Assembly: GCA_947630065.1 (NCBI GenBank)
Contig: CANRGE010000004.1
Location: forward strand, 9,149-73,148
Length of the DNA: 64,000 nucleotides
DNA from: an uncultured Clostridia bacterium
Lineage (GTDB): Bacteria; Bacillota; Clostridia; TANB77; CAG-508
Direction of reading: 5' to 3'
Position numbers and translations under genes: made by a program. Of this stretch, positions 1 to 64,000 are shown in pieces. How positions within the stretch are numbered: the first letter of the stretch is position 1; each line of letters opens with the position of its first letter. Under the pieces are notes generated by a model. It had not been told where the DNA came from. It was given only the letters and a program-made list of their open reading frames with translations, and made no database searches.

Positions 1-73
1 AAAAGTCACCAATAATATGGAAAAAATTAAAACAAGATATATACAAAATATCTCATATGAGGAGGGATTTAAA

Positions 74-265
74 ATGGCACAACCAAAAAGAAGATGGTCA
101 AAAGCAAGAACAGGTTTAAAAAGATCTACTTGGAAATTAGATAAACCAAATTTCGCTGAATGCCCACAATGTCATGAACCAGTTATGCAACATACTGCAT
201 GTTCAAATTGTGGTTACTATAATGGTAAAAAAGTTATGGCAGGAAAAAATGAAGAAAATAATTAA
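74..265 (+). CDS. rpmF: 50S ribosomal protein L32
   Basis: Internal ATG at 74 of ORF 17..265, preceded by GGAGGG (61-66). MAQPKRRWSKARTGLKR N-terminus and two CxxC pairs are typical of L32. Confidence 0.9.
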   Translation: MAQPKRRWSKARTGLKRSTWKLDKPNFAECPQCHEPVMQHTACSNCGYYNGKKVMAGKNEENN

Positions 266-270
266 TAAAG

Positions 271-298
271 AGCAACACCTATTGATGTTGCTTTTTTT
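271..298 (+). terminator. Intrinsic terminator after rpmF
   Basis: Stem AGCAACA/TGTTGCT with an 8-nt loop, followed by a T-run. Confidence 0.7.
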
Positions 299-304
299 AT
301 ATAG

Positions 305-342
305 GATGTAAAGAAAAGGTCTCGCGAAGCGAGATTTGTTCT
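305..342 (-). repeat. Partial (38-nt) copy of the 5' end of dispersed repeat family 1
   Basis: Its reverse complement, GAACAAATCTCGCTTCGCGAGACCTTTTCTTTACATC, matches the first ~38 nt of the copies at 1014, 3771, 13350, 42467 and 48777. Confidence 0.85.
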
Positions 343-419
343 ACCCTTTTTACTATTTTTTTACATATCAAAGGCACTAGCAAATATTGCTAGTGCCTTT
401 CTCCCCCGGTTTACAGCTA

Positions 420-887
420 CTATTTTTTCATTTTTTTTGCATTTGCCTCGCTCATTTTTCTAACTAAAAGCCGAACCGGCGTATAGTGTCCAAAAATTAA
501 GTGAGGATCTTTCTCGGTTGTACACAACTCCTGTACCTGCATAACCAGCTCTTCTTTATGGCCGAAGCCATATAACTCAAACAAATCTTCTGTTCTTATT
601 CCCTGAGTCGTACGAATGACAATGGCGCAAAATGCAAGAACTCGCCTAGCATTTTCACCCAGCACATCATCGATTAAGCCTTCATTTTTCCCGACTTTAA
701 CACGTGCGTGCTTAATTCCATCCGATATTATCTGTTCATGCAGTTCTTTCGTACACCGCAAAATTTCTGTATCAACTGTTTTAAGAGTCTCTTCAGGAAC
801 CACTCCTTTATTAACAACAAGAGTGTAAACAGAGTCTAATACTGTTGGTTTGTAAGCTTCTTCTTTGCGTTTCATAATATAATCCAT
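420..887 (-). CDS. Hypothetical 155-aa protein, compositionally foreign (higher GC)
   Basis: Clean ORF with SD AAAGGAG upstream and its own promoter. A perfect 13-bp hairpin (370-400) lies downstream. It is visibly richer in G+C than its neighbours. No family was recognised and no HUH motif is present. Confidence 0.6.
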   Translation of the reverse strand: MDYIMKRKEEAYKPTVLDSVYTLVVNKGVVPEETLKTVDTEILRCTKELHEQIISDGIKHARVKVGKNEGLIDDVLGENARRVLAFCAIVIRTTQGIRTEDLFELYGFGHKEELVMQVQELCTTEKDPHLIFGHYTPVRLLVRKMSEANAKKMKK

Positions 888-946
888 TTTTTCACAACTC
901 CTTTATAATCTCTTGATGGGGGAGCAATGCTTAATGCATGTATTTT

Positions 947-975
947 ATTTTATTACATATTATGTCAATTGTCAA
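947..975 (-). promoter_or_regulatory. Sigma-A type promoter for ORF 420..887
   Basis: Minus strand reads TTGACA (975-970), a 17-nt spacer, then TAAAAT (952-947). Confidence 0.5.
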
Positions 976-1013
976 GATAATTTTATGATTTATACTGTTA
1001 TAATTATCCATAA

Positions 1014-1143
1014 GAACAAATCTCGCTTCGCGAGACCTTTTTCTCTACACCTTGAAGTTTGCCATCTAAATTCAAGGTCTCAAAGAAGCGTAAAGATTTG
1101 TTGACGCGAAAATTTACAAAGTAAATTTTCTGTGCAATGTTAT
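1014..1143 (+). repeat. Dispersed structured repeat family 1, copy A
   Basis: About 130 nt, near-identical to copies B-E. Contains the nested stems AACAAATCT/AGATTTGTT, CGCTTC/GAAGCG and GAGACC/GGTCTC, plus the 10-bp hairpin GAAAATTTAC/GTAAATTTTC. Confidence 0.9.
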
Positions 1144-1160
1144 TTTTATATTATAAATTT

Positions 1161-2543
1161 TTACATTGCACTTTGAAAAAATGCTTTATATGCTTTATAT
1201 GCAGTATATATATCAAATTTTGAAGTTACTTCATAAGGTGCATGCATTGATAATACTGGTATTCCGCAGTCTACTACATCAGTTCCTTTGTTAGCTAATA
1301 TATAGGCAATTGTACCGCCTCCACCTATATCTACTTTTCCCAATTCTGTTGCTTGATAATCTATTTTTTCATTTTCAAATACATTTCTTATTTTAGCCAT
1401 AAATTCTGCATTTGCATCTGAAGCTCCTGATTTTCCTCGTGCACCAGTGTATTTTACAAGAGCCATACCATGTCCTAATAATCCTGCATTAGGTCTATCA
1501 GATACAGATGCATATAATGGATCTAGTGCTGCATCAACATCTGCTGATAACATTTGTGATTTACAAAATGTTCTTGCTAGTGCATTAAAAGTATTTACTC
1601 CAGATTTTTCTAATAATTCTCCAATAAACATATCAAATACATGAGATTCCATCCCAGTATTTCCCATACTTCCTATTTCTTCTTTGTCTGAAAATAGACA
1701 TACAGAAGTCTTTTCTGGATTCTCAACATCTAATAATGCTCTTAAAGATGTATATGCACAAACTTTATCATCTTGACCATATGCTGCAACCATGCTCTTA
1801 TCGAATCCTAAACTTCGTGCATTAAAAGCTGGTACTACTTCTAATTCTGAACTTATGAAATCTTTTTCATCTATTCCATATTTTTCATTTAAAATATTTA
1901 ATATATTAGATTTTATTTTATCTTTGTCTTCTTCAGATGGTATATTTCCTACTAAAAGAGTTAAAGCTTCACCATTAATTGCTTCTTTAAGTTTTTTGTC
2001 CATTTGTTCTATTGCTAAATGTGGTAATAAGTCTGTTATTGTAAATATAGGATCATTTTCATCTTCTCCAATAGATATTACTTGTTTTTCTCCATTTGCT
2101 TTTACTATCACACCATGAATGGCAAGTGGTATTGCAGTCCATTGATATTTTTTTATTCCTCCATAATAATGTGTTTTTAAATATGCAAAACCTGTATCTT
2201 CATATAATGGATTTGGTTTTAAATCTAATCTAGGTGAATCTAAATGTGAGCCAACTATATTTAAACCATTTTCTATGTTTTCTTTTCCTATTATTGCTGC
2301 ATATACACTTTTTTCTCTATTGTTATAATAAACTTTATCTCCTGTATTTAATTTTTGTACATTTTCTATATTTTTAAATCCATTTTTTTCTAGTATTTCT
2401 ACTATAAATCTTACAGCTTCTCTTTCTGTTTTTGATTTGTTTAAAAAGTATATATACTCATCTGAAAATTTAAATATAGACTCCTTTTCTTTTTCTGTAG
2501 TATTCTCCCATCCACTTTTTCTTTCATTTTCTAAATTTTTCAT
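1161..2543 (-). CDS. M18-family aminopeptidase
   Basis: 460-aa ORF. Overall similarity to aminopeptidase 1 (M18), including the GGGTIAYILA and SMHAPYE regions. Confidence 0.8.
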   Translation of the reverse strand: MKNLENERKSGWENTTEKEKESIFKFSDEYIYFLNKSKTEREAVRFIVEILEKNGFKNIENVQKLNTGDKVYYNNREKSVYAAIIGKENIENGLNIVGSHLDSPRLDLKPNPLYEDTGFAYLKTHYYGGIKKYQWTAIPLAIHGVIVKANGEKQVISIGEDENDPIFTITDLLPHLAIEQMDKKLKEAINGEALTLLVGNIPSEEDKDKIKSNILNILNEKYGIDEKDFISSELEVVPAFNARSLGFDKSMVAAYGQDDKVCAYTSLRALLDVENPEKTSVCLFSDKEEIGSMGNTGMESHVFDMFIGELLEKSGVNTFNALARTFCKSQMLSADVDAALDPLYASVSDRPNAGLLGHGMALVKYTGARGKSGASDANAEFMAKIRNVFENEKIDYQATELGKVDIGGGGTIAYILANKGTDVVDCGIPVLSMHAPYEVTSKFDIYTAYKAYKAFFQSAM

Positions 2544-2573
2544 AAAATTTCCTTCCTTTCTTTTGTTTATATT

Positions 2574-3665
2574 TTAAACATTAAATCTAAATAGTACTAT
2601 ATCCCCATCTTGCATAACATATTCTTTTCCTTCTGAACGTAATAAACCTTTTTCTCTTACTGCATTCATAGAACCTTCTCTTATTAAATCATCATATGAA
2701 ACAACCTCTGCTCTTATGAAACCTCTTTCAATGTCAGAATGTATTTTACCCGCTGCTTGTGGTGCTTTTGTTCCTTTCTTTATTGTCCAAGCTCTTACTT
2801 CTGGCTCTCCTGCTGTTAAAAACGACATTAACCCTAGTAGGTCATAACTTGCTTTTATAACTTTATCTAATCCAGATTCCTCTAGACCTAAAGCAGATAA
2901 CATTTCTTTTTTATCGTTTTCATCTAATGATGCTAATTCTTCTTCTATTTTTACGCAAAGTGGTATTACTAAAGCATTTTCAGTTTGTGCATATTCTTTT
3001 ACTTGTTGAATATATGTATCATTTTCAATGTTTTCTAATTGTTCTTCTGATACATTTGCTATATATAGTATTGGCTTTAATGTTAAAAGATATGTATCAT
3101 TTAATAATTCTTTTTCCTCATCAGTTAAATTTAATGTTCTTGCAGACTTTCCTTCTTCTAAAGTTTTTTTCAATTTTTCAAATAAATCAACACTAGCTTG
3201 TTCTTTTTTATCTGCTTTTAACATTTTTTTAGCTCTATCTAATCTTTTTTCTACTGTTTCTAAATCTGCAAAAATAAGCTCTAAATTAATGGTTTCAATA
3301 TCTCTTTTGGGATTAACATTTCCATCAACATGAACAACATTCGCATCTTCAAAACATCTAACAACTTCCACTATACTATCTACTTCTCTTATATGAGATA
3401 AGAATTTATTGCCTAAACCTTCCCCTTTACTAGCACCTTTAACTAATCCTGCAATATCTACAAATTCAATTACAGCATGTGTAGTTTTTTGTGGTTTATA
3501 CATTTGTGTTAATTTATCTAATCTCTCATCTGGAACTGGTACAACTCCAACATTTGGTTCTATTGTACAAAATGGATAGTTAGCACATTCTGCTCCTGCA
3601 TTTGTTATAGCATTAAACATTGTACTTTTTCCTACATTTGGAAGTCCAACTATACCTAATTTCAT
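2574..3665 (-). CDS. ychF: Ribosome-binding ATPase YchF
   Basis: MKLGIVGLPNVGKSTMFNA P-loop, 363 aa, and a TGS-like C-terminus. Confidence 0.92.
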   Translation of the reverse strand: MKLGIVGLPNVGKSTMFNAITNAGAECANYPFCTIEPNVGVVPVPDERLDKLTQMYKPQKTTHAVIEFVDIAGLVKGASKGEGLGNKFLSHIREVDSIVEVVRCFEDANVVHVDGNVNPKRDIETINLELIFADLETVEKRLDRAKKMLKADKKEQASVDLFEKLKKTLEEGKSARTLNLTDEEKELLNDTYLLTLKPILYIANVSEEQLENIENDTYIQQVKEYAQTENALVIPLCVKIEEELASLDENDKKEMLSALGLEESGLDKVIKASYDLLGLMSFLTAGEPEVRAWTIKKGTKAPQAAGKIHSDIERGFIRAEVVSYDDLIREGSMNAVREKGLLRSEGKEYVMQDGDIVLFRFNV

Positions 3666-3770
3666 TATTTATCTACTCCTTTATATATTTACTTTCTATC
3701 GTATTATATATTAATTTTTTTAATCTTTCAACAAGTTAAGTAAAATTTTAATTGCTCTAATAAATTTTAT

Positions 3771-3939
3771 GAACAAATCTCGCTTCGCGAGACCTTTTCT
3801 CTACATCTTAAAGTTTGCTATCTAAATTCAAGGTCTCAAAGAAGCGTAAAGATTTGTTGACGCGAAAATTTACAAAGTAAATTTTCTGTGCAATGTTATT
3901 TAATTATATAATAGGAAAGTAGAACTTTCCTATTATATA
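3771..3939 (+). repeat. Dispersed structured repeat family 1, copy B, plus hairpin 3
   Basis: 129-nt core at 3771-3899, followed 5 nt later by the hairpin TATATAATAGGAAAG-tagaa-CTTTCCTATTATATA (3905-3939). Confidence 0.9.
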
Positions 3940-4009
3940 ATTAACAAAAGAAACTAGATTTGTATACTTATACAATATCTAGCTTCTTTTAGTATTTTGT
4001 TTTTTAATT

Positions 4010-4204
4010 TTAACGCGCTGTTAGACTTTTTGTTATTTCGTTAAGCTCTTGAGTTTTCCTTTTAATTTTTTCATTAAGTTCATCAAGATCTGCTCCTATA
4101 CCCTCTTCGTCGATTTTTCTTGCTACTTCGTCTGTAAGCCGTTTCAACTCTTTAGCTATTGTAGCTCTTTGTTGTTCTTTTTCTTCTTGGCTTTTAAAAA
4201 ACAT
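4010..4204 (-). CDS. Small hypothetical coiled-coil protein (64 aa)
   Basis: ATG at 4204 is preceded by AAAGGAGGAAG. The longer ORF start at 4264 has no SD. Confidence 0.5.
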   Translation of the reverse strand: MFFKSQEEKEQQRATIAKELKRLTDEVARKIDEEGIGADLDELNEKIKRKTQELNEITKSLTAR

Positions 4205-4355
4205 AATACTTCCTCCTTTAAATTGATAGTAGTATTTCCATATTGGAAAACAATTAGTTATCAATTCTATTATATCATATTTTTGCCTTAAATTCCAGAA
4301 TAAGAAATTACTATTCTTATTTTGTCATGTATAATCTATTTTTATTTTCTAATGC

Positions 4356-5177
4356 TTAGTCATATCTTATTGCTCTATAAAGAATCTTTAATAATATTTT
4401 TGGAACAGAATCGTTTAATGGATATTCTCTATGTAACTTTGATAAATCCAATTTATTGCTTTCGTTTATTTTGTTATCTGTTAAGTTTTGTATAAAGCCT
4501 TTTTCTTCTAAGGCTTTTACTTTTTCTTCATCATATAGTCCATATGGGTATGTAAAAATTTTTGTAACTTGTTTTCCTAATACTTCTTCAATGTGTTTAT
4601 GTGAATATTGTACATCTTCTACATATTGTTGTGTATTAACAGTATTTGGGTCTTTATGATATCTACTATGTGAATATATATCTACTAATCCGCTATCATT
4701 CATTTCTTTTATTTCATCCCAGCTTAAATATCCTTCTTTTCCTACATTATCATCTATAATATTTATTGCAATTGGTATATTATATTCTTTTACTATTGGA
4801 AATAAATTTTCATAATTAGTCTCCCAACCATCATCAAAAGTTATTATTATTGATTTTTCTTTTAATTTTTGTTCTCCTTTATCATATTTAATTAAATCAT
4901 CATATCTAATAATTTCATATCCTAATTTTTTAAGACCTAATATTTGATTTATAAAATTCTCTTTTGTTGTCTGCATATAATCTGGTCCTGTTATTGTATC
5001 AACAATATTATGATATACAAATATTGGTATATTAATATTTTTTTCTTCCTTGTTATATTCATTATTTGAATATATAAAGTTTAATATAAATCCAACCATT
5101 GATACAATAATTATTGCTAATATTATTAGAATAATTTTGCAAATCTTTTTTATTTTTGTATTTTTTGTTTTCTCCAT
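4356..5177 (-). CDS. Polysaccharide deacetylase family protein with N-terminal TM anchor
   Basis: NodB-type motifs ITFDDGW and YSHSRYH, with an N-terminal hydrophobic helix. Confidence 0.75.
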   Translation of the reverse strand: MEKTKNTKIKKICKIILIILAIIIVSMVGFILNFIYSNNEYNKEEKNINIPIFVYHNIVDTITGPDYMQTTKENFINQILGLKKLGYEIIRYDDLIKYDKGEQKLKEKSIIITFDDGWETNYENLFPIVKEYNIPIAINIIDDNVGKEGYLSWDEIKEMNDSGLVDIYSHSRYHKDPNTVNTQQYVEDVQYSHKHIEEVLGKQVTKIFTYPYGLYDEEKVKALEEKGFIQNLTDNKINESNKLDLSKLHREYPLNDSVPKILLKILYRAIRYD

Positions 5178-5223
5178 TTGTTTCTCCCTATATGTTTATT
5201 ACTTTCGCAATTAACAAACTGAT

Positions 5224-5838
5224 TTATATTATAAAATCCATGTTATGTACTAAATACCGAGTATCTTTAATTCTTATAAATCCGTTTTTAGAATAAAATT
5301 TGATTAACTTTTCTATTTTATTCTTATCTCTAGTTGGCTTAAATTCTTTTTCTTCTATTTCAAACGGATTAGCAAGTAAAACTATACACCCTGGTCTTAA
5401 TTTTAATATTTGTTTTATCAATTTAGGTAATTCTTTTACTAATTTACTTCCAATTCCTATATTCCTATAATTCTTTTCTATAAATATTTCATCAATATAA
5501 AGAACATCCCTATCCATTCCAACATATTTATCATTCTGATTACCATCACATTCAAATAAATATTCGCATATTCCTTGTTTCTCTGAATCTATTAAATCAA
5601 ACAAGTCAAATGCGCTATAACCGATTTCTTCTGCCATACTTACATCCATATATGTCATTTCTATTATTCCTATTTGTTCCTGCTTATCTAATTCATCATC
5701 CGCTTTATATATTTTAAAACAATATTTTTGATTTAACAAATATTCAGGTGAAACGCTGATATCTATTTCTTCATTATTTATATTTCCAATTGCCTCTACT
5801 CTTGTATCACTTTCTATTAGTATGTTTTCTATATTCAT
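5224..5838 (-). CDS. GNAT-family N-acetyltransferase (putative)
   Basis: C-terminal YRNIGIGSKLV resembles acetyl-CoA binding motif A (R-x-x-G-x-G). Confidence 0.5.
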   Translation of the reverse strand: MNIENILIESDTRVEAIGNINNEEIDISVSPEYLLNQKYCFKIYKADDELDKQEQIGIIEMTYMDVSMAEEIGYSAFDLFDLIDSEKQGICEYLFECDGNQNDKYVGMDRDVLYIDEIFIEKNYRNIGIGSKLVKELPKLIKQILKLRPGCIVLLANPFEIEEKEFKPTRDKNKIEKLIKFYSKNGFIRIKDTRYLVHNMDFII

Positions 5839-5930
5839 TTCTTACCTCCAAGTATTTTTGTAATTTTATCATATTAAATCATAAAAATAAAGTTTTACAG
5901 TTTTATTTTGTCGAAAAATAATAAAAAAAA

Positions 5931-6042
5931 TGAATAGTTAATAATTAATAGTACATAAGTGCTCTTACATCCTATTTATAGTTATTAATTATTCATTCTT
6001 CACTATTCATTATTCACTGCGAATTGTTAAATTCGCACTTAT
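5931..6042. repeat. tRNA-trailer palindromic element T1 (heptamer arms plus GCGAATT hairpin)
   Basis: The inverted arms are built from TGAATAG-like heptamers. It ends with the hairpin GCGAATT-gttaa-AATTCGC and then CACTTATGG. It is homologous to 49696..49822. Confidence 0.8.
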
Positions 6043-6058
6043 GGTGGACAGGGACGGA
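6042..6058 (-). other. Duplicate of the tRNA-Tyr 3' end (16 of 17 nt)
   Basis: TGGTGGACAGGGAcGGA here versus TGGTGGACAGGGAaGGA at 6175-6191. No complete cloverleaf could be built around it. Confidence 0.6.
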
Positions 6059-6134
6059 TAGTCGCAAGCGCGTCGGGAAAATGGTCTACTAGACCATTTT
6101 CTTTTCCTCCTTTTCGAATCCCCCTCTTTAATGC

Positions 6135-6166
6135 ATAAAAAACAACCCATAGCTTCGCTATGGGTC
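6135..6166 (-). terminator. Intrinsic terminator of the tRNA operon
   Basis: Minus strand reads ACCCATAGC-gaa-GCTATGGGT, followed by TGTTTTTT. Confidence 0.8.
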
Positions 6167-6174
6167 ATTTTTTA

Positions 6175-6260
6175 TGGTGGACAGGGAAGGATTCGAACCT
6201 TCGTACTCGTACGAGAACAGATTTACAGTCTGCCGCCTTTAACCACTCGGCCACCTGTCC
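6175..6260 (-). tRNA. tRNA-Tyr (GTA), type II with long variable arm
   Basis: Cloverleaf built by hand: acceptor GGACAGG/CCTGTCC, anticodon loop CT-GTA-AA, T-loop GGTTCGAATCC, encoded CCA. Confidence 0.9.
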
Positions 6261-6296
6261 ATATATTATTTTATTTTTTGCTCATAAACAAAAAAA

Positions 6297-6373
6297 TGGT
6301 GCGCCCTCAAGGATTCGAACCTTGGACCCACCGGTTATGAGCCGGTTGCTCTGACCAACTGAGCTAAGGGCGC
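6297..6373 (-). tRNA. tRNA-Met (CAT anticodon; could instead be the Ile-lysidine type)
   Basis: Acceptor GCGCCCT/AGGGCGC, D-arm GCTCAGTTGGTCAGAGC, anticodon loop CT-CAT-AA, T-loop GGTTCGAATCC, CCA. Confidence 0.85.
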
Positions 6374-6378
6374 ATGTT

Positions 6379-6452
<74 letters not shown>

Positions 6453-6473
6453 ATTTCCTGTCGACATTTATAA

Positions 6474-6502
6474 ATTATAATGGTTATATTTATTTTTGTC
6501 AA
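6474..6502 (-). promoter_or_regulatory. Consensus sigma-A promoter of the tRNA Gly-Met-Tyr operon
   Basis: Minus strand reads TTGACA (6502-6497), a 17-nt spacer, then TATAAT (6479-6474). Confidence 0.75.
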
Positions 6503-6607
6503 TACATTTTTTAAATTTTTTTTAAATATTTTCTATAATGTATAAAACCTTGTATTTGTGGCTTTATACATTATAGATTTGCCCCCTTTTGCTTCGTTGG
6601 TTATATA

Positions 6608-7489
6608 TTATTTGCCTAATTGTTTCATTACTTCTTCAGCAAAGTTTTCTTCTTTCTTTTCTATTCCTTCGCCTTTTTCAAATCTTACGAATCTTACTAT
6701 TTTTGCACCTTTGTCTGCAACTACTTTTCCAACTTTTGTGTCTGGATCTTTTACGAATGGTTGTTCAACTAAACATATTTCTCCATAGAATTTTCCTATT
6801 CTTCCTTGTACCATTTTTTCTGCTATTTCTGCTGGTTTTCCTTCGTTCATTGCTTGAACTTTTAGAATTTCCATTTCTTTTTTTACTCTTTCTTCTGGTA
6901 CTGCTTCTCTATCTAAGTATTCTGGTCTTGCTGCTGCTATTTGCATACATATATCTCTTGCAAGTTGTGAATCTCCGTTTTCCATTTCAACTAATACACC
7001 AATTTTTCCATCTCCATGGATATATTTTTGTACTAAATTGTTTGTTTCAAATCTTTCAAATCTTCTTATTGTTAGGTTTTCTCCTATATTAGCTATTTTT
7101 TCTGTTAATACTTCACTAACTGTTTTTGAATTGTCTATTATTGATTTTTGTGATAATAATTCTTCAACATCTTTTGGTGCTTCTATAGCTATTTGTTTTG
7201 CAATAGCTGAAACGAAGTTTCTAAATTCTTCATTTTTTGCAACGAAGTCTGTTTCTGAGTTAACTTCTACTATTGCTCCTATTTTTCCATCTTCTGATAC
7301 GTATGTTTCAACTATTCCTTCTGCTGCTATTCTATCTGATTTTTTAGCTGCTTTTGCTATTCCTCTTTCACGTAATAATTCGATTGCTTTTTCCATATCT
7401 CCATCTGTTTCTGTTAATACTTTTTTGCAATCCATCATTCCTGCACCTGTTTTTTCTCTTAATTCTTTAACAAGAGTTGCTGTAACCAT
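6608..7489 (-). CDS. tsf: Elongation factor Ts
   Basis: [26 protein letters not shown]-terminus, 293 aa, immediately downstream of rpsB. Confidence 0.95.
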
Positions 7490-7511
7490 TTTATTTCCTC
7501 CTTTTAAAATA

Positions 7512-7533
7512 GGGCACGGCGCTTACCGTGCCC
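7512..7533 (-). terminator. GC-rich hairpin between rpsB and tsf (attenuator or partial terminator)
   Basis: GGGCACGG-taagcg-CCGTGCCC followed by TATTTT on the minus strand. Confidence 0.6.
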
Positions 7534-7551
7534 ATATAAATATAAATTTTA

Positions 7552-8337
7552 TTATTCTTCTACTTGTTCTTCCTCTGCTGCTACAACTTCTTCTATACTT
7601 TCTGGTTCTTCGTTTTCTACTGCTTCTTCTGAATCTACAGTTGTTTCAAATGTTTCTCCTTGTTTTCCTTCTATAACTGCATTTGCCATAACTTGTGTTA
7701 TTAATTTTACTGCACGTATAGCATCATCATTTCCAGGTATAACATAATCTACATCTTCTGGATTGCAGTTTGTATCTACTAATCCTACTACTGGTATATT
7801 TAATTTTCTAGCTTCTAATATAGCTATTCTTTCTTTTTTAGGATCTACTACGAAAAGTACTCCTGGAAGTTTTGTCATTTCTTTAATTCCACCAAGATTT
7901 TTTTCTAGTTTTTCCATTTCTTTCTTTAATAGTATAACCTCTTTTTTAGGTAATATTTCAAATGTACCATCTTCTTGCATTTTTTCTAATTCTTTTAGTC
8001 TTGCTATTCTTTTTTGAATAGTTCCAAAGTTTGTAAGCATTCCACCTAACCATCTTTGGTCAATGTAATACATTCCGCACATTTCTGCTGCTTCTTTTAC
8101 ACATTCTTGTGCTTGTTTTTTTGTTCCGACAAATAGAACTTCTTTTCCTTCTTCTACTTGTTCTTTAATGAATCTGTAAGCTTCATCAATTTTTTTAGAT
8201 GTTTTTTGTAAATCGATGATGTGAATTCCGTTTCTAGCTTGAAATATATATTCAGCCATTTTAGGATCCCATCTTCTTGTTTGGTGTCCAAAGTGTACAC
8301 CTGCTTCTAGTAATTGTTTCATTGCAACTACTGCCAT
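7552..8337 (-). CDS. rpsB: 30S ribosomal protein S2
   Basis: [28 protein letters not shown]-terminus, 261 aa, with an acidic C-terminal tail. Confidence 0.95.
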
Positions 8338-8458
8338 TTTAAATTCCTCCTTTTAGTTTTACATCCATAAAGCTTCAAACATTTATGCACACTTAATTTT
8401 TAAGCACTTTCATAAACTAACTTTATGTGTATATTTTTTTCAACTATAGTATTATAGC

Positions 8459-8487
8459 AAAAAAGTATTGCTAATGCAATACTTTTT
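8459..8487 (-). terminator. Intrinsic terminator after thrS
   Basis: Minus strand reads AAAAGTATTGC-atta-GCAATACTTTT followed by a T-run. Confidence 0.75.
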
Positions 8488-8513
8488 ATAAAAAAATTGA
8501 TACTTCTAACTTA

Positions 8514-10448
8514 CTATCTTTCATAATTTTTTATTTCATTTGTAATTTTTTCTACAAATTCATTTATTCCCATTTGTCCTATGTCTCCGTCTTTTCTTGA
8601 ACGTACTCCTACCGCATTTTGCTCTATTTCTTTTTCTCCTACTATTAGCATATATGGAATTTTTTGTAATTGTGCCTCACGTATTTTGTATCCTATTTTC
8701 TCATTTCTGTCGTCTACTTCTACTCTAATTCCTTCTTTTGCTAATTTTTCCTTAACAGAATATGCATATTCTCTATGTGCTTCTGCTATTGGTAATACTT
8801 GTACTTGTACTGGGGCAAGCCATGTTGGAAAAGCTCCTTTTGTTTCTTCTATTAGGAATGACATAAATCTATCTAAACTTCCTAATATTGCTCTGTGTAT
8901 TACTACTGGTCTATGTTCTTTTCCATCTTCTCCTATATATGTTAATTTAAATCTTTCTGGTAATAAGAAATCTAATTGACATGTTGATATTGTTACATCA
9001 TGTCCTAATGCCGTTTTTATTTGTATATCTAGTTTAGGTCCATAGAATGCAGCTTCTCCTTCTGCCTCATAGAAATTTACATTTAGTTCTGTTAATATTT
9101 GGCGTAATTGACTTTCTGCTGTATTCCACATATCGTCATCATCAAAATATTTTTCAGTATCATTTTTATCTCTTAAAGATAATCTACATTTATAGTTTTC
9201 AAATCCAAAGTCTTTGTATACTGAAAGTATTAATTTTATTACTTCACCAATTTCACTTTTTATTTGGTCTGGTCTTACAAATATATGTGCATCATTTTGG
9301 CACATTTGGCGTACTCTTTCTAGTCCGCAAACACTTCCACTTGCCTCATATCTGAAGTCATGTGCTAATTCTCCAATTCTTATAGGTAAATCTCTATATG
9401 AATGTAATTTATTTTTGTATATCAGCATATGATGTGGACAGTTCATAGGTCTTAAAACTAATTCCTCATTTTCCATTTTCATTGGTGGAAACATATCATC
9501 TTTATAGTGATCCCAATGTCCACTTGTTTTATATAATTCAACATTTGCAAGAGATGGTGTATATACATGTTTGTAACCTAATGCAACTTCTTTGTCTAAT
9601 ATATATCTTTCTAATATTCTTCTAACAGTTGCACCATTTGGTAAATACATAGGAAGTCCTGAACCAACAAGTTCGTGAGTCATAAATAATTCTAAATCTT
9701 TTCCTATTTTTCTATGATCTCTTTGTTTTGCCTCTTCCAATAATTGTAAATGTTCTTCTAATAAACTTGCTTTTGGAAATGATATAGCATAAATTCTTTG
9801 TAACATTTTATTTTTTTCGCTACCTCTCCAATATGCTCCTGATGATGATAATAATTTGAATGATTTTACTTTTCCCGTACTCATTAAATGAGGTCCTGCA
9901 CATAAATCTGTAAATTCACATTGTTTATAAAATGATATTTCTTCTCCTTCTGGTAAATCTTCTATTAATTCTACTTTGTATGGTTCATCTTTTTCTTTCA
10001 TAAATTTTATTGCTTCATCTCTTGGCAATACAAATTTTTCTATTTGTAAATCTTCTTTTATTATTTTTTTCATTTCTTCTTCTATTTGAGTCATATTCTC
10101 TTCTGTAAATGGTTTTTCTGTATCAAAATCATAATAAAATCCTTCATCTATTGATGGTCCTATTGCTAATTTTACATTTGGGAATAATCTTTTTATTGCT
10201 TGTGCCATTATGTGTGATGTTGTATGCCAATAAGCTTTTTTACCATTTATATCTTCAGAGTCAAATGTTAAAATATTTAAATCGCAATCTTCTTCTATTT
10301 CGTATCTTAAATCTTTAACTTGTCCATTTACAATTGCAACTGTTGCAACTCTTGCTAATCCTTCACTTATTTGTTTTGCAAGTTCTATAATAGATGTTCC
10401 TTTTTCAACCTCTTTTATAGAGCCATCTTTTAATTTTACTTTTACCAT
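8514..10448 (-). CDS. thrS: Threonine--tRNA ligase
   Basis: 644 aa with a TGS domain N-terminus, class II synthetase core motifs and an anticodon-binding C-terminus. Confidence 0.95.
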   Translation of the reverse strand: MVKVKLKDGSIKEVEKGTSIIELAKQISEGLARVATVAIVNGQVKDLRYEIEEDCDLNILTFDSEDINGKKAYWHTTSHIMAQAIKRLFPNVKLAIGPSIDEGFYYDFDTEKPFTEENMTQIEEEMKKIIKEDLQIEKFVLPRDEAIKFMKEKDEPYKVELIEDLPEGEEISFYKQCEFTDLCAGPHLMSTGKVKSFKLLSSSGAYWRGSEKNKMLQRIYAISFPKASLLEEHLQLLEEAKQRDHRKIGKDLELFMTHELVGSGLPMYLPNGATVRRILERYILDKEVALGYKHVYTPSLANVELYKTSGHWDHYKDDMFPPMKMENEELVLRPMNCPHHMLIYKNKLHSYRDLPIRIGELAHDFRYEASGSVCGLERVRQMCQNDAHIFVRPDQIKSEIGEVIKLILSVYKDFGFENYKCRLSLRDKNDTEKYFDDDDMWNTAESQLRQILTELNVNFYEAEGEAAFYGPKLDIQIKTALGHDVTISTCQLDFLLPERFKLTYIGEDGKEHRPVVIHRAILGSLDRFMSFLIEETKGAFPTWLAPVQVQVLPIAEAHREYAYSVKEKLAKEGIRVEVDDRNEKIGYKIREAQLQKIPYMLIVGEKEIEQNAVGVRSRKDGDIGQMGINEFVEKITNEIKNYER

Positions 10449-10454
10449 ACTAAT

Positions 10455-10695
10455 TCCTCCTAATTTTCTTTTTATTTCAAAAATACACCCCTAGGTATCT
10501 TATATGCCTAGGGGTGTATATACACGGTTCCACCCTATTTTTAACTTCATTTTAGATTATAACGTAATCAACGTCTAGTTTTGCTAGAAACTTCTCCAAG
10601 GTAGTTTTTCAAATATGTTTTCTTATATTACCTTTCAGCCTATGGGTAATACTCTCTAAAAGCAACCTTTATTTTACTTTGTCTTGGTATGTTTA
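10455..10695 (-). promoter_or_regulatory. T-box leader (threonine) with terminator, plus promoter at 10703-10731
   Basis: The minus strand carries the T-box sequence AGGGTGGAACCGTG (10536-10523). It is followed by the terminator ATACACCCCTAGG...CCTAGGGGTGTAT and a T-run (10519-10479). A stem I AGAGA motif is present, and AACUACCU provides ACU/ACC specifier candidates. The promoter is TTGACA-N17-TATTAT. Confidence 0.85.
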
Positions 10696-10738
10696 TAAAT
10701 ATATAATACTCTTTTTACATAATATTGTCAAGATAATA

Positions 10739-10924
10739 TTATAATGTATTTAATTGTTTTTCTAATACTTCTATTTGTGTTTCTAACGAATTAATTTGCT
10801 CTTGTTTTTCAAATTTATGTGCAAAATATCCTATTAAAAATCCAATTATAAATATTACTACTATCAATATAATAGTTTGCAATTTTTGTTCTTTTTGATA
10901 CATATCTTTATCATATATTTTCAT
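10739..10924 (-). CDS. Small membrane-anchored coiled-coil protein (61 aa), hypothetical
   Basis: ORF with one TM helix (IILIVVIFIIGFLIGYF) and a heptad-like tail. Confidence 0.45.
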   Translation of the reverse strand: MKIYDKDMYQKEQKLQTIILIVVIFIIGFLIGYFAHKFEKQEQINSLETQIEVLEKQLNTL

Positions 10925-10930
10925 ATTTTA

Positions 10931-12241
10931 TTAATTCTTCCTTTCATAACCTGGTTTATTTAACAATCTAAACATATTCTTTTTGTATTCTTCTACACCT
11001 GGTTGATTAAATGGATTAACTCCTAATAATTTTCCTGACATTGCACATGCAAGTTCAAAAAAGTATATTAAGTGTCCTAAAGCCATAGCATTAAGTTCTT
11101 CTATTCCTATTATAATATTAGGTACTCCGCCTGTTACATGAGCTTCTATTGTTCCTTCCATAGCTTTTTTATTAACATAGTCTAATGTTTTTCCTGCCAC
11201 AAAATTCATTCCATCTAAATCGTCTTCATCTTGTTTTATTGTTATATCATTATTAGGTTTTGCAATATTTAAAACAGTTTCAAATAAATTTCTTCTGCCT
11301 TCTTGTATATATTGTCCCATTGAATGTAAATCTGTAGTAAAATCTACTCCTGCAGGGAAAATTCCTTTTTGTTCTTTTCCTTCGCTTTCGCCATATAGTT
11401 GTTTCCACCATTCAGTAAAATAATGCATTTTAGGCTCATAGTTTGCTAGTATCTCTATATTTTTATCCTTTTTATATAGAATATTTCTTATAACTGCATA
11501 TTGGTAACATTCATTGTATTTAACATTTTCATCTAAATATTTTTCTCTTGCTATTTGTGCTCCAACCATTAATTCGTCTATATCTATTCCTGCAACAGCT
11601 ATTGGAAGTAGACCTACTGCTGTTAATACAGAATATCTTCCTCCAACATTATCTGGAATTACAAAACATTCATAACCTTCTTCATCTGCAAGTTTCTTTA
11701 ATGCACCTTTTTCTTTATCTGTAGTACAGTATATTCTCTTTTTAGCTTCTTCTACTCCATATTTATTTTCTAAAAATTCTCTAAAAATTCTAAAAGCTAT
11801 AGCTGGTTCAGTTGTTGTTCCAGATTTTGATATTACATTTATACTAATATCTTTTGAGCCTATTATATCAATTAAATCATTAATATAGTTTGGACTTAAA
11901 TTATTTCCTGCATATAAAATTTGAGGTGTATTTCTCTTTTCATAATTATAAAATGTATGTGTAAGTGCTTCTATTACAGCTCTTGCTCCTAAATATGAAC
12001 CACCTATTCCTATTACTAAAAAAACTTGTGAATCTTTTTTTATTTTTTTTGCTGCTTTTTTTATTCTTTTAAATTCATCTCTATCGTAATTAATAGGTAA
12101 ATCTAACCAACCTAAGAATTCGTTTTCGTCATTTGCTTTTTCATGTAATTCCTTGTGTATTATTTCTACCTGTTGTTTATATTCTAGTATGTCCTCTTTT
12201 GGAATTTTCGTGTTACTATAGTCTAATTTAACATTTGACAT
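10931..12241 (-). CDS. pgi: Glucose-6-phosphate isomerase
   Basis: Bacillus-type PGI of about 436 aa ([21 protein letters not shown]). The start was moved to the second ATG (12241), which is better spaced from AGGAAG. Confidence 0.9.
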
Positions 12242-12454
12242 TCTCATTCTTCCTCTCTTTTTTCTATCTATACTTTTTTATATTTTATAATATCTATAAT
12301 TTTTATGCAATAATTTTGAAAAATATATTTCTTTTTTTATAGTTATAACATATAATATTTTTATATAAAATATAATTATATTTTGTATTTCAACATATTT
12401 ATACTTTTAAAGCTAAAATTTTCTTATATTAGCTTAGAAAGGATTGAAAATAAA

Positions 12455-13342
12455 ATGAAAGATTTAATTTTTAAAGGCTGTGCAACAGCTATTTCTACTC
12501 CTTTTACAGAAACTGGAGTTAATTTTGAAGAATTTGGAAAATTAATTGATTTTCAAATTGAGGAAGGAATTGATGCACTTGTAGTTTGCGGTACTACTGG
12601 TGAATCTGCTACAATGACAGATGAAGAAAGAAAACAAACTATGGAATATGCAATAAAAAAAGTAGCTAAAAGAGTTCCTGTTATTTTAGGTACTGGAAGT
12701 AATTGTACTGCTACTGCAATAAAATTATCAAAGTATGCAGAATCTATTGGAGCTGATGGACTTTTAATAGTTACACCTTATTATAATAAAACTACTCCTG
12801 CTGGACTTGTAGAACACTATAAAGCAATTGCAAAAGAAGTTAATCTACCTATAATTGTTTACAGTGTTCCTAGTCGTACTGGTGTTAATGTATCACCTGC
12901 AACTTGTTTAGAATTATCTAAAATACCTAATATAGTAGCTATAAAAGAGGCTAGTGGAAATCTTTCTCAAGTTGCCGAAATTGCTGCTCTTTGTGGAGAT
13001 AACTTACATATCTATAGTGGAAATGATGACCAAGTTTTACCTGTTCTATCTTTAGGTGGAAAAGGTGTTATATCTGTTATATCTAATATTGCTCCTAAAA
13101 AGTTTACAAGTATGATACATGAATACTTTAATGGTAATATAGAAACTGCAACAAAAATTCAATTAGAAAGTATTGAGTTAATAAAAGCTCTATTTTGTGA
13201 AGTTAACCCTATTCCAGTAAAAGAAGCCTTAAACATTTTAGGTTATAATTATGGAGTTCCAAGACTTCCTTTAGTTAAATTGTCTGATGCAAACAAAAAA
13301 GTTTTAGAAAATGCAATGAAAAATTATTTTAATAAAAAATAA
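12455..13342 (+). CDS. dapA: 4-hydroxy-tetrahydrodipicolinate synthase
   Basis: ATG at 12455 (MKDLIFKGCATAISTPF). GTTGES and the active-site region around IVAIKEASG are present. Confidence 0.92.
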   Translation: MKDLIFKGCATAISTPFTETGVNFEEFGKLIDFQIEEGIDALVVCGTTGESATMTDEERKQTMEYAIKKVAKRVPVILGTGSNCTATAIKLSKYAESIGADGLLIVTPYYNKTTPAGLVEHYKAIAKEVNLPIIVYSVPSRTGVNVSPATCLELSKIPNIVAIKEASGNLSQVAEIAALCGDNLHIYSGNDDQVLPVLSLGGKGVISVISNIAPKKFTSMIHEYFNGNIETATKIQLESIELIKALFCEVNPIPVKEALNILGYNYGVPRLPLVKLSDANKKVLENAMKNYFNKK

Positions 13343-13349
13343 AAATTAA

Positions 13350-13516
13350 GAACAAATCTCGCTTCGCGAGACCTTTTCTCTACATCTTAAAGTTTGCTAT
13401 CTAAATTCAGGTCTCAAAGAAGCGTAAAGATTTGTTGACGCGAAAATTTACAAAGTAAATTTTCTGTGCAATGTTATTTTTTATATAATAGGAAAGTAGA
13501 ACTTTCCTATTATATA
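13350..13516 (+). repeat. Dispersed structured repeat family 1, copy C, plus hairpin 3
   Basis: 128-nt core at 13350-13477, then 4 nt, then the hairpin TATATAATAGGAAAG-tagaa-CTTTCCTATTATATA (13482-13516). Confidence 0.9.
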
Positions 13517-13638
13517 AAAAATTAATTTAAAATTTTATACTAATATTCATATTTTTGTGTTATAATTTATATAGTGCTTAAATTTTATTTTGAGTAAAAA
13601 TATAATTACATAAGATATTTAGGAGTGAATTTTAAACT

Positions 13639-14175
13639 ATGAAGCCTACAAAAGCTAATAATATTTCTTCTATTGTAGAATTCGAAGAAATTATTTCTGA
13701 TTTAGTTTCTAATGAAACTGTTCAAGAAATGACAAATTTTAAACAACACTATAATACATCTTGTTTTGAGCATTGTAAAAAAGTTGCTTTTTATAGTTAT
13801 TTAATTTGTAAAAAATATAATTTAGATTATAGAGCAGTTGCACGTGCTGGTATGTTGCATGACCTATTTTTATATAATTGGAGAAAACGTGAAAATGGAC
13901 GAAAAGGTTTTCATGCTTTTACACATCCGCGTACAGCTTTAAATAATTCTTTAGTTTTATTTGATTTAAATCCAAAAGAACAAGATATTATTTTAAAGCA
14001 TATGTGGCCTTTAACTGTTAAATTACCAAAGTATAAAGAAAGTTATATTGTTACATTTGTTGATAAATATTGTGCAATTTGCGAATCTATTAATGCATAT
14101 AAAGAAAAACAAAAAATACAAAAATTATATAGATATGCTTATGTATTTTTAAGTATGTTCGTATTATTTAGATAA
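13639..14175 (+). CDS. HD-domain phosphohydrolase family protein
   Basis: The H...HD signature (FEHCKKVA ... GMLHDLFLY) and a C-terminal hydrophobic helix. Confidence 0.65.
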   Translation: MKPTKANNISSIVEFEEIISDLVSNETVQEMTNFKQHYNTSCFEHCKKVAFYSYLICKKYNLDYRAVARAGMLHDLFLYNWRKRENGRKGFHAFTHPRTALNNSLVLFDLNPKEQDIILKHMWPLTVKLPKYKESYIVTFVDKYCAICESINAYKEKQKIQKLYRYAYVFLSMFVLFR

Positions 14176-14266
14176 AAATAACGGGACGTGGTTTTGTCTT
14201 ACTAAAATTTAAATCTCTAAAGACAAGAAACGCCCCTCATATTATATAATGAAAGGATTAATTGTT

Positions 14267-15013
14267 ATGGTAAAAGTTCTAATAAATGGTTGTAATGGAA
14301 GAATGGGACAAGTTCTTTGTTCAGAAATATCTAACTTTGATAATTTATTATTAGTTGGTGGATTTGATATAAATGATGTTGGCAAAAATGCTTTCCCTGT
14401 TTATTCCAATATTTCAGATATTAAAGAAAGACCTGATGTAATAGTTGATTTTAGTGTTCCTATGGCAACCTTAAATATTTTAAAATATGCTGTTGAGCAA
14501 AAAGTTCCTATGGTAATTGCAACAACAGGTTTACAAGAAGAACATTTAAATAAAATAAAAGAAGCTAGTAAAATAATACCTATTTTTAAATCATCAAATA
14601 TGTCTTTTGATATAAATTTAATGAAAAAAATTGTTAGTGAAGTTGCATTAGCTTTAAAAGGAAATGATATAGAAATAGTAGAAACTCATCATAATAAAAA
14701 AATAGATGCACCTAGCGGAACTGCTATATTACTTGCAGATGCAATTAATGAGGCTTTAGGAAATACAAAAACATATAATTTTGACCGTCACTCTATTCAT
14801 GAAAAAAGAAATCCAAATGAAATTGGATTTTCATCTATTCGTGGTGGTAATATTGTTGGTGAACATAGTGTAATGTTCTTTGGAGAGCATGAAACATTTG
14901 AAATAAAACATACATCATACTCAAGAAATGTATTTGCAGAAGGAGCATTAAAAGCTTGTGAATTTATTTATAATAAAGAACCTGGCTTATATTCTATGGA
15001 TGATATGATGTAA
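14267..15013 (+). CDS. dapB: 4-hydroxy-tetrahydrodipicolinate reductase
   Basis: MVKVLINGCNGRMG Rossmann N-terminus and the EIVETHHNKKIDAPSGTA motif. ATG at 14267 is spaced 9 nt from AAAGGA. Confidence 0.9.
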   Translation: MVKVLINGCNGRMGQVLCSEISNFDNLLLVGGFDINDVGKNAFPVYSNISDIKERPDVIVDFSVPMATLNILKYAVEQKVPMVIATTGLQEEHLNKIKEASKIIPIFKSSNMSFDINLMKKIVSEVALALKGNDIEIVETHHNKKIDAPSGTAILLADAINEALGNTKTYNFDRHSIHEKRNPNEIGFSSIRGGNIVGEHSVMFFGEHETFEIKHTSYSRNVFAEGALKACEFIYNKEPGLYSMDDMM

Positions 15014-15020
15014 AAGTTAC

Positions 15021-15057
15021 AAAAATTAGAACTATGAAAACATAGTTCTAATTTTTT
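15021..15057. terminator. Bidirectional terminator between dapB and the pilin-like gene
   Basis: AATTAGAACTATG-aaaa-CATAGTTCTAATT, flanked by an A-run and a T-run. Confidence 0.8.
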
Positions 15058-15114
15058 GTATATATCCTTTATTTCATTTTATAACTAGCATTTATTTTAT
15101 TATTTCTTATTTTT

Positions 15115-17364
15115 TTAATTTGATAATTGATATTTTGAATACCAGTATCCTTTTAATTGTTCTCCTTCATCTTGTTCGCCATTTCCATTATTATCCCACC
15201 AAAATGCTTCTGGTATCTTATATCCTGCCATTACGTCGGTTCCTGTTCCTTCTATAAATTCAATATCTGCTCTTTGTAATGTTGTATTTAATGAGTATTG
15301 ATAACGTGGTATCCATACAAAATAGCTTTCTGTTTCACCATTTGTTGTTACTATGTTCGCCCACATTTGTCCACTGTAATCATACCAATTTTCTGGAGCT
15401 GGTTCTTTTATAGATATTCTTTTTTCTTGGTCTCCCTCATAAATCACATAATATGTGCAGTCTGGATTAAAAGCACTTACATCTGGAGCATTTATTGCCT
15501 TTGTTGTAAGTTTTTTTGTTACTGCTCCTAAATATTCGTTTGTTTCTGAATTTCTTGCTATTATATTTACCGTATATGTTGTATTTTGTTTTAATCCTCT
15601 ATATACATATTTTTCATCACTCGCTGTTCCTTTTGCATCTGTCATTTTTTTACCATTTAAATAGTATTCATACTTTATTTTTGCATCTTCTGTTATTAGT
15701 GTTCCTGTAATATCTTGCACTCTTATTACATTAGAGCCTGCTACCATTTCTGCATTTATTTTTGGTGAGCTTACATCTGGTGTTAATTGATACTTAGAAT
15801 ACCAATATCCTGTTAGTTGTTCTCCTTCATCTTGTGCTCCATTTCCATTGTTATCCCACCAAAATGCTTCTGGTATTTTATAGCCTGATTCTACTTCTGT
15901 TCCTGTTCCTTTTATAAATTTAACATATGATCTTTTTGAAGTTTGGTCTAAAGTATATTGATAACGTGGTATCCATACAAAGTAACTTTCTAAACCATTA
16001 TTTCTTGTTACTATGTTTGCCCAATTTGCAGTTGTGTAATCATACCACTCATCTGGTGGATCCATACTTATTGGAATTTCATTGTGTTCATTTCCTTGTT
16101 CATCCCAATATACATAGAATGTTGTGTCCGGATCAAATTTAGTAACATCTGGTTCATTTACTTCTGCTGTTTCAAATAAACGTGTCATACTTCCTATTAT
16201 TTCACCATTGGCATCTAATGCTGTTACATTTACTGCTTTATTTCCTTTTGCTAAATTTTTAATAGTATGATTTTCACCATTTTTACTTGTAAATACTTCT
16301 GTTCCATTTATATAGTACTTATATTCGGCAACTTTTGCTTTTACTTCATCACCACTTAATTTTATATTTTCTATTGTTATAGAAGTCATTGATGCAGCCG
16401 TACTATAATCTATAGTATATGTTCCTAAATTTGATAATTGGTATTTAGAATACCAATATCCTGGTAATCTTTCATTTAAATCTTCTACATTATCTCCGTT
16501 ATTATCCCACCAAAATGCTTCTGGTATTTTATAGCCTTGACTATTTAAAACTTCCCAAGTTGTAGTCTCTCCTGTTTCAGCATTTATATAATTATTTTCA
16601 GTGTTTATAAATTTTATATCCATTCGTTGAGTTTTATCTGGGTCTGCCTTATAGCAGTATCTTGGTAGCCACACATAATAGCTTTCTACACCATTATTTT
16701 CTACATATATATTTGCCCAATTTTGATTTTTATAATCATACCAATCGTCATCTGGCTTTTTACTAATCCAATTTCCTGGTACTAAATTATCTCCTTTTAA
16801 TTTTAAATATCTTGTATGTTCTTTTGAAAATCCTGTACTTAATTGTGGTGTACACATGTACAATCCATTTACATTTTCGTAATTACCATTTGTTACTTTT
16901 ATTCCAGAATTACTTTCTGCATTATATTCCCAAATACGTATACCAATATCTTCACACCATTTTACTTGATTTGCATTATTATCTATTTTGTTTTGTGATA
17001 CATAATACAATTTTCCTTCATATACAATGCAATAGTCTTTTTCTTCTTTTCCTACATTTTTCAAAATTTTTCGTATATCTTGTACCTTGTTCGCATCTAA
17101 TTCTATTTCCTCAGTTTGTATTATTTGTTTTAAAACATCTCCTGCATATATATCTGTGCTTTGTTGATCAAGTGTTAGTCCCATAGTATAAAATCCCAAT
17201 TCTTCCGAGATTTGAGACATCTTAGTTTTAAAACGTGCTTCTTCACTTCTACTTAATATACCATCTCCTGCAATAAAATTTATTACTACTGCAGCTAATA
17301 TTAATAATATAATTATAGTTACTATTAAAGCTATTAATGTTATTCCTTTGTTTTTAATATTCAT
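15115..17364 (-). CDS. Large secreted/surface protein with a non-canonical prepilin-like N-terminus and three ~230-aa repeats
   Basis: The N-terminus is MNIKNKGITLIALIVTIIILLILAAV, i.e. G-ITLIA instead of G-FTLIE. The module WYDY..WANI..ESYFVWIPRYQY...GYKIPEAFWWDNNGNG..GYWYSKYQLS occurs three times. The DNA repeats within the gene are about 85% identical. Confidence 0.8.
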   Translation of the reverse strand: MNIKNKGITLIALIVTIIILLILAAVVINFIAGDGILSRSEEARFKTKMSQISEELGFYTMGLTLDQQSTDIYAGDVLKQIIQTEEIELDANKVQDIRKILKNVGKEEKDYCIVYEGKLYYVSQNKIDNNANQVKWCEDIGIRIWEYNAESNSGIKVTNGNYENVNGLYMCTPQLSTGFSKEHTRYLKLKGDNLVPGNWISKKPDDDWYDYKNQNWANIYVENNGVESYYVWLPRYCYKADPDKTQRMDIKFINTENNYINAETGETTTWEVLNSQGYKIPEAFWWDNNGDNVEDLNERLPGYWYSKYQLSNLGTYTIDYSTAASMTSITIENIKLSGDEVKAKVAEYKYYINGTEVFTSKNGENHTIKNLAKGNKAVNVTALDANGEIIGSMTRLFETAEVNEPDVTKFDPDTTFYVYWDEQGNEHNEIPISMDPPDEWYDYTTANWANIVTRNNGLESYFVWIPRYQYTLDQTSKRSYVKFIKGTGTEVESGYKIPEAFWWDNNGNGAQDEGEQLTGYWYSKYQLTPDVSSPKINAEMVAGSNVIRVQDITGTLITEDAKIKYEYYLNGKKMTDAKGTASDEKYVYRGLKQNTTYTVNIIARNSETNEYLGAVTKKLTTKAINAPDVSAFNPDCTYYVIYEGDQEKRISIKEPAPENWYDYSGQMWANIVTTNGETESYFVWIPRYQYSLNTTLQRADIEFIEGTGTDVMAGYKIPEAFWWDNNGNGEQDEGEQLKGYWYSKYQLSN

Positions 17365-17452
17365 ATTTACCTCTTATATTCAAAATTTTAAAAATATGAG
17401 ATTTTTATAATTTTTTTCTTTTGTTTTATAAATCTCTTATTTTTACTTTCTT

Positions 17453-17481
17453 ATTATAACAATATAAAAAATTTTTATCAA
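17453..17481 (-). promoter_or_regulatory. Near-consensus promoter of the 749-aa gene
   Basis: Minus strand reads TTGATA (17481-17476), a 17-nt spacer, then TATAAT (17458-17453). Confidence 0.65.
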
Positions 17482-17514
17482 TACATTAATAAATTTTTAT
17501 TAATAAAGTCTTTT

Positions 17515-17551
17515 AAAAAATAAGAAGCAGAATTTCCTTTTTCCGCCTCTT
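17515..17551 (-). terminator. Terminator after secreted paralog 1
   Basis: Minus strand reads AAGAGGC...GCTTCTT followed by ATTTTTT. Confidence 0.6.
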
Positions 17552-17558
17552 ATTAAAA

Positions 17559-17595
17559 TTATTCACTATTCATTCTTCACTATTAACTATTCACT
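17559..17595 (-). repeat. Heptamer array (TGAATAG-like, 5 units)
   Basis: Minus strand reads GTGAATAG TTAATAG TGAAGAA TGAATAG TGAATAA. It is identical to 18698..18734 and related to the arms of the tRNA-trailer elements. Confidence 0.8.
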
Positions 17596-17662
17596 AGTCG
17601 TCTAGAATCCTTCTCCCACGACAATAACTGCACGGCTGTGCCACGACTTAGCATAACCTGCG

Positions 17663-18301
17663 TCACCTCCGGTTACCAGAGGCCATAGTTGCACCTGCCG
17701 TACCAGCATAACCATAATATGAAAATAAACTGCCACTGTAAGCTCTAACCAACCCAGAAGCATAATCAAAGTTCATCCATGTCATAGAGCCGCCATGCCA
17801 ACCGTTTGTTTCTGTTATTGCATCTCCCACTTTTGCTACATATGAAGTTGTATATGCATTCTTATATTTTCCATTTATCTTTGGATATTTTGATGCACTA
17901 CTAATTGTTCCTGCTGATACCCATTCTTTATTTAATTTTATATATATTCCGCTGTTATTTCCTGTAGTCGTTCCGCCACTTGCTATGTTACTTGGATTTC
18001 CATATGATGATGCTGATAATATTGCCATTGCTCCATATTCTGTATTTTTTTGCATGTGTATGTCTAAGTTATTTGATTTTTCTTTTGTTGATTCTAATGT
18101 AGTTGGATTTATAGTATCTTCTAAGCCTAGGGTTCCTCCTGTTGTTTCCATGTTTCTTATGTTTAATAGCCAGCTCTCTAATGTCTGTGTTGTTCCATCG
18201 TTTCCGTTTGCTTGTAGTGCTGCTTGTGCACTCGTTGGTATTAGCATGCTTATTGCTATTACTATAATTAATATTACTATTAGTTTTTCTTTAATTTTCA
18301 T
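17663..18301 (-). CDS. Secreted protein of unknown function, paralog 1 (212 aa)
   Basis: Sec-type signal peptide (MKIKEKLIVILIIVIAISMLIPTSAQA). About 75% identical to ORF 18802..19443 by eye. Confidence 0.75.
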   Translation of the reverse strand: MKIKEKLIVILIIVIAISMLIPTSAQAALQANGNDGTTQTLESWLLNIRNMETTGGTLGLEDTINPTTLESTKEKSNNLDIHMQKNTEYGAMAILSASSYGNPSNIASGGTTTGNNSGIYIKLNKEWVSAGTISSASKYPKINGKYKNAYTTSYVAKVGDAITETNGWHGGSMTWMNFDYASGLVRAYSGSLFSYYGYAGTAGATMASGNRR

Positions 18302-18406
18302 ATTTCTTTCTTCCTTTCTTTGTTAAATGGATTTTTGTTTTTTTCTTTTTACTTTCACCCTATTTTCCACCATTTTGCTGTGTATGATATAATTTTTTTG
18401 TAACAC

Positions 18407-18472
18407 AAAAAGAAGCAAGCTAATCATTTATTTTGCTATACACAAAATAAATAGATTATCTTACTTCTTTTT
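18407..18472 (-). terminator. Long AU-rich hairpin followed by a U-run, lying between the (AC)14 leader and paralog 1
   Basis: Minus-strand arms are AAGAAGTAAGATAATCTATTTATTTT and AAAATAAATGATTAGCTTGCTTCTT, forming about 24 bp with wobbles and one bulge. TTTTT follows. Confidence 0.5.
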
Positions 18473-18498
18473 TAATCTATTTTCTTTCTCGTTTATTT

Positions 18499-18561
<63 letters not shown>

Positions 18562-18613
18562 TCTTTACTTTCTCCCTTTTTACTCCATTTATTTTCTTTT
18601 TTCTACATTTGCA

Positions 18614-18642
18614 ATTATATATTTTGGTTTCTTTTTTGTCAA
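18614..18642 (-). promoter_or_regulatory. Perfect consensus sigma-A promoter
   Basis: Minus strand reads TTGACA (18642-18637), a 17-nt spacer, then TATAAT (18619-18614). Confidence 0.75.
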
Positions 18643-18651
18643 CGATTTTTA

Positions 18652-18690
18652 TAAAAAATAAAGAAGCAGAAATTTCTTTTCCGCCTCTTA
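18652..18690 (-). terminator. Terminator after secreted paralog 2
   Basis: Minus strand reads AAGAGGCGG...CTGCTTCTT followed by TATTTTTT. It is paralogous to 17515..17551. Confidence 0.6.
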
Positions 18691-18697
18691 CTTAAAA

Positions 18698-18734
18698 TTA
18701 TTCACTATTCATTCTTCACTATTAACTATTCACT
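18698..18734 (-). repeat. Heptamer array (TGAATAG-like, 5 units)
   Basis: Identical 37-mer to 17559..17595. Confidence 0.8.
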
Positions 18735-18801
18735 AATTATTTAGAATCCTTCTCCCACTACTATTACTGCTCGGCTATGCCACGGCATAGCAAAACCTGC
18801 G

Positions 18802-19443
18802 TCAGCCCCGCTTACCCTCTGTCGTGACCCTAAGATTTGTCGCACCAGCATAACCATAATATGAAAATAAACTGCCACTGTTAGCTCTTATCAACCCAGA
18901 AGCATAATCAACGTTCATCCATGTCGTAGAGCCGCCATGCCAACCGTTTGTTTCTGTTATCGCATCTCCTATTCTTGCTGCATATGAAGTTTTATATATA
19001 TTCTTATATTTTGCATTTACTCCTTTATATCTTGAAGAGTTACTCACAGTCCCTGCTGATACCCATTCTTTATTTATATAAATATATATTCCGCTTTTAT
19101 TTCCCGTTGTTGTTTCATTACTATTTATTTTACTAGGATTTCCATATGATGATGCTGATAATATTGCCATTGCTCCATATTCTGTATTTTTTTGCATGTG
19201 TATGTCTAAATTATTTGGTGTTGTTGCTGTTGATAATAAATTACTTGTATTTATTGTATCTTCTAAGCCTAGTGTTCCTCCTGCTTCTTCCATTTGTCTT
19301 ACGCTTAATAGCCAGTTTTCTAATGTTTGTGTTGTTCCATCGTTTCCGTTTGCTTGTAGTGCTGCTTGTGCATTCGTTGGTATTAGCATGCTTATTGCTA
19401 TTACCATTATTAATAATACTATTAGTTTTTCTTTTGTCTTCAT
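18802..19443 (-). CDS. Secreted protein of unknown function, paralog 2
   Basis: ATG at 19443 is preceded by GGAG. It has a signal peptide (MKTKEKLIVLLIMVIAISMLIPTNAQA) and is paralogous to 17663..18301. Confidence 0.75.
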   Translation of the reverse strand: MKTKEKLIVLLIMVIAISMLIPTNAQAALQANGNDGTTQTLENWLLSVRQMEEAGGTLGLEDTINTSNLLSTATTPNNLDIHMQKNTEYGAMAILSASSYGNPSKINSNETTTGNKSGIYIYINKEWVSAGTVSNSSRYKGVNAKYKNIYKTSYAARIGDAITETNGWHGGSTTWMNVDYASGLIRANSGSLFSYYGYAGATNLRVTTEGKRG

Positions 19444-19551
19444 ATTAATTCTCCAATCTTCATATATATTTTTTATTAATCGCATTTTATCACATTAGGT
19501 ATATTTTTGTAAAGTTTTGTTTCTAAATTGTAATAAAAAGTTGTTGTTTTT

Positions 19552-19941
19552 TTAAAATATATTATCCAACTTTAATTTTTCTCTATCATTTATATGTTCC
19601 AACAAATATATACATTTATCTATATCTTCTATTATGTGTTCATAATCTTGTATTTCTACATAGCTTTTTACAGATGTTAGTTCTGTACTTATTTTTTCTA
19701 TTTCGTTATGTTCTATATAGTATGCCATAGTATCGTCCAGTTCTTCCCATGTATCATATACTTCTTGTGCTTGTGCTTCTGCTTTTTCGTAGTTTATGTC
19801 TTCTTGTACTACTTCTTGTCTTAGTGTTTCTAATTTTTGTGATAGTTGTTCTACTGTATTATTTGTATTGTTTTGTGTTATTTTATTTAAGCCTAATATT
19901 GCTATGATTATGCCAATACTTATTATTAATTCTTTATACAT
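19552..19941 (-). CDS. DUF4363-like small membrane-anchored protein
   Basis: 129 aa with an N-terminal TM helix and a helical acidic body. It pairs with a DUF421 gene as is usual in spore formers. The family call is from memory. Confidence 0.5.
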   Translation of the reverse strand: MYKELIISIGIIIAILGLNKITQNNTNNTVEQLSQKLETLRQEVVQEDINYEKAEAQAQEVYDTWEELDDTMAYYIEHNEIEKISTELTSVKSYVEIQDYEHIIEDIDKCIYLLEHINDREKLKLDNIF

Positions 19942-19982
19942 ATACGCATTTTCATCCTTTCATAATTTCATAATTTATAGTT

Positions 19983-20098
19983 GAAAAACAATCAGTATAT
20001 TGCGTTGTTAGACTTCGGTCAAAATTCTTTCGATTACCACAAAGGTCTATCTCAAGAAATTTTGCCTTGTCTGCCTAGCACTATACTAATTCTTTTTC
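19983..20098 (+). repeat. Palindromic intergenic element, family 2, copy 1
   Basis: Its reverse complement aligns arm for arm with 36941..37057 (GAATTAGTRTAGTGCTAGGCAGACAAGRCAAAATTTCTT...). The central loop differs. Confidence 0.8.
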
Positions 20099-20155
20099 AA
20101 CACATTTTTACAATGTTTTAGCTAATTTTCTCCCTTTCTTAGTATAGTTTTAAAT

Positions 20156-20258
20156 AAAAACGAGCAGTACTAGGAAAGCTAGGCAAATAACCGCAGTCGT
20201 ACGAGTTGTACGTCGAGGATTATTTGACCGACGCTTGACAACGTAATGCGATGTTTTT
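20156..20258. repeat. Second long imperfect palindrome, loosely related to family 2
   Basis: Arms are AAAAACGAGCAGTACTAGGAAAGCTAGGCAAATAACC... and ...GGATTATTTGACCGACGCTTGACAACGTAATGCGATGTTTTT. Most arm differences are transitions. Confidence 0.6.
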
Positions 20259-20260
20259 AG

Positions 20261-20938
20261 TTAAAACTGCTTTTCCTTTTTTTGACAAAATATCTGTGAC
20301 TTTCCGTCTATAGTTACTAATAATGCTTCCTCTGGTGACATTTTAAATTTTTCAACTTGATTTTTTAACCATGTGTAGTTTCTTCCTATTTTATTTAAAT
20401 TGTCGTACATTACTTTTCCGTCTATTACTAAGTCATATGCTAGTCCTTCATAGTCTGGTGTTATATTGAAGTCTTCTGGGGTAGTTGTTCTTTTATTTGG
20501 TTTTAATACTACAGTTACTTCTCCACTTGTTTCTAATATTGCATATTCTACGTCTCCAATATTGTTTACATTGTTTTGTCTTAATCTTTCTTGTAGTTCA
20601 CTAATAGTAAATCTTTCTTTTATTAATGCTTTTTCTTCTATTTTTCCTCTATATATTAATATTCGTGGTTTACCACATACTATTTCTCTTGCTTTTATGC
20701 TTTTTAAATTTAGTAATGATATTAGCAGATGCATTATTAGTAGTCCTAATATTGGTATTATTCCTCTTGTTAGTGGGATTCCTGTTTCTGTCATTGGTAT
20801 TGATGCTAAGTCTGCTATCATTATAGATATTGCTAGTTCGAATGGTTGTAGTTGTCCTATTTCTCTTTTTCCCATAATTCTCATTACTACTAAAACCAAT
20901 ATATATAATATAATTGCTCTTATAAATGTTATTAACAT
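20261..20938 (-). CDS. DUF421 (YetF-like) membrane protein
   Basis: N-terminal TM region (RAIILYILVLVVMRIMGKREIGQLQPFE) and a C-terminal soluble domain typical of the YetF/YdfS family. Confidence 0.7.
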   Translation of the reverse strand: MLITFIRAIILYILVLVVMRIMGKREIGQLQPFELAISIMIADLASIPMTETGIPLTRGIIPILGLLIMHLLISLLNLKSIKAREIVCGKPRILIYRGKIEEKALIKERFTISELQERLRQNNVNNIGDVEYAILETSGEVTVVLKPNKRTTTPEDFNITPDYEGLAYDLVIDGKVMYDNLNKIGRNYTWLKNQVEKFKMSPEEALLVTIDGKSQIFCQKKEKQF

Positions 20939-20972
20939 TAAAATTTCTCCCTTTAATTAATTTTAAATATAT

Positions 20973-21102
20973 TGTAGGGGCGATTTTAATCGCCCGCAAA
21001 TATTTAATTTTATATTTTCTCTTTAATATTAAAGATCTTATAATTTTAATTATTTTATTAAGTAAAATCTTCGAAGAACGGGCGATTAAAATCGCCCCTA
21101 CA
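20973..21102. repeat. Inverted doublet of a GC-rich hairpin (GGGGCGATTTTAATCGCCC)
   Basis: TGTAGGGGCGATTTTAATCGCCCG (20973-20996) and its reverse complement (21079-21102) flank 82 nt of AT-rich DNA. A third copy is at 61997..62020. Confidence 0.85.
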
Positions 21103-21264
21103 CTCCAAATTTATTAAATGCGAAAAATCTATTTTATAAATTTCTTATTATATTGTTTACATTTTTAACTTTATTATTCTTTTTTGTATAAAAAATTTTT
21201 TTTGGTAAACAATAAATTTGTGAATTTAGAATATTCAATTTTGTTAGATTGGAGGGTTCATGTT

Positions 21265-21642
21265 ATGGAAGACAATAAAAGTAATGTTCAAACACAAAGT
21301 GGAACAGGTACAGTTGGTCAAGTAATTTGGAGATTTGTAGCTGCTGCTATAGTCCTTGCTATTACTGCATTTTTCACTCCTGGTTTTACTATTAATAACA
21401 TATGGTCTTTAGCTCTTGCTGCTATAGTTTTAACTATTATAGATTATTTAATTGTAAAATTTACTGGATTAAATGCTAGTCCTTTTGGTAAAGGATTTGT
21501 AGGTTTTGTTCTTTCTGCAGTTGTTCTTTATGTTACTCAATTCTTTGTTGCTGGCTATGCTATTTCTTGGATTGCCGCAATTATAGGAGCAATTGTATAT
21601 GGTGTTGTTGATTATTTTATACCTGGCGATAATAAATTGTAA
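21265..21642 (+). CDS. Small multi-pass membrane protein (holin-4/DUF360-like, uncertain)
   Basis: ATG at 21265 lies 8 nt after GGAGGG. Three to four hydrophobic helices. Confidence 0.5.
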   Translation: MEDNKSNVQTQSGTGTVGQVIWRFVAAAIVLAITAFFTPGFTINNIWSLALAAIVLTIIDYLIVKFTGLNASPFGKGFVGFVLSAVVLYVTQFFVAGYAISWIAAIIGAIVYGVVDYFIPGDNKL

Positions 21643-21657
21643 TATATTTTAAATAGC

Positions 21658-21696
21658 AAAACGAAGTATTGTGATTTTACAATACTTCGTTTTTTG
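21658..21696. terminator. Bidirectional terminator
   Basis: AAAACGAAGTATTG-tgatttta-CAATACTTCGTTTT. Confidence 0.8.
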
Positions 21697-21713
21697 AACT
21701 TTTATATTAATTT

Positions 21714-22976
21714 TTAATTTTTCTTGTTCCAGCCTTCTTTATTTATTTGTCTTTGACGTGCAATTGCTAATGCATTACTTGGAACATCGTCTGTTATTGT
21801 TGAACCTGCTGCTACAAATGTGTTTTCTCCTAATGTTACTGGTGCTATTAAATTTGTATTTGAGCCTATAAATGAGTGGTCTCCTATTATAGTTTTGCTT
21901 TTATTAAATCCATCATAATTACAGGTTATTGTTCCACATCCTATATTTGTTTTTGCTCCTATGTCACAGTCTCCCATATATGATAAGTGTGGTACTTTTG
22001 TTCCTTCTCCTATAATTGCTTTTTTTATTTCAACAAAGCTTCCTATTTTTGCTCTATCTGCAATTCTACATCCTTCTCTAATATATGCGTTTGGTCCTAT
22101 TTCACAGTCTTCTCCAATTACAACTCCAGATTTTATTGTTGTATTTGGATGTATTATTGTGTCCATTCCTATTTCTACATCATCATAAATATATGTATTA
22201 TTAATATCTTCTATTGTTACACCGTTTTTCATAAGTTCAGTATTTATTCTTATTTGTAATGCTTTTGTTAATATTTGTAAGTCCATTCTGTCATTTACTC
22301 CTAATACTTCAGCATTGTCACTTACTACTATTGAGCCTGTTTTTAATCCTTTATCATACATTATTTTTAATACATCTGTTAAATAGTATTCATTTTGGAC
22401 ATTGTTATTATCTAGCTTATCTAAAGCTTCTAGCAATTCTTCTATGTCGAAACAGTACATTCCCAAATTTACTTCTTTTATTTTTAATTGTTCAACATTA
22501 CAGTCTTTGTGTTCTACTATTTCTTTTACATTACCTTTTTCGTCATGTATAATTTTTCCATATGGTATTATTTCATCATGAACCATTGTTAATATTGTTG
22601 CCGCTTCTTCTTTTGAAACTGATTGTTCAACTAATTTTTTTAGCGTTTCTGGTCTCATTATAGGATGGTCACCATTTAATATTAATACTCTTCCTTTTTT
22701 GCCTTGTAAGAACTCTTTACATTGCATTACTGCGTGACCTGTTCCTAATTGTTCTTCTTGAATAGCATATTTAACACTAGAGCCTAATACTTCTTTTATT
22801 TGTTCTCTTTGATAACCAACAACTGCAACTACATCTTCTATTCCTGCTTTTTTTACATTATCTACAGCTCTTGTTATAATTTCTTTTCCATATATTTTAT
22901 GTACTAATTTAGATTTTTTCGATTTCATTCTTGTGCCTTTACCAGCTGCCATTACTATTGCTACTACGTTTTGCAT
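21714..22976 (-). CDS. glmU: Bifunctional UDP-GlcNAc pyrophosphorylase / GlcN-1-P acetyltransferase
   Basis: MQNVVAIVMAAGKGTRMKS nucleotidyltransferase N-terminus and left-handed beta-helix hexapeptide repeats at the C-terminus. ATG at 22976 follows GGAGG. Confidence 0.85.
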   Translation of the reverse strand: MQNVVAIVMAAGKGTRMKSKKSKLVHKIYGKEIITRAVDNVKKAGIEDVVAVVGYQREQIKEVLGSSVKYAIQEEQLGTGHAVMQCKEFLQGKKGRVLILNGDHPIMRPETLKKLVEQSVSKEEAATILTMVHDEIIPYGKIIHDEKGNVKEIVEHKDCNVEQLKIKEVNLGMYCFDIEELLEALDKLDNNNVQNEYYLTDVLKIMYDKGLKTGSIVVSDNAEVLGVNDRMDLQILTKALQIRINTELMKNGVTIEDINNTYIYDDVEIGMDTIIHPNTTIKSGVVIGEDCEIGPNAYIREGCRIADRAKIGSFVEIKKAIIGEGTKVPHLSYMGDCDIGAKTNIGCGTITCNYDGFNKSKTIIGDHSFIGSNTNLIAPVTLGENTFVAAGSTITDDVPSNALAIARQRQINKEGWNKKN

Positions 22977-23157
22977 AAAAACCTCCAATCGAGCATTTTT
23001 ATTGCTCTTTACTAATATATAAACTACACTATGTTCTGATTTATGTGCATTTTATATTTTTACGTGCTTATTCTAGCACAAAATAAAACATAATGCAATT
23101 AATTTCATTATATATTATTCTTTTTTTTAGAATTTTGCTATTATTATATTTAGAACT

Positions 23158-24684
23158 TTATATTTCTAGTTCTTTATCTTCTTCATCTGGTTTAAATGAT
23201 TTTACATTTATTTGTTCTCTTTTTTCTTTTGTATGATATGGCATTATTCCTTTTAAACTAGCATTTACATGATGAATAAATTTTGCATTTTTGGTTTTTG
23301 TATCATCTTTTTTTATACTTTTTGATATTTTTTCTATTTGTTTTATTTTTTCATCAGGTACCTTATACAAAATATTTGTAGGTAATATTTTTACTTTGCC
23401 ATCTAACGTTTTTACATTAATATCTTCATTACCAATGTATGTATTTACTATATACTGTTCTAGTCCATTTAATGTATAATAAAACATTGCTTTTGGTATA
23501 TGTATTGTCATAGGAACATATCCTGGATAATCAATTCCTACTAATACTGTGTATTCTTCATCTTCTGGCGTTTGTTTTATATATCCCCAATTTATTTTTG
23601 TTTTATTATGTAAGCATTCTAATACTTTTCCTAATAACATAGATTTCATATCATAATTTAAATTGCAACTTGTAAGTTCATTCATATTTGAAATAGCTTC
23701 AGATGCTAAATCGTTATTCATATTTGGTAATTTTTCATTAAAAATTTCTTCATATTCGTATTTATATTCTTCTACTATCTGTTTTATTTCTTTCATTTCT
23801 ATATCTCTGTCTCTTATAGTAAGAAATAATGTATCTAAAACATCTCTTTTTGCCATAACAGAAACTAATTTTTTATCTGGAATTTCTTTAATTTTATTTA
23901 TATCATCACTTTTTAATAAGTCAAAATTTTCTAAATAGTATATGCCTTCAAATAATTGTGTTTTTTCTTTTTGTATTCTATTTTGATAAAATGTATTTAA
24001 AAATATTAGTTCTTCTAATGGTAAATTTTCTAAATAGCTTGCATCAAACATTTTATATACTTCTTGTTCATCTGTTATTTTTAATTCTTTTATTGGTGCA
24101 TTCATATTATTTGATTTTATATATTTTTCTATTAAACCAAATTCTTTAAAAAATTTACCACTAGAAACTAATAAATCTATTAAATCTTTTTTTAGATGTG
24201 TTTCTATTTTGGTTCTTCCTATTGCACTATGAAGTATTTTTAATATAAATTCTTCTGATATATCCCTATCTTTCATTTGTTCGTTTATAATTTCTAAAAA
24301 TTCTCTTATAAGTCTTTTTGAATTTCTTTTTAAATTTAAACTGTAGTTATACTCTCGTAAAGATTGTATTCCTTCTTCTTTCATTTCTTTATAAGTTTTA
24401 TCTATTAAGGTAGGATTATTTTGTAAATATTTAATGGTAGAATCATGTGTTTGTTTTATAAATATATCTACATATTTTTCATCATATTCTTCCATTTCTT
24501 CTCTTATTTGTTTGTATAATATCTCTATAGCTTTGTTCTGTGATACTTCATTGTCTGTTTTTATTTTATTTATTTGTTCCATTACAAACTTCATATTTTC
24601 TTTTGCTCTTTTTATTTTTCTAGGTTTTGATGAAATTGTTTCTATTTCTTCTTCTACAAATTCTTTTAGGTTTTCTATTTTCAT
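23158..24684 (-). CDS. Hypothetical 508-aa K/E-rich protein
   Basis: Long uninterrupted ORF. No motif recognised. Confidence 0.6.
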   Translation of the reverse strand: MKIENLKEFVEEEIETISSKPRKIKRAKENMKFVMEQINKIKTDNEVSQNKAIEILYKQIREEMEEYDEKYVDIFIKQTHDSTIKYLQNNPTLIDKTYKEMKEEGIQSLREYNYSLNLKRNSKRLIREFLEIINEQMKDRDISEEFILKILHSAIGRTKIETHLKKDLIDLLVSSGKFFKEFGLIEKYIKSNNMNAPIKELKITDEQEVYKMFDASYLENLPLEELIFLNTFYQNRIQKEKTQLFEGIYYLENFDLLKSDDINKIKEIPDKKLVSVMAKRDVLDTLFLTIRDRDIEMKEIKQIVEEYKYEYEEIFNEKLPNMNNDLASEAISNMNELTSCNLNYDMKSMLLGKVLECLHNKTKINWGYIKQTPEDEEYTVLVGIDYPGYVPMTIHIPKAMFYYTLNGLEQYIVNTYIGNEDINVKTLDGKVKILPTNILYKVPDEKIKQIEKISKSIKKDDTKTKNAKFIHHVNASLKGIMPYHTKEKREQINVKSFKPDEEDKELEI

Positions 24685-24860
24685 TTTTATTTCGTTCCTT
24701 CCTAATATGTAAATACAACATTAAATTTTATTGCCTATATTATTTTACCATGTTTTTCTAATATTGCAATTATTTTTTTTATTTTGTCATAATCAATTAC
24801 TAATCAAAATATAAATTAATAAAGTTATTTGTACAAACATTTTTTAAGGAGGAAATATAG

Positions 24861-26339
24861 ATGGAAAATTTAAGCTTATATCAAGATATAGCTACTCGTA
24901 CAGATGGTGATATTTATATAGGAGTTGTTGGCCCTGTTAGAACTGGTAAATCAACTTTTATAAAAAAATTTATGGATTTACTTGTTATTCCTAATATTAA
25001 TAACGAGTATAAAAAAGAACGTGCTCGTGATGAATTACCACAAAGTGCTGCTGGTCGTACTATAATGACTACAGAGCCAAAATTTGTTCCTAATGAAGCT
25101 ATTGAAATTACAGTTGGAGAAAATTTAAAGTTAAAAACACGTTTAGTTGATTGTGTTGGATATTTAGTTAATAATGCTATTGGTTATTTAGAGGATGATG
25201 TTCCTAGAATGGTTAAAACACCATGGTCTAATGACGAAATTCCTTTTGAGGAAGCTGCTGAAATAGGTACTAGAAAGGTAATTCAAGAACATTCTACTAT
25301 TGGTATTTTAATAACTTCTGATGGTTCTATATGTGATATTCCAAGAGAAGATTACATTTCTGCTGAGGAACGTGTTGTTAAGGAATTACAAGATTTAAAC
25401 AAACCTTTTATTATAATTTTAAATTCGAATGACCCTTATTCTGATTATACTCGTGATTTAGCCGAAAAATTGGAAGAGAAATATCAAACTCCAGTTATAG
25501 CTACAGATTGTGCTAATTTAAATGTTGATGATATAAATACTATATTCTCTAAAGTTTTATATGAGTTTCCTATAGAACAAATTAACATTAGTTTTCCTAA
25601 ATGGGTAGATGGTTTAGTTGATTCTCATTGGTTAAAAAGTAATTTATATTCTCAAATTAGAGAGGCTTTTTCAGATGTAAAGATTTTAAAACAAATTGAT
25701 AATAGTGTTAGTAAAATAGTTCAAACAGATATAATACAAAAAACTAGTGTTTCACAAATTTTACTTGGTAATGGTAATGTAGATATTAATATTAATTTGA
25801 AAGAAGATTTATTTTATAAAGTATTAACAGAAATTTCTGGTGTAGAAATTAATAATGAAGGTGAAATTTTCTCTACTATAACAGATTTGGCTAGTGTTAA
25901 GAAAAAATACGATAAAATAGCGTATGCTTTAGATGAAGTAAAATGTAAAGGCTATGGAATTGTTACTCCTTCTATGGAAGATTTAATTTTAGAAGAACCG
26001 GAAATGGTTAAACAAGGCTCTAGATTTGGTGTTAAATTAAAGGCTCGTGCGCCATCGATTCACCTTATTAGAGCAAATATTGAAACTGAAGTGTCTCCTA
26101 TTGTTGGCTCTGAAAAACAATCTGAAGAACTTGTTAGTTATCTTCTTTCTGAATTTGAATCTGATCCTAAAAAAATATGGGAATCAAATATTTTTGGAAA
26201 AAATTTACATGAACTTGTTAATGAAGGTTTACAAAATAAATTGTGCCGTATGCCTGAAGATGCTCAAAGTAAACTACAAGAAACTTTAGAGCGTATTATA
26301 AATGAGGGCTCTGGCGGATTAATTTGTATAATACTATAA
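24861..26339 (+). CDS. spoIVA: Stage IV sporulation protein A
   Basis: IYIGVVGPVRTGKSTFIKKFMD Walker A, 492 aa, and the conserved C-terminus ...GSGGLICIIL. Confidence 0.93.
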   Translation: MENLSLYQDIATRTDGDIYIGVVGPVRTGKSTFIKKFMDLLVIPNINNEYKKERARDELPQSAAGRTIMTTEPKFVPNEAIEITVGENLKLKTRLVDCVGYLVNNAIGYLEDDVPRMVKTPWSNDEIPFEEAAEIGTRKVIQEHSTIGILITSDGSICDIPREDYISAEERVVKELQDLNKPFIIILNSNDPYSDYTRDLAEKLEEKYQTPVIATDCANLNVDDINTIFSKVLYEFPIEQINISFPKWVDGLVDSHWLKSNLYSQIREAFSDVKILKQIDNSVSKIVQTDIIQKTSVSQILLGNGNVDININLKEDLFYKVLTEISGVEINNEGEIFSTITDLASVKKKYDKIAYALDEVKCKGYGIVTPSMEDLILEEPEMVKQGSRFGVKLKARAPSIHLIRANIETEVSPIVGSEKQSEELVSYLLSEFESDPKKIWESNIFGKNLHELVNEGLQNKLCRMPEDAQSKLQETLERIINEGSGGLICIIL

Positions 26340-26354
26340 GATGATAATGCAACA

Positions 26355-26397
26355 AAGCAAATAAAAAAGTAACATTTTGTTACTTTTTTATTTGCTT
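26355..26397. terminator. Bidirectional terminator after spoIVA
   Basis: AAGCAAATAAAAAAGTAAC-atttt-GTTACTTTTTTATTTGCTT. Confidence 0.8.
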
Positions 26398-26470
26398 ATC
26401 TCTTTTTCAATTTGTCACTATTAAAAATGGCAATGAAATCAGTATATTAGTGTCTAACATTATTCTCATA

Positions 26471-26722
26471 TTAATCTGATTTCTTCTCCTTTCTAAACTC
26501 TTTTACCATTTCTGCGACATCTTCTTCATCCTTTAACTCTAATCTTTCCGATTCTTCTTTAAGAACCTCTCTTACCTTATCTATTGCAAGAGATATTGGA
26601 TTTATTAATATATAGTTTCCGTCTTTCTCTATAAAAGCTACTTTGTCACCATCTCTTCGATTTAAGTTCCTTCTTATAGATATTGGTAATGTTATTTGAC
26701 CTATTCTATTTAATTTTTTTAG
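26471..26722 (-). pseudogene. AbrB/MazE/SpoVT-type domain ORF without a canonical start codon
   Basis: The frame reads LKKLNRIGQITLPISIRRNLNRRDGDKVAFIEKDGNYILINP..., a looped-hinge-helix signature. There is no ATG, GTG or TTG between the upstream in-frame TAG (26725-26723) and the domain. It overlaps the last 5 codons of srtB. Confidence 0.4.
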
Positions 26723-27503
26723 CTACTACTACCATTCTTCCATTATTTTGTGAATATTCACACACAATTAAAGTAATTAATTGTTCTCCATATTCTGCAT
26801 TTATTCCTGTATCATATAATTGTATTTTTTTACAATTATTTATATAATCATTGTATTTTTCTTGATTACTTAAGTCTTTGCAATAATAATATCTAAATAC
26901 ATTAGTTTCATTTTGATAAAAAACTCTTGATTTAAATACTGTTACTATTTCATATGTCATTGTTTTTTCATTTGTAATTATTTCTATATTTTTATGTTGT
27001 TCATAGAAACCTTTATCTTCATAATTTAATAAATTTTGAAACATTTCTTTGTCTTTCATATTATGCCCATATATAATTACATTAGAATTAATATCATTTA
27101 AATCACAATCTTTATCTATAAAAATTGAGCCATAATTACTGTTTTCTTTTTTATAGTTTCTTTTTAAGTAATATTCGTTATCGTCTCCTTGTAATAATGG
27201 ATAATTTATTTTTGTATCATCTATTTTTATCCATCCTTTTATATCATCGTTTTCTAATTGCAGTTCACTTACTTTTTTAATAATCTCTTGATTTTTTTCT
27301 TCTTCAACAATATTTATAGTATTTTCTTTCTCTTGTGTTTCTATTTCTTTCTGTAATTCTTTCATATTATTTTTATCTCTATTATTTATATAAATATTAT
27401 ATCCTAAGCATATAAGTAATATTATTAAAACAAATATTAATACTACTAGCACATATTTTTTCACATTACCCTTTTTTATTTTTTCCTTTTTTTCTTTTTC
27501 CAT
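26706..27503 (-). CDS. srtB: Class B sortase
   Basis: TM anchor, YGHNMKDKEMF, and the catalytic region LITLIVCEY (TLxTC-like). Confidence 0.85.
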   Translation of the reverse strand: MEKEKKEKIKKGNVKKYVLVVLIFVLIILLICLGYNIYINNRDKNNMKELQKEIETQEKENTINIVEEEKNQEIIKKVSELQLENDDIKGWIKIDDTKINYPLLQGDDNEYYLKRNYKKENSNYGSIFIDKDCDLNDINSNVIIYGHNMKDKEMFQNLLNYEDKGFYEQHKNIEIITNEKTMTYEIVTVFKSRVFYQNETNVFRYYYCKDLSNQEKYNDYINNCKKIQLYDTGINAEYGEQLITLIVCEYSQNNGRMVVVAKKIK

Positions 27504-27523
27504 ATATCTCCCTTCATATATTT

Positions 27524-27550
27524 AAAGAGGCAACTTTTAATCGCCTCTTT
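27524..27550 (-). terminator. Hairpin between the LRR gene and srtB
   Basis: AAAGAGGC...GCCTCTTT. Confidence 0.5.
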
Positions 27551-27562
27551 ATTGGTTTGTTT

Positions 27563-29272
27563 TTAATATTTTTTAACTTTTATTACCATTCCTAATGTTA
27601 ATATAGATAACATTGCTACAGTTAAAATAGTATTACTATCTCCTGTTTTTGGAACATCATCTAATGCTGCTGTTTGCGCTGAAGAAGATGTTGTAGTTGC
27701 TTTTACTGCAACAATAAATGGTGATAATTCAGATGTAGTTATTGTAACTTTTCCATTTTTAACTTTATCTTCAAATTTTTCTATTGAAGCATCACCTTTT
27801 TCATGTAATATTACTACTTCTTTTCCTTCATACGCACTATCTACAGTAAATGTTATTGTTATTTGTCCTGCATATTCTCCTTCTTTAATAGAAATTTCAT
27901 ATGCTCCTATAACATTATATCCTTCTAATCCATTTATCATTGTTCTATATGTTTCTGATGTTGTAAGTATTGTTTGTACATCCAATTCAGCTTTTTCTTG
28001 TGCATCTGTTGTTACTTGTATAGATGTTTTTTCATCTTTGAATGTTTCTTTTCCCATTTCTTTTCCTGTAGAATCATAATATACAAATTTAATATTTCTT
28101 GCTTCTGCAAATGATGCTGGTGTTGTTCGTACATATCCATAGAATGTTAACTTTGCCAAATTGCATTCATCAAAACAATCTTCTGGTATTACTATTTCCG
28201 CATTAGACCAATATACATCTGTTAAGTTTGCATTTGAAGAAAATGCTCTAGAATATATAGTGCGAACTGAATTTGGTATCTCTATTTTTTTAAGATTAGT
28301 ACAACTCTCAAAAGCACATGCTCCAATTGTTTTAACTCTATTTGGTATTGTTATTTTTTCTGTTAAAGGACATCCTAGAAAAGCTCCTCCTCCAATTGTC
28401 TCTAATTTTTCTGGTAATACTACATTTGTTAAAGAGTAACAACCAGAAAACATATAACTAGATATTTCAACTATTGAATTTGGTATTTTTACTTCAGTAA
28501 GATTTTTCATACCTGAGAATGCAAAACTTCCTATTTTTGTAACTGTTTCTGGTATTTCTAATTTTTTCAATCCTGTATTTTGAAATGCATAGTCTCCTAT
28601 TTCTGATAATTTTTCTGGAAATTGTACAGTTGTTAATGATTTACATCCATCAAATGCATATCCTTCAATTTTTGTTACATTTTGTGGGATAACTATACTT
28701 GTTAATGCTTCGCAATATTTGAAAGTTGCTTCTTTTATTGTTGTTAATGCTTCAGGTATTGTTATTGATTTTAATGATATACAATTATAAAATGCACAAG
28801 AATTAATTTCTGTAACTGATTTTGGTATATTTATTTCTTCTAGTGCTTCACATTGCCAGAAAGCATGGTCTCCTATTGTTGTTATTGTTTCAGGTAAGAC
28901 TATTTTTGTAATTCCTTTTGCTTTTGCAAATGCATAATCATCTATTTTTGTTACTGGTAATCCATTTATTTCTGCTGGTACTGTGAATGTTCCTTTTAAT
29001 ACTGGTTCCTTAGTTGTTGGGTCTACAGCCATGTTTGCTGAAAATATTACTACTTTTCCATCTTGTACATAATATTCTAATGAAGGGTACATTTCATCTG
29101 CTCCTTCTATTGAATATGTTTGTATTCCTAATGTTTGTATTTGTTCTGTTGTTAAGTTTGGTTTGTTATAATAAGTAAATACATAATTGGCATTTACACT
29201 ACTTGATACTAATAGTGCTACTAAAAATGCTATTACAAATAGTAAAATTTGAACTTTTTTTAAATTTTTCAT
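27563..29272 (-). CDS. Leucine-rich-repeat (BspA-like) surface protein with a VPKTG sorting signal
   Basis: Signal peptide from ATG 29272. Roughly 22-24-aa LRR units (..IPxSVTxIGxxAFxxCxxL..). The C-terminus has VPKTGD, a TM helix and KVKKY. Confidence 0.85.
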   Translation of the reverse strand: MKNLKKVQILLFVIAFLVALLVSSSVNANYVFTYYNKPNLTTEQIQTLGIQTYSIEGADEMYPSLEYYVQDGKVVIFSANMAVDPTTKEPVLKGTFTVPAEINGLPVTKIDDYAFAKAKGITKIVLPETITTIGDHAFWQCEALEEINIPKSVTEINSCAFYNCISLKSITIPEALTTIKEATFKYCEALTSIVIPQNVTKIEGYAFDGCKSLTTVQFPEKLSEIGDYAFQNTGLKKLEIPETVTKIGSFAFSGMKNLTEVKIPNSIVEISSYMFSGCYSLTNVVLPEKLETIGGGAFLGCPLTEKITIPNRVKTIGACAFESCTNLKKIEIPNSVRTIYSRAFSSNANLTDVYWSNAEIVIPEDCFDECNLAKLTFYGYVRTTPASFAEARNIKFVYYDSTGKEMGKETFKDEKTSIQVTTDAQEKAELDVQTILTTSETYRTMINGLEGYNVIGAYEISIKEGEYAGQITITFTVDSAYEGKEVVILHEKGDASIEKFEDKVKNGKVTITTSELSPFIVAVKATTTSSSAQTAALDDVPKTGDSNTILTVAMLSILTLGMVIKVKKY

Positions 29273-29440
29273 TTTTAAAACATTCCTTTCTTTGGTGTAT
29301 ATCACCTGTAATTAATTTATAAGCATCCATAATGCCTATGACTTTTTTATTTTATCACTATGGTTTAATTTGTCAATAATTTTAAAAATTTTTTTCATCT
29401 TTTTATATTGAATTTTTAAAAATATATTAAACTTACTTTT

Positions 29441-29477
29441 TTGTATAACAGGAAAGTTCTACTCTACTGTCATACAA
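29441..29477. repeat. Diverged solo copy of hairpin 3
   Basis: TTGTATAACAGGAAAGTTCTACTCTACTGTCATACAA compared with TATATAATAGGAAAGTTCTACTTTCCTATTATATA. Confidence 0.5.
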
Positions 29478-29506
29478 AAAGAAGCGATAACAAATCGCTT
29501 CTTTTT
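29476..29506. terminator. Bidirectional terminator
   Basis: AAAAAGAAGCGAT-aacaa-ATCGCTTCTTTTT. Confidence 0.8.
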
Positions 29507-29517
29507 GTGAAAAATCA

Positions 29518-30213
29518 TTATAAAATTTCTAATAATTGTTTTATTTCAGAAATTTCATAAGTAGGAACAATATTAGGAAAATCTTTTTTGTTTAAGTTTC
29601 TTGTATTAAACCACACAGATTTAATTCCTGCATTATTTGCCATTTTAATATCTGTTGTTAAAGAATCTCCTATCATAATAAATTTGGATTTTTCCTCATT
29701 TTTTATGATTCTTTCAATGTTTGCTACATTGGGTTTAAAATACGCACCATCACAGCAGAAAATATCATTGAATAATTCCATATATCCGCCTTTTCTTAAG
29801 TATATTATTTGCTGAGCATAAAACCAATCTGTTAATCCATACTGAATGTATCCTCTTTTTGCACATTCTTCTACTACTTTTTTACTGTTTGTATAGAAAT
29901 CAATTTTATCATTTGAAATCCAAACTTCTAAAAATTGCTCTCCTGTAATATTATATTGTTTTATAAAAGTAAGATTCTCTTCTATGCATTTTATCATTAC
30001 ATCTTTGGTTATTACTCTGTCTTGCAAATATGTTGTGTAATTTAAAGAAAATTTTTGAAATTGTTTCATGTATTCTTCTGTGTATGGTATTTGCAATTTA
30101 GAAATAAGTCTTCTAAATTCCCGCAAATGATTGTGTCCCCATAATGTCCAGTCAAAATCCCAAATTAGTACTTCAACTTCTTCTAGCCGTTTTGCATTAA
30201 TTGCTCCTTTCAT
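29518..30213 (-). CDS. HAD-superfamily hydrolase (putative)
   Basis: LIWDFDWTLW (DxD motif I) and MIGDSLTTDI (motif IV-like). Confidence 0.6.
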   Translation of the reverse strand: MKGAINAKRLEEVEVLIWDFDWTLWGHNHLREFRRLISKLQIPYTEEYMKQFQKFSLNYTTYLQDRVITKDVMIKCIEENLTFIKQYNITGEQFLEVWISNDKIDFYTNSKKVVEECAKRGYIQYGLTDWFYAQQIIYLRKGGYMELFNDIFCCDGAYFKPNVANIERIIKNEEKSKFIMIGDSLTTDIKMANNAGIKSVWFNTRNLNKKDFPNIVPTYEISEIKQLLEIL

Positions 30214-30391
30214 TTTTCTACCTCCATTTTTTGGTATATTTTTATAAAGGTTCTAATGGCATTATTATATATGAATTTTATGTTAATGTCAATTATGTAA
30301 AACATTTTATTCATAAACTTTTTTATTAATAATTTTTCATTTTTTGTAAATAATATCTATATATTGTTAAAATATGCAAACGGAGGTTATT

Positions 30392-32110
30392 GTGAATAAT
30401 AATATAAAACAATTTTTTAAAAAGTTATTTGAATATAAAGATTCTACTCCATATAATTTTACTTTACCCGAAACACAAGAAGAAAAATCAGAATTAAATA
30501 CTTTTTCTAATTTTCCTCCAGAAGAAGCTAACACTCCTAATAATTCAGAGGCAAAAGAAGTTTTTCCAACTCTTAGTGTTAATATGGAAATAATAAAAAG
30601 TAGATATAATACATTAATAAATAGTGATATTATTATAAGGAGTTTTTCTTTGACTGCTAGAGATAAAGAATATAGTGCATTTCTTTTATATATAGATGGT
30701 ATGATTGATGCTACTAGTGTTAATCATTTTGTTCTTGATCCTTTAATGCTTAGAAATACTGCTAATACTTATAAAGATAGTAATATTGTAGAAACTAGAA
30801 CTGCTATTAGTAATAATATTGTTTTAAAAAAAGTTAAAAAATTTAATCTTGCTGATTATATTTATAAACATTTAGTTCCTCAAAACAGTGTAAAGAAACT
30901 AACAGAATTTGACGAAATTGCTTCTAGTGTAAATTCTGGCAATTGTGTTTTATTTGTAGATACTTTAAATATTGTCTTTGATATAGATGCAAAAGGATTT
31001 AAACAAAGAAGTGTTGACAAACCTGATAATGAAATTGTAATTAGAGGACCTCATGAAGCTTTTGTTGAAGCTATTAGAACTAACACTTCTTTACTACGTA
31101 GAATTGTTAATAATGAAAAACTAATTATAGAGAATTTAGAAATAGGTGAACTTAGTCAAACTAAATGTGCAGTTTGTTATATGGAAAATATTGCAAATTC
31201 TGATTTAGTTGCAGAGGTAAAATACAGACTAAACAATATTAATATAGATTATCTTACTTCTGCTGGTCAGTTAGAACAGTTAATAGAAGATAATGGAAAA
31301 GTTAGTCTACCTCAGTTAATTGCCACAGAAAGACCTGATAAAGCAAGTAATTATTTATTAGAAGGTAGAGTTATTATATTATTAAATGGTTCTCCTTATG
31401 CTTTAATTGCTCCTGGTACATTTTTAGATTTTCTATCTTCTCCAGAAGATTATAATTTAAAATATAAATTTTCTAATTTTTTAAAAATGTTACGTATTTT
31501 AGCTGTTCTTATAACATTATTATTACCTGGATTATATGTTGCAATTACTAATTTTCATCAAGAATTTATCCCTACTGAACTTCTATTTTCTATTGTAGCA
31601 TCAAGAGAAGCAGTTCCTTTTCCTATATTTTTCGAATTACTTATAATGGAAATTTCTTTTGAATTGATTAGAGAAGCTGGACTTAGAGTACCTTCCCCTA
31701 TTGGTCCAACTATTGGTATTGTTGGCGCTTTAGTATTAGGTCAAGCTGCTGTAGATGCAAGTATAGTTAGTCCTATTTTAATAATAATTGTTGCTATAAC
31801 AGCTATTGCTTCTTTTGCGATTCCAGATTTTTCTTTAGGTTTTCATTGTAGAATTGCTAGATTTTCGTATGTAATTTTAGGATATTTGTTTGGTTTTTTA
31901 GGTATTGCAATTACTTTTTCTATTCATGCTATTATTCTATGTTCACTAAAATCTTTTGGTGTGCCTTATTTACAACCATTTGTCCCAGTAACTAAAAACT
32001 TTAAGGGTATTCTTCTTTCTCCTCCTTGGAAAAGAGAAAATAGAGCAGATTTTCTAAATGTAAAAAGGCAAAAAAGACAAGATAATATTAGTATGAAATG
32101 GAAAACCTAA
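30392..32110 (+). CDS. Spore germination receptor subunit A (GerA family)
   Basis: GerA-family core (IRGPHEAFVEAIRTNTSLLRR) and C-terminal TM helices. GTG at 30392 lies 6 nt after GGAGG; the alternative ATG is at 30374. Confidence 0.85.
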   Translation: MNNNIKQFFKKLFEYKDSTPYNFTLPETQEEKSELNTFSNFPPEEANTPNNSEAKEVFPTLSVNMEIIKSRYNTLINSDIIIRSFSLTARDKEYSAFLLYIDGMIDATSVNHFVLDPLMLRNTANTYKDSNIVETRTAISNNIVLKKVKKFNLADYIYKHLVPQNSVKKLTEFDEIASSVNSGNCVLFVDTLNIVFDIDAKGFKQRSVDKPDNEIVIRGPHEAFVEAIRTNTSLLRRIVNNEKLIIENLEIGELSQTKCAVCYMENIANSDLVAEVKYRLNNINIDYLTSAGQLEQLIEDNGKVSLPQLIATERPDKASNYLLEGRVIILLNGSPYALIAPGTFLDFLSSPEDYNLKYKFSNFLKMLRILAVLITLLLPGLYVAITNFHQEFIPTELLFSIVASREAVPFPIFFELLIMEISFELIREAGLRVPSPIGPTIGIVGALVLGQAAVDASIVSPILIIIVAITAIASFAIPDFSLGFHCRIARFSYVILGYLFGFLGIAITFSIHAIILCSLKSFGVPYLQPFVPVTKNFKGILLSPPWKRENRADFLNVKRQKRQDNISMKWKT

Positions 32111-32153
32111 AATTTATGTAATATAGCTAAAGTATTAATCAGGTAGAAAGGAT

Positions 32154-33278
32154 TTGAAATTGTATATGGATTATTACAAAATTGGAAAGGTTGAAGCAAT
32201 TGCTTTAATTTTAATATTAATGCTAAATAGATTAATATTAACTTTACCGAAAAATATGTATTTATTAACTGGTAATTCAATTCTTATTAATGCTGTTTGG
32301 GTAATATTTTTAATGTTTCTTTTTGTTTTTTTGCTTATAAAAATCTCAAAAAAATTTGTAGGACAAGATTTAATAGATATAGCTGAATTTGTTGGTGGTA
32401 AATTTTTAAAAGTTATTATTTCTACTGCATATATTGTATTTTTTGTTAGTATTTCTGGAATAATTCTTAGGGATTTTGTTGAAGGTATTAAAATATTGTA
32501 TTATTCACAAATCCCAACATGGTTATTAGCTAGTCTTATATTAGTTATACCTGTTGTTGCAAATTTGCATGGTGGAAATTCTGTAATAAAATTTAATTCA
32601 ATTATTGTTTTTATTACTTTAATTAGCTTATTAGTTATTTTAATAAGTTCAACTACAACATATGTTCCTCAAAAATTTTTTCCTATTTTAGGAAATGGTA
32701 TAAATGAAACTTTTTTTGAAGGTGCTACTAATATTTATGCTTTTTCAGGATTTTGCTTTTTGTTTTTTGTTATGCCTCTTTTAAAGTCATCTAAAGATTT
32801 TAAAAAAATTGGAATAATATCAACTATTATAGGTAGTATATATTTATTTTTCACACTTGCTAGTTTGTTATTTTCTTTTTCAAGCTTAGTATCTGTTTAT
32901 GAAATATCTCCTATTTATTTGATAATGCGCTCTACTGATTTTGGTATATTTTTCCAACGACCTGATGCTATATTTGTTTTCACATGGATATTAACATTAA
33001 TGTCGTATTTAAGTGTTGTTATTATGTTTACAAGTATCATCTTTAAAAAAATTACAAATATTAAAACTACTAAATATCTTCCATATATTCTTGTTTCTTT
33101 AATACTTATTATTTGCTTAATTCCTTCTAATTTAGCACAAATTAAAACTCTTGAAGATACTTATTATAGATATTTTAATGTTGTTTTAGTATTTATTATA
33201 TCTCCAATAATTTTAGTTATTGCTAATTTTAAAAAAAGGAAATCAATGGAGGGTGCTAAAATTGAAAAAAATTTATAA
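32154..33278 (+). CDS. Spore germination receptor subunit B (GerAB-type permease)
   Basis: About 10 TM helices and the second position in the ger operon. The start is uncertain (TTG 32154 or 32160, or ATG 32166). Confidence 0.8.
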   Translation: MKLYMDYYKIGKVEAIALILILMLNRLILTLPKNMYLLTGNSILINAVWVIFLMFLFVFLLIKISKKFVGQDLIDIAEFVGGKFLKVIISTAYIVFFVSISGIILRDFVEGIKILYYSQIPTWLLASLILVIPVVANLHGGNSVIKFNSIIVFITLISLLVILISSTTTYVPQKFFPILGNGINETFFEGATNIYAFSGFCFLFFVMPLLKSSKDFKKIGIISTIIGSIYLFFTLASLLFSFSSLVSVYEISPIYLIMRSTDFGIFFQRPDAIFVFTWILTLMSYLSVVIMFTSIIFKKITNIKTTKYLPYILVSLILIICLIPSNLAQIKTLEDTYYRYFNVVLVFIISPIILVIANFKKRKSMEGAKIEKNL

Positions 33279-34500
33279 AAAATATTTTATTTTATTTATT
33301 ATATTAACCCTAATTTGTTTCAATCTTTCTGGTTGTTATAATATAAATAATATTGATAAACTAGCCTATGTAATAGCAATTGGATTAGATGTTGGTGAAA
33401 GTAATATTTTAAAATTAAGCTTTCAAATTTCCGCTTTAGGTAATAGTTCTGGTGGAGATGGTCCTCAATCTGATAATCCTATAGTTAATACTGTTGAGTG
33501 TTCTTCTATTGATAGTGGAATTAGTATAATTAATAGTTATTTAAGTGCTGAAATTAATTTATCTCATTGTAAAGCTATAGTTATTTCAGAAGAATTTGCA
33601 AGTAAACCTATTTCTAAATATATTTATACTTTGCTTAATAATATTCAAGTACGACCTGATACAAATATAATAATTACTAAATGTGATGTTGCAACTTTTT
33701 TTGAACATTCAAAACCAGAACTAGAGAGTATGGCTGCAAAATATTATGAAACTGTTCCTACTTCTAGTGATTATACAGCATATACTCAAGATATAAAATT
33801 AAATGACTTTTTCTCTGCACTAAATAGCACATATGAAAACCCTATTGCAATATTAGGTGGTGTTAACAATAATGCTTCAAATTCTACTAATAATTCTTCT
33901 GATACTCCTAATTTTGAAAAAGATAATTCTTCTACTTCTGGAAATAGTAATATAGATTCAAGTGGTCATATTGAAACAATTGGACTTGCTGTTTTTAAAG
34001 AAGATGTTTTAGTTGGAGAACTCACAGCACTTGAAACATTATGCCATTTGATTACTATTGGAAAAATTGATAGATGCAATATAAATATTCCTAGTCCATT
34101 TATTGAAGGAGAAACTGTAACTTTAAGTTTAAAGCAAAAACATTCTCCTAAAATTACAGCTGAATTTATAAATGACAGTCCATATATTCGTGTTGAGCCT
34201 TCTTTTGAAGCTAGATTACTAACAGTTAATGAAAATGAAACCGAATTAGATGCAGAAAGTTTAAAACAATTAGAAGATTATGCAACATCATATTTAAATT
34301 CACAAATTTCTAATTATTTATATAAAACATCTAGAACTTTTAAATCTGATATAGATGGTTTTGGAAAATATTTTTTGAAGAATTTTGTATTTTGGAATGA
34401 TTGGATTAGTTTTGATTGGAATTCTAATTTTGAAAATACATTTTTTAAGGTAGATACTAATGTTAATGTTATTTCTAGTCTATTACTAATGCAATCGTAA
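33262..34500 (+). CDS. Spore germination receptor subunit C (Ger(x)C lipoprotein)
   Basis: TTG at 33262 follows GGAGGG. It has the lipobox LSGC. It overlaps the end of subunit B. Confidence 0.8.
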   Translation: MKKIYKKYFILFIILTLICFNLSGCYNINNIDKLAYVIAIGLDVGESNILKLSFQISALGNSSGGDGPQSDNPIVNTVECSSIDSGISIINSYLSAEINLSHCKAIVISEEFASKPISKYIYTLLNNIQVRPDTNIIITKCDVATFFEHSKPELESMAAKYYETVPTSSDYTAYTQDIKLNDFFSALNSTYENPIAILGGVNNNASNSTNNSSDTPNFEKDNSSTSGNSNIDSSGHIETIGLAVFKEDVLVGELTALETLCHLITIGKIDRCNINIPSPFIEGETVTLSLKQKHSPKITAEFINDSPYIRVEPSFEARLLTVNENETELDAESLKQLEDYATSYLNSQISNYLYKTSRTFKSDIDGFGKYFLKNFVFWNDWISFDWNSNFENTFFKVDTNVNVISSLLLMQS

Positions 34501-34521
34501 GTTTTTAGAAAGGTGATTAAT

Positions 34522-34689
34522 TTGAAATTTTTGATTATTTTGATTTCAATATATTTTTTTAGAGAGGTTTTTGCGTATGCTCTATTTGAATATAACACAC
34601 AAAAAAATAAAACAGCAGGAATTATTCTTATAATTCTTGCTGTAGTATGCCTAATAGGTCCTCCATTTATGGTATTTTGGAAATATTAA
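34522..34689 (+). CDS. Small two-TM membrane ORF (55 aa) trailing the ger operon
   Basis: TTG at 34522 lies 6 nt after AAAGGTGA. Sequence is MKFLIILISIYFF...GIILIILAVVCLIGPPFMVFWKY. It is too short to appear in the ORF track. Confidence 0.4.
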   Translation: MKFLIILISIYFFREVFAYALFEYNTQKNKTAGIILIILAVVCLIGPPFMVFWKY

Positions 34690-35552
34690 ATAACTACATC
34701 TCTTTTTAACCTACCATTATTAATAGTGGCTAAACCTATAAATTGATTATTTGAATATATCTTATATACTCCGTCTTGTTCATTTTTTGCTAGTTTTACG
34801 CCATTTAAAAACATTTGTAATTCGTTTTGCTTTAAATTAATATTTCCATTTTTTTCAAATATATCTTCTATTTTTATTAAACTTTTTTCTATAACTTCCT
34901 TACTTTCTTTTTGTAGTTGTTCTACGCTAATGCATTTATTTATATTGAATTGTCCTACTTGTATTCTTTCTAATTCTTGCATTGTACCAACTGTATTTAA
35001 TTTTTCTGCAACATCTTCGCATAATGTTCTTATATATGTTCCTTTAGAGCAATTTACTATAAAACTTATTTGTTTATTCTCTTTATTAATATTTTGCAAA
35101 GTTATATCATATATTTCTATATTTCTTGGTTCTATTTGTATTGTAGCTCCTTTTCTTGCGTATTCGTACAATTTTTTGCCATTTAATTTTATTGCTGAAT
35201 ACATAGGTGGTATTTGCTGTATTTTTCCTACAAATTGTTTTAAAACTTCTTCTACATTTTCTTTTTCTAAACATTCTATATTTACATTTTTTTCTTCTAG
35301 AATATTCCCTGTTACATCTCCTGTATCTGTTTTAATTCCTAACTTAAGAGTTGCTTTATAAATTTTATCATGATTTATTAAATATTTAGAAATTTTAGTT
35401 GCTTTTCCTATTAATAAAGGTAACACACCAGTTGCATTAGGATCTAATGTTCCTGTATGTCCTACTTTTTCGTTTAATGTTTTTTTAGTTATTGCTACTA
35501 TATCATGTGATGTATAGTTTTTTGGTTTATTCATCAATATAATTCCATCCAT
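34686..35552 (-). CDS. truB: tRNA pseudouridine(55) synthase
   Basis: GHTGTLDPNATGVLPLLIGKATK catalytic motif. Located in the nusA-infB operon context. Confidence 0.92.
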   Translation of the reverse strand: MDGIILMNKPKNYTSHDIVAITKKTLNEKVGHTGTLDPNATGVLPLLIGKATKISKYLINHDKIYKATLKLGIKTDTGDVTGNILEEKNVNIECLEKENVEEVLKQFVGKIQQIPPMYSAIKLNGKKLYEYARKGATIQIEPRNIEIYDITLQNINKENKQISFIVNCSKGTYIRTLCEDVAEKLNTVGTMQELERIQVGQFNINKCISVEQLQKESKEVIEKSLIKIEDIFEKNGNINLKQNELQMFLNGVKLAKNEQDGVYKIYSNNQFIGLATINNGRLKRDVVI

Positions 35553-35564
35553 ATATAACAATTC

Positions 35565-36515
35565 CTATTTTAAATAATTTTTTATTTCATTAATAATTCT
35601 TACTTTTACTTCTTCTAGTGGTGCATATATTACACAGCCAGCTGCTCTCATATGTCCTCCACCGCCAAACATTAAACACACATCTGAAACATTTACATAT
35701 GTATTTGACCTTAAAGATGCTTTAAAGCCTTGTTCACATTCACGAAGAAATACTGATACTTCTACTCCTTCTACACATCTTCCTATGTCTACTAATCCTT
35801 CATGGTCTCCTGTTTTTGCATTTACTTCTTCTTCATCTTTTTTTGTTATATAAGAAAATGCAATTTTAGAATCTTCTAAAAATTCCATTCTTTCCATAAC
35901 TCTTTTTGTTAATTCAAAATTTGGTTTTGTTTTAACTTCTAATACCTTTTTGTATACGTCTGCTACATTTACACCCATAGCTAATAATTCCGATGTAAAC
36001 TCAAATGTTTCTGAGGATGTTCCTGGATATTTAAATCCTCCTGTATCTGTAATTATTCCAGTTAAAAGGCATGTACCTATTTGTATATCTATTTCTATAT
36101 TTAAAAATTCTAAAACTGTTATAAGAATTTGGCAACATGCTGGAGCATCAGGATTTACAAAATTATAATCTGCAAACATTGTATTACTTCCGTGATGGTC
36201 AATATTTATTGTAACTTTCGCATCTTCAAAATATTTTGCAAATCCATTTAATCTTTTTATATCTCCACAGTCTAATGCTATTGCTAAATCATATTCTTCT
36301 TTTTTTCCTTCCTTTTGCATTTTATCTGCATTTGGTAAAAAATTATAAACAGAAGAATATTCTGGCACTATCATATCAACATTCTTATTAATTTTTAATA
36401 AAGAATTATACATTGCTAGTATACTTCCAATTGCGTCTCCGTCTGGGCTTTCATGAGTTAATAATACTATATTTTTTGCTTTTTGTATTTCTTCCTTTAT
36501 ATTGTCTAAAGTCAT
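35565..36515 (-). CDS. nrnA: DHH/DHHA1 phosphoesterase (NrnA-like)
   Basis: The DHH region (HESPDGDAIGS, INIDHH) and the DHHA1 GGGGHMRAAG motif. Confidence 0.8.
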   Translation of the reverse strand: MTLDNIKEEIQKAKNIVLLTHESPDGDAIGSILAMYNSLLKINKNVDMIVPEYSSVYNFLPNADKMQKEGKKEEYDLAIALDCGDIKRLNGFAKYFEDAKVTINIDHHGSNTMFADYNFVNPDAPACCQILITVLEFLNIEIDIQIGTCLLTGIITDTGGFKYPGTSSETFEFTSELLAMGVNVADVYKKVLEVKTKPNFELTKRVMERMEFLEDSKIAFSYITKKDEEEVNAKTGDHEGLVDIGRCVEGVEVSVFLRECEQGFKASLRSNTYVNVSDVCLMFGGGGHMRAAGCVIYAPLEEVKVRIINEIKNYLK

Positions 36516-36547
36516 ATGTTTAAAGAATAAAAATTTCTTTTTATTCT

Positions 36548-36907
36548 CTATTCCCCCCTTTTCTCTTTTAATTCTCTTATTATTGAATCTATTTTTGCTC
36601 CGTATTCCATTGAGTCATCTATTTCAAAAATCAATTCAGGTGTTATTCTTAAATTAATTCTTTTTGCTATTTCACTTCTAATATAACCTGCTGATTTTTT
36701 TAAATTTTCAAATGTTTCTTTAAGATTTTTTGAATTTAAAATACTTACATATACTTTTGCGTATTTTAAATCAGGTGTTATTTTTGCTTTAGTTACACTT
36801 ATTAATCCTGTAATATTAGGATTATTTAATTCATAACTAATTATATGACTTATTTCTTTTTTTAATTCTTCATTAATCCTTTCAAATCTTGGATTATTCT
36901 TTGGCAT
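36548..36907 (-). CDS. rbfA: Ribosome-binding factor A
   Basis: 119 aa (RINEELKKEISHII...AKVYVS), immediately downstream of infB. Confidence 0.9.
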   Translation of the reverse strand: MPKNNPRFERINEELKKEISHIISYELNNPNITGLISVTKAKITPDLKYAKVYVSILNSKNLKETFENLKKSAGYIRSEIAKRINLRITPELIFEIDDSMEYGAKIDSIIRELKEKRGE

Positions 36908-36940
36908 AATTTCATTCCTTTCTAATGTACAATTATAGTT

Positions 36941-37057
36941 AAAAAAGAATTAGTGTAGTGCTAGGCAGACAAGACAAAATTTCTTAAGATTTACAGTTTT
37001 TATCCTCTAAAAAATTTTGTCCGTAGTCTAACAACTTAAATATGCTAATTCTTTTTT
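36941..37057 (-). repeat. Palindromic intergenic element, family 2, copy 2
   Basis: Matches the reverse complement of 19983..20098 along both arms. Confidence 0.8.
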
Positions 37058-37061
37058 AACG

Positions 37062-39962
37062 TTATCTTTTTATTTCTTCCATAACATAAACTTCTAGCAT
37101 ATCTCCCTCTACTATGTCATTATAGTTTTCTATTTGAAGACCACATTCAAAGCCATGATTTACTTCTTTTGCATCATCTTTAAATCTCTTTAGTGAAATT
37201 AATTTTCCATCATGTATAACAACATTGTCCCTTATTACTCTTATTCCAGCATTTCTAGCAATTTTTCCTTCTGTTACATAACATCCTGCTATAGTTCCAA
37301 CTCCACTAACTTTAAATGTTTGTCTAACTTCTGCTGAACCTATAACTTTTTCTTCAAATACTGGGTCTAACATACCTTTCATTGCTGCTTCAACATCTTC
37401 TATTGCTTGATAAATAATTGAATATTGTTTTATTTCTACTTCTTCTTTTTTAGCCATCTCTCTTGCTATTGGATCTGGTCTTACATTAAATGCTATTATT
37501 ATTGCATTTGAAACTTTTGCAAGTGTAATGTCTGATTCTGTTACTCCTCCAACATTTGCATGTATAACTTTTACTTGTACTTCTTCGTTAGATAGTTTTT
37601 CTAATGATTGTTTTACAGCTTCAACAGAACCTTGAACATCTGCTTTTACAATTAAATTTAATTGTTTTAAATTGCCTTTTTCTATTTGGCTAAATAAATC
37701 GTTTAATGTAACTCTTGATGTAGCATTTATTGTTTTTTCTCTTTGAGCTCTCTTTCTTCTTTCTATTAAGTGTTTTGCTGTTTTTTCATCTTTTACTTCA
37801 TAGAAAGTATCTCCCGCTTCTGGAACTTCTGTTAAACCTATTATTTCAACTGGTGTAGATGGTCCTGCTTTTTTAACTTTTTTGCCCTGTGCGTCTGTCA
37901 TTGCTCTTATTCTACCTATTGCAGAGCCCACTACAACTGTATCTCCAACATCTAATGTTCCACGTTGTACTAGCATTGTTGCTACTGGTCCTTTTGCTTT
38001 ATCTAGTTTTGCTTCTATTACAGTTCCTTTAGATTGTTTATTTGGATTTGCCTTTAATTCTTTCATATCTGCAACTAATAATACCATTTCTAATAAAGTA
38101 TCTATATTGTCTCCTTTTTTAGCAGATATTGGAACAAATATTGTATCTCCTCCCCATTCTTCTGGAACTAAATCATATTTTGTTAACTCTTGTTTTACTT
38201 TTTCAGGATTTGCTCCCTCTAAGTCCATTTTATTTAGGGCTACTATTATTGGTATGTCTGCAGCTTTTGCATGGTTTATTGCTTCTATTGTTTGTGGCAT
38301 AACTCCATCATTTGCTGCTACTACTAATATTGCTATATCTGTAATTTGAGCTCCTCTTGCTCTCATACTTGTAAATGCTTCGTGTCCTGGTGTATCTAAG
38401 AAGGTTATTTCTCTATCTTTTACTTTTACTTTATATGCACCTATATGTTGTGTAATTCCTCCTGCTTCTCCACCTATTACATTTGTTTTTCTTATTGTAT
38501 CTAGTAATGATGTTTTTCCATGATCTACGTGTCCCATTACAACAACTACTGGTGGACGTGGTTTTAAATCTGATTCATCATCTTCTGTATCATCAAATAA
38601 AATATCTTCTTCTGTTACATCTTCTCTTTTTATTGCAGTAATTCCAAATTCCTGTGCAATTAAATATGCTGTATCAAAATCTATCTCATTGTTTATTGTT
38701 GCCAAAACTCCATATCCTATTAATTTTTTAATAACTTCTGCTGTTGTTTTTTTCATTTCTGCAGCAAAATCTTTTACTGTAACAGGGTCTGGTATTGTAA
38801 TTTCTGTAAGTTTAAATATTTTTTGTTTAACTCTTTCTTCTTCTGGTTTATTTACTCTTTTCTTATTTTTTCTACCTCTTTGTGTTGTTAAATCATAAAA
38901 ATCTAACATTCCTCCATCTTGTTCATCAAACATATTTGATAACTTATCTCTTTGTTTTAAGCTTTTTAATTTACCTTCACTATATTCAAATCTATCTGAT
39001 TTTCTATTTTTGTTTTTCTTTGCAAGTTTATTTTCTTCGTTTCTAGCTTGTTTTTGTTTGTCTATGTTTTTGTTATAATCTCTAACACTCTCTTTTTCTG
39101 TAATATCTGTCATTATATTTTTAATATTTTTTTCAATTCCTTTTTCGTCAAGAGGTTTTCTATTATATTCATTATTATTGTTGTTTCTATAGTTATTTTT
39201 ATAATTTCCATTATTATTTTGTGCATTATTTCTATAATTATTAGAATTTTGGTTATTTCTATTAAAGCCTTGTTTATTGTTTTTAAAGTTATTGTAATTT
39301 TGTCCATTTCTATTTTGTTCATTATAGTTGTTATGATTTTGATTAAAGTTTCTTTCTACTTTAAAATTATTTTTATCTTTATTAGCAACATTTTCATTGC
39401 TTTTTTGTACATTTGTAACCACATTTTCTTTAACTTCTTGTTTTACTTCAATTGCTTTTGGCTCTTCTTTTACTACTGTTTCTGTTTTTGTTTCAATATT
39501 TTCTTCTTTCTTTTCTGGTTTATCTTCTTCTTTTGGATTTTTTAGTCCAAAAAGTTCACTAACTGTAAGTGGTTTTGTAGGCTTGTTTCTATATACTATA
39601 TTATAATCTTTATTTCTATTTCTTTCTATAAAACCTACATCTTTTTTATTATCCACTTTTTGATTTTTTTGTTCTTTTTTTGTTTCTGCTTCCTCATCTG
39701 CAATTATTACTTCTCTTCTAATAATTACAGGTGTAGATTGCTCTGTTTTTTTCTCTTTTTTAGTTGTTTTTTCTTCTTTTATTGATTTCTCTTCTTTTTT
39801 TACTTTTTTCATAAAACCTTCTTCTATTTTTTTTGCTATTTCTTCTTCTACCGAACTCAAATGATTCTTTACTTCTATTCCTAATTCATTTGCTTTTTCA
39901 ATAATTTCTTTACTGGTTAAGTCAAGCTTTTTTGCTATTTCATGTATTTTTATCTTACCCAA
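37062..39962 (-). CDS. infB: Translation initiation factor IF-2
   Basis: GTPase core ([28 protein letters not shown]). The N-terminal region is very Asn/Lys-rich. The likely start is TTG 39962 after GGGGTGA; the ORF-track ATG is at 39977. Confidence 0.93.
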
Positions 39963-40278
39963 TAATATCACCCCCATTTATAATCTTAGATATCTGTTCT
40001 GCAAAGCTATTATTTGTTATTCCTATAACTGCTTTATTTTTCTGTCCTATCGATTTACTTAGTTCCTCTTTCGTAGAAAACATAATAATTGGTATATTCT
40101 TTTGAGAACAATAAAATTCAAAATTTCTCTTTGTTCTATCTGCTGCATCTGTAGCAACAATTATTAATTGTATTTTATTTTTCTGTATCTTTTCTATACA
40201 TGCATCTGTTCCATAAACTATGTTTCCTGCTTTTGTACATAATCCTAATAGCCCTAATACTCTTTTATTTTCTATCAA
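39955..40278 (-). CDS. ylxQ: L7Ae-family RNA-binding protein (YlxQ-like)
   Basis: 107 aa, lying between ylxR and infB. Confidence 0.75.
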
Positions 40279-40561
40279 TAATTACACCTCTTAAATCTTC
40301 ATAAATACTTTTATCTATTGATGTTTCAAAAGCTCTTTCTAGTCTCTTACTTTTAAATGCTTTTTCTAGACAATTTATATCGTCACATATGTATGCACCT
40401 CTGCCTTGCATTTTTCCTGTTGTATCTATACTAATCTTTCCATCTTTATTTTTAACGATTCTTATTAGAGATTTTTGTTCTTTTTTTTCATTACAGCCTA
40501 TACAGGTCCTTTGTGGTATTTTTTTCACATCTATCTCCTCCGTTTTATTAATTGTATTCAT
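40265..40561 (-). CDS. ylxR: YlxR/DUF448 RNA-binding protein
   Basis: PQRTCIGCNEKKEQKSLIRIV and GRGAYIC motifs. Confidence 0.85.
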   Translation of the reverse strand: MNTINKTEEIDVKKIPQRTCIGCNEKKEQKSLIRIVKNKDGKISIDTTGKMQGRGAYICDDINCLEKAFKSKRLERAFETSIDKSIYEDLRGVIIDRK

Positions 40562-40572
40562 GTTCTGTTTTA

Positions 40573-41652
40573 TTATTCTTCGGTCATATTAGCTAATATT
40601 TCTTTAAATTGTGTTTCTGATTTTATATCTATTTTCCAGTTTGTTAATCTTGCTGCCAATCTTGCATTTTGTCCAGCTTTTCCTATTGCTAAAGATAATT
40701 GGTCATCTGTAACAATTACTTGTGCAAATTTTTCTTCTTCTCTTATATCTATTGCTTTTACTTCTGCTGGTAATAATGCTGATGCTATATATCTTGCTGG
40801 ATCTGGATCCCATTCTATAACATCTATCTTTTCTCCATTTAATTCATTTATTATATTTTGAATACGTACTCCTTTTTGTCCTACACAAGAGCCTACAGGG
40901 TCTATATTTTCATTTGTTGAGTATACTGCAACTTTACTTCTATTTCCTGCATCACGTGATACACTTTTTATTTCTATTACACCTTCATAAATTTCTGGTA
41001 TTTCAAATTCAAATAATTTTCTAACGAAATCTGGACATGCTCTTGATACTATTACTTGTGGAACTCCTTTTGCTCCTTTTACAACATCTAATACATATCC
41101 TTTTATTTTGTCATTTACTTTATATTTTTCAGTAGGTATTTGTTCTTTTATTGGCATAATTCCTTCCAATTTTCCTAAGTCCATAATAACAATATTAGAA
41201 TCTGCTTTTTGAATTATTCCTGAAACTATTTCACCTTTTCTATCGTTAAATTCTGAATATATAATATCTCTTTCTGCTTCTCTTAATTTTTGAATTATTA
41301 CTTGTTTGGCTGTTTGTGCTGCTATTCTACCAAAATCTTTTGGTACCATTTCTACATCAACTGTTTCACCTAATTTTACTTTTTTATTTATTTTTTTTGC
41401 ATCTTCTTGATTTATTTGTAAATTTGAGTTTTCTACTGCTTCTACAACTTCTTTTACTGCATATAAATGTGCTGCACCAGTTTCGTGATCCATAACTACT
41501 TTTACATTTTCAGCTGAATCAAAATTTCTTTTATATGCTGTAAGTAATGCAGTTTCTATTGATTCTATTAAGTAATCTTTTTTTATACCTTTCTCTTTTT
41601 CTAAATCGTCTAATGCCTCTACTAGTTCTTTGTTATTAATTGCTTCTTTCAT
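40573..41652 (-). CDS. nusA: Transcription termination/antitermination factor NusA
   Basis: 359 aa with S1 and two KH domains (GSCVGQKGVRIQNI, AIGKAGQNARLAARL). Confidence 0.95.
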   Translation of the reverse strand: MKEAINNKELVEALDDLEKEKGIKKDYLIESIETALLTAYKRNFDSAENVKVVMDHETGAAHLYAVKEVVEAVENSNLQINQEDAKKINKKVKLGETVDVEMVPKDFGRIAAQTAKQVIIQKLREAERDIIYSEFNDRKGEIVSGIIQKADSNIVIMDLGKLEGIMPIKEQIPTEKYKVNDKIKGYVLDVVKGAKGVPQVIVSRACPDFVRKLFEFEIPEIYEGVIEIKSVSRDAGNRSKVAVYSTNENIDPVGSCVGQKGVRIQNIINELNGEKIDVIEWDPDPARYIASALLPAEVKAIDIREEEKFAQVIVTDDQLSLAIGKAGQNARLAARLTNWKIDIKSETQFKEILANMTEE

Positions 41653-41669
41653 TTTTTATTTTCCCCCTT

Positions 41670-42125
41670 TTAATTATTTTCCCAATTATATTTTGTTTTC
41701 ATTAGTGAAATATCTTTTCTTGGTATTTGTATATTTTCATCTAATATTATTTTTTCATCATCATATTTTGTTAAAATACCACTAATCTGCTTTTTTCCAT
41801 TTATAGGTTTAAACAGGTTTACTTCTATTTCAGTTCCTATATTTTGTTTTAAATGTTTTTCTTTTCGTATATTTCTTTCAATTCCTGGTGAAGATACTTC
41901 TAAAAAATACTGTTCTTTTATATAGTCTGCATCATCTAGTAACTCCATTATACCGTCATTTACTTTTTCGCAATCATTTAAGTCTATACCACTAGGTTTA
42001 TCAATAAATATTCTTAAATAATAATCTTTTCCTTCCTTAGCGTATTCTACATCATACAATTCATATCCTAGGTTATTTATAGTATTTTCTACTAGCTTTT
42101 CAACTTTTTCTTCAATATTTGCCAA
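41670..42125 (-). CDS. rimP: Ribosome maturation factor RimP
   Basis: TTG at 42125 lies 9 nt after AAGGAGG. The core is LEVSSPGIERNIRK. Confidence 0.85.
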   Translation of the reverse strand: MANIEEKVEKLVENTINNLGYELYDVEYAKEGKDYYLRIFIDKPSGIDLNDCEKVNDGIMELLDDADYIKEQYFLEVSSPGIERNIRKEKHLKQNIGTEIEVNLFKPINGKKQISGILTKYDDEKIILDENIQIPRKDISLMKTKYNWENN

Positions 42126-42339
42126 TAGATTAAACCTCCTTATATTTAACATGTATAAAGAGTGGGATTTGTTCCCACTCTTCTGTTTTTCATATTTGCT
42201 TTATTATTATACCCACTTTTTACCAAAAAATCAAGTATTTTTCGAAATTTTGCGATTTTTATTTTTCTATTTTATGTATAACTTTGAAAAGTAACCTAAC
42301 AATACACTCTAAAAAAAGCAATATGATAAGATAAAAAAT

Positions 42340-42467
42340 TAACATTGCACAGAAAATTTACAAAGTAAATTTTCGCGTCAACAAATCTTTACGCTTCTTT
42401 GAGACCTTGAATTTAGATAGCAAACTTTAAGATGTAGAGAAAAGGTCTCGCAAAGCGAGATTTGTTC
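42340..42467 (-). repeat. Dispersed structured repeat family 1, copy D (nested in another hairpin)
   Basis: 128-nt core in reverse orientation. It is flanked by AAAGCAATATGATAAG (42315-42330) and CTTATTATATTGCTTT (42469-42484), which are complementary to each other. Confidence 0.9.
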
Positions 42468-42527
42468 TCTTATTATATTGCTTTATGTAATAAATTTCTT
42501 TATACATTTATATAAACCTTTTATTTA

Positions 42528-43592
42528 CTAATCTCCAATTTCTTGCTCGTCATAATTCTGTTGTTCATTACTACTTGGGTAAATATTATTTGCCATAAGT
42601 CCTTTCTTTACTACTAGATATTCTGTTGCACAATCAACTTTTTGATCATATGTAACCATATTAGATTTATATTTAAATCCAGATTTTTTAGCTTCTTCTA
42701 ATATATTAATTTCTGTTTTATATTTTGAAAAAATATCTTTTAGTGTACTCTTATATTCATCTAAAGTTAATTGTGTATATGCTTTCATTTCTTCCTTTGT
42801 CATTCCTAATATTATATTTAAGTCACCATTTTCTTTTGCTTCTCGTATAATTTTTAGTTTTTCTCTTGCTGTTTTTCCCAATATTCCATTATATTGGCTA
42901 TTAAGTTTAAATAATTCTAGTTCACTCTTTTTAGTATAAAGCATTTGTATTGCATCAGTTTTAATATCTTCATCTAAATCATTTGCTTTTTTATATTCAT
43001 TAATTTTATTTTTGTATCTTTTTACTGCATATTCAGAACACATGGTTTCTAATGTATCAGATATTACATTTCCATTATAAAAGCTTAATAGTTCTTCACA
43101 ATCATATATGTTTAATCTTTCTAATGTATAGTCAAAATTGAACTGTAAAATTTCATATTCTGCCATTCTTAAATTTTGGAATTTTGAATTTTCATATATT
43201 GAATCAGTATTTTGAAAGTTTACATCTAGATCATTGGGATTAATATATCTATATCGTGTGTATGTATTCATTATATATTCTTTTAAATCTTTTATAAAAT
43301 CTGCATATTCTATTTTTTCTACTGTTTTTCCAATTTCATAAGTTAAAATTTTATATCCAGAATCTTCTAAAATTTCTTTTTGTTGTTCGAATTCTTCTCC
43401 TATTTCATCTTCTAACTCGATATATGTATCTGACAATACTGAAAACATTACTGTTAATTGTTTGTCTTTACTTTTGTCTATAAAAGTATTTCCATCAATT
43501 TCTTGTTGTGTTATGTCACTTATTCTTGTTACTATATTATGCATTAACCTCATTATTTTGTCTGTTATTACAAATAATTTTTTATTTTCCAT
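42528..43592 (-). CDS. Hypothetical ~354-aa acidic protein
   Basis: Long ORF. ATG at 43592 is better spaced from AAAGG than ATG 43601. No motif recognised. Confidence 0.6.
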   Translation of the reverse strand: MENKKLFVITDKIMRLMHNIVTRISDITQQEIDGNTFIDKSKDKQLTVMFSVLSDTYIELEDEIGEEFEQQKEILEDSGYKILTYEIGKTVEKIEYADFIKDLKEYIMNTYTRYRYINPNDLDVNFQNTDSIYENSKFQNLRMAEYEILQFNFDYTLERLNIYDCEELLSFYNGNVISDTLETMCSEYAVKRYKNKINEYKKANDLDEDIKTDAIQMLYTKKSELELFKLNSQYNGILGKTAREKLKIIREAKENGDLNIILGMTKEEMKAYTQLTLDEYKSTLKDIFSKYKTEINILEEAKKSGFKYKSNMVTYDQKVDCATEYLVVKKGLMANNIYPSSNEQQNYDEQEIGD

Positions 43593-43715
43593 ATTCAACA
43601 TCCTTTTATAATATTAATTGGTAATATTATATCACTTTTTTATTTGGTTTACAATAATATTTTATATTAATGTATAAAGTGGTATAATCGTTTGATTATA
43701 CCACTTTATACATTT

Positions 43716-44021
43716 TTAATCTTCATCTATAAAATTAAATTCATCCTTAAATTTTTCTTTAAAAATTTCAAATACTTTTGTTAGTGTTTCTTCATCATCT
43801 ACACTTACATAAGATTCTTCATCTTCAGATTCTGAATCTTCTACTTTTAGTATTACTACTTCTCCTTCTTCCTCTTCTTCTACTGGTAATAATACTACAT
43901 ATGATTCTCCTTCTAGTTCAATTAAATCTAAAAATTCGAATTCTACTTCATCGCCATTTTCATCATTAAGAATTATTGTGTTATCTAATTCTTCCTCTGG
44001 TATGTTATTGTTTTCGTCCAT
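43716..44021 (-). CDS. DUF1292 (UPF0473) family protein
   Basis: Acidic 101 aa (NGDEVEFEFLDLIELEGESYVVLLP), downstream of ruvX as in other Firmicutes. Confidence 0.8.
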   Translation of the reverse strand: MDENNNIPEEELDNTIILNDENGDEVEFEFLDLIELEGESYVVLLPVEEEEEGEVVILKVEDSESEDEESYVSVDDEETLTKVFEIFKEKFKDEFNFIDED

Positions 44022-44136
44022 ATATTTTCTCCTTTCAATATATTAAATTATATCTTCTTAATTTTAATAACTGTTTTTATTATTTACAATTTTAATTATC
44101 ATATACTATTTTATAAATATTTGCAATAATATTTTA

Positions 44137-44550
44137 TTATTTTCTGTTAATATACATTTCTAATATATATACTGCTGAAATAGTGTCTACTATACTCTTT
44201 TTCTTTCTTTTATTTATATCTAAAAAATTCATTGTTTTATGAGCTGCAACAGTAGTAAGTCTTTCATCCATTTCTACTATGCCTATTTTATTGTATTTAC
44301 ATTTTAATTTGTGGATAAACTTTTTTGTTACTTCTACTCTTTCAGAACTAGTACCATTCATATTAAATGGCATTCCGATTACAATAGTATCTATTTCGTA
44401 TTGTTTCATAATTTCATCTAATCGTGCTAATACTATTTTATCATTTCCTCTATGTTCTATTGTTTCTAGCCCTTGAGCTGTTATTCCTAAAGCATCTGAT
44501 ACAGCTATTCCAACTCTACTGTCACCATAATCTATTCCTAATGCTCTCAT
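44137..44550 (-). CDS. ruvX: Putative pre-16S rRNA nuclease / Holliday junction resolvase-like YqgF
   Basis: MRALGIDYGDSRVGIAVSD N-terminus, 137 aa. Confidence 0.9.
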   Translation of the reverse strand: MRALGIDYGDSRVGIAVSDALGITAQGLETIEHRGNDKIVLARLDEIMKQYEIDTIVIGMPFNMNGTSSERVEVTKKFIHKLKCKYNKIGIVEMDERLTTVAAHKTMNFLDINKRKKKSIVDTISAVYILEMYINRK

Positions 44551-44551
44551 A

Positions 44552-44806
44552 TTAATCTTCTAATCCTATATAATTTTTAACCATACTTTCTAATAATTCA
44601 TCTCGTTCTATTTGTCTTATTAAATTTCTAGCATCTTTATAGCTAGTAATATATGTTGGGTCTCCAGATAATATATAACCAACTATTTGATTTATTGGGT
44701 TATATCCTTTTTCTACCAATGCTTCATATACTGTTTTTATGATTTCCTTTGATTTTACATTTTTTTCTTTTTCAACAGTAAAGCTCATTGTTTTATCCAT
44801 ATCCAT
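44552..44806 (-). CDS. ireB: IreB-family regulatory phosphoprotein (UPF0297)
   Basis: [22 protein letters not shown] motif. Confidence 0.85.
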
Positions 44807-44822
44807 ATTACTTACCTCCTTA

Positions 44823-45926
44823 TTATATTTGGCTTATTTCTTCTTGTTCATCATTAGAATCTAAATATTCCTCTAGTTTTTTTGTAAGACTTTCTAGTGC
44901 TGTTCCTTTATAATATGTAGATAATACCATATTTATTTTTGGAGTTGCAGTTCTTTTCTTTTCCTCTTTTGCTTGTTTAGTTTCTGCAGATATTTCTTGT
45001 ATTTTCATTTTTTCTAATTCTTTTTTTATGTTAGATACAAATTCTGTTACTTCTTCTATATTTACTCCAGAAAATACTATTACAAATTTAGGTCCCATAT
45101 ATCTTACAAATACATATTCTGGTGAAATACTATCTTTTATTGATTCACCAACTCTTGCTACTACTCTATCTCCTGTTTTTCTTCCATATGTGTCATTTAT
45201 TTTTTCTAAATTTGTAATTTTAAACATGCATACTGTGGAAGTTGTATAGTTGTCTATTATTTTCTTTCCTATTCCATATAAATATTCTGCTGATTTTAAT
45301 CCTGTAAACTTATCATCTCTTGCTATTTTTTCTACTGTATTTTGGTATCCTATAGTTTTATATACAGAAATTATATTATCTTTTACAACTTCTAGTATTG
45401 TTGTATCTATATTATCAAATGCATGTGGTTCTCCACTTTCAATTATCCAATATCCTATATAAACATTATCTATATATAATGGAAAAAACATAGCAGATTT
45501 AGCTCTTCCAAATTCCATTGTTTGGTATGGTAATCTATCTCCTTCTCCATTTATTGTAACATATTTAGGTGTTGCAGTAGAAATACTGTCTTTAAATATA
45601 TCTTGATTGTGAAGACTTCGTAGTGCATCCCAATGTTGTTCTTTTACATTTGTTGCTTTTATTACATATTCAGCACCATCAAACATAACAATAGTAGAAT
45701 ATTTTATATCATATTTTTCAATTAATATTTCATTAATTCTTGCTATTTTTTCATCTACTGATGTATAGTCTCCAATTGTATTCATGAAATCTTGTAATAC
45801 ATTTAATCCTGTTATTTTTTGCTCTATATCATTATAATTTTGTATTTTTTTATAGACTATTACGTTATATATCATTAGAGCTACTATTATAGCTATTAAT
45901 ATTACTAGTACTATTATATATCCCAC
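44823..45926 (-). CDS. Membrane-anchored GAF-like sensor plus degenerate GGDEF domain protein
   Basis: The C-terminal domain aligns with diguanylate cyclases ([24 protein letters not shown]). The signature position reads YMGPKF instead of GGDEF. Confidence 0.65.
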
Positions 45927-45951
45927 ATTATCACCTCAATATTTTGTTGTT

Positions 45952-48048
45952 TTAATAATTTCTTTTCATTTGCTCTAGTGTATTATTAGTATCAGAAGAA
46001 AATGTTTCTCTTCTTTCATAACTGTCTACTGGTCTGTATTTATTACTTAATAATGGATATACCATATTTCCTAAGTCTTTTAAATCTTTCATAAAAGCTT
46101 TTGGATATCCAGATGTTGAGATTTTGCAATTTACAATTCCTTCCATATAATTGCAATATACTTGTTCATTAAATGGTATAACTCTATATTTTATTAAATC
46201 TTTATTGAATAGTTCTGTCATAAATGACATTGCTGGATCATTATAAAAAGCCATTCCACCAATTAATACTTTTGGATTCAATCCTCTTACTCTTGTATCT
46301 TTATTTATTACAACTTTTATTTTTTCTTGTGGTAATGCATCATTAGATTTTAAGTCTCTTAAAAAGTCTGTAAGTGGTTGAATTGTTAATATATCTAAAC
46401 TTTGTACAAGATATATTTCTCCAGAATTTCTAAAATATTCTGCTGGAGTTGTAAAATCACAATCTATTAATACTAATGAATAATTTTTAATTAATGTTGC
46501 TAAAATTCCTTTGCAGTCCATTTCTTTTTCTTCTCTTGGTAAAGATGTATATACTGCTAAATTTTGATTTACATTTATTCCTTCTGCTACACCTTGTGCT
46601 AATTTTTCAATAGATGTATAAGCAATTTTTCTTAATTCTTCTTCATTTTTGGTATATATATAATAAGAGTTCTTATTTTTTGTCATATCTAATATAGCAG
46701 TTTTTATTCCCATATTAGAAAAAATTTGTGCTAAATTATTAATTAAAAATGATGTTCCATTTTTGGTTGTTCCAACAAAGCATACTATTTTTTTGTCTTT
46801 TGTTATTAAGTTTTCTAAATCAATGTTGCTAGATTGATTTTGTACATTCATAATGCTATTAGAATAGCTATTATTTTCTAGTTCATTTTCAAAGCCTGGT
46901 AAAATATTATTTTCTTGATTATTTTTTTCTCCGTCTGTTTCATTTGCTAAATTAAATAGATTTACTGTTTCATCCTCTATATCTTCTTGCACCTTTTTAG
47001 GTCTTCCTCTTCTTTTTTTAGGTGTTTCTTCATCTACTTCTTCTTGTACCTTTTTAGGTCTTCCTCTTCCTTTTTTTGGTGCTTCAATTTCATTTTCAGT
47101 GATTTGTTGATTTTCTGCATAATTATTTTCTACTTTTTCTTCTATATTTTCTACCTGTATTGGTTCTGGTTGTATTTCATTTAATGTATTTTCTGTTTCT
47201 TCTATTTTCTTTACTTGTTTTGTATTAACAGCTGTTGGTACTACTATTGGCTTTGATAATTTTGGCTTACCTGTTTGATTTTCTATAAAATTAATTTTTA
47301 GTCCACTATCATGTTCTTTTTCTTTTTTATTCTCAACTACCGTCTTTTTACCTGTAAATGCCATAATTGATTGATATTTAGGAGAATTTATTTCCAAGAC
47401 AGCTCTAACATTTAAAGGTAAAAATTTAGTTATTACTTTTAACTGAGTATCTGTATATTGAGCTGCTATATTATTAAAGCTTTCTACGTATGCTTCTTCA
47501 TTTTTTCCTAATTTTTTATAGTGAGCTAATATATTTTGTATTTCAGTTTCACTTACACTGTCTTCTGTTTCTGACTGGTAATTTACATCTTCTGCTTCTA
47601 TTTTATAATATATCTTAGCTTCTTTTTTGGTACGTGGTTTTTTAATTAGTTTGCATACTTGTTCTATACTTCTATCTTGTCCTAATATAGCATCATATAT
47701 TCCTATTCCAAATAATTTAACTAAAATATTTTCTGCTTTTTCTCTTCTATCTGAGCAAATTAAAATTATAGGAGTATCTCCTCCTTCACTGTCTATTGCT
47801 TCATCTGTTATACTATCTAATTTTTCAAATATAAATCTATCTATTGCATCATAATCATTATTAGCAAAAGGTTCCAAATCTTCGCTTATGACAATTCTAT
47901 CATAAGATTTATCTCTCTGTATCTCTTTTAATATTGCATTAAAGTAATAAACATTTTTATAAGAAATTATTTCCTTATAATCTTTTTGATATTTTTTTAC
48001 TATTGACTCTGATATACTCTCATTACTAACAGCAAATAATACTTTCAT
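45952..48048 (-). CDS. Pseudo-receiver / AT-hook / ParA-MinD-like (TadZ/CpaE-like architecture) protein
   Basis: The N-terminus has a CheY-like fold without the acidic pocket pair. The centre carries two GRGRPKK / RRGRPKK AT-hook-like motifs. The C-terminus is a ParA-like domain with a degenerate Walker A (GTTKNGTS). Confidence 0.6.
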   Translation of the reverse strand: MKVLFAVSNESISESIVKKYQKDYKEIISYKNVYYFNAILKEIQRDKSYDRIVISEDLEPFANNDYDAIDRFIFEKLDSITDEAIDSEGGDTPIILICSDRREKAENILVKLFGIGIYDAILGQDRSIEQVCKLIKKPRTKKEAKIYYKIEAEDVNYQSETEDSVSETEIQNILAHYKKLGKNEEAYVESFNNIAAQYTDTQLKVITKFLPLNVRAVLEINSPKYQSIMAFTGKKTVVENKKEKEHDSGLKINFIENQTGKPKLSKPIVVPTAVNTKQVKKIEETENTLNEIQPEPIQVENIEEKVENNYAENQQITENEIEAPKKGRGRPKKVQEEVDEETPKKRRGRPKKVQEDIEDETVNLFNLANETDGEKNNQENNILPGFENELENNSYSNSIMNVQNQSSNIDLENLITKDKKIVCFVGTTKNGTSFLINNLAQIFSNMGIKTAILDMTKNKNSYYIYTKNEEELRKIAYTSIEKLAQGVAEGINVNQNLAVYTSLPREEKEMDCKGILATLIKNYSLVLIDCDFTTPAEYFRNSGEIYLVQSLDILTIQPLTDFLRDLKSNDALPQEKIKVVINKDTRVRGLNPKVLIGGMAFYNDPAMSFMTELFNKDLIKYRVIPFNEQVYCNYMEGIVNCKISTSGYPKAFMKDLKDLGNMVYPLLSNKYRPVDSYERRETFSSDTNNTLEQMKRNY

Positions 48049-48091
48049 TCGTTAATTCCTCCATATACGTTTTTATCATTTTTCAAGTTTT

Positions 48092-48490
48092 TTAATTTCT
48101 AAACCCTCTTACTACAATTGCAAATATTAAAGGTAAAACTTGACAAATTACAAATATTGTAACAAAGCTTATTATTAACAATAAGCCTCTGTCTCTGACA
48201 TCTAATTTTCTTATTCCTATTACATATTGCCAAATAGCTCCTACTGCTATACCTATAAAACAAAGTGGTATACTATATATTCTAACTTTATTTAACATAT
48301 ATGCTGTTAAACCATATGTTTCTGAACCATATAATTCTGTATAATCTTCTAATTCTTTTTTTTCTTTTTCTTTTATTTCTATTAATTGGCCTGTTGCTTC
48401 TTCATTTAATACTGTATCATTTGCTGCTTGTACATATCCTGTTAAAAATACACTAAATACTATAAGCATAGATACTATTATTTTTTTCAT
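48092..48490 (-). CDS. Small membrane protein with signal peptide
   Basis: ATG at 48490 lies 8 nt after AAAGGAG. It has a signal peptide (MKKIIVSMLIVFSVFLTGYVQA) and two C-terminal TM helices. Confidence 0.55.
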   Translation of the reverse strand: MKKIIVSMLIVFSVFLTGYVQAANDTVLNEEATGQLIEIKEKEKKELEDYTELYGSETYGLTAYMLNKVRIYSIPLCFIGIAVGAIWQYVIGIRKLDVRDRGLLLIISFVTIFVICQVLPLIFAIVVRGFRN

Positions 48491-48608
48491 GTAGTTTGCT
48501 CCTTTCATTTTTTTAACTCAATTTATAATTTTACTTTAATATCATACAATACAATCTAAAAAATAGCAAGAATTTATCAAAAAGTTTTTTTAATATAATA
48601 GATTTTTT

Positions 48609-48777
48609 TATATAATAGGAAAGTTCTACTTTCCTATTATATAAAAAAATAACATTGCACAGAAAATTTACTTTGTAAATTTTCGCGTCAACAAATCTTT
48701 ACGCTTCTTTGAGACCTTGAATTTAGATAGCAAACTTTAAGATGTAGAGAAAAGGTCTCGTGAAGCGAGATTTGTTC
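48609..48777 (-). repeat. Dispersed structured repeat family 1, copy E, plus hairpin 3
   Basis: Hairpin 3 at 48609-48643, 5 nt, then the 129-nt core at 48649-48777 in reverse orientation. Confidence 0.9.
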
Positions 48778-48872
48778 TTCGTATTGATTGTTTTCCTATT
48801 TTATTACTTTTATATACTATTCTAATAGTCATACTAATTTATTAACGGTGTTCAAATTGAACACCGTTTTGG

Positions 48873-49121
48873 TTATGCGGAAAAAATTTTTTCAATATTT
48901 TTTGCCTCTTTTAAAGCTTCTCTCCCAATCAACTGCATTTTTTCCTCTTCGTCAGTAACAATCTTATTTAAGCCAACAACAAGAGTATCGTTTTTAATAT
49001 TTACAACACAATACCCCACCAATGAAGAAACAAGTTTTTTTGAATTTATAGCTATCAAATCAAAACTGTAAACTCCTTCATCATTTCTTGTCCGAAAAAC
49101 TGTCGAAACACTTATCTCCAT
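48873..49121 (-). CDS. Hypothetical 82-aa protein
   Basis: ORF with SD GGAGG upstream and the promoter TTGATT-N17-TATAAT. Slightly higher GC than its surroundings. Confidence 0.5.
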   Translation of the reverse strand: MEISVSTVFRTRNDEGVYSFDLIAINSKKLVSSLVGYCVVNIKNDTLVVGLNKIVTDEEEKMQLIGREALKEAKNIEKIFSA

Positions 49122-49266
49122 AACCTACCTCCAAAAAATAATATTTTAATTACTACAACTGTATTATAACGCAATTATCATTCAAAATCAATATATTTGA
49201 ATTGCAGGCTAACTACAAATTATAATTACAAATTCCACCTACATATGAAATATTTGTTTGTTTTTA

Positions 49267-49295
49267 TTGCTTTATTGTAAAATATGTGTTATGCT
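49267..49295 (+). promoter_or_regulatory. Extended -10 promoter for the small hydrophobic ORF
   Basis: TTGCTT (49267-49272), a 17-nt spacer ending in TGT, then TATGCT (49290-49295). Confidence 0.5.
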
Positions 49296-49370
49296 ATCTG
49301 ACATAGGAAATGATAATAACAGATGTGGTTTTGCCACCAATTTTTACGAATCTTCGTAGGAGAGGTGGTG

Positions 49371-49490
49371 ATGTTTATGGTTAAAGTAATACTACTTTTT
49401 ATAATAGCATTTATGCTATCTTTAACATTAAACGTTGCCTTGGCTACAGTTCTGTATAAGAACTGGGTTAATAAGCAACTACATAAATAA
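49371..49490 (+). CDS. 39-aa hydrophobic peptide, candidate type I toxin
   Basis: Sequence MFMVKVILLFIIAFMLSLTLNVALATVLYKNWVNKQLHK. The SD AGGAGAGGTGG can pair with an upstream GCCACC (anti-SD). It is too short to appear in the ORF track. Confidence 0.45.
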   Translation: MFMVKVILLFIIAFMLSLTLNVALATVLYKNWVNKQLHK

Positions 49491-49492
49491 AG

Positions 49493-49534
49493 AAATAAAC
49501 CATTCTGCTATGCTAGGCTAATGGTTTATTTTTA
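49493..49534. terminator. Bidirectional terminator shared by convergent transcripts
   Basis: AAATAAACCATT-15 nt-AATGGTTTATTT, with T-runs on both strands. Confidence 0.7.
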
Positions 49535-49584
49535 AATCTTTATCTTGGCAAGACCACATATGTGGTTTGTCATTTCCTATATTC

Positions 49585-49613
49585 ATTATACATATGTTAT
49601 TTAATTTTGTCAA
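49585..49613 (-). promoter_or_regulatory. Perfect consensus promoter firing antisense toward the small ORF
   Basis: Minus strand reads TTGACA (49613-49608), a 17-nt spacer, then TATAAT (49590-49585). No protein-coding ORF follows it. Confidence 0.6.
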
Positions 49614-49695
49614 ACGATATTTTTGTCATTACAATAGACATAAAAACTCCTTTAAATAGAAATAAATTAAATAATAACTGGATCTAAAAAATTTT

Positions 49696-49822
49696 AGTGA
49701 AGAGTGAATAACGAATAGTTAATAGTTAATAGTACATAAGTGCTCCTAGAGCCTTTTTATAATTATTAACTATTCACTCTTCACTATTAATTATTCACTG
49801 CGAATTGTTAAATTCGCACTTA
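49696..49822. repeat. tRNA-trailer palindromic element T2
   Basis: Inverted heptamer arms (TGAAGAG TGAATAA CGAATAG TTAATAG ...), then the GCGAATT hairpin and CACTTATGG, directly abutting the tRNA-Leu 3' end. Homologous to 5931..6042. Confidence 0.8.
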
Positions 49823-49905
49823 TGGTACCGATGGTGGGACTCGAACCCACATGGTTTCCCGAACGATTTTGAGTCGTTTGCGTCTGCCAATTCCGCCACA
49901 TCGGC
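49823..49905 (-). tRNA. tRNA-Leu (CAA)
   Basis: GCCGATGTGGCGGAATTGGCAGACGC..., anticodon loop CT-CAA-AA, variable arm, T-loop GGTTCGAGTCC, CCA encoded. Confidence 0.85.
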
Positions 49906-50029
49906 ATATTTTTTTAATACTTATCAATATTAGCATATTTTATTTTTTTTGTCTAGTATTTTAATATAGCGTTTTTATCTAATTTAAAAATATTTCCTAT
50001 TAGATAAAAACGCTAAACTTTTTAATAAA

Positions 50030-52309
50030 TTAATTTTCTTTTTTTATTTTAACATTATAAGTATATACGGTTATTCTTTTAGTTATTACATTTTTCTCGT
50101 CTATTTCTTCATTTATTCTAAAATAGTTTTTATCTATTTGTTCAAATTCATAATTTGCTAAATCTATTAGGCATTTACTTCCTAAATTCATTCCTTCAGG
50201 CAATGTTTTGTGTATATTATCATAATATATACAATTAGAAAAATATAATATTGGCATATCCTTTTTTAAGTTAATTTTATATAAGTTCATTTGTGTTTCA
50301 TCTTCAATTGTGTGTATTGCTTCTTCTGGATTTATATATACTGTTTGAAATCCTACAGCTTCTATTTTTTTAGTTGTTGCTATATATACAGGATGATCAG
50401 TTTTAGCTTTACTATTTTCTAAAACTTCTTCTAATGTTTTTAATTCACTAGTCATTTTCTCTTTGAATTCTTCTGGTGTAGTTTCTTTTGACATGTTTAT
50501 TGTTTGAAGCTTATTCTTTTTATTTTCTCTATGCTTTTTTCCAGCTAATATCTTTGCTTTTGTTGTATCATCTTCTAAATTTCCAAAAATATCAGTATTC
50601 TCTTCTAATAAAATTCTATCTTCTTCTAATTCTTTCTTTAAATCCGTTAATCTTTCATTAATTATGTCTGTATCCTTTTTTAACTTTATATTATTAAGAA
50701 TATCTAATAATTCTGTTGAAGCTATAAACATTGCATCTTTTTGTTCTTTAGTTAAATATCTTTCTTGGTCTTTATCTGCTTGTTTTCCTAAATCTTCAAA
50801 GTCATCTTCATACTTAAATGTTTTTTCTATTTTTTTGTTAGTTACTGTTTCTTCTTGTACTCCTTGATTTAACATTAAATTTTCATCTTTATTAGTAAAC
50901 TTCCAAAATTCAAATATATTCTTTTCATGACTGTCTATTTCATCTAAATATAATGTTGCATTTTTTATTTTTAATTCCATGCTCTCAACTTTATTATTTA
51001 ATGCCTGTACATCTAATTTTAAATTTCTTATAATTACCAATATTTCATCCAAATTTTTATAAATTTCTAATATATCTTCAATGTTATATACTTTCTTTTC
51101 CACCATTTCTTTTATTGGTAATTTGGCATTTCGAACTATTTCTGTTATAATATCTTTCTTTTCTTCTTTTGGTCTTTTTTTGCTTCTCTTATTTAATATA
51201 AAATATTTTACTCTTCCTAGAAAAGTTTTTCTACATTCTAAATATGTTGCTATTTGTCTTTCTTTTTGCAAATATTCTCTTTCTTGTTCTTGTTTTTTAC
51301 TTTGTAATTCGTTTAGCTGTTTTGATAGCTCTTCATTTTCCACTTTTAAGTTTTCAATTTGTTTTTGCGCTTCTTCATATATATCATTTATATTTGTTGC
51401 TAATTCTTCATATGAAATTTTCTTTCCTTTATATTCAAATTCTAATCCTTCAGTTTTACTTATTTTTGCATCAAATTGAAAATGATGTGGCAATTCTGTT
51501 TGCAATATAAATATTGCTTTTAAAAACTTATAGAACTTTATAGCATCTTCTTTATTTGATAATTTTATTCTATAATCACTTTTTATGTTTTCAAAGCAAT
51601 CTATAGTTCCAACTATCTGTATACTTAATATATTTTTTCTATCTCTTACTTCGTAAACTATAGGCCAATCTTTTGCAAAAAGCCATAAGTATTTTTCTAA
51701 ATCTTTTATTTCAGATGCTTTAAGATATTCTTCACTATATTGTTCATAACATATTGGAACATATATTAGTTCTTCTTTTTTCTTTTCAATACATTCATTT
51801 TTCTTTTTTAGTAAATAGAAAAAGCTCCCATATTCTATATCTTCAGTTGTTACAAGCATAAAATATTTATTGTCTATGTCAGAATAGTATATTTGCCAAA
51901 GATAGTTTTCAAAGAATTTAACTTTAAATGGTGTTGTTTTATTAAATGCTTTCTGCTGTTCTTCTATCTCTTCTATTTCTTCTATTTTTACAGATTTTAA
52001 CATTCGTAAAAAAGTAGTATGTCTAATTATATCTGATTCATCTTTTGGATTTATATATGAATATAGTGGTGCTGCTTTGGAAAACTTTTCCTTAATGGAG
52101 TTTAAACGATTTGTTGGTGTTAATAATATTTCTATTTTACTTATTGGTATATATTTATATATTTTATATGTGTTTTCATCATAATTTTTTTGTGGTCTAT
52201 AATCTATGTTTGAATAATCCTTAATCCAATTTGGTATATTGTTTAAATCTAAATTCAAATATTCTAATTTACTTTTTAAATTTTCTTCATCTTCTATTTG
52301 GTTAGACAT
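50030..52309 (-). CDS. Hypothetical 759-aa protein with central coiled coil
   Basis: Long ORF. The heptad-rich middle section runs ENLKVENEELSKQLNELQSKKQEQEREYLQKE. No catalytic motif recognised. Confidence 0.6.
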   Translation of the reverse strand: MSNQIEDEENLKSKLEYLNLDLNNIPNWIKDYSNIDYRPQKNYDENTYKIYKYIPISKIEILLTPTNRLNSIKEKFSKAAPLYSYINPKDESDIIRHTTFLRMLKSVKIEEIEEIEEQQKAFNKTTPFKVKFFENYLWQIYYSDIDNKYFMLVTTEDIEYGSFFYLLKKKNECIEKKKEELIYVPICYEQYSEEYLKASEIKDLEKYLWLFAKDWPIVYEVRDRKNILSIQIVGTIDCFENIKSDYRIKLSNKEDAIKFYKFLKAIFILQTELPHHFQFDAKISKTEGLEFEYKGKKISYEELATNINDIYEEAQKQIENLKVENEELSKQLNELQSKKQEQEREYLQKERQIATYLECRKTFLGRVKYFILNKRSKKRPKEEKKDIITEIVRNAKLPIKEMVEKKVYNIEDILEIYKNLDEILVIIRNLKLDVQALNNKVESMELKIKNATLYLDEIDSHEKNIFEFWKFTNKDENLMLNQGVQEETVTNKKIEKTFKYEDDFEDLGKQADKDQERYLTKEQKDAMFIASTELLDILNNIKLKKDTDIINERLTDLKKELEEDRILLEENTDIFGNLEDDTTKAKILAGKKHRENKKNKLQTINMSKETTPEEFKEKMTSELKTLEEVLENSKAKTDHPVYIATTKKIEAVGFQTVYINPEEAIHTIEDETQMNLYKINLKKDMPILYFSNCIYYDNIHKTLPEGMNLGSKCLIDLANYEFEQIDKNYFRINEEIDEKNVITKRITVYTYNVKIKKEN

Positions 52310-52336
52310 TTTTTTCTCCTTATTTTAAAATACTTA

Positions 52337-53023
52337 TTAAACAATTACACATACTAAAGTGTATATAATAACTTTTATAATATCTTTAAAAAATATTTCA
52401 AAATTTACCATTTTTATTCCCATTTGATTCATTTTTTCATATTGGTCAACTAATTCCTTTAATTGTTCTTTAGTACATAATTGATTTTCTTCTATATATT
52501 CTTTTGCTAAATATTTAGCTTTATACATAGCTTCACTTTCCAAGATACTTCTAATAAAATAATGTATTGCAGATAAAATTACTAATATTGTTAGAAACAT
52601 TGCTGGTTCTTTAATTACTTTTGTTACAGTTAAAATTATTATTGTTGCTGTATATAGCAAATATACGTTAGTAAATATAAAATTAAACCATTGCATTTTT
52701 TTGCTTTGTACTGAATGTAAGCATTCATGTGCAATTGTTTGTGTTTGCATATAATTTTCTTTGGCATTTGATATAATTATTTTATTTGTTTGTACTATAT
52801 ATAAGCTTGCAGTTCCTTCTTTATTTTCTTCTACTTTTACACTTTCATTATTTAATTTTTTTAATATTTCTCTTGCTATTTCTGTATTTTCTGGAAATCT
52901 TTTTACTAATTCATTTAAGTTGGGTTTATTGGCTAATTCTTTTAACTTTTTTATATTTATATCCGACACATAATATAACACTAAAATAGCAATTATACTT
53001 AATACTAATATTATATATTCCAT
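52337..53023 (-). CDS. Membrane protein with HExxH zinc-metallopeptidase motif
   Basis: An N-terminal TM helix, IAHECLHSVQ (HExxH), then two to three further TM helices. Confidence 0.55.
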   Translation of the reverse strand: MEYIILVLSIIAILVLYYVSDINIKKLKELANKPNLNELVKRFPENTEIAREILKKLNNESVKVEENKEGTASLYIVQTNKIIISNAKENYMQTQTIAHECLHSVQSKKMQWFNFIFTNVYLLYTATIIILTVTKVIKEPAMFLTILVILSAIHYFIRSILESEAMYKAKYLAKEYIEENQLCTKEQLKELVDQYEKMNQMGIKMVNFEIFFKDIIKVIIYTLVCVIV

Positions 53024-53031
53024 TTTTTCTC

Positions 53032-53367
53032 CTATTTTAATACATCTTCTACAGCTTCACCTATAATTTTGTTAATATCTGTTAACAATACATTGAATTT
53101 TAATTCTGCATCAAAATATTTTTTCATTGTTTCATTTGCTATTAATTCTACATACAATTCTTGCATTTTTTTGGCCTTTTCTTCATCTTGCTTTCCACCT
53201 TGTATTGTTGAAACTTGAATTTCATATCTTGCTTTTTCAAATTCTTCTAATTTTTGCTCTAATTCTGGTTGAGCCTTTATTTCTTCTTTCATCTTTTTAT
53301 AATTAAGATATTCTTCGCAATGTTTTAACTCATATCCTAATTTATTTACTGTGTCATATATATTCAT
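53032..53367 (-). CDS. YlbF/YmcA (UPF0342) family protein
   Basis: 111-aa helical protein (LKHCEEYLNYKKMKEEIKAQPELEQKLEEFEK), typical of this family. Confidence 0.65.
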   Translation of the reverse strand: MNIYDTVNKLGYELKHCEEYLNYKKMKEEIKAQPELEQKLEEFEKARYEIQVSTIQGGKQDEEKAKKMQELYVELIANETMKKYFDAELKFNVLLTDINKIIGEAVEDVLK

Positions 53368-53439
53368 TTTTCTGCCTCCTTTATTAATTTAAGGTTGAAG
53401 GTATATATTTATTTGCCCTCAACCTATTTTTAATTAATT

Positions 53440-54726
53440 TTATGCATATGCTTGTCTTCTTCTGAAATTTAATAAATTCGTTATTTCCGTATTTTTTGAT
53501 TTTTTTGTTTTTCGTGCTGCTTCTTGTGCAATTTGACGTGCCTGTTTTTCTGCCATTGTTTGACAAATTGCTTTTTGATATACAAAATGCGTATCTTGAG
53601 CTATTTTTGTCCAATTATAATCATTTTTTATTTTTGTTTTTGCTCTTTTTACAACATTATCTGCTAGTTGAGGATTATATAGTAATTGAAGTATTGAATC
53701 TGCTAATGAATTTGAATTTCCTGCATAGCTTTTCATTCCATCTACTCCATGCTCTATTATTTCATTTAAACCTCCTACATCAGAAACAACTACTGGAGTT
53801 CCTGATAGCATTGCTTCTAATGCTACTATTCCAAAAGGTTCATATGTACTAGGGAAAACTGACACATCTGCACATTTATACATTTTGCTTACTTGTTTAG
53901 AATCCATATAACCAGTAAAATAAACTTTGTTTTCAATCCCCATTGCTCTTACTTGTTCTTTTAATTCTTCTAGCATTCCACCTTTTCCTGCTATTACAAG
54001 TTTTGCATCATGATATCCATCTAAAATTTTTGGCATAGCTGAAATTAGATGTTGTATTCCTTTTTCATAAACTAATCTTCCTACAAATAGTATAATTTTT
54101 TCGTTGTCTGAAGCATATTGTCTTCTAAATTCATAATCTTTTTCTATTCCATTAAACATGTTAACATTTATTCCGTTGGCTACTACACTAACTTTTTCAA
54201 ATGGCAATCCAAATAATCTTTGTAGTTCGCATTTCATGTAATTACTATTTACAATAACTTCTGTAGCTTCATATGTTAACATCCATTCTGTATCATTAAT
54301 ATATCTTTGCATTTCATCATGTATTCCTGAATTTCTTCCTGATTCTGTTGCATGTATTGTTGCTACTATTGGTATGTTATATGAATCTTTTAATGTTTTT
54401 GCAGCATATGCTACTAGCCAATCATGTGCATGTATTACATCAAATGGACCTTCTGTTGCTATTAATTGTGTTGCTTTTGCAATCATATTAAAGTTTAATT
54501 GCATAATCCAATCTATAAAATTATTAGGATTAATCATAAAATTATCTACTCTATAAACTTTTACACCTTTATCATCTTCATAGTATGGTGCATTTCCTTC
54601 TTTATAAGTAATAACTGTTACTTCGTGTCCATCTTTTATGAGTCTTTTTGATAAATCATTAACTACTCTTGCAATTCCTCCAACTATTCTTGGTGGATAT
54701 TCCCATGTTAACATTAATATCTTCAT
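53440..54726 (-). CDS. GT4-family glycosyltransferase (alpha-glucan/glycogen synthase-like)
   Basis: MKILMLTWEYPPRIVGGIARVV N-terminus and the C-terminal EPFGIVALEAM (E-x7-E region). Confidence 0.8.
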   Translation of the reverse strand: MKILMLTWEYPPRIVGGIARVVNDLSKRLIKDGHEVTVITYKEGNAPYYEDDKGVKVYRVDNFMINPNNFIDWIMQLNFNMIAKATQLIATEGPFDVIHAHDWLVAYAAKTLKDSYNIPIVATIHATESGRNSGIHDEMQRYINDTEWMLTYEATEVIVNSNYMKCELQRLFGLPFEKVSVVANGINVNMFNGIEKDYEFRRQYASDNEKIILFVGRLVYEKGIQHLISAMPKILDGYHDAKLVIAGKGGMLEELKEQVRAMGIENKVYFTGYMDSKQVSKMYKCADVSVFPSTYEPFGIVALEAMLSGTPVVVSDVGGLNEIIEHGVDGMKSYAGNSNSLADSILQLLYNPQLADNVVKRAKTKIKNDYNWTKIAQDTHFVYQKAICQTMAEKQARQIAQEAARKTKKSKNTEITNLLNFRRRQAYA

Positions 54727-54950
54727 TGGCAAATAGCGCCCCTTCCACGACAATTTTCTTTAGTTTTTTACTTTTAAATGTATTTTATACAAAAATTTAT
54801 CAATTGTAAATAAAATTCTTTACTTTTTTACAAATGTAATATTTTTGTAATATTTTGACAAATTTTTATTTATTTTATTATAATTTTACTTGAATTTATT
54901 TTACTTTTGATATACTATTGTATAGAACATTATACTAAGGAGGAAATTTA

Positions 54951-55760
54951 ATGCCAAGACAAACTAATGATAATAAAATAGAAACTTCAAAAACGAAAAA
55001 AACATCAAAATCAGTATCTAAATTAGAAACAAAATCTACAAAAAAGGTATCTGCTAATAAAAAGAACGAGAAAACTACTAAGGCTAAAAAAGCTACAACA
55101 AAGGAAGTTACTACTTCAAGGAAATCTACAGCAACAAAGAAAAAGTCTACTTCTTCAACCTCTAAAAAAGTTTCCCCAAAAAAAGCAGCTCCTTTATTAG
55201 AATATTATGATTTACCATATAGATATAATGAAACTATAGTTAAGATTTTAGCACAAACTCCTACAATGTTATTTATTTATTGGGATATATCTGATGAAGA
55301 TAGAAAATCATTTTTAGAAAAATATGGTAATAATTTCTTTTCTAAAACCAAACCATTTTTACATGTATATAATGAAACAAAAAATTATAGTTTTGAAGTT
55401 GAAATTAATGATTTTGCAAATAGTTGGTATTTAAAAATTAATGATGCTAATTGTAAATATTCTATTAGTTTATATAGAAAATTTTACACAGCTCCTAATT
55501 CTAATATTCCTCCACTATATATTGCAGAATCAAATAAATTAGATACTCCTAATAATCATATTTTATTTGAAAAGTTTAATCCAAATTTAACTTATAAAAA
55601 TGTAAAAACACATTCTTTATCTACTAAAAATTTTGGAAGTTTAACTTTAATAAAAAATATTCATGATACTCATGATTTATATAAAAGCTTATATACAGAT
55701 AATTTCGAGGAATTTATTGACTCAGCTACTTTAAATCCTTCTAGCTTTTCTAATTTATAG
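54951..55760 (+). CDS. DUF4912-domain protein with K/S/T-rich N-terminus
   Basis: YDLPYRYNETIVKILAQTPTMLFIYWDIS resembles DUF4912. It sits upstream of a GH57 gene, as usual for this family. The family call is from memory. Confidence 0.6.
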   Translation: MPRQTNDNKIETSKTKKTSKSVSKLETKSTKKVSANKKNEKTTKAKKATTKEVTTSRKSTATKKKSTSSTSKKVSPKKAAPLLEYYDLPYRYNETIVKILAQTPTMLFIYWDISDEDRKSFLEKYGNNFFSKTKPFLHVYNETKNYSFEVEINDFANSWYLKINDANCKYSISLYRKFYTAPNSNIPPLYIAESNKLDTPNNHILFEKFNPNLTYKNVKTHSLSTKNFGSLTLIKNIHDTHDLYKSLYTDNFEEFIDSATLNPSSFSNL

Positions 55761-55814
55761 TTTCAGGCGTAATTTAATTTACGCCTCTTAATATTTAACA
55801 AAGGAGAAATTTTT

Positions 55815-57404
55815 ATGGCAGACGCAAAAGGATATGTAAGTTTTGTCTTACATGCACATTTACCATTTGTTCATCACCCTGAAAGTGAAGATTATTTAGA
55901 AGAAGAATGGCTTTATGAAGCTATTTCTGAAACATATATTCCATTATTAAAAAATTTTCAAAAATTAGTAGATGAAAATGTTGATTTTAGAATTACAATG
56001 TCTCTTACACCTCCGCTTCTTTCTATGCTTGATAATTCACTTTTACAAAGAAGATATATAAAATATTTAAAAAAACATATAGAACTTGCACAAAAAGAAA
56101 TAAAAAGAACTTCTTATGATAGTAGATTGAACGAATTATCAAAATACTATTTTGACAGATATTCTAATGATTTACATTTATTTAAAGATGTATATAATTG
56201 TAATTTAATTTCAGCTTTTAAGCATTTTCAAGATATTGGTGTATTAGAAATTATTACCTGTGGAGCAACACATGGTTATTTTCCTATTTTATATGTTAAT
56301 GAAAATACTATTAGAGCACAAATTGGTGTAGGAGTTCAAACGTACGAAAAATATTTTGGCAGAAAACCTCGTGGAATTTGGTTACCTGAATGTGGATATG
56401 TTCCAGAAGCAGATAAATATTTAAAAGAATTTGGTATAGAATATATAATAACTGAATCACATGGTATTTTATATGCTGACCCAACTCCTATTTATGGAAC
56501 ATACGCTCCTATAGTTTCTCCAAATGATGTAATTGCCTTTGGTAGAGATATTGAATCTTCAAGACAAGTTTGGAGTTCTATAAATGGCTATCCTGGTGAT
56601 TTTAATTATCGTGAATTTTATAGAGATATTGGATATGATGCTGATTATGATTATATAAAACCTTATATTGCTCATAATGGTGTTCGTGTTCACACAGGAA
56701 TTAAATATTATAGAATTACAGGAAAAACTGAAAATAAGGATTATTATAATCCTAGATGGGCAATGGATACAGTTGAAAAACAAGCTGGACATTTTTTTGA
56801 TTGTAGACAAGAACAAATAACAAACTTATCTAAAAATATGCATGTTCCACCTATTATACTTTGTCCTTATGATGCTGAATTATATGGTCATTGGTGGTAT
56901 GAAGGTCCTGATTGGTTATATATATTATTCAAAAAAATTTATTATGATAAATGTGATTATAAATTAATTACACCTAGTGAATATATTGATAAATTTCCAG
57001 AAATTCAAGTTTCAACACCTTGTCGCTCAAGTTGGGGAGCTAACGGTTATAGTGAAGTATGGTTAAATCACGCTAACGACTATGTTCATAGACATCTACA
57101 TGTAGCTGGTGATAGAATGGTTGAACTAGCTCACCTATTCCCTAACGAAAAAAATAAGCTAAAAAAATTAGCTTTAAATCAATGTGCTCGTGAATTATTA
57201 CTTGCTCAAAGTAGTGATTGGTTATTTATTATTACAAATGGCACAATGGTTGATTATGCAAAAAAAAGAATTAAAGACCACATTGGTAGATTTACAAAAT
57301 TGTACAATCAAATAAAAGAAAATTGTATAGATGAAACTTTTTTAAAAGATATTTGCAAAAAAGATAAAATATTTCCAGATATAAATTACATGATTTATTA
57401 TTAA
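55815..57404 (+). CDS. GH57-family 1,4-alpha-glucan branching enzyme-like protein
   Basis: GYVSFVLHAHLPFVHHPE N-terminus and the WLPECGY and YDAELYGHWWYEG motifs. Confidence 0.8.
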   Translation: MADAKGYVSFVLHAHLPFVHHPESEDYLEEEWLYEAISETYIPLLKNFQKLVDENVDFRITMSLTPPLLSMLDNSLLQRRYIKYLKKHIELAQKEIKRTSYDSRLNELSKYYFDRYSNDLHLFKDVYNCNLISAFKHFQDIGVLEIITCGATHGYFPILYVNENTIRAQIGVGVQTYEKYFGRKPRGIWLPECGYVPEADKYLKEFGIEYIITESHGILYADPTPIYGTYAPIVSPNDVIAFGRDIESSRQVWSSINGYPGDFNYREFYRDIGYDADYDYIKPYIAHNGVRVHTGIKYYRITGKTENKDYYNPRWAMDTVEKQAGHFFDCRQEQITNLSKNMHVPPIILCPYDAELYGHWWYEGPDWLYILFKKIYYDKCDYKLITPSEYIDKFPEIQVSTPCRSSWGANGYSEVWLNHANDYVHRHLHVAGDRMVELAHLFPNEKNKLKKLALNQCARELLLAQSSDWLFIITNGTMVDYAKKRIKDHIGRFTKLYNQIKENCIDETFLKDICKKDKIFPDINYMIYY

Positions 57405-57545
57405 ACAAGTTTCCAAAAACTCTCTTACAACATAAAATAATGTATATCTAATTGTTTTTTGGTAGATACTAATTTTATATAATTAGTTTTTCTTAATTAT
57501 ATAAAATGCTACATTAGTTTTTGTTCTGAAGGGAGTTTTTTTAGT

Positions 57546-58403
57546 ATGAAATCCATATGCATTAAGAGCAATAATAATTCTGTTATAAATTATCTACTAG
57601 AAAATTTTTCTTTATTAAATATGGAAGATATTGTTATTTCTACACGTAGTTTTAAAATTTATAATAATATTATTATTCATTATACTGGTAAAAATATTAA
57701 ACTTTTTCATTCTATTTTGTGTAATTTGCTTACTAACTGTATTATTATTTTTTACGAAAAAAACATTGTAAAATTTTTAATAAATTATAATTATTTTTAT
57801 TTTGATGATTTAGAAAAAAAAGAAATATTAAATCTTTGTTTAAAAGAATTTAATTTAGATTATGATATATATAACGAAAAATACTTAAAAATATATAATG
57901 TAGTTTCAAATTATATTACTGAGCATAAATCTATTGTTTTATCTGGTTTTGTAAACTTTAGATTAAGCTTATATAAAGAATTTTTAGATTCTAATATCGA
58001 TACATGCATAAGTAATTTCCTTATAGAAAAAGAATATTATGAATTTATAGACCTTTTACGATTATATGTAAATAGCAAGAATTCAGGCTATGGCAATGTT
58101 CATTTAGTATATGTAAATAACGAATCAATATTAATAGATGATTGCAAGAATATTGTTCCTATTGATAAAAATATTTCAAATGTAAAATATTTGTCTGATA
58201 TTTCTTTTTCTTCTAATGATTATTGCTTAAACACTTTACTTAATATTCTTCCTAAAAAGATTACTATTCATTTAATAGATAATTGTGAAGATGAATTTAT
58301 TAATACTTTAAAATTAATATTTGATTCAAGAGTATCTATATGTAATGAGTGTGATATTTGCAGAGTATATAGATTAACTCATAATATCACTAATTATAAA
58401 TAA
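57546..58403 (+). CDS. YtxC-like sporulation protein (putative)
   Basis: 285 aa. The GFVNFRL...EYYEFIDLLRLYV pattern resembles the YtxC family. The call is from memory. Confidence 0.45.
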   Translation: MKSICIKSNNNSVINYLLENFSLLNMEDIVISTRSFKIYNNIIIHYTGKNIKLFHSILCNLLTNCIIIFYEKNIVKFLINYNYFYFDDLEKKEILNLCLKEFNLDYDIYNEKYLKIYNVVSNYITEHKSIVLSGFVNFRLSLYKEFLDSNIDTCISNFLIEKEYYEFIDLLRLYVNSKNSGYGNVHLVYVNNESILIDDCKNIVPIDKNISNVKYLSDISFSSNDYCLNTLLNILPKKITIHLIDNCEDEFINTLKLIFDSRVSICNECDICRVYRLTHNITNYK

Positions 58404-58467
58404 CATAATAACTCTTTACTCCAATTAAATAATATGGTATAACTATATTATTAATTGGAGGTTTTTT

Positions 58468-59445
58468 ATGGATATAGAAAATAAAGTAAAAAAATTAGTA
58501 ACAATACTTGTACCAGCTTATAATGAAGAAGATGTACTAAATATGTTATATGAAAGGCTTCGCACAATTATGGATGAAAACTCAAATTACGATTTTGAAG
58601 TTCTTTTAGTAAATGATGGCAGTAAAGATAATACTCTAAAAATTATGCAAAATTTACGTGCTATAGATCAAAGAATTTGTTATTTGAATTTATCTAGAAA
58701 TTATGGAAAAGAAACAGCTATGATAGCTGGTTTAGATTATTCAAAAGGCGATTGTGTAATAATAATAGATGCAGATTTACAAGACCCACCAGAATTAATT
58801 CCAGAAATGTTAAAATACTGGGAAGAAGGCTATGATGATGTTTATGCAAAACGTAAATCTAGAAGTGGTGAAAGTTTCTTAAAGAAATTTACATCAAAAA
58901 TGTATTATAAAATTTTACAAAGTGTAACTAATATTGAAATTCAGAAAGATACTGGAGATTTTAGATTATTAGATAGACGTTGTGTTGAAGCTTTACGCTC
59001 AATACGTGAATCTCAAAGATACACAAAAGGATTATTTAGTTGGATTGGATATAATAAAAAAGAAATTTTATTTGATAGAGATCCTCGTGCTGCTGGTAAA
59101 ACTAAATGGAATTATGGAAAATTAATTAATCTATCTTTTGATGGTCTAACATCCTTTACCACTGCTCCACTTAGATGGTCTGCAATTATTGGTATTTTAG
59201 TATCTTTAGCAGGTTTTATTTATATGCTTGTTATTATATTAAAAACTCTATTTTATGGAGTTGATGTACCAGGATATTCTTCTACAATGGTAATAATTTT
59301 ATTCCTAGGTGGTATTCAACTTATTTTCCTTGGTGTTATAGGTGAATACTTAGGACGTACCTTCTATGAGACAAAAGGAAGACCTTTATACTTTATAGAA
59401 AGATATAATGATGAAAAGGAAACTAATAAACATTTAAACAAATAA
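58468..59445 (+). CDS. GT2-family polyprenyl-phosphate glycosyltransferase (GtrB-like)
   Basis: ILVPAYNEE, VNDGSKD and IIIDADLQDPPE motifs, plus two C-terminal TM helices. Confidence 0.85.
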   Translation: MDIENKVKKLVTILVPAYNEEDVLNMLYERLRTIMDENSNYDFEVLLVNDGSKDNTLKIMQNLRAIDQRICYLNLSRNYGKETAMIAGLDYSKGDCVIIIDADLQDPPELIPEMLKYWEEGYDDVYAKRKSRSGESFLKKFTSKMYYKILQSVTNIEIQKDTGDFRLLDRRCVEALRSIRESQRYTKGLFSWIGYNKKEILFDRDPRAAGKTKWNYGKLINLSFDGLTSFTTAPLRWSAIIGILVSLAGFIYMLVIILKTLFYGVDVPGYSSTMVIILFLGGIQLIFLGVIGEYLGRTFYETKGRPLYFIERYNDEKETNKHLNK

Positions 59446-59466
59446 AATAAGGAAGGAATTATTTAC

Positions 59467-60141
59467 ATGTCAAGTTTTGTATTAAAATTAATAGCTATGA
59501 TAACTATGTTTTGCGACCACTTAGGATATGCTTTATATGGCAAGTTTTCGTTTCTAAATTATATTGGAAGAATTGCCTTTCCACTTTTTGCTTTTCAGCT
59601 TACTGAAGGATTTATACATACAAGAAGTAAGAAAAATTATTTATATAGACTTCTATTATTTGCTTTGGTTTCGCAAGTTCCTTTTTCGCTTTTTCTTACT
59701 TTATTTAATAGTAGTGTAGTATTAAATATTTTCTTTACATTATTTTTAGCATTAGTTGCAATGTTAGGTTATGAAAAATGTGAAAATAAATCAATTGGTT
59801 TGTTATTAGTTGCAGGAATAGCTTGTTGTGCTGATTTAATAAAAACAGACTATGGTTCTTTTGGAATATTATTAATATTTTGTTTTTATATTTTCAAAAA
59901 TAAGAAATTATATATGAATTTAAGTTATATAGTATTAATTTTGTTAAAATATCTACCTTCATATATCAACTCTAACTTCTTTTATAGATATTTAATTTTA
60001 ATGTTTTGCTATTTAATACCTTTACTATTTATAAATCTATATAATGGAAAAAAAGGTCCAAATACAAAATATTATTTATACCTATTCTACCCTGCTCATT
60101 TAATTTTGCTATATGTATTTAATATGTTATTTATACAATAA
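59467..60141 (+). CDS. TraX-family membrane protein
   Basis: LKLIAMITMFCDHLGYALYG N-terminus. Polytopic. Confidence 0.7.
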   Translation: MSSFVLKLIAMITMFCDHLGYALYGKFSFLNYIGRIAFPLFAFQLTEGFIHTRSKKNYLYRLLLFALVSQVPFSLFLTLFNSSVVLNIFFTLFLALVAMLGYEKCENKSIGLLLVAGIACCADLIKTDYGSFGILLIFCFYIFKNKKLYMNLSYIVLILLKYLPSYINSNFFYRYLILMFCYLIPLLFINLYNGKKGPNTKYYLYLFYPAHLILLYVFNMLFIQ

Positions 60142-60188
60142 AAATATAAGAAGGATGTTTAAAAATCCTTCTTATATTTTTATTGTTA

Positions 60189-61121
60189 CTACATACTTAT
60201 ATTTATTCCTCTTGCCACTACACTAGACATGTTTTCTATTAAGTCGTCAATTTCTTTTGGGGTTACTATCATGTTAAAATCTTCTGGCATTAATGCTTCT
60301 TTTATTTCTTCATAATTATCATTTTCTTTTAATTTATTTAAGTAATCATTTGATTGAGCCTCATTTTGTAGTTTTGTAATAAATAAATCTAAACAGTCAT
60401 CTGTTATTGTTGCTAAATCTACAACTGTAGGTATTCCTATGGCAATAACCGGTATTCCTAATGTAGTTTGACTTAACTCTTTTCTTGTATTTCCTACACC
60501 CGCTCCTGGAGTAATTCCTGTATCTGCAATTTGTATTGTACTACTAATTCTATTTATACTTCTTGAAGCAAGTGCATCTATTACAATTAAAAGCTTTGGA
60601 TGAGTATTATCTACTATACCTTTTATTATTTCAACTGTTTCTATTCCTGTAGTACCTAATACACCTGGAGATATTGCTGTAACTGGTCTTGCATCTTCTG
60701 GTAGATATTGTGGCATATATTTTAATATGTGTTTTGTAACATCTATATCTTTTATTACTTTTGGTCCTAAAGAATCTGGTGTAACATATACATTTCCTAA
60801 TCCTACAACCAATATTTCATCTTTTTTATCTGAATGTTTTTGAATTAACTCTTTAAGTTCTTTAGATACCGCTTCTGCACTTGCTTGAATATCATCTTCT
60901 GATGCAATTCTTAAATTATTTATATCTATTGTTACATATGTTCCTATAGGTTTTCCTATTGCTTCAGCTCCATTTTGATTTGTTACTATTACTTTTGAAA
61001 TATTTATATTTTCATTTGCTTTTTCTTCTTGCACATCTATTCCGTCAATTTCTTCTAAACTATGTGCTTTTTTATAAATATTTCTTCTCTCTAAAGCCAA
61101 GTCTGTTCTAAAATTATACAT
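60189..61121 (-). CDS. gpr: Germination protease GPR
   Basis: MYNFRTDLALERRN N-terminus and GLGNVYVTPDSLGP. ATG at 61121 lies 9 nt after GAGG. Confidence 0.9.
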   Translation of the reverse strand: MYNFRTDLALERRNIYKKAHSLEEIDGIDVQEEKANENINISKVIVTNQNGAEAIGKPIGTYVTIDINNLRIASEDDIQASAEAVSKELKELIQKHSDKKDEILVVGLGNVYVTPDSLGPKVIKDIDVTKHILKYMPQYLPEDARPVTAISPGVLGTTGIETVEIIKGIVDNTHPKLLIVIDALASRSINRISSTIQIADTGITPGAGVGNTRKELSQTTLGIPVIAIGIPTVVDLATITDDCLDLFITKLQNEAQSNDYLNKLKENDNYEEIKEALMPEDFNMIVTPKEIDDLIENMSSVVARGINISM

Positions 61122-61284
61122 ATATAAAAACCTCACTTTCTTTAAAATTATTTTTTCAAAGAAAATAAGGTTTTATTCATTATTTTTAATCAATTTGAAA
61201 TTTTACATAATATTTTTTATTATTAATTTGTTAAACAAACTATTTTAATCTATTGTTTTGGTATACTCTAATGTAACACATATA

Positions 61285-61913
<629 letters not shown>

Positions 61914-61996
61914 TTGTTTTCTTCTCCTTTTCTATTTTTTACTAGTGCCTTTTTTTATCATATTCTATTAAATTATATTAGCCATTCTTTGAAGAG

Positions 61997-62020
61997 CGGG
62001 CGATTAAAATCGCCCCTACA
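61997..62020 (+). repeat. Third copy of the GC-rich hairpin CGGGCGATTAAAATCGCCCCTACA
   Basis: Identical to 21079..21102, with similar 5' flanks (TTYGAAGAR). Confidence 0.85.
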
Positions 62021-62106
62021 CTTGTTAGGCATGGCTTTGTGAGCAATTTCGATTTTTATTTTTCTATGTAAATTAGATATTATACATCCTTTTTTATAAA
62101 TGTAAT

Positions 62107-63132
62107 CTATGAACAATATTTACATAGTATTGATTCTAATCCTATATTTATATCTATTAATCCTATTTTATAATTTTTATCTAAATTTATAAGCTCTTGT
62201 AGAATTGCCTTTAATTCTTGCTCTTTAAAAAAGTTACTCTGTGCTTTATATTTGTTTACTAAAAACATTTGATTAGGTTTCAAATTTAAGCTTTGCACTA
62301 CATCTTCATTATATTTTACAGAAAGTTTTACCATATATAATTTCTTAAAATGATTGTATAAAGTTATCAATATTTTCTGTATTGGTTCTTTTGCATATAA
62401 TAAATTATTTAATACTTGTAAAGCACTTTTTATATTCTTTTTGCCTAAATTATCTGTTAAGTCAAATATAATACCTTCTATTTGTTTTATTACAAGTAAA
62501 TCTATAGTCTCTTTTGTTATTTTTCCATTTTCTCCTACATATTCTATTTGTTTTCGTATTTCATTTATTACATTTTGCATATTTACTCCAACACATTCAA
62601 TAAAATAATTTATTGTATCTGGAGTTATTTCTACATTATATGCCTTACATATAGAGTTAATTCTTGAGGCTATTTGGTTTGGTTTTTGATATTCGAAATT
62701 ACAAACTATTCCACCAATTTCTTCTATTGTAGATAACATTTTAGTTTTATCTACATCTTCTTCTATAAATACTATTATATTATCTTGTTTTATATCTTTT
62801 GCATTTGTAGCAAAATATTCACATATTTTATCTCTTGTATTTACAAATGCAATCCCCTTTTTTTTGACTTCTCTTTTAAAAATCCCAGTATTTTTTACTA
62901 CTATTAATTTTTTGTTATAGCCAAATGCTGGTGTTTGTATGTCTTGAATTAATTGGTCTAAATTTGAATCATCTATTTCTATATAATTAATTCCTTTAAC
63001 AATTTCCCCAAAAGCTTTTTTAATTTTTTTAAAATTGGTTTCAAGAAGATACAATTCTTCTCCATATAACACATATATACTTTGTATTTCATTCTTGTTT
63101 AATGCCTTTTCTAATGCTTCTATGGTTACCAC
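62107..63132 (-). CDS. holA: DNA polymerase III delta subunit
   Basis: 341 aa. The N-terminal region (YVLYGEELYLLE) and overall helical layout fit HolA. Confidence 0.7.
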   Translation of the reverse strand: MVTIEALEKALNKNEIQSIYVLYGEELYLLETNFKKIKKAFGEIVKGINYIEIDDSNLDQLIQDIQTPAFGYNKKLIVVKNTGIFKREVKKKGIAFVNTRDKICEYFATNAKDIKQDNIIVFIEEDVDKTKMLSTIEEIGGIVCNFEYQKPNQIASRINSICKAYNVEITPDTINYFIECVGVNMQNVINEIRKQIEYVGENGKITKETIDLLVIKQIEGIIFDLTDNLGKKNIKSALQVLNNLLYAKEPIQKILITLYNHFKKLYMVKLSVKYNEDVVQSLNLKPNQMFLVNKYKAQSNFFKEQELKAILQELINLDKNYKIGLIDINIGLESILCKYCS

Positions 63133-63149
63133 AATTGTATCCTCCTTTT

Positions 63150-64000
63150 TTATTTATTTTCTATAATTATTTTAAATACTTCTGCTACACTCCATGCTTG
63201 AGCTAATGCTCCTTTTGGTTGTGCTTGTGTTGTTTTTGAATCATATAATTCAGATATACTTCCTATTATTCCTTCCTGATAAAACATTTTGTCTATATTA
63301 GATTTAACTGTATTTACAAACTCTTTATATTTTTCTTTTAAGTCTTTCTTTTGTTCTTTATCTTTACATGCTTTTACTATATTTTTAAATGCAGAATTAT
63401 ATAATCCTAATAACCATGGCCATGTTATTCCTTGATGATAACTCATATCTCTTCTAAATGGATCACCCTCATATACTTCCACATAGTTTTTTTCACCTTT
63501 TGCTAAAGTTTTTAATCCATTTTTATTTAATAATTTTTTTGTAACTGTTTCAAACATGTCAAGTACCATCTTACTTTCAGGATCTAGCACAGGATATGTT
63601 AAAGATAAGCTAAATAGTTGATTTGGTCTAATTGTTGCATCTCCTATTACATCAAATAAGCATTTTTTCTTTGGATTGTAAAATTTTTGTTCAAATGATT
63701 GCTTACATTTTTCAGCCATTTCTAAATATTTTTTAGCTTCTTTACTTATTGCTCCTGAAAATTTCTTTTCTAATTCATTCATTATTTTTAATGCGTTATA
63801 CCATAAAGCATTAATTTCAACTGCTTTTCCATTTCTAGGAGTAACAGCAATATTTTCATATTTAGCATCCATCCACGTATTTTGTGTTTCTCGTGTTCCA
63901 GCACTTATTAGTCCATCTTCATCTAAATATATGTTATTATTATCATAGTCTATTCCATTCTTATATGCTTCTATAATGTTTACTAATGCAGGATAAATAT
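63150..64000 (-). CDS. Amylo-alpha-1,6-glucosidase / glycogen debranching enzyme, C-terminal part (5' end beyond the window)
   Basis: NTWMDAKYEN...GKAVEINALWYNAL and the ...AQAWSVAEV motifs. The frame stays open upstream of 63872 to the window edge. Confidence 0.75.
   Translation of the reverse strand, partial: IYPALVNIIEAYKNGIDYDNNNIYLDEDGLISAGTRETQNTWMDAKYENIAVTPRNGKAVEINALWYNALKIMNELEKKFSGAISKEAKKYLEMAEKCKQSFEQKFYNPKKKCLFDVIGDATIRPNQLFSLSLTYPVLDPESKMVLDMFETVTKKLLNKNGLKTLAKGEKNYVEVYEGDPFRRDMSYHQGITWPWLLGLYNSAFKNIVKACKDKEQKKDLKEKYKEFVNTVKSNIDKMFYQEGIIGSISELYDSKTTQAQPKGALAQAWSVAEVFKIIIENK

Follow-up and report, generated by a model that had tools for sequence, protein, structure and literature searches.

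SPRITE and BOX are small interspersed repeats of Streptococcus pneumoniae (Croucher et al. 2011, PMC3049150). Classical MITEs are defined by terminal inverted repeats and by target-site duplications from the transposase of a related insertion sequence (PMC10969869, PMC2229807). Small interspersed repeats affect how transcription units are built and cause metagenome assemblies to break, and they are almost unstudied in uncultured gut Clostridia. Some other systems also have to be kept in mind. The IS200/IS605-derived PATEs and the REP/REPIN elements have similar hairpins at both ends and insert 3' of a fixed tetra- or pentanucleotide, REPs being recognizable by a GTAG-type 5' motif. REPs are palindromes of 20-40 nt set in inverted pairs, and the RAYT gene of such a system has REPs on its flanks. 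Integron attC sites follow the consensus R''(RYYYAAC) ... R'(GTTRRRY) at the outer ends of their stem and occur in cassette arrays. Here, we analyzed a repeat in a stretch of 64,000 nucleotides from an uncultured Clostridia bacterium (hereafter the window). The repeat family is real, well structured, and previously undescribed, and it is best read as belonging to a known class, the bacterial small interspersed repeats. The explanation that we favor, and consider reasonably probable, is a lineage-restricted, non-autonomous small interspersed repeat of ~175-180 bp, made of three hairpin modules, inserted in intergenic DNA and moved by a factor acting in trans.

The genes of the window are core housekeeping genes (rpmF, ychF, M18 peptidase, tsf, rpsB, thrS, pgi, dapA, dapB, and rimP). 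In the species collection, the YchF closest to that of the window shares 84% identity with it, and those that come next are Oscillospiraceae- and Ruminococcaceae-like. An earlier note, made from the nucleotides of the window, had described five intergenic copies of a repeat of about 129 nt, more than 90% identical, and a 38-nt fragment at 305-342. Using BLAST and alignments, we found the five full copies where they had been placed, at 1014-1143, 3771-3899, and 13350-13477 on the plus strand and at 42340-42467 and 48649-48777 on the minus strand, every one of them intergenic and 96.9-100% identical to copy B, on which the finding had been centered. The fragment is real and on the minus strand, but it covers 40 nt at 302-341 and is 95% identical. 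The repeat is likewise real, but the true unit is longer than proposed, about 175-180 nt: the similarity extends ~45 nt past the claimed end, and a hairpin of 20 bp, called H in the following, is found there in three of the five copies (B, C, and E). With a covariance model based on 23 diverse copies, we recovered the five copies and a decayed one, for a total of five full and two partial copies in 64 kb (Table 1). The motif GAAAATTTAC-NNN-GTAAATTTTC of the second hairpin (SL2) matches the window five times and has no match in 100 dinucleotide-preserving shuffles. Chance similarity or an assembly artifact could be invoked, since all sequences come from metagenome assemblies. Yet the five occurrences observed against none in the shuffles, and the presence of the element with lineage-specific compensatory variants in independent samples and assemblies, make this explanation negligible.

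Table 1. Copies of the repeat in the window, with the positions of the long interrupted stem (SL1), the second hairpin (SL2), and the third hairpin (H).
Copy	Position	Strand	SL1	SL2	H	Score	Remarks
A	1014..1143	+	1015-1102	1106-1135	none	150.8 bits	
B	3771..3944	+	3772-3858	3862-3891	3899-3940	203.5 bits	copy of the original finding; linker TTGACGCG
C	13350..13526	+	13351-13436	13440-13469	13474-13521	197.3 bits	
D	42340..42469	-	42380-42466	42347-42376	none		SL2 loop flipped to TTT
E	48599..48779	-	48690-48776	48657-48686	48603-48652	204.5 bits	
5' fragment	302..341	-					element positions 1-40: small hairpin TCTCGC-TTC-GCGAGA and CCTTTTCTTTAC
Decayed copy	29432..29520	-				33 bits, E = 5e-6	covariance model

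The partial copies and the arrangement of the full ones deserve some comments. The decayed copy contains AAAAAGAAGCGATTTGTTATCGCTTCTTTTT, a remnant of the 3' side of SL1 that is now shaped like an intrinsic terminator, followed by a degenerate H hairpin. The orientations of the full copies follow the order + + + - - along the window, for which we considered replication Ter-like sites. We rejected them because the element is far too long and the GC skew shows no switch. The 5' fragment and copy A stand 5'-to-5' across a GC-richer orphan ORF (420-887, minus strand). This ORF of 155 aa has a GC content clearly above its surroundings and a strong promoter-like site (TTGACA-17-TAAAAT). Pfam gave no match for it, 5.8 billion proteins included no close relative, and 1.84 billion cluster representatives yielded six remote ones (32-40% identity).

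The window holds other repeats. A dispersed repeat unrelated to the three-hairpin element is present as 98-nt inverted copies at 20004-20101 and 36938-37035 (83% complementary). A 120-nt repeat (5926-6045 and 49707-49826, 91% identical) lies just downstream of tRNA genes, a tRNA-Tyr cluster and a tRNA-Leu, and an inverted repeat of 36 nt (49686-49795) is part of its second copy. A GC-rich palindrome, GGGCGATT-NN-AATCGCCC, unusual at 27% GC, occurs at 20978-20995, 21080-21097, and 61998-62015. Two inverted copies of it flank ~85 nt at 20975-21110 in a REPIN-like arrangement, at the exact place that the three-hairpin element occupies in two loci of other genomes (L022 and L033). GT/AC tracts, (GT)14 and (GT)18, lie at 18513-18540 and 61848-61884. 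On the minus strand each follows an ATG directly, as ATGAAAAGCATTGAGGCTGTA(AC)n GAATAGG and ATGAAAAATGTTAAAATTGTTGAAACTGTA(AC)n GAATAGG, and precedes one of a set of paralogous small genes (repeat families D7 and D13), which looks like slipped-strand phase variation. Finally, a 749-aa ORF lacking a Pfam match (15115-17364, minus strand) has three tandem internal repeats of ~660 nt. Beside it, a duplicated segment of ~500 nt (17494-17995 and 18633-19137) gives paralogous ORFs of 212 and 227 aa, also without Pfam matches.

The full unit consists of SL1, an invariant linker (TTGACGCG), SL2, a tail (CTGTGCAATG), and H, in this order. Its left edge is AGAACAAATCT, and its right edge is either CTGTGCAATG or an H ending in A6. 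SL1 is a long interrupted stem, for which the earlier note gave 21 bp around a 37-nt loop; RNAfold gives 9+6+8 = 23 bp around a 33-nt loop. SL2 is a hairpin of 10-13 bp: the perfect 10-bp hairpin reported before is there, and three further pairs extend it to 13 bp. The alignment of the copies also shows the variable tip of the first hairpin (TTCG, TTTG, or TTCA) and the flipped SL2 loop of copy D (AAA to TTT), both as first noticed. H has the general form T6-NNNN-TATAGGAAA-loop-TTTCCTATA-NNNN-A6, and the version in the window is a perfect 20-bp hairpin, TTTTTT-ATATAATAGGAAAG-TAGAA-CTTTCCTATTATAT-AAAAAA. In the window it is found only beside the element and in a constant relative orientation. 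The arms of SL1, SL2, and H are internal inverted repeats, the three hairpins have no sequence relation to one another, and their order makes the unit asymmetric. As RNA, the fold has a z-score (ViennaRNA) of -4.7 on either strand, and as DNA one of -4.0. A local fold is also possible for the first 35 nt, namely TCTCGC-TTC-GCGAGA followed by the nearly invariant CCTTTTCTC; this small hairpin and its T-rich tract are flagged as terminator-like on both strands and compete with SL1. An intrinsic terminator has a U-run after a GC-rich stem. H, when examined as one, has the T6 before the stem and the A6 after it on both strands, the two runs pairing together, and is not of terminator type.

The element has neither a gene nor a conserved internal promoter, as had been proposed. 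Its only ATG-initiated ORF has 9 codons and is not conserved across subfamilies, and we rejected a type I toxin or another small ORF on these grounds. We likewise discarded an internal sigma-70 promoter: no conserved -10 accompanies the invariant TTGACG at 15-18 nt on either strand, and only the rabbit subtype has the TATAAT within H. A fragment of a group IIC intron was considered since the element abuts terminators, and was rejected for lack of a GUGYG 5' end and of a domain-V-like hairpin.

The structure of the element is under selection: all three helices covary. RNAalifold on 23 sequences predicted 51 pairs, 18 of them with compensatory changes. In an alignment of 45 sequences, 97.2% of the cells of the 51 pairs are paired, against 39-54% when the partners are slid, and double changes affect 30 of the 51 pairs, against 10-13 with slid partners. 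None of 500 shuffles reached the observed pairing values. These pair counts should be interpreted with caution, since the 45-sequence alignment was fitted to the model itself and since the model paired unrelated terminators in copies lacking H. The individual helices vary in different ways. SL2 has two versions, GAAAATTTAC/GTAAATTTTC and GAAAAATTGC/GCAATTTTTC, both fully compensated. In H, the outer 4-5 bp are free to vary yet remain complementary, and the core TATAGGAAA/TTTCCTATA is fixed. SL1 keeps its base AACAAATCT/AGATTTGTT, and its interior may consist of other complementary sequence or be no more than a minimal hairpin. The loops of SL2 come as reverse-complement pairs (AAA/TTT and ATA/TAT), which is typical of hairpin inversion at the level of DNA and speaks against an RNA whose function depends on the loop. 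A G.U pair (read on the element strand) has been retained at the base of SL2 in 40 of the 45 copies, and G.U exceeds A.C by 20:7 in SL1, the ratio in H being symmetric at 14:10. The evidence leans to the element strand as the folding strand, with the reservation that a model-based alignment itself favors G.U.

The covariation raises the question of whether the repeat is a multicopy gene for a trans-acting sRNA, with a promoter upstream that would drive transcription on the element strand and a terminator after H that would end it. An independent gene of this kind should have a promoter conserved at a fixed distance and a terminator of its own. The covariation of all three helices, the conserved G.U at the base of SL2, and the excess of G.U over A.C in SL1 would fit such a gene. 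So would the intrinsic-terminator-like hairpin that lies 3' of nearly every copy on the element strand, the better conservation of orthologous copies than of their flanks, and the TGnTAnAAT-like motifs that precede the first base by ~7 nt in copies A and B. In copies A and D the terminator-like hairpin uses the element's own tail. The conserved tail GTGCAATG of copy A (1133-1140) can pair with CATTGCAC (1164-1171), which is followed by TTT and lies in the last codons of the adjoining peptidase gene. In copy D the tail GCAATG pairs with a downstream ATATTGC followed by T7, giving a terminator-like hairpin at ~42314-42345. However, each downstream terminator has a sequence of its own and is usually that of the convergent gene (the hairpin 3' of copy B, at about 3950-3990, is itself unique). 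A terminator-like hairpin with a U-tract in the first 35 nt would stop most transcripts early, and an RNA whose loop has a specific function would not tolerate the loop flips of SL2. In several copies a promoter would not fit, copy C lying only 8 nt past a stop codon. The upstream flanks are unrelated, and in the 39 examined we found no conserved promoter and no positional enrichment of -10-like hexamers, which weakens the small RNA that had been suggested as an alternative to a mobile element. We regard it as fairly unlikely.

The local fold of the 5' end suggests another function in RNA, a cis-acting switch or attenuator in which SL1 would compete with the small hairpin (TCTCGC-TTC-GCGAGA followed by CCUUUUCUC) and thereby control read-through to or from the neighbors. 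The small hairpin and its T-rich tract look like a terminator on both strands, and CTTTTCTC is nearly invariant in spite of lying in the "loop" of SL1. Three linked changes in loci L035 and L032 (C13A, G21U, and C71A) preserve both folds, and some copies lie directly in 5' leaders (L033, L022, L019, and L057). Yet the small hairpin is paired in 78.5% of the cases, against 75.6% after shuffling, its covariation score is equalled by one slid control, and it is absent from several subfamilies (L026, L028, L037, L040:3067, and L057). The neighboring genes are functionally unrelated, and the element is found in both orientations and on both sides of genes. A switch function is possible under the predicted folds, and we consider it very unlikely.

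The family has a narrow range. We found its relatives by exact-pattern scans of one genome per species, and the covariance model identified about 45 full or nearly full copies in ~25 MAGs among the collected loci. Chance matches aside, the hosts are uncultured Clostridia, Clostridium, or Eubacteriales MAGs of animal guts, from rabbit ("Lapin"), "BRZ," mouse (MGBC), and rumen (RUG) sources. Only four further copies were present in the JGI/ENA metagenome collection, viral contigs gave no match, and a BLAST search of plasmid and phage records returned nothing beyond a chance match of 43 nt. The repeat had been said to belong to no recognizable family. This agrees with Rfam 15, which at the gathering threshold reports only four tRNAs in the window; in a permissive scan of 3600-4100 the best model, FuFi-1, reached 15 bits, its threshold being 59.6. 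Nor did the sequence turn up in a literal search of a collection of papers, and hence no described repeat or ncRNA family corresponds to the element among Rfam, the plasmid and phage records, and these papers.

The neighbors of the copies are unrelated housekeeping genes, which, judged from N-terminal sequences, include rpoB, serS, tyrS, folD, infC, rplA/rplJ, gap, and fabI. Usually a copy has the intrinsic terminator of one gene on one side and the promoter of the next gene on the other, and often older copies of the element beside it. H is usually followed by a unique hairpin with an A-run and a T-run, the neighbor's own bidirectional terminator. The native promoters of ychF and of ORF 420-887 lie about 40 nt beyond the 5' end of the element (for ychF, the -35 is at 3731, 40 nt beyond copy B). 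Where both neighbors run in the same direction, the element is antisense in 21 cases and sense in 5. Copies C and D are placed between a stop codon and the first terminator-like hairpin, copy C beginning 8 nt past the end of dapA and in the same sense. At other loci the element comes close to the start of a gene: between rplA and rplJ it is ~22 nt from the Shine-Dalgarno sequence (L057), in L019 it is 12 nt from one, and in L033 and L022 one directly follows H. By its position, the element must be transcribed along with its neighbors in several of these places. In the orthologous pair L026/L028 the element with H is 98-100% identical, the flanking coding DNA is 87-98% identical per segment compared, and the upstream intergenic DNA is about 58% identical. 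This suggests constraint or conversion after insertion.

The distribution of the copies carries the case for movement. The earlier note had proposed a MITE- or REPIN-like non-autonomous mobile element. A mobile non-coding repeat agrees with the distribution, whereas the labels MITE and REPIN do not agree with the structure of the ends and with the lack of a RAYT in the collected loci. Boundaries are sharp: the flanks are unrelated from the first bases to the left of AGAAC and to the right of the A-run. Comparing orthologous intergenic regions, we found the element absent from the ychF/pepM18 sites of relatives: none of 80 ychF loci of related species has a copy, and in the three that keep the ychF-pepM18 order a plain terminator or a short promoter region replaces copies A and B. 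The reverse is seen in L022 and L033, which have the element directly before a small membrane-protein gene whose orthologue in the window (21184-21642) is preceded by a different intergenic sequence lacking the element. The copies are thus not syntenic and fixed in all relatives, since both kinds of orthologous sites differ. Furthermore, after the hemN-like gene that L021 and L034 share, the element points in opposite directions, a newer copy of rabbit type lies immediately after an older-type SL2'+H' in L005, and the left flanks of L003, L004, and L011 hold remnants of older copies. L014, L002, and L001 share the 129-nt core of copy B at 100% identity, and the PGI gene adjoining the L014 copy is only 81% identical to that of the window; all data come from MAGs, where mis-binning could inflate identity across species, though the flank of L014 is clearly that of another species. 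The element has therefore inserted repeatedly and recently into the intergenic DNA of a low-GC clade of uncultured gut Clostridia. Assemblies of the species from other samples end within the repeat, which also speaks for movement. Within the species we saw no polymorphism of filled and empty sites: same-species contigs from other samples all have copies B and C, and contigs whose flanking proteins are identical show the copy or end in it. We infer mobile, non-autonomous behavior from the distribution only.

We found no recurrent or matching direct repeat in the 16 nt to the left and the 20 nt to the right of about 38 copies, although the A-runs blur the right boundary and a duplication of 1-2 bp is possible. 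The left flank shows only a loose "AG" preference. An att core or target duplication at TTTCCTAT was considered and rejected: where the motif occurs in left flanks it is the remnant of an older copy of H, and the position of the junction varies. Searching ~320 kb of collected loci with phmmer, we found no Y1 transposase, HUH, or RAYT protein; the best match (E = 0.002) lies in a candidate serine recombinase gene, judged by eye. We saw no autonomous IS with the same ends in these loci and no recurrent partner gene, the neighbors forming no repeated family.

One could also see the repeat as a DNA-level site used by the host chromosome, for recombination or attachment, for protein binding, or for cruciform formation. 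H is a perfect 20-bp palindrome (T6-stem-A6) that is no terminator on either strand and has a symmetric G.U:A.C ratio (14:10), the loop inversions point to DNA hairpin dynamics, and the invariant TTGACGCG and CTGTGCAAT look like putative sequence-specific contact sites. In L026, L028, and L148 the element lies ~66 nt from a candidate large serine recombinase gene identified by eye. However, this recombinase-like neighbor is found at a single orthologous locus and no partner gene recurs elsewhere. Binding to duplex DNA needs no compensatory changes at the variable positions of stems, and the integron attC consensus and cassette arrays are both lacking. We judge a host site of this kind to be distinctly improbable. 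The candidate recombinase gene itself (5449-6348 in L026, 725-1396 in L028, and ~330-1170 in L148) is divergent from the element, which lies upstream of it. There are tRNA genes nearby, and the locus may be the edge of an integrated element.

Several described types of element were examined as identities for the repeat. A classical MITE was rejected because the inverted repeats are internal and none is terminal, the asymmetric unit has no visible duplication, and no parent IS came to light in the collected loci. As for REP/REPIN-RAYT systems, the arms of SL1 are not REP palindromes (the 3' arm is not itself palindromic), and the collected loci contain no Y1 or RAYT gene. A PATE of the IS200/IS605 type does not agree with the unrelated 5' and 3' hairpins and with a left flank that has merely the loose "AG" preference. 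An attC site was discarded because the AAC/GTT at the outer stem end has the wrong polarity, GTTGACG is unlike GTTRRRY, and the copies are dispersed among housekeeping genes.

How, then, might the small interspersed repeat that we favor move and persist? Because the element carries no gene, a factor encoded elsewhere would have to move it. Recognition would be of folded single-stranded DNA or of RNA, and not by a classical cut-and-paste transposase, because there are no terminal inverted repeats, no target duplication, and three hairpins kept by compensatory changes. This hairpin-recognition mechanism is a guess, given that the ~320 kb of loci include no Y1/HUH gene and the two ends lack similar hairpins. 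After insertion, the hairpins would most likely be passive RNA-structure modules affecting termination, processing, or stability. This role would explain both the conservation of orthologous copies and the predominance of one orientation. The conservation of orthologous copies, the G.U pair in 40 of 45 copies, and the 20:7 ratio in SL1 fit a selected RNA as well as a selfish element. A bolder reading is that of a new class of structured nucleic-acid module, either a multicopy RNA with its own function under purifying selection or a hairpin-guided mobile element moved by a type of enzyme not yet linked to such repeats. The second version would explain how identical copies occur at ~81% gene identity despite the lack of a gene, terminal inverted repeats, and target duplications. 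We think that a new class is rather unlikely.

Taken as a small interspersed repeat, the family has several uses. It supplies a well-defined covariance model for annotating MAGs of gut Clostridia and is a marker of recent DNA exchange between species that co-reside in the rabbit gut. It also shows cleanly that a repeat can spread with neither terminal inverted repeats nor target duplications. If the mobilizing factor were shown, or if the hairpins were shown to set the behavior of terminators or leaders (ychF, dapA-dapB, and rplJ), this would be of specialist interest.

Finally, we can place the element among the known systems. With the PATE and REP/REPIN-RAYT systems it shares asymmetry, hairpins near the ends, the lack of a target duplication, and hairpins under selection. 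Like the MITEs RUP, Correia/CREE, and ERIC, it is small, non-coding, multicopy, and intergenic (with a unit of 130-180 bp) and has stable hairpins. These MITEs are co-transcribed with their neighbors and can supply terminators or promoters (PMC10969869, PMC2229807); by its position, our element would share the co-transcription. The closest analogues are the pneumococcal SPRITE and BOX, in a resemblance of kind and not of homology. The element is like both in being shorter than 200 bp, AT-rich, and gene-less, in having tens of copies with predicted long stem-loops, and in being confined to one species group. It is like them also in lying near the 3' ends of genes and terminators (PMC3049150), and in that copies cluster and insert beside one another, SPRITE and BOX also inserting into each other (PMC10969869). 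SPRITE, too, yielded neither a target duplication nor an IS to match it (PMC3049150). As in BOX, the structure is modular, and here the interior of SL1 or the whole of H may be absent. SPRITE differs in having one 18-bp duplex with a U-rich tract and AAAA/TTTT ends, whereas our element has three helices and an H with T's before and A's after the stem that is no terminator. The dominant orientation, antisense to neighbors that run in the same direction, also sets it apart from SPRITE and BOX.
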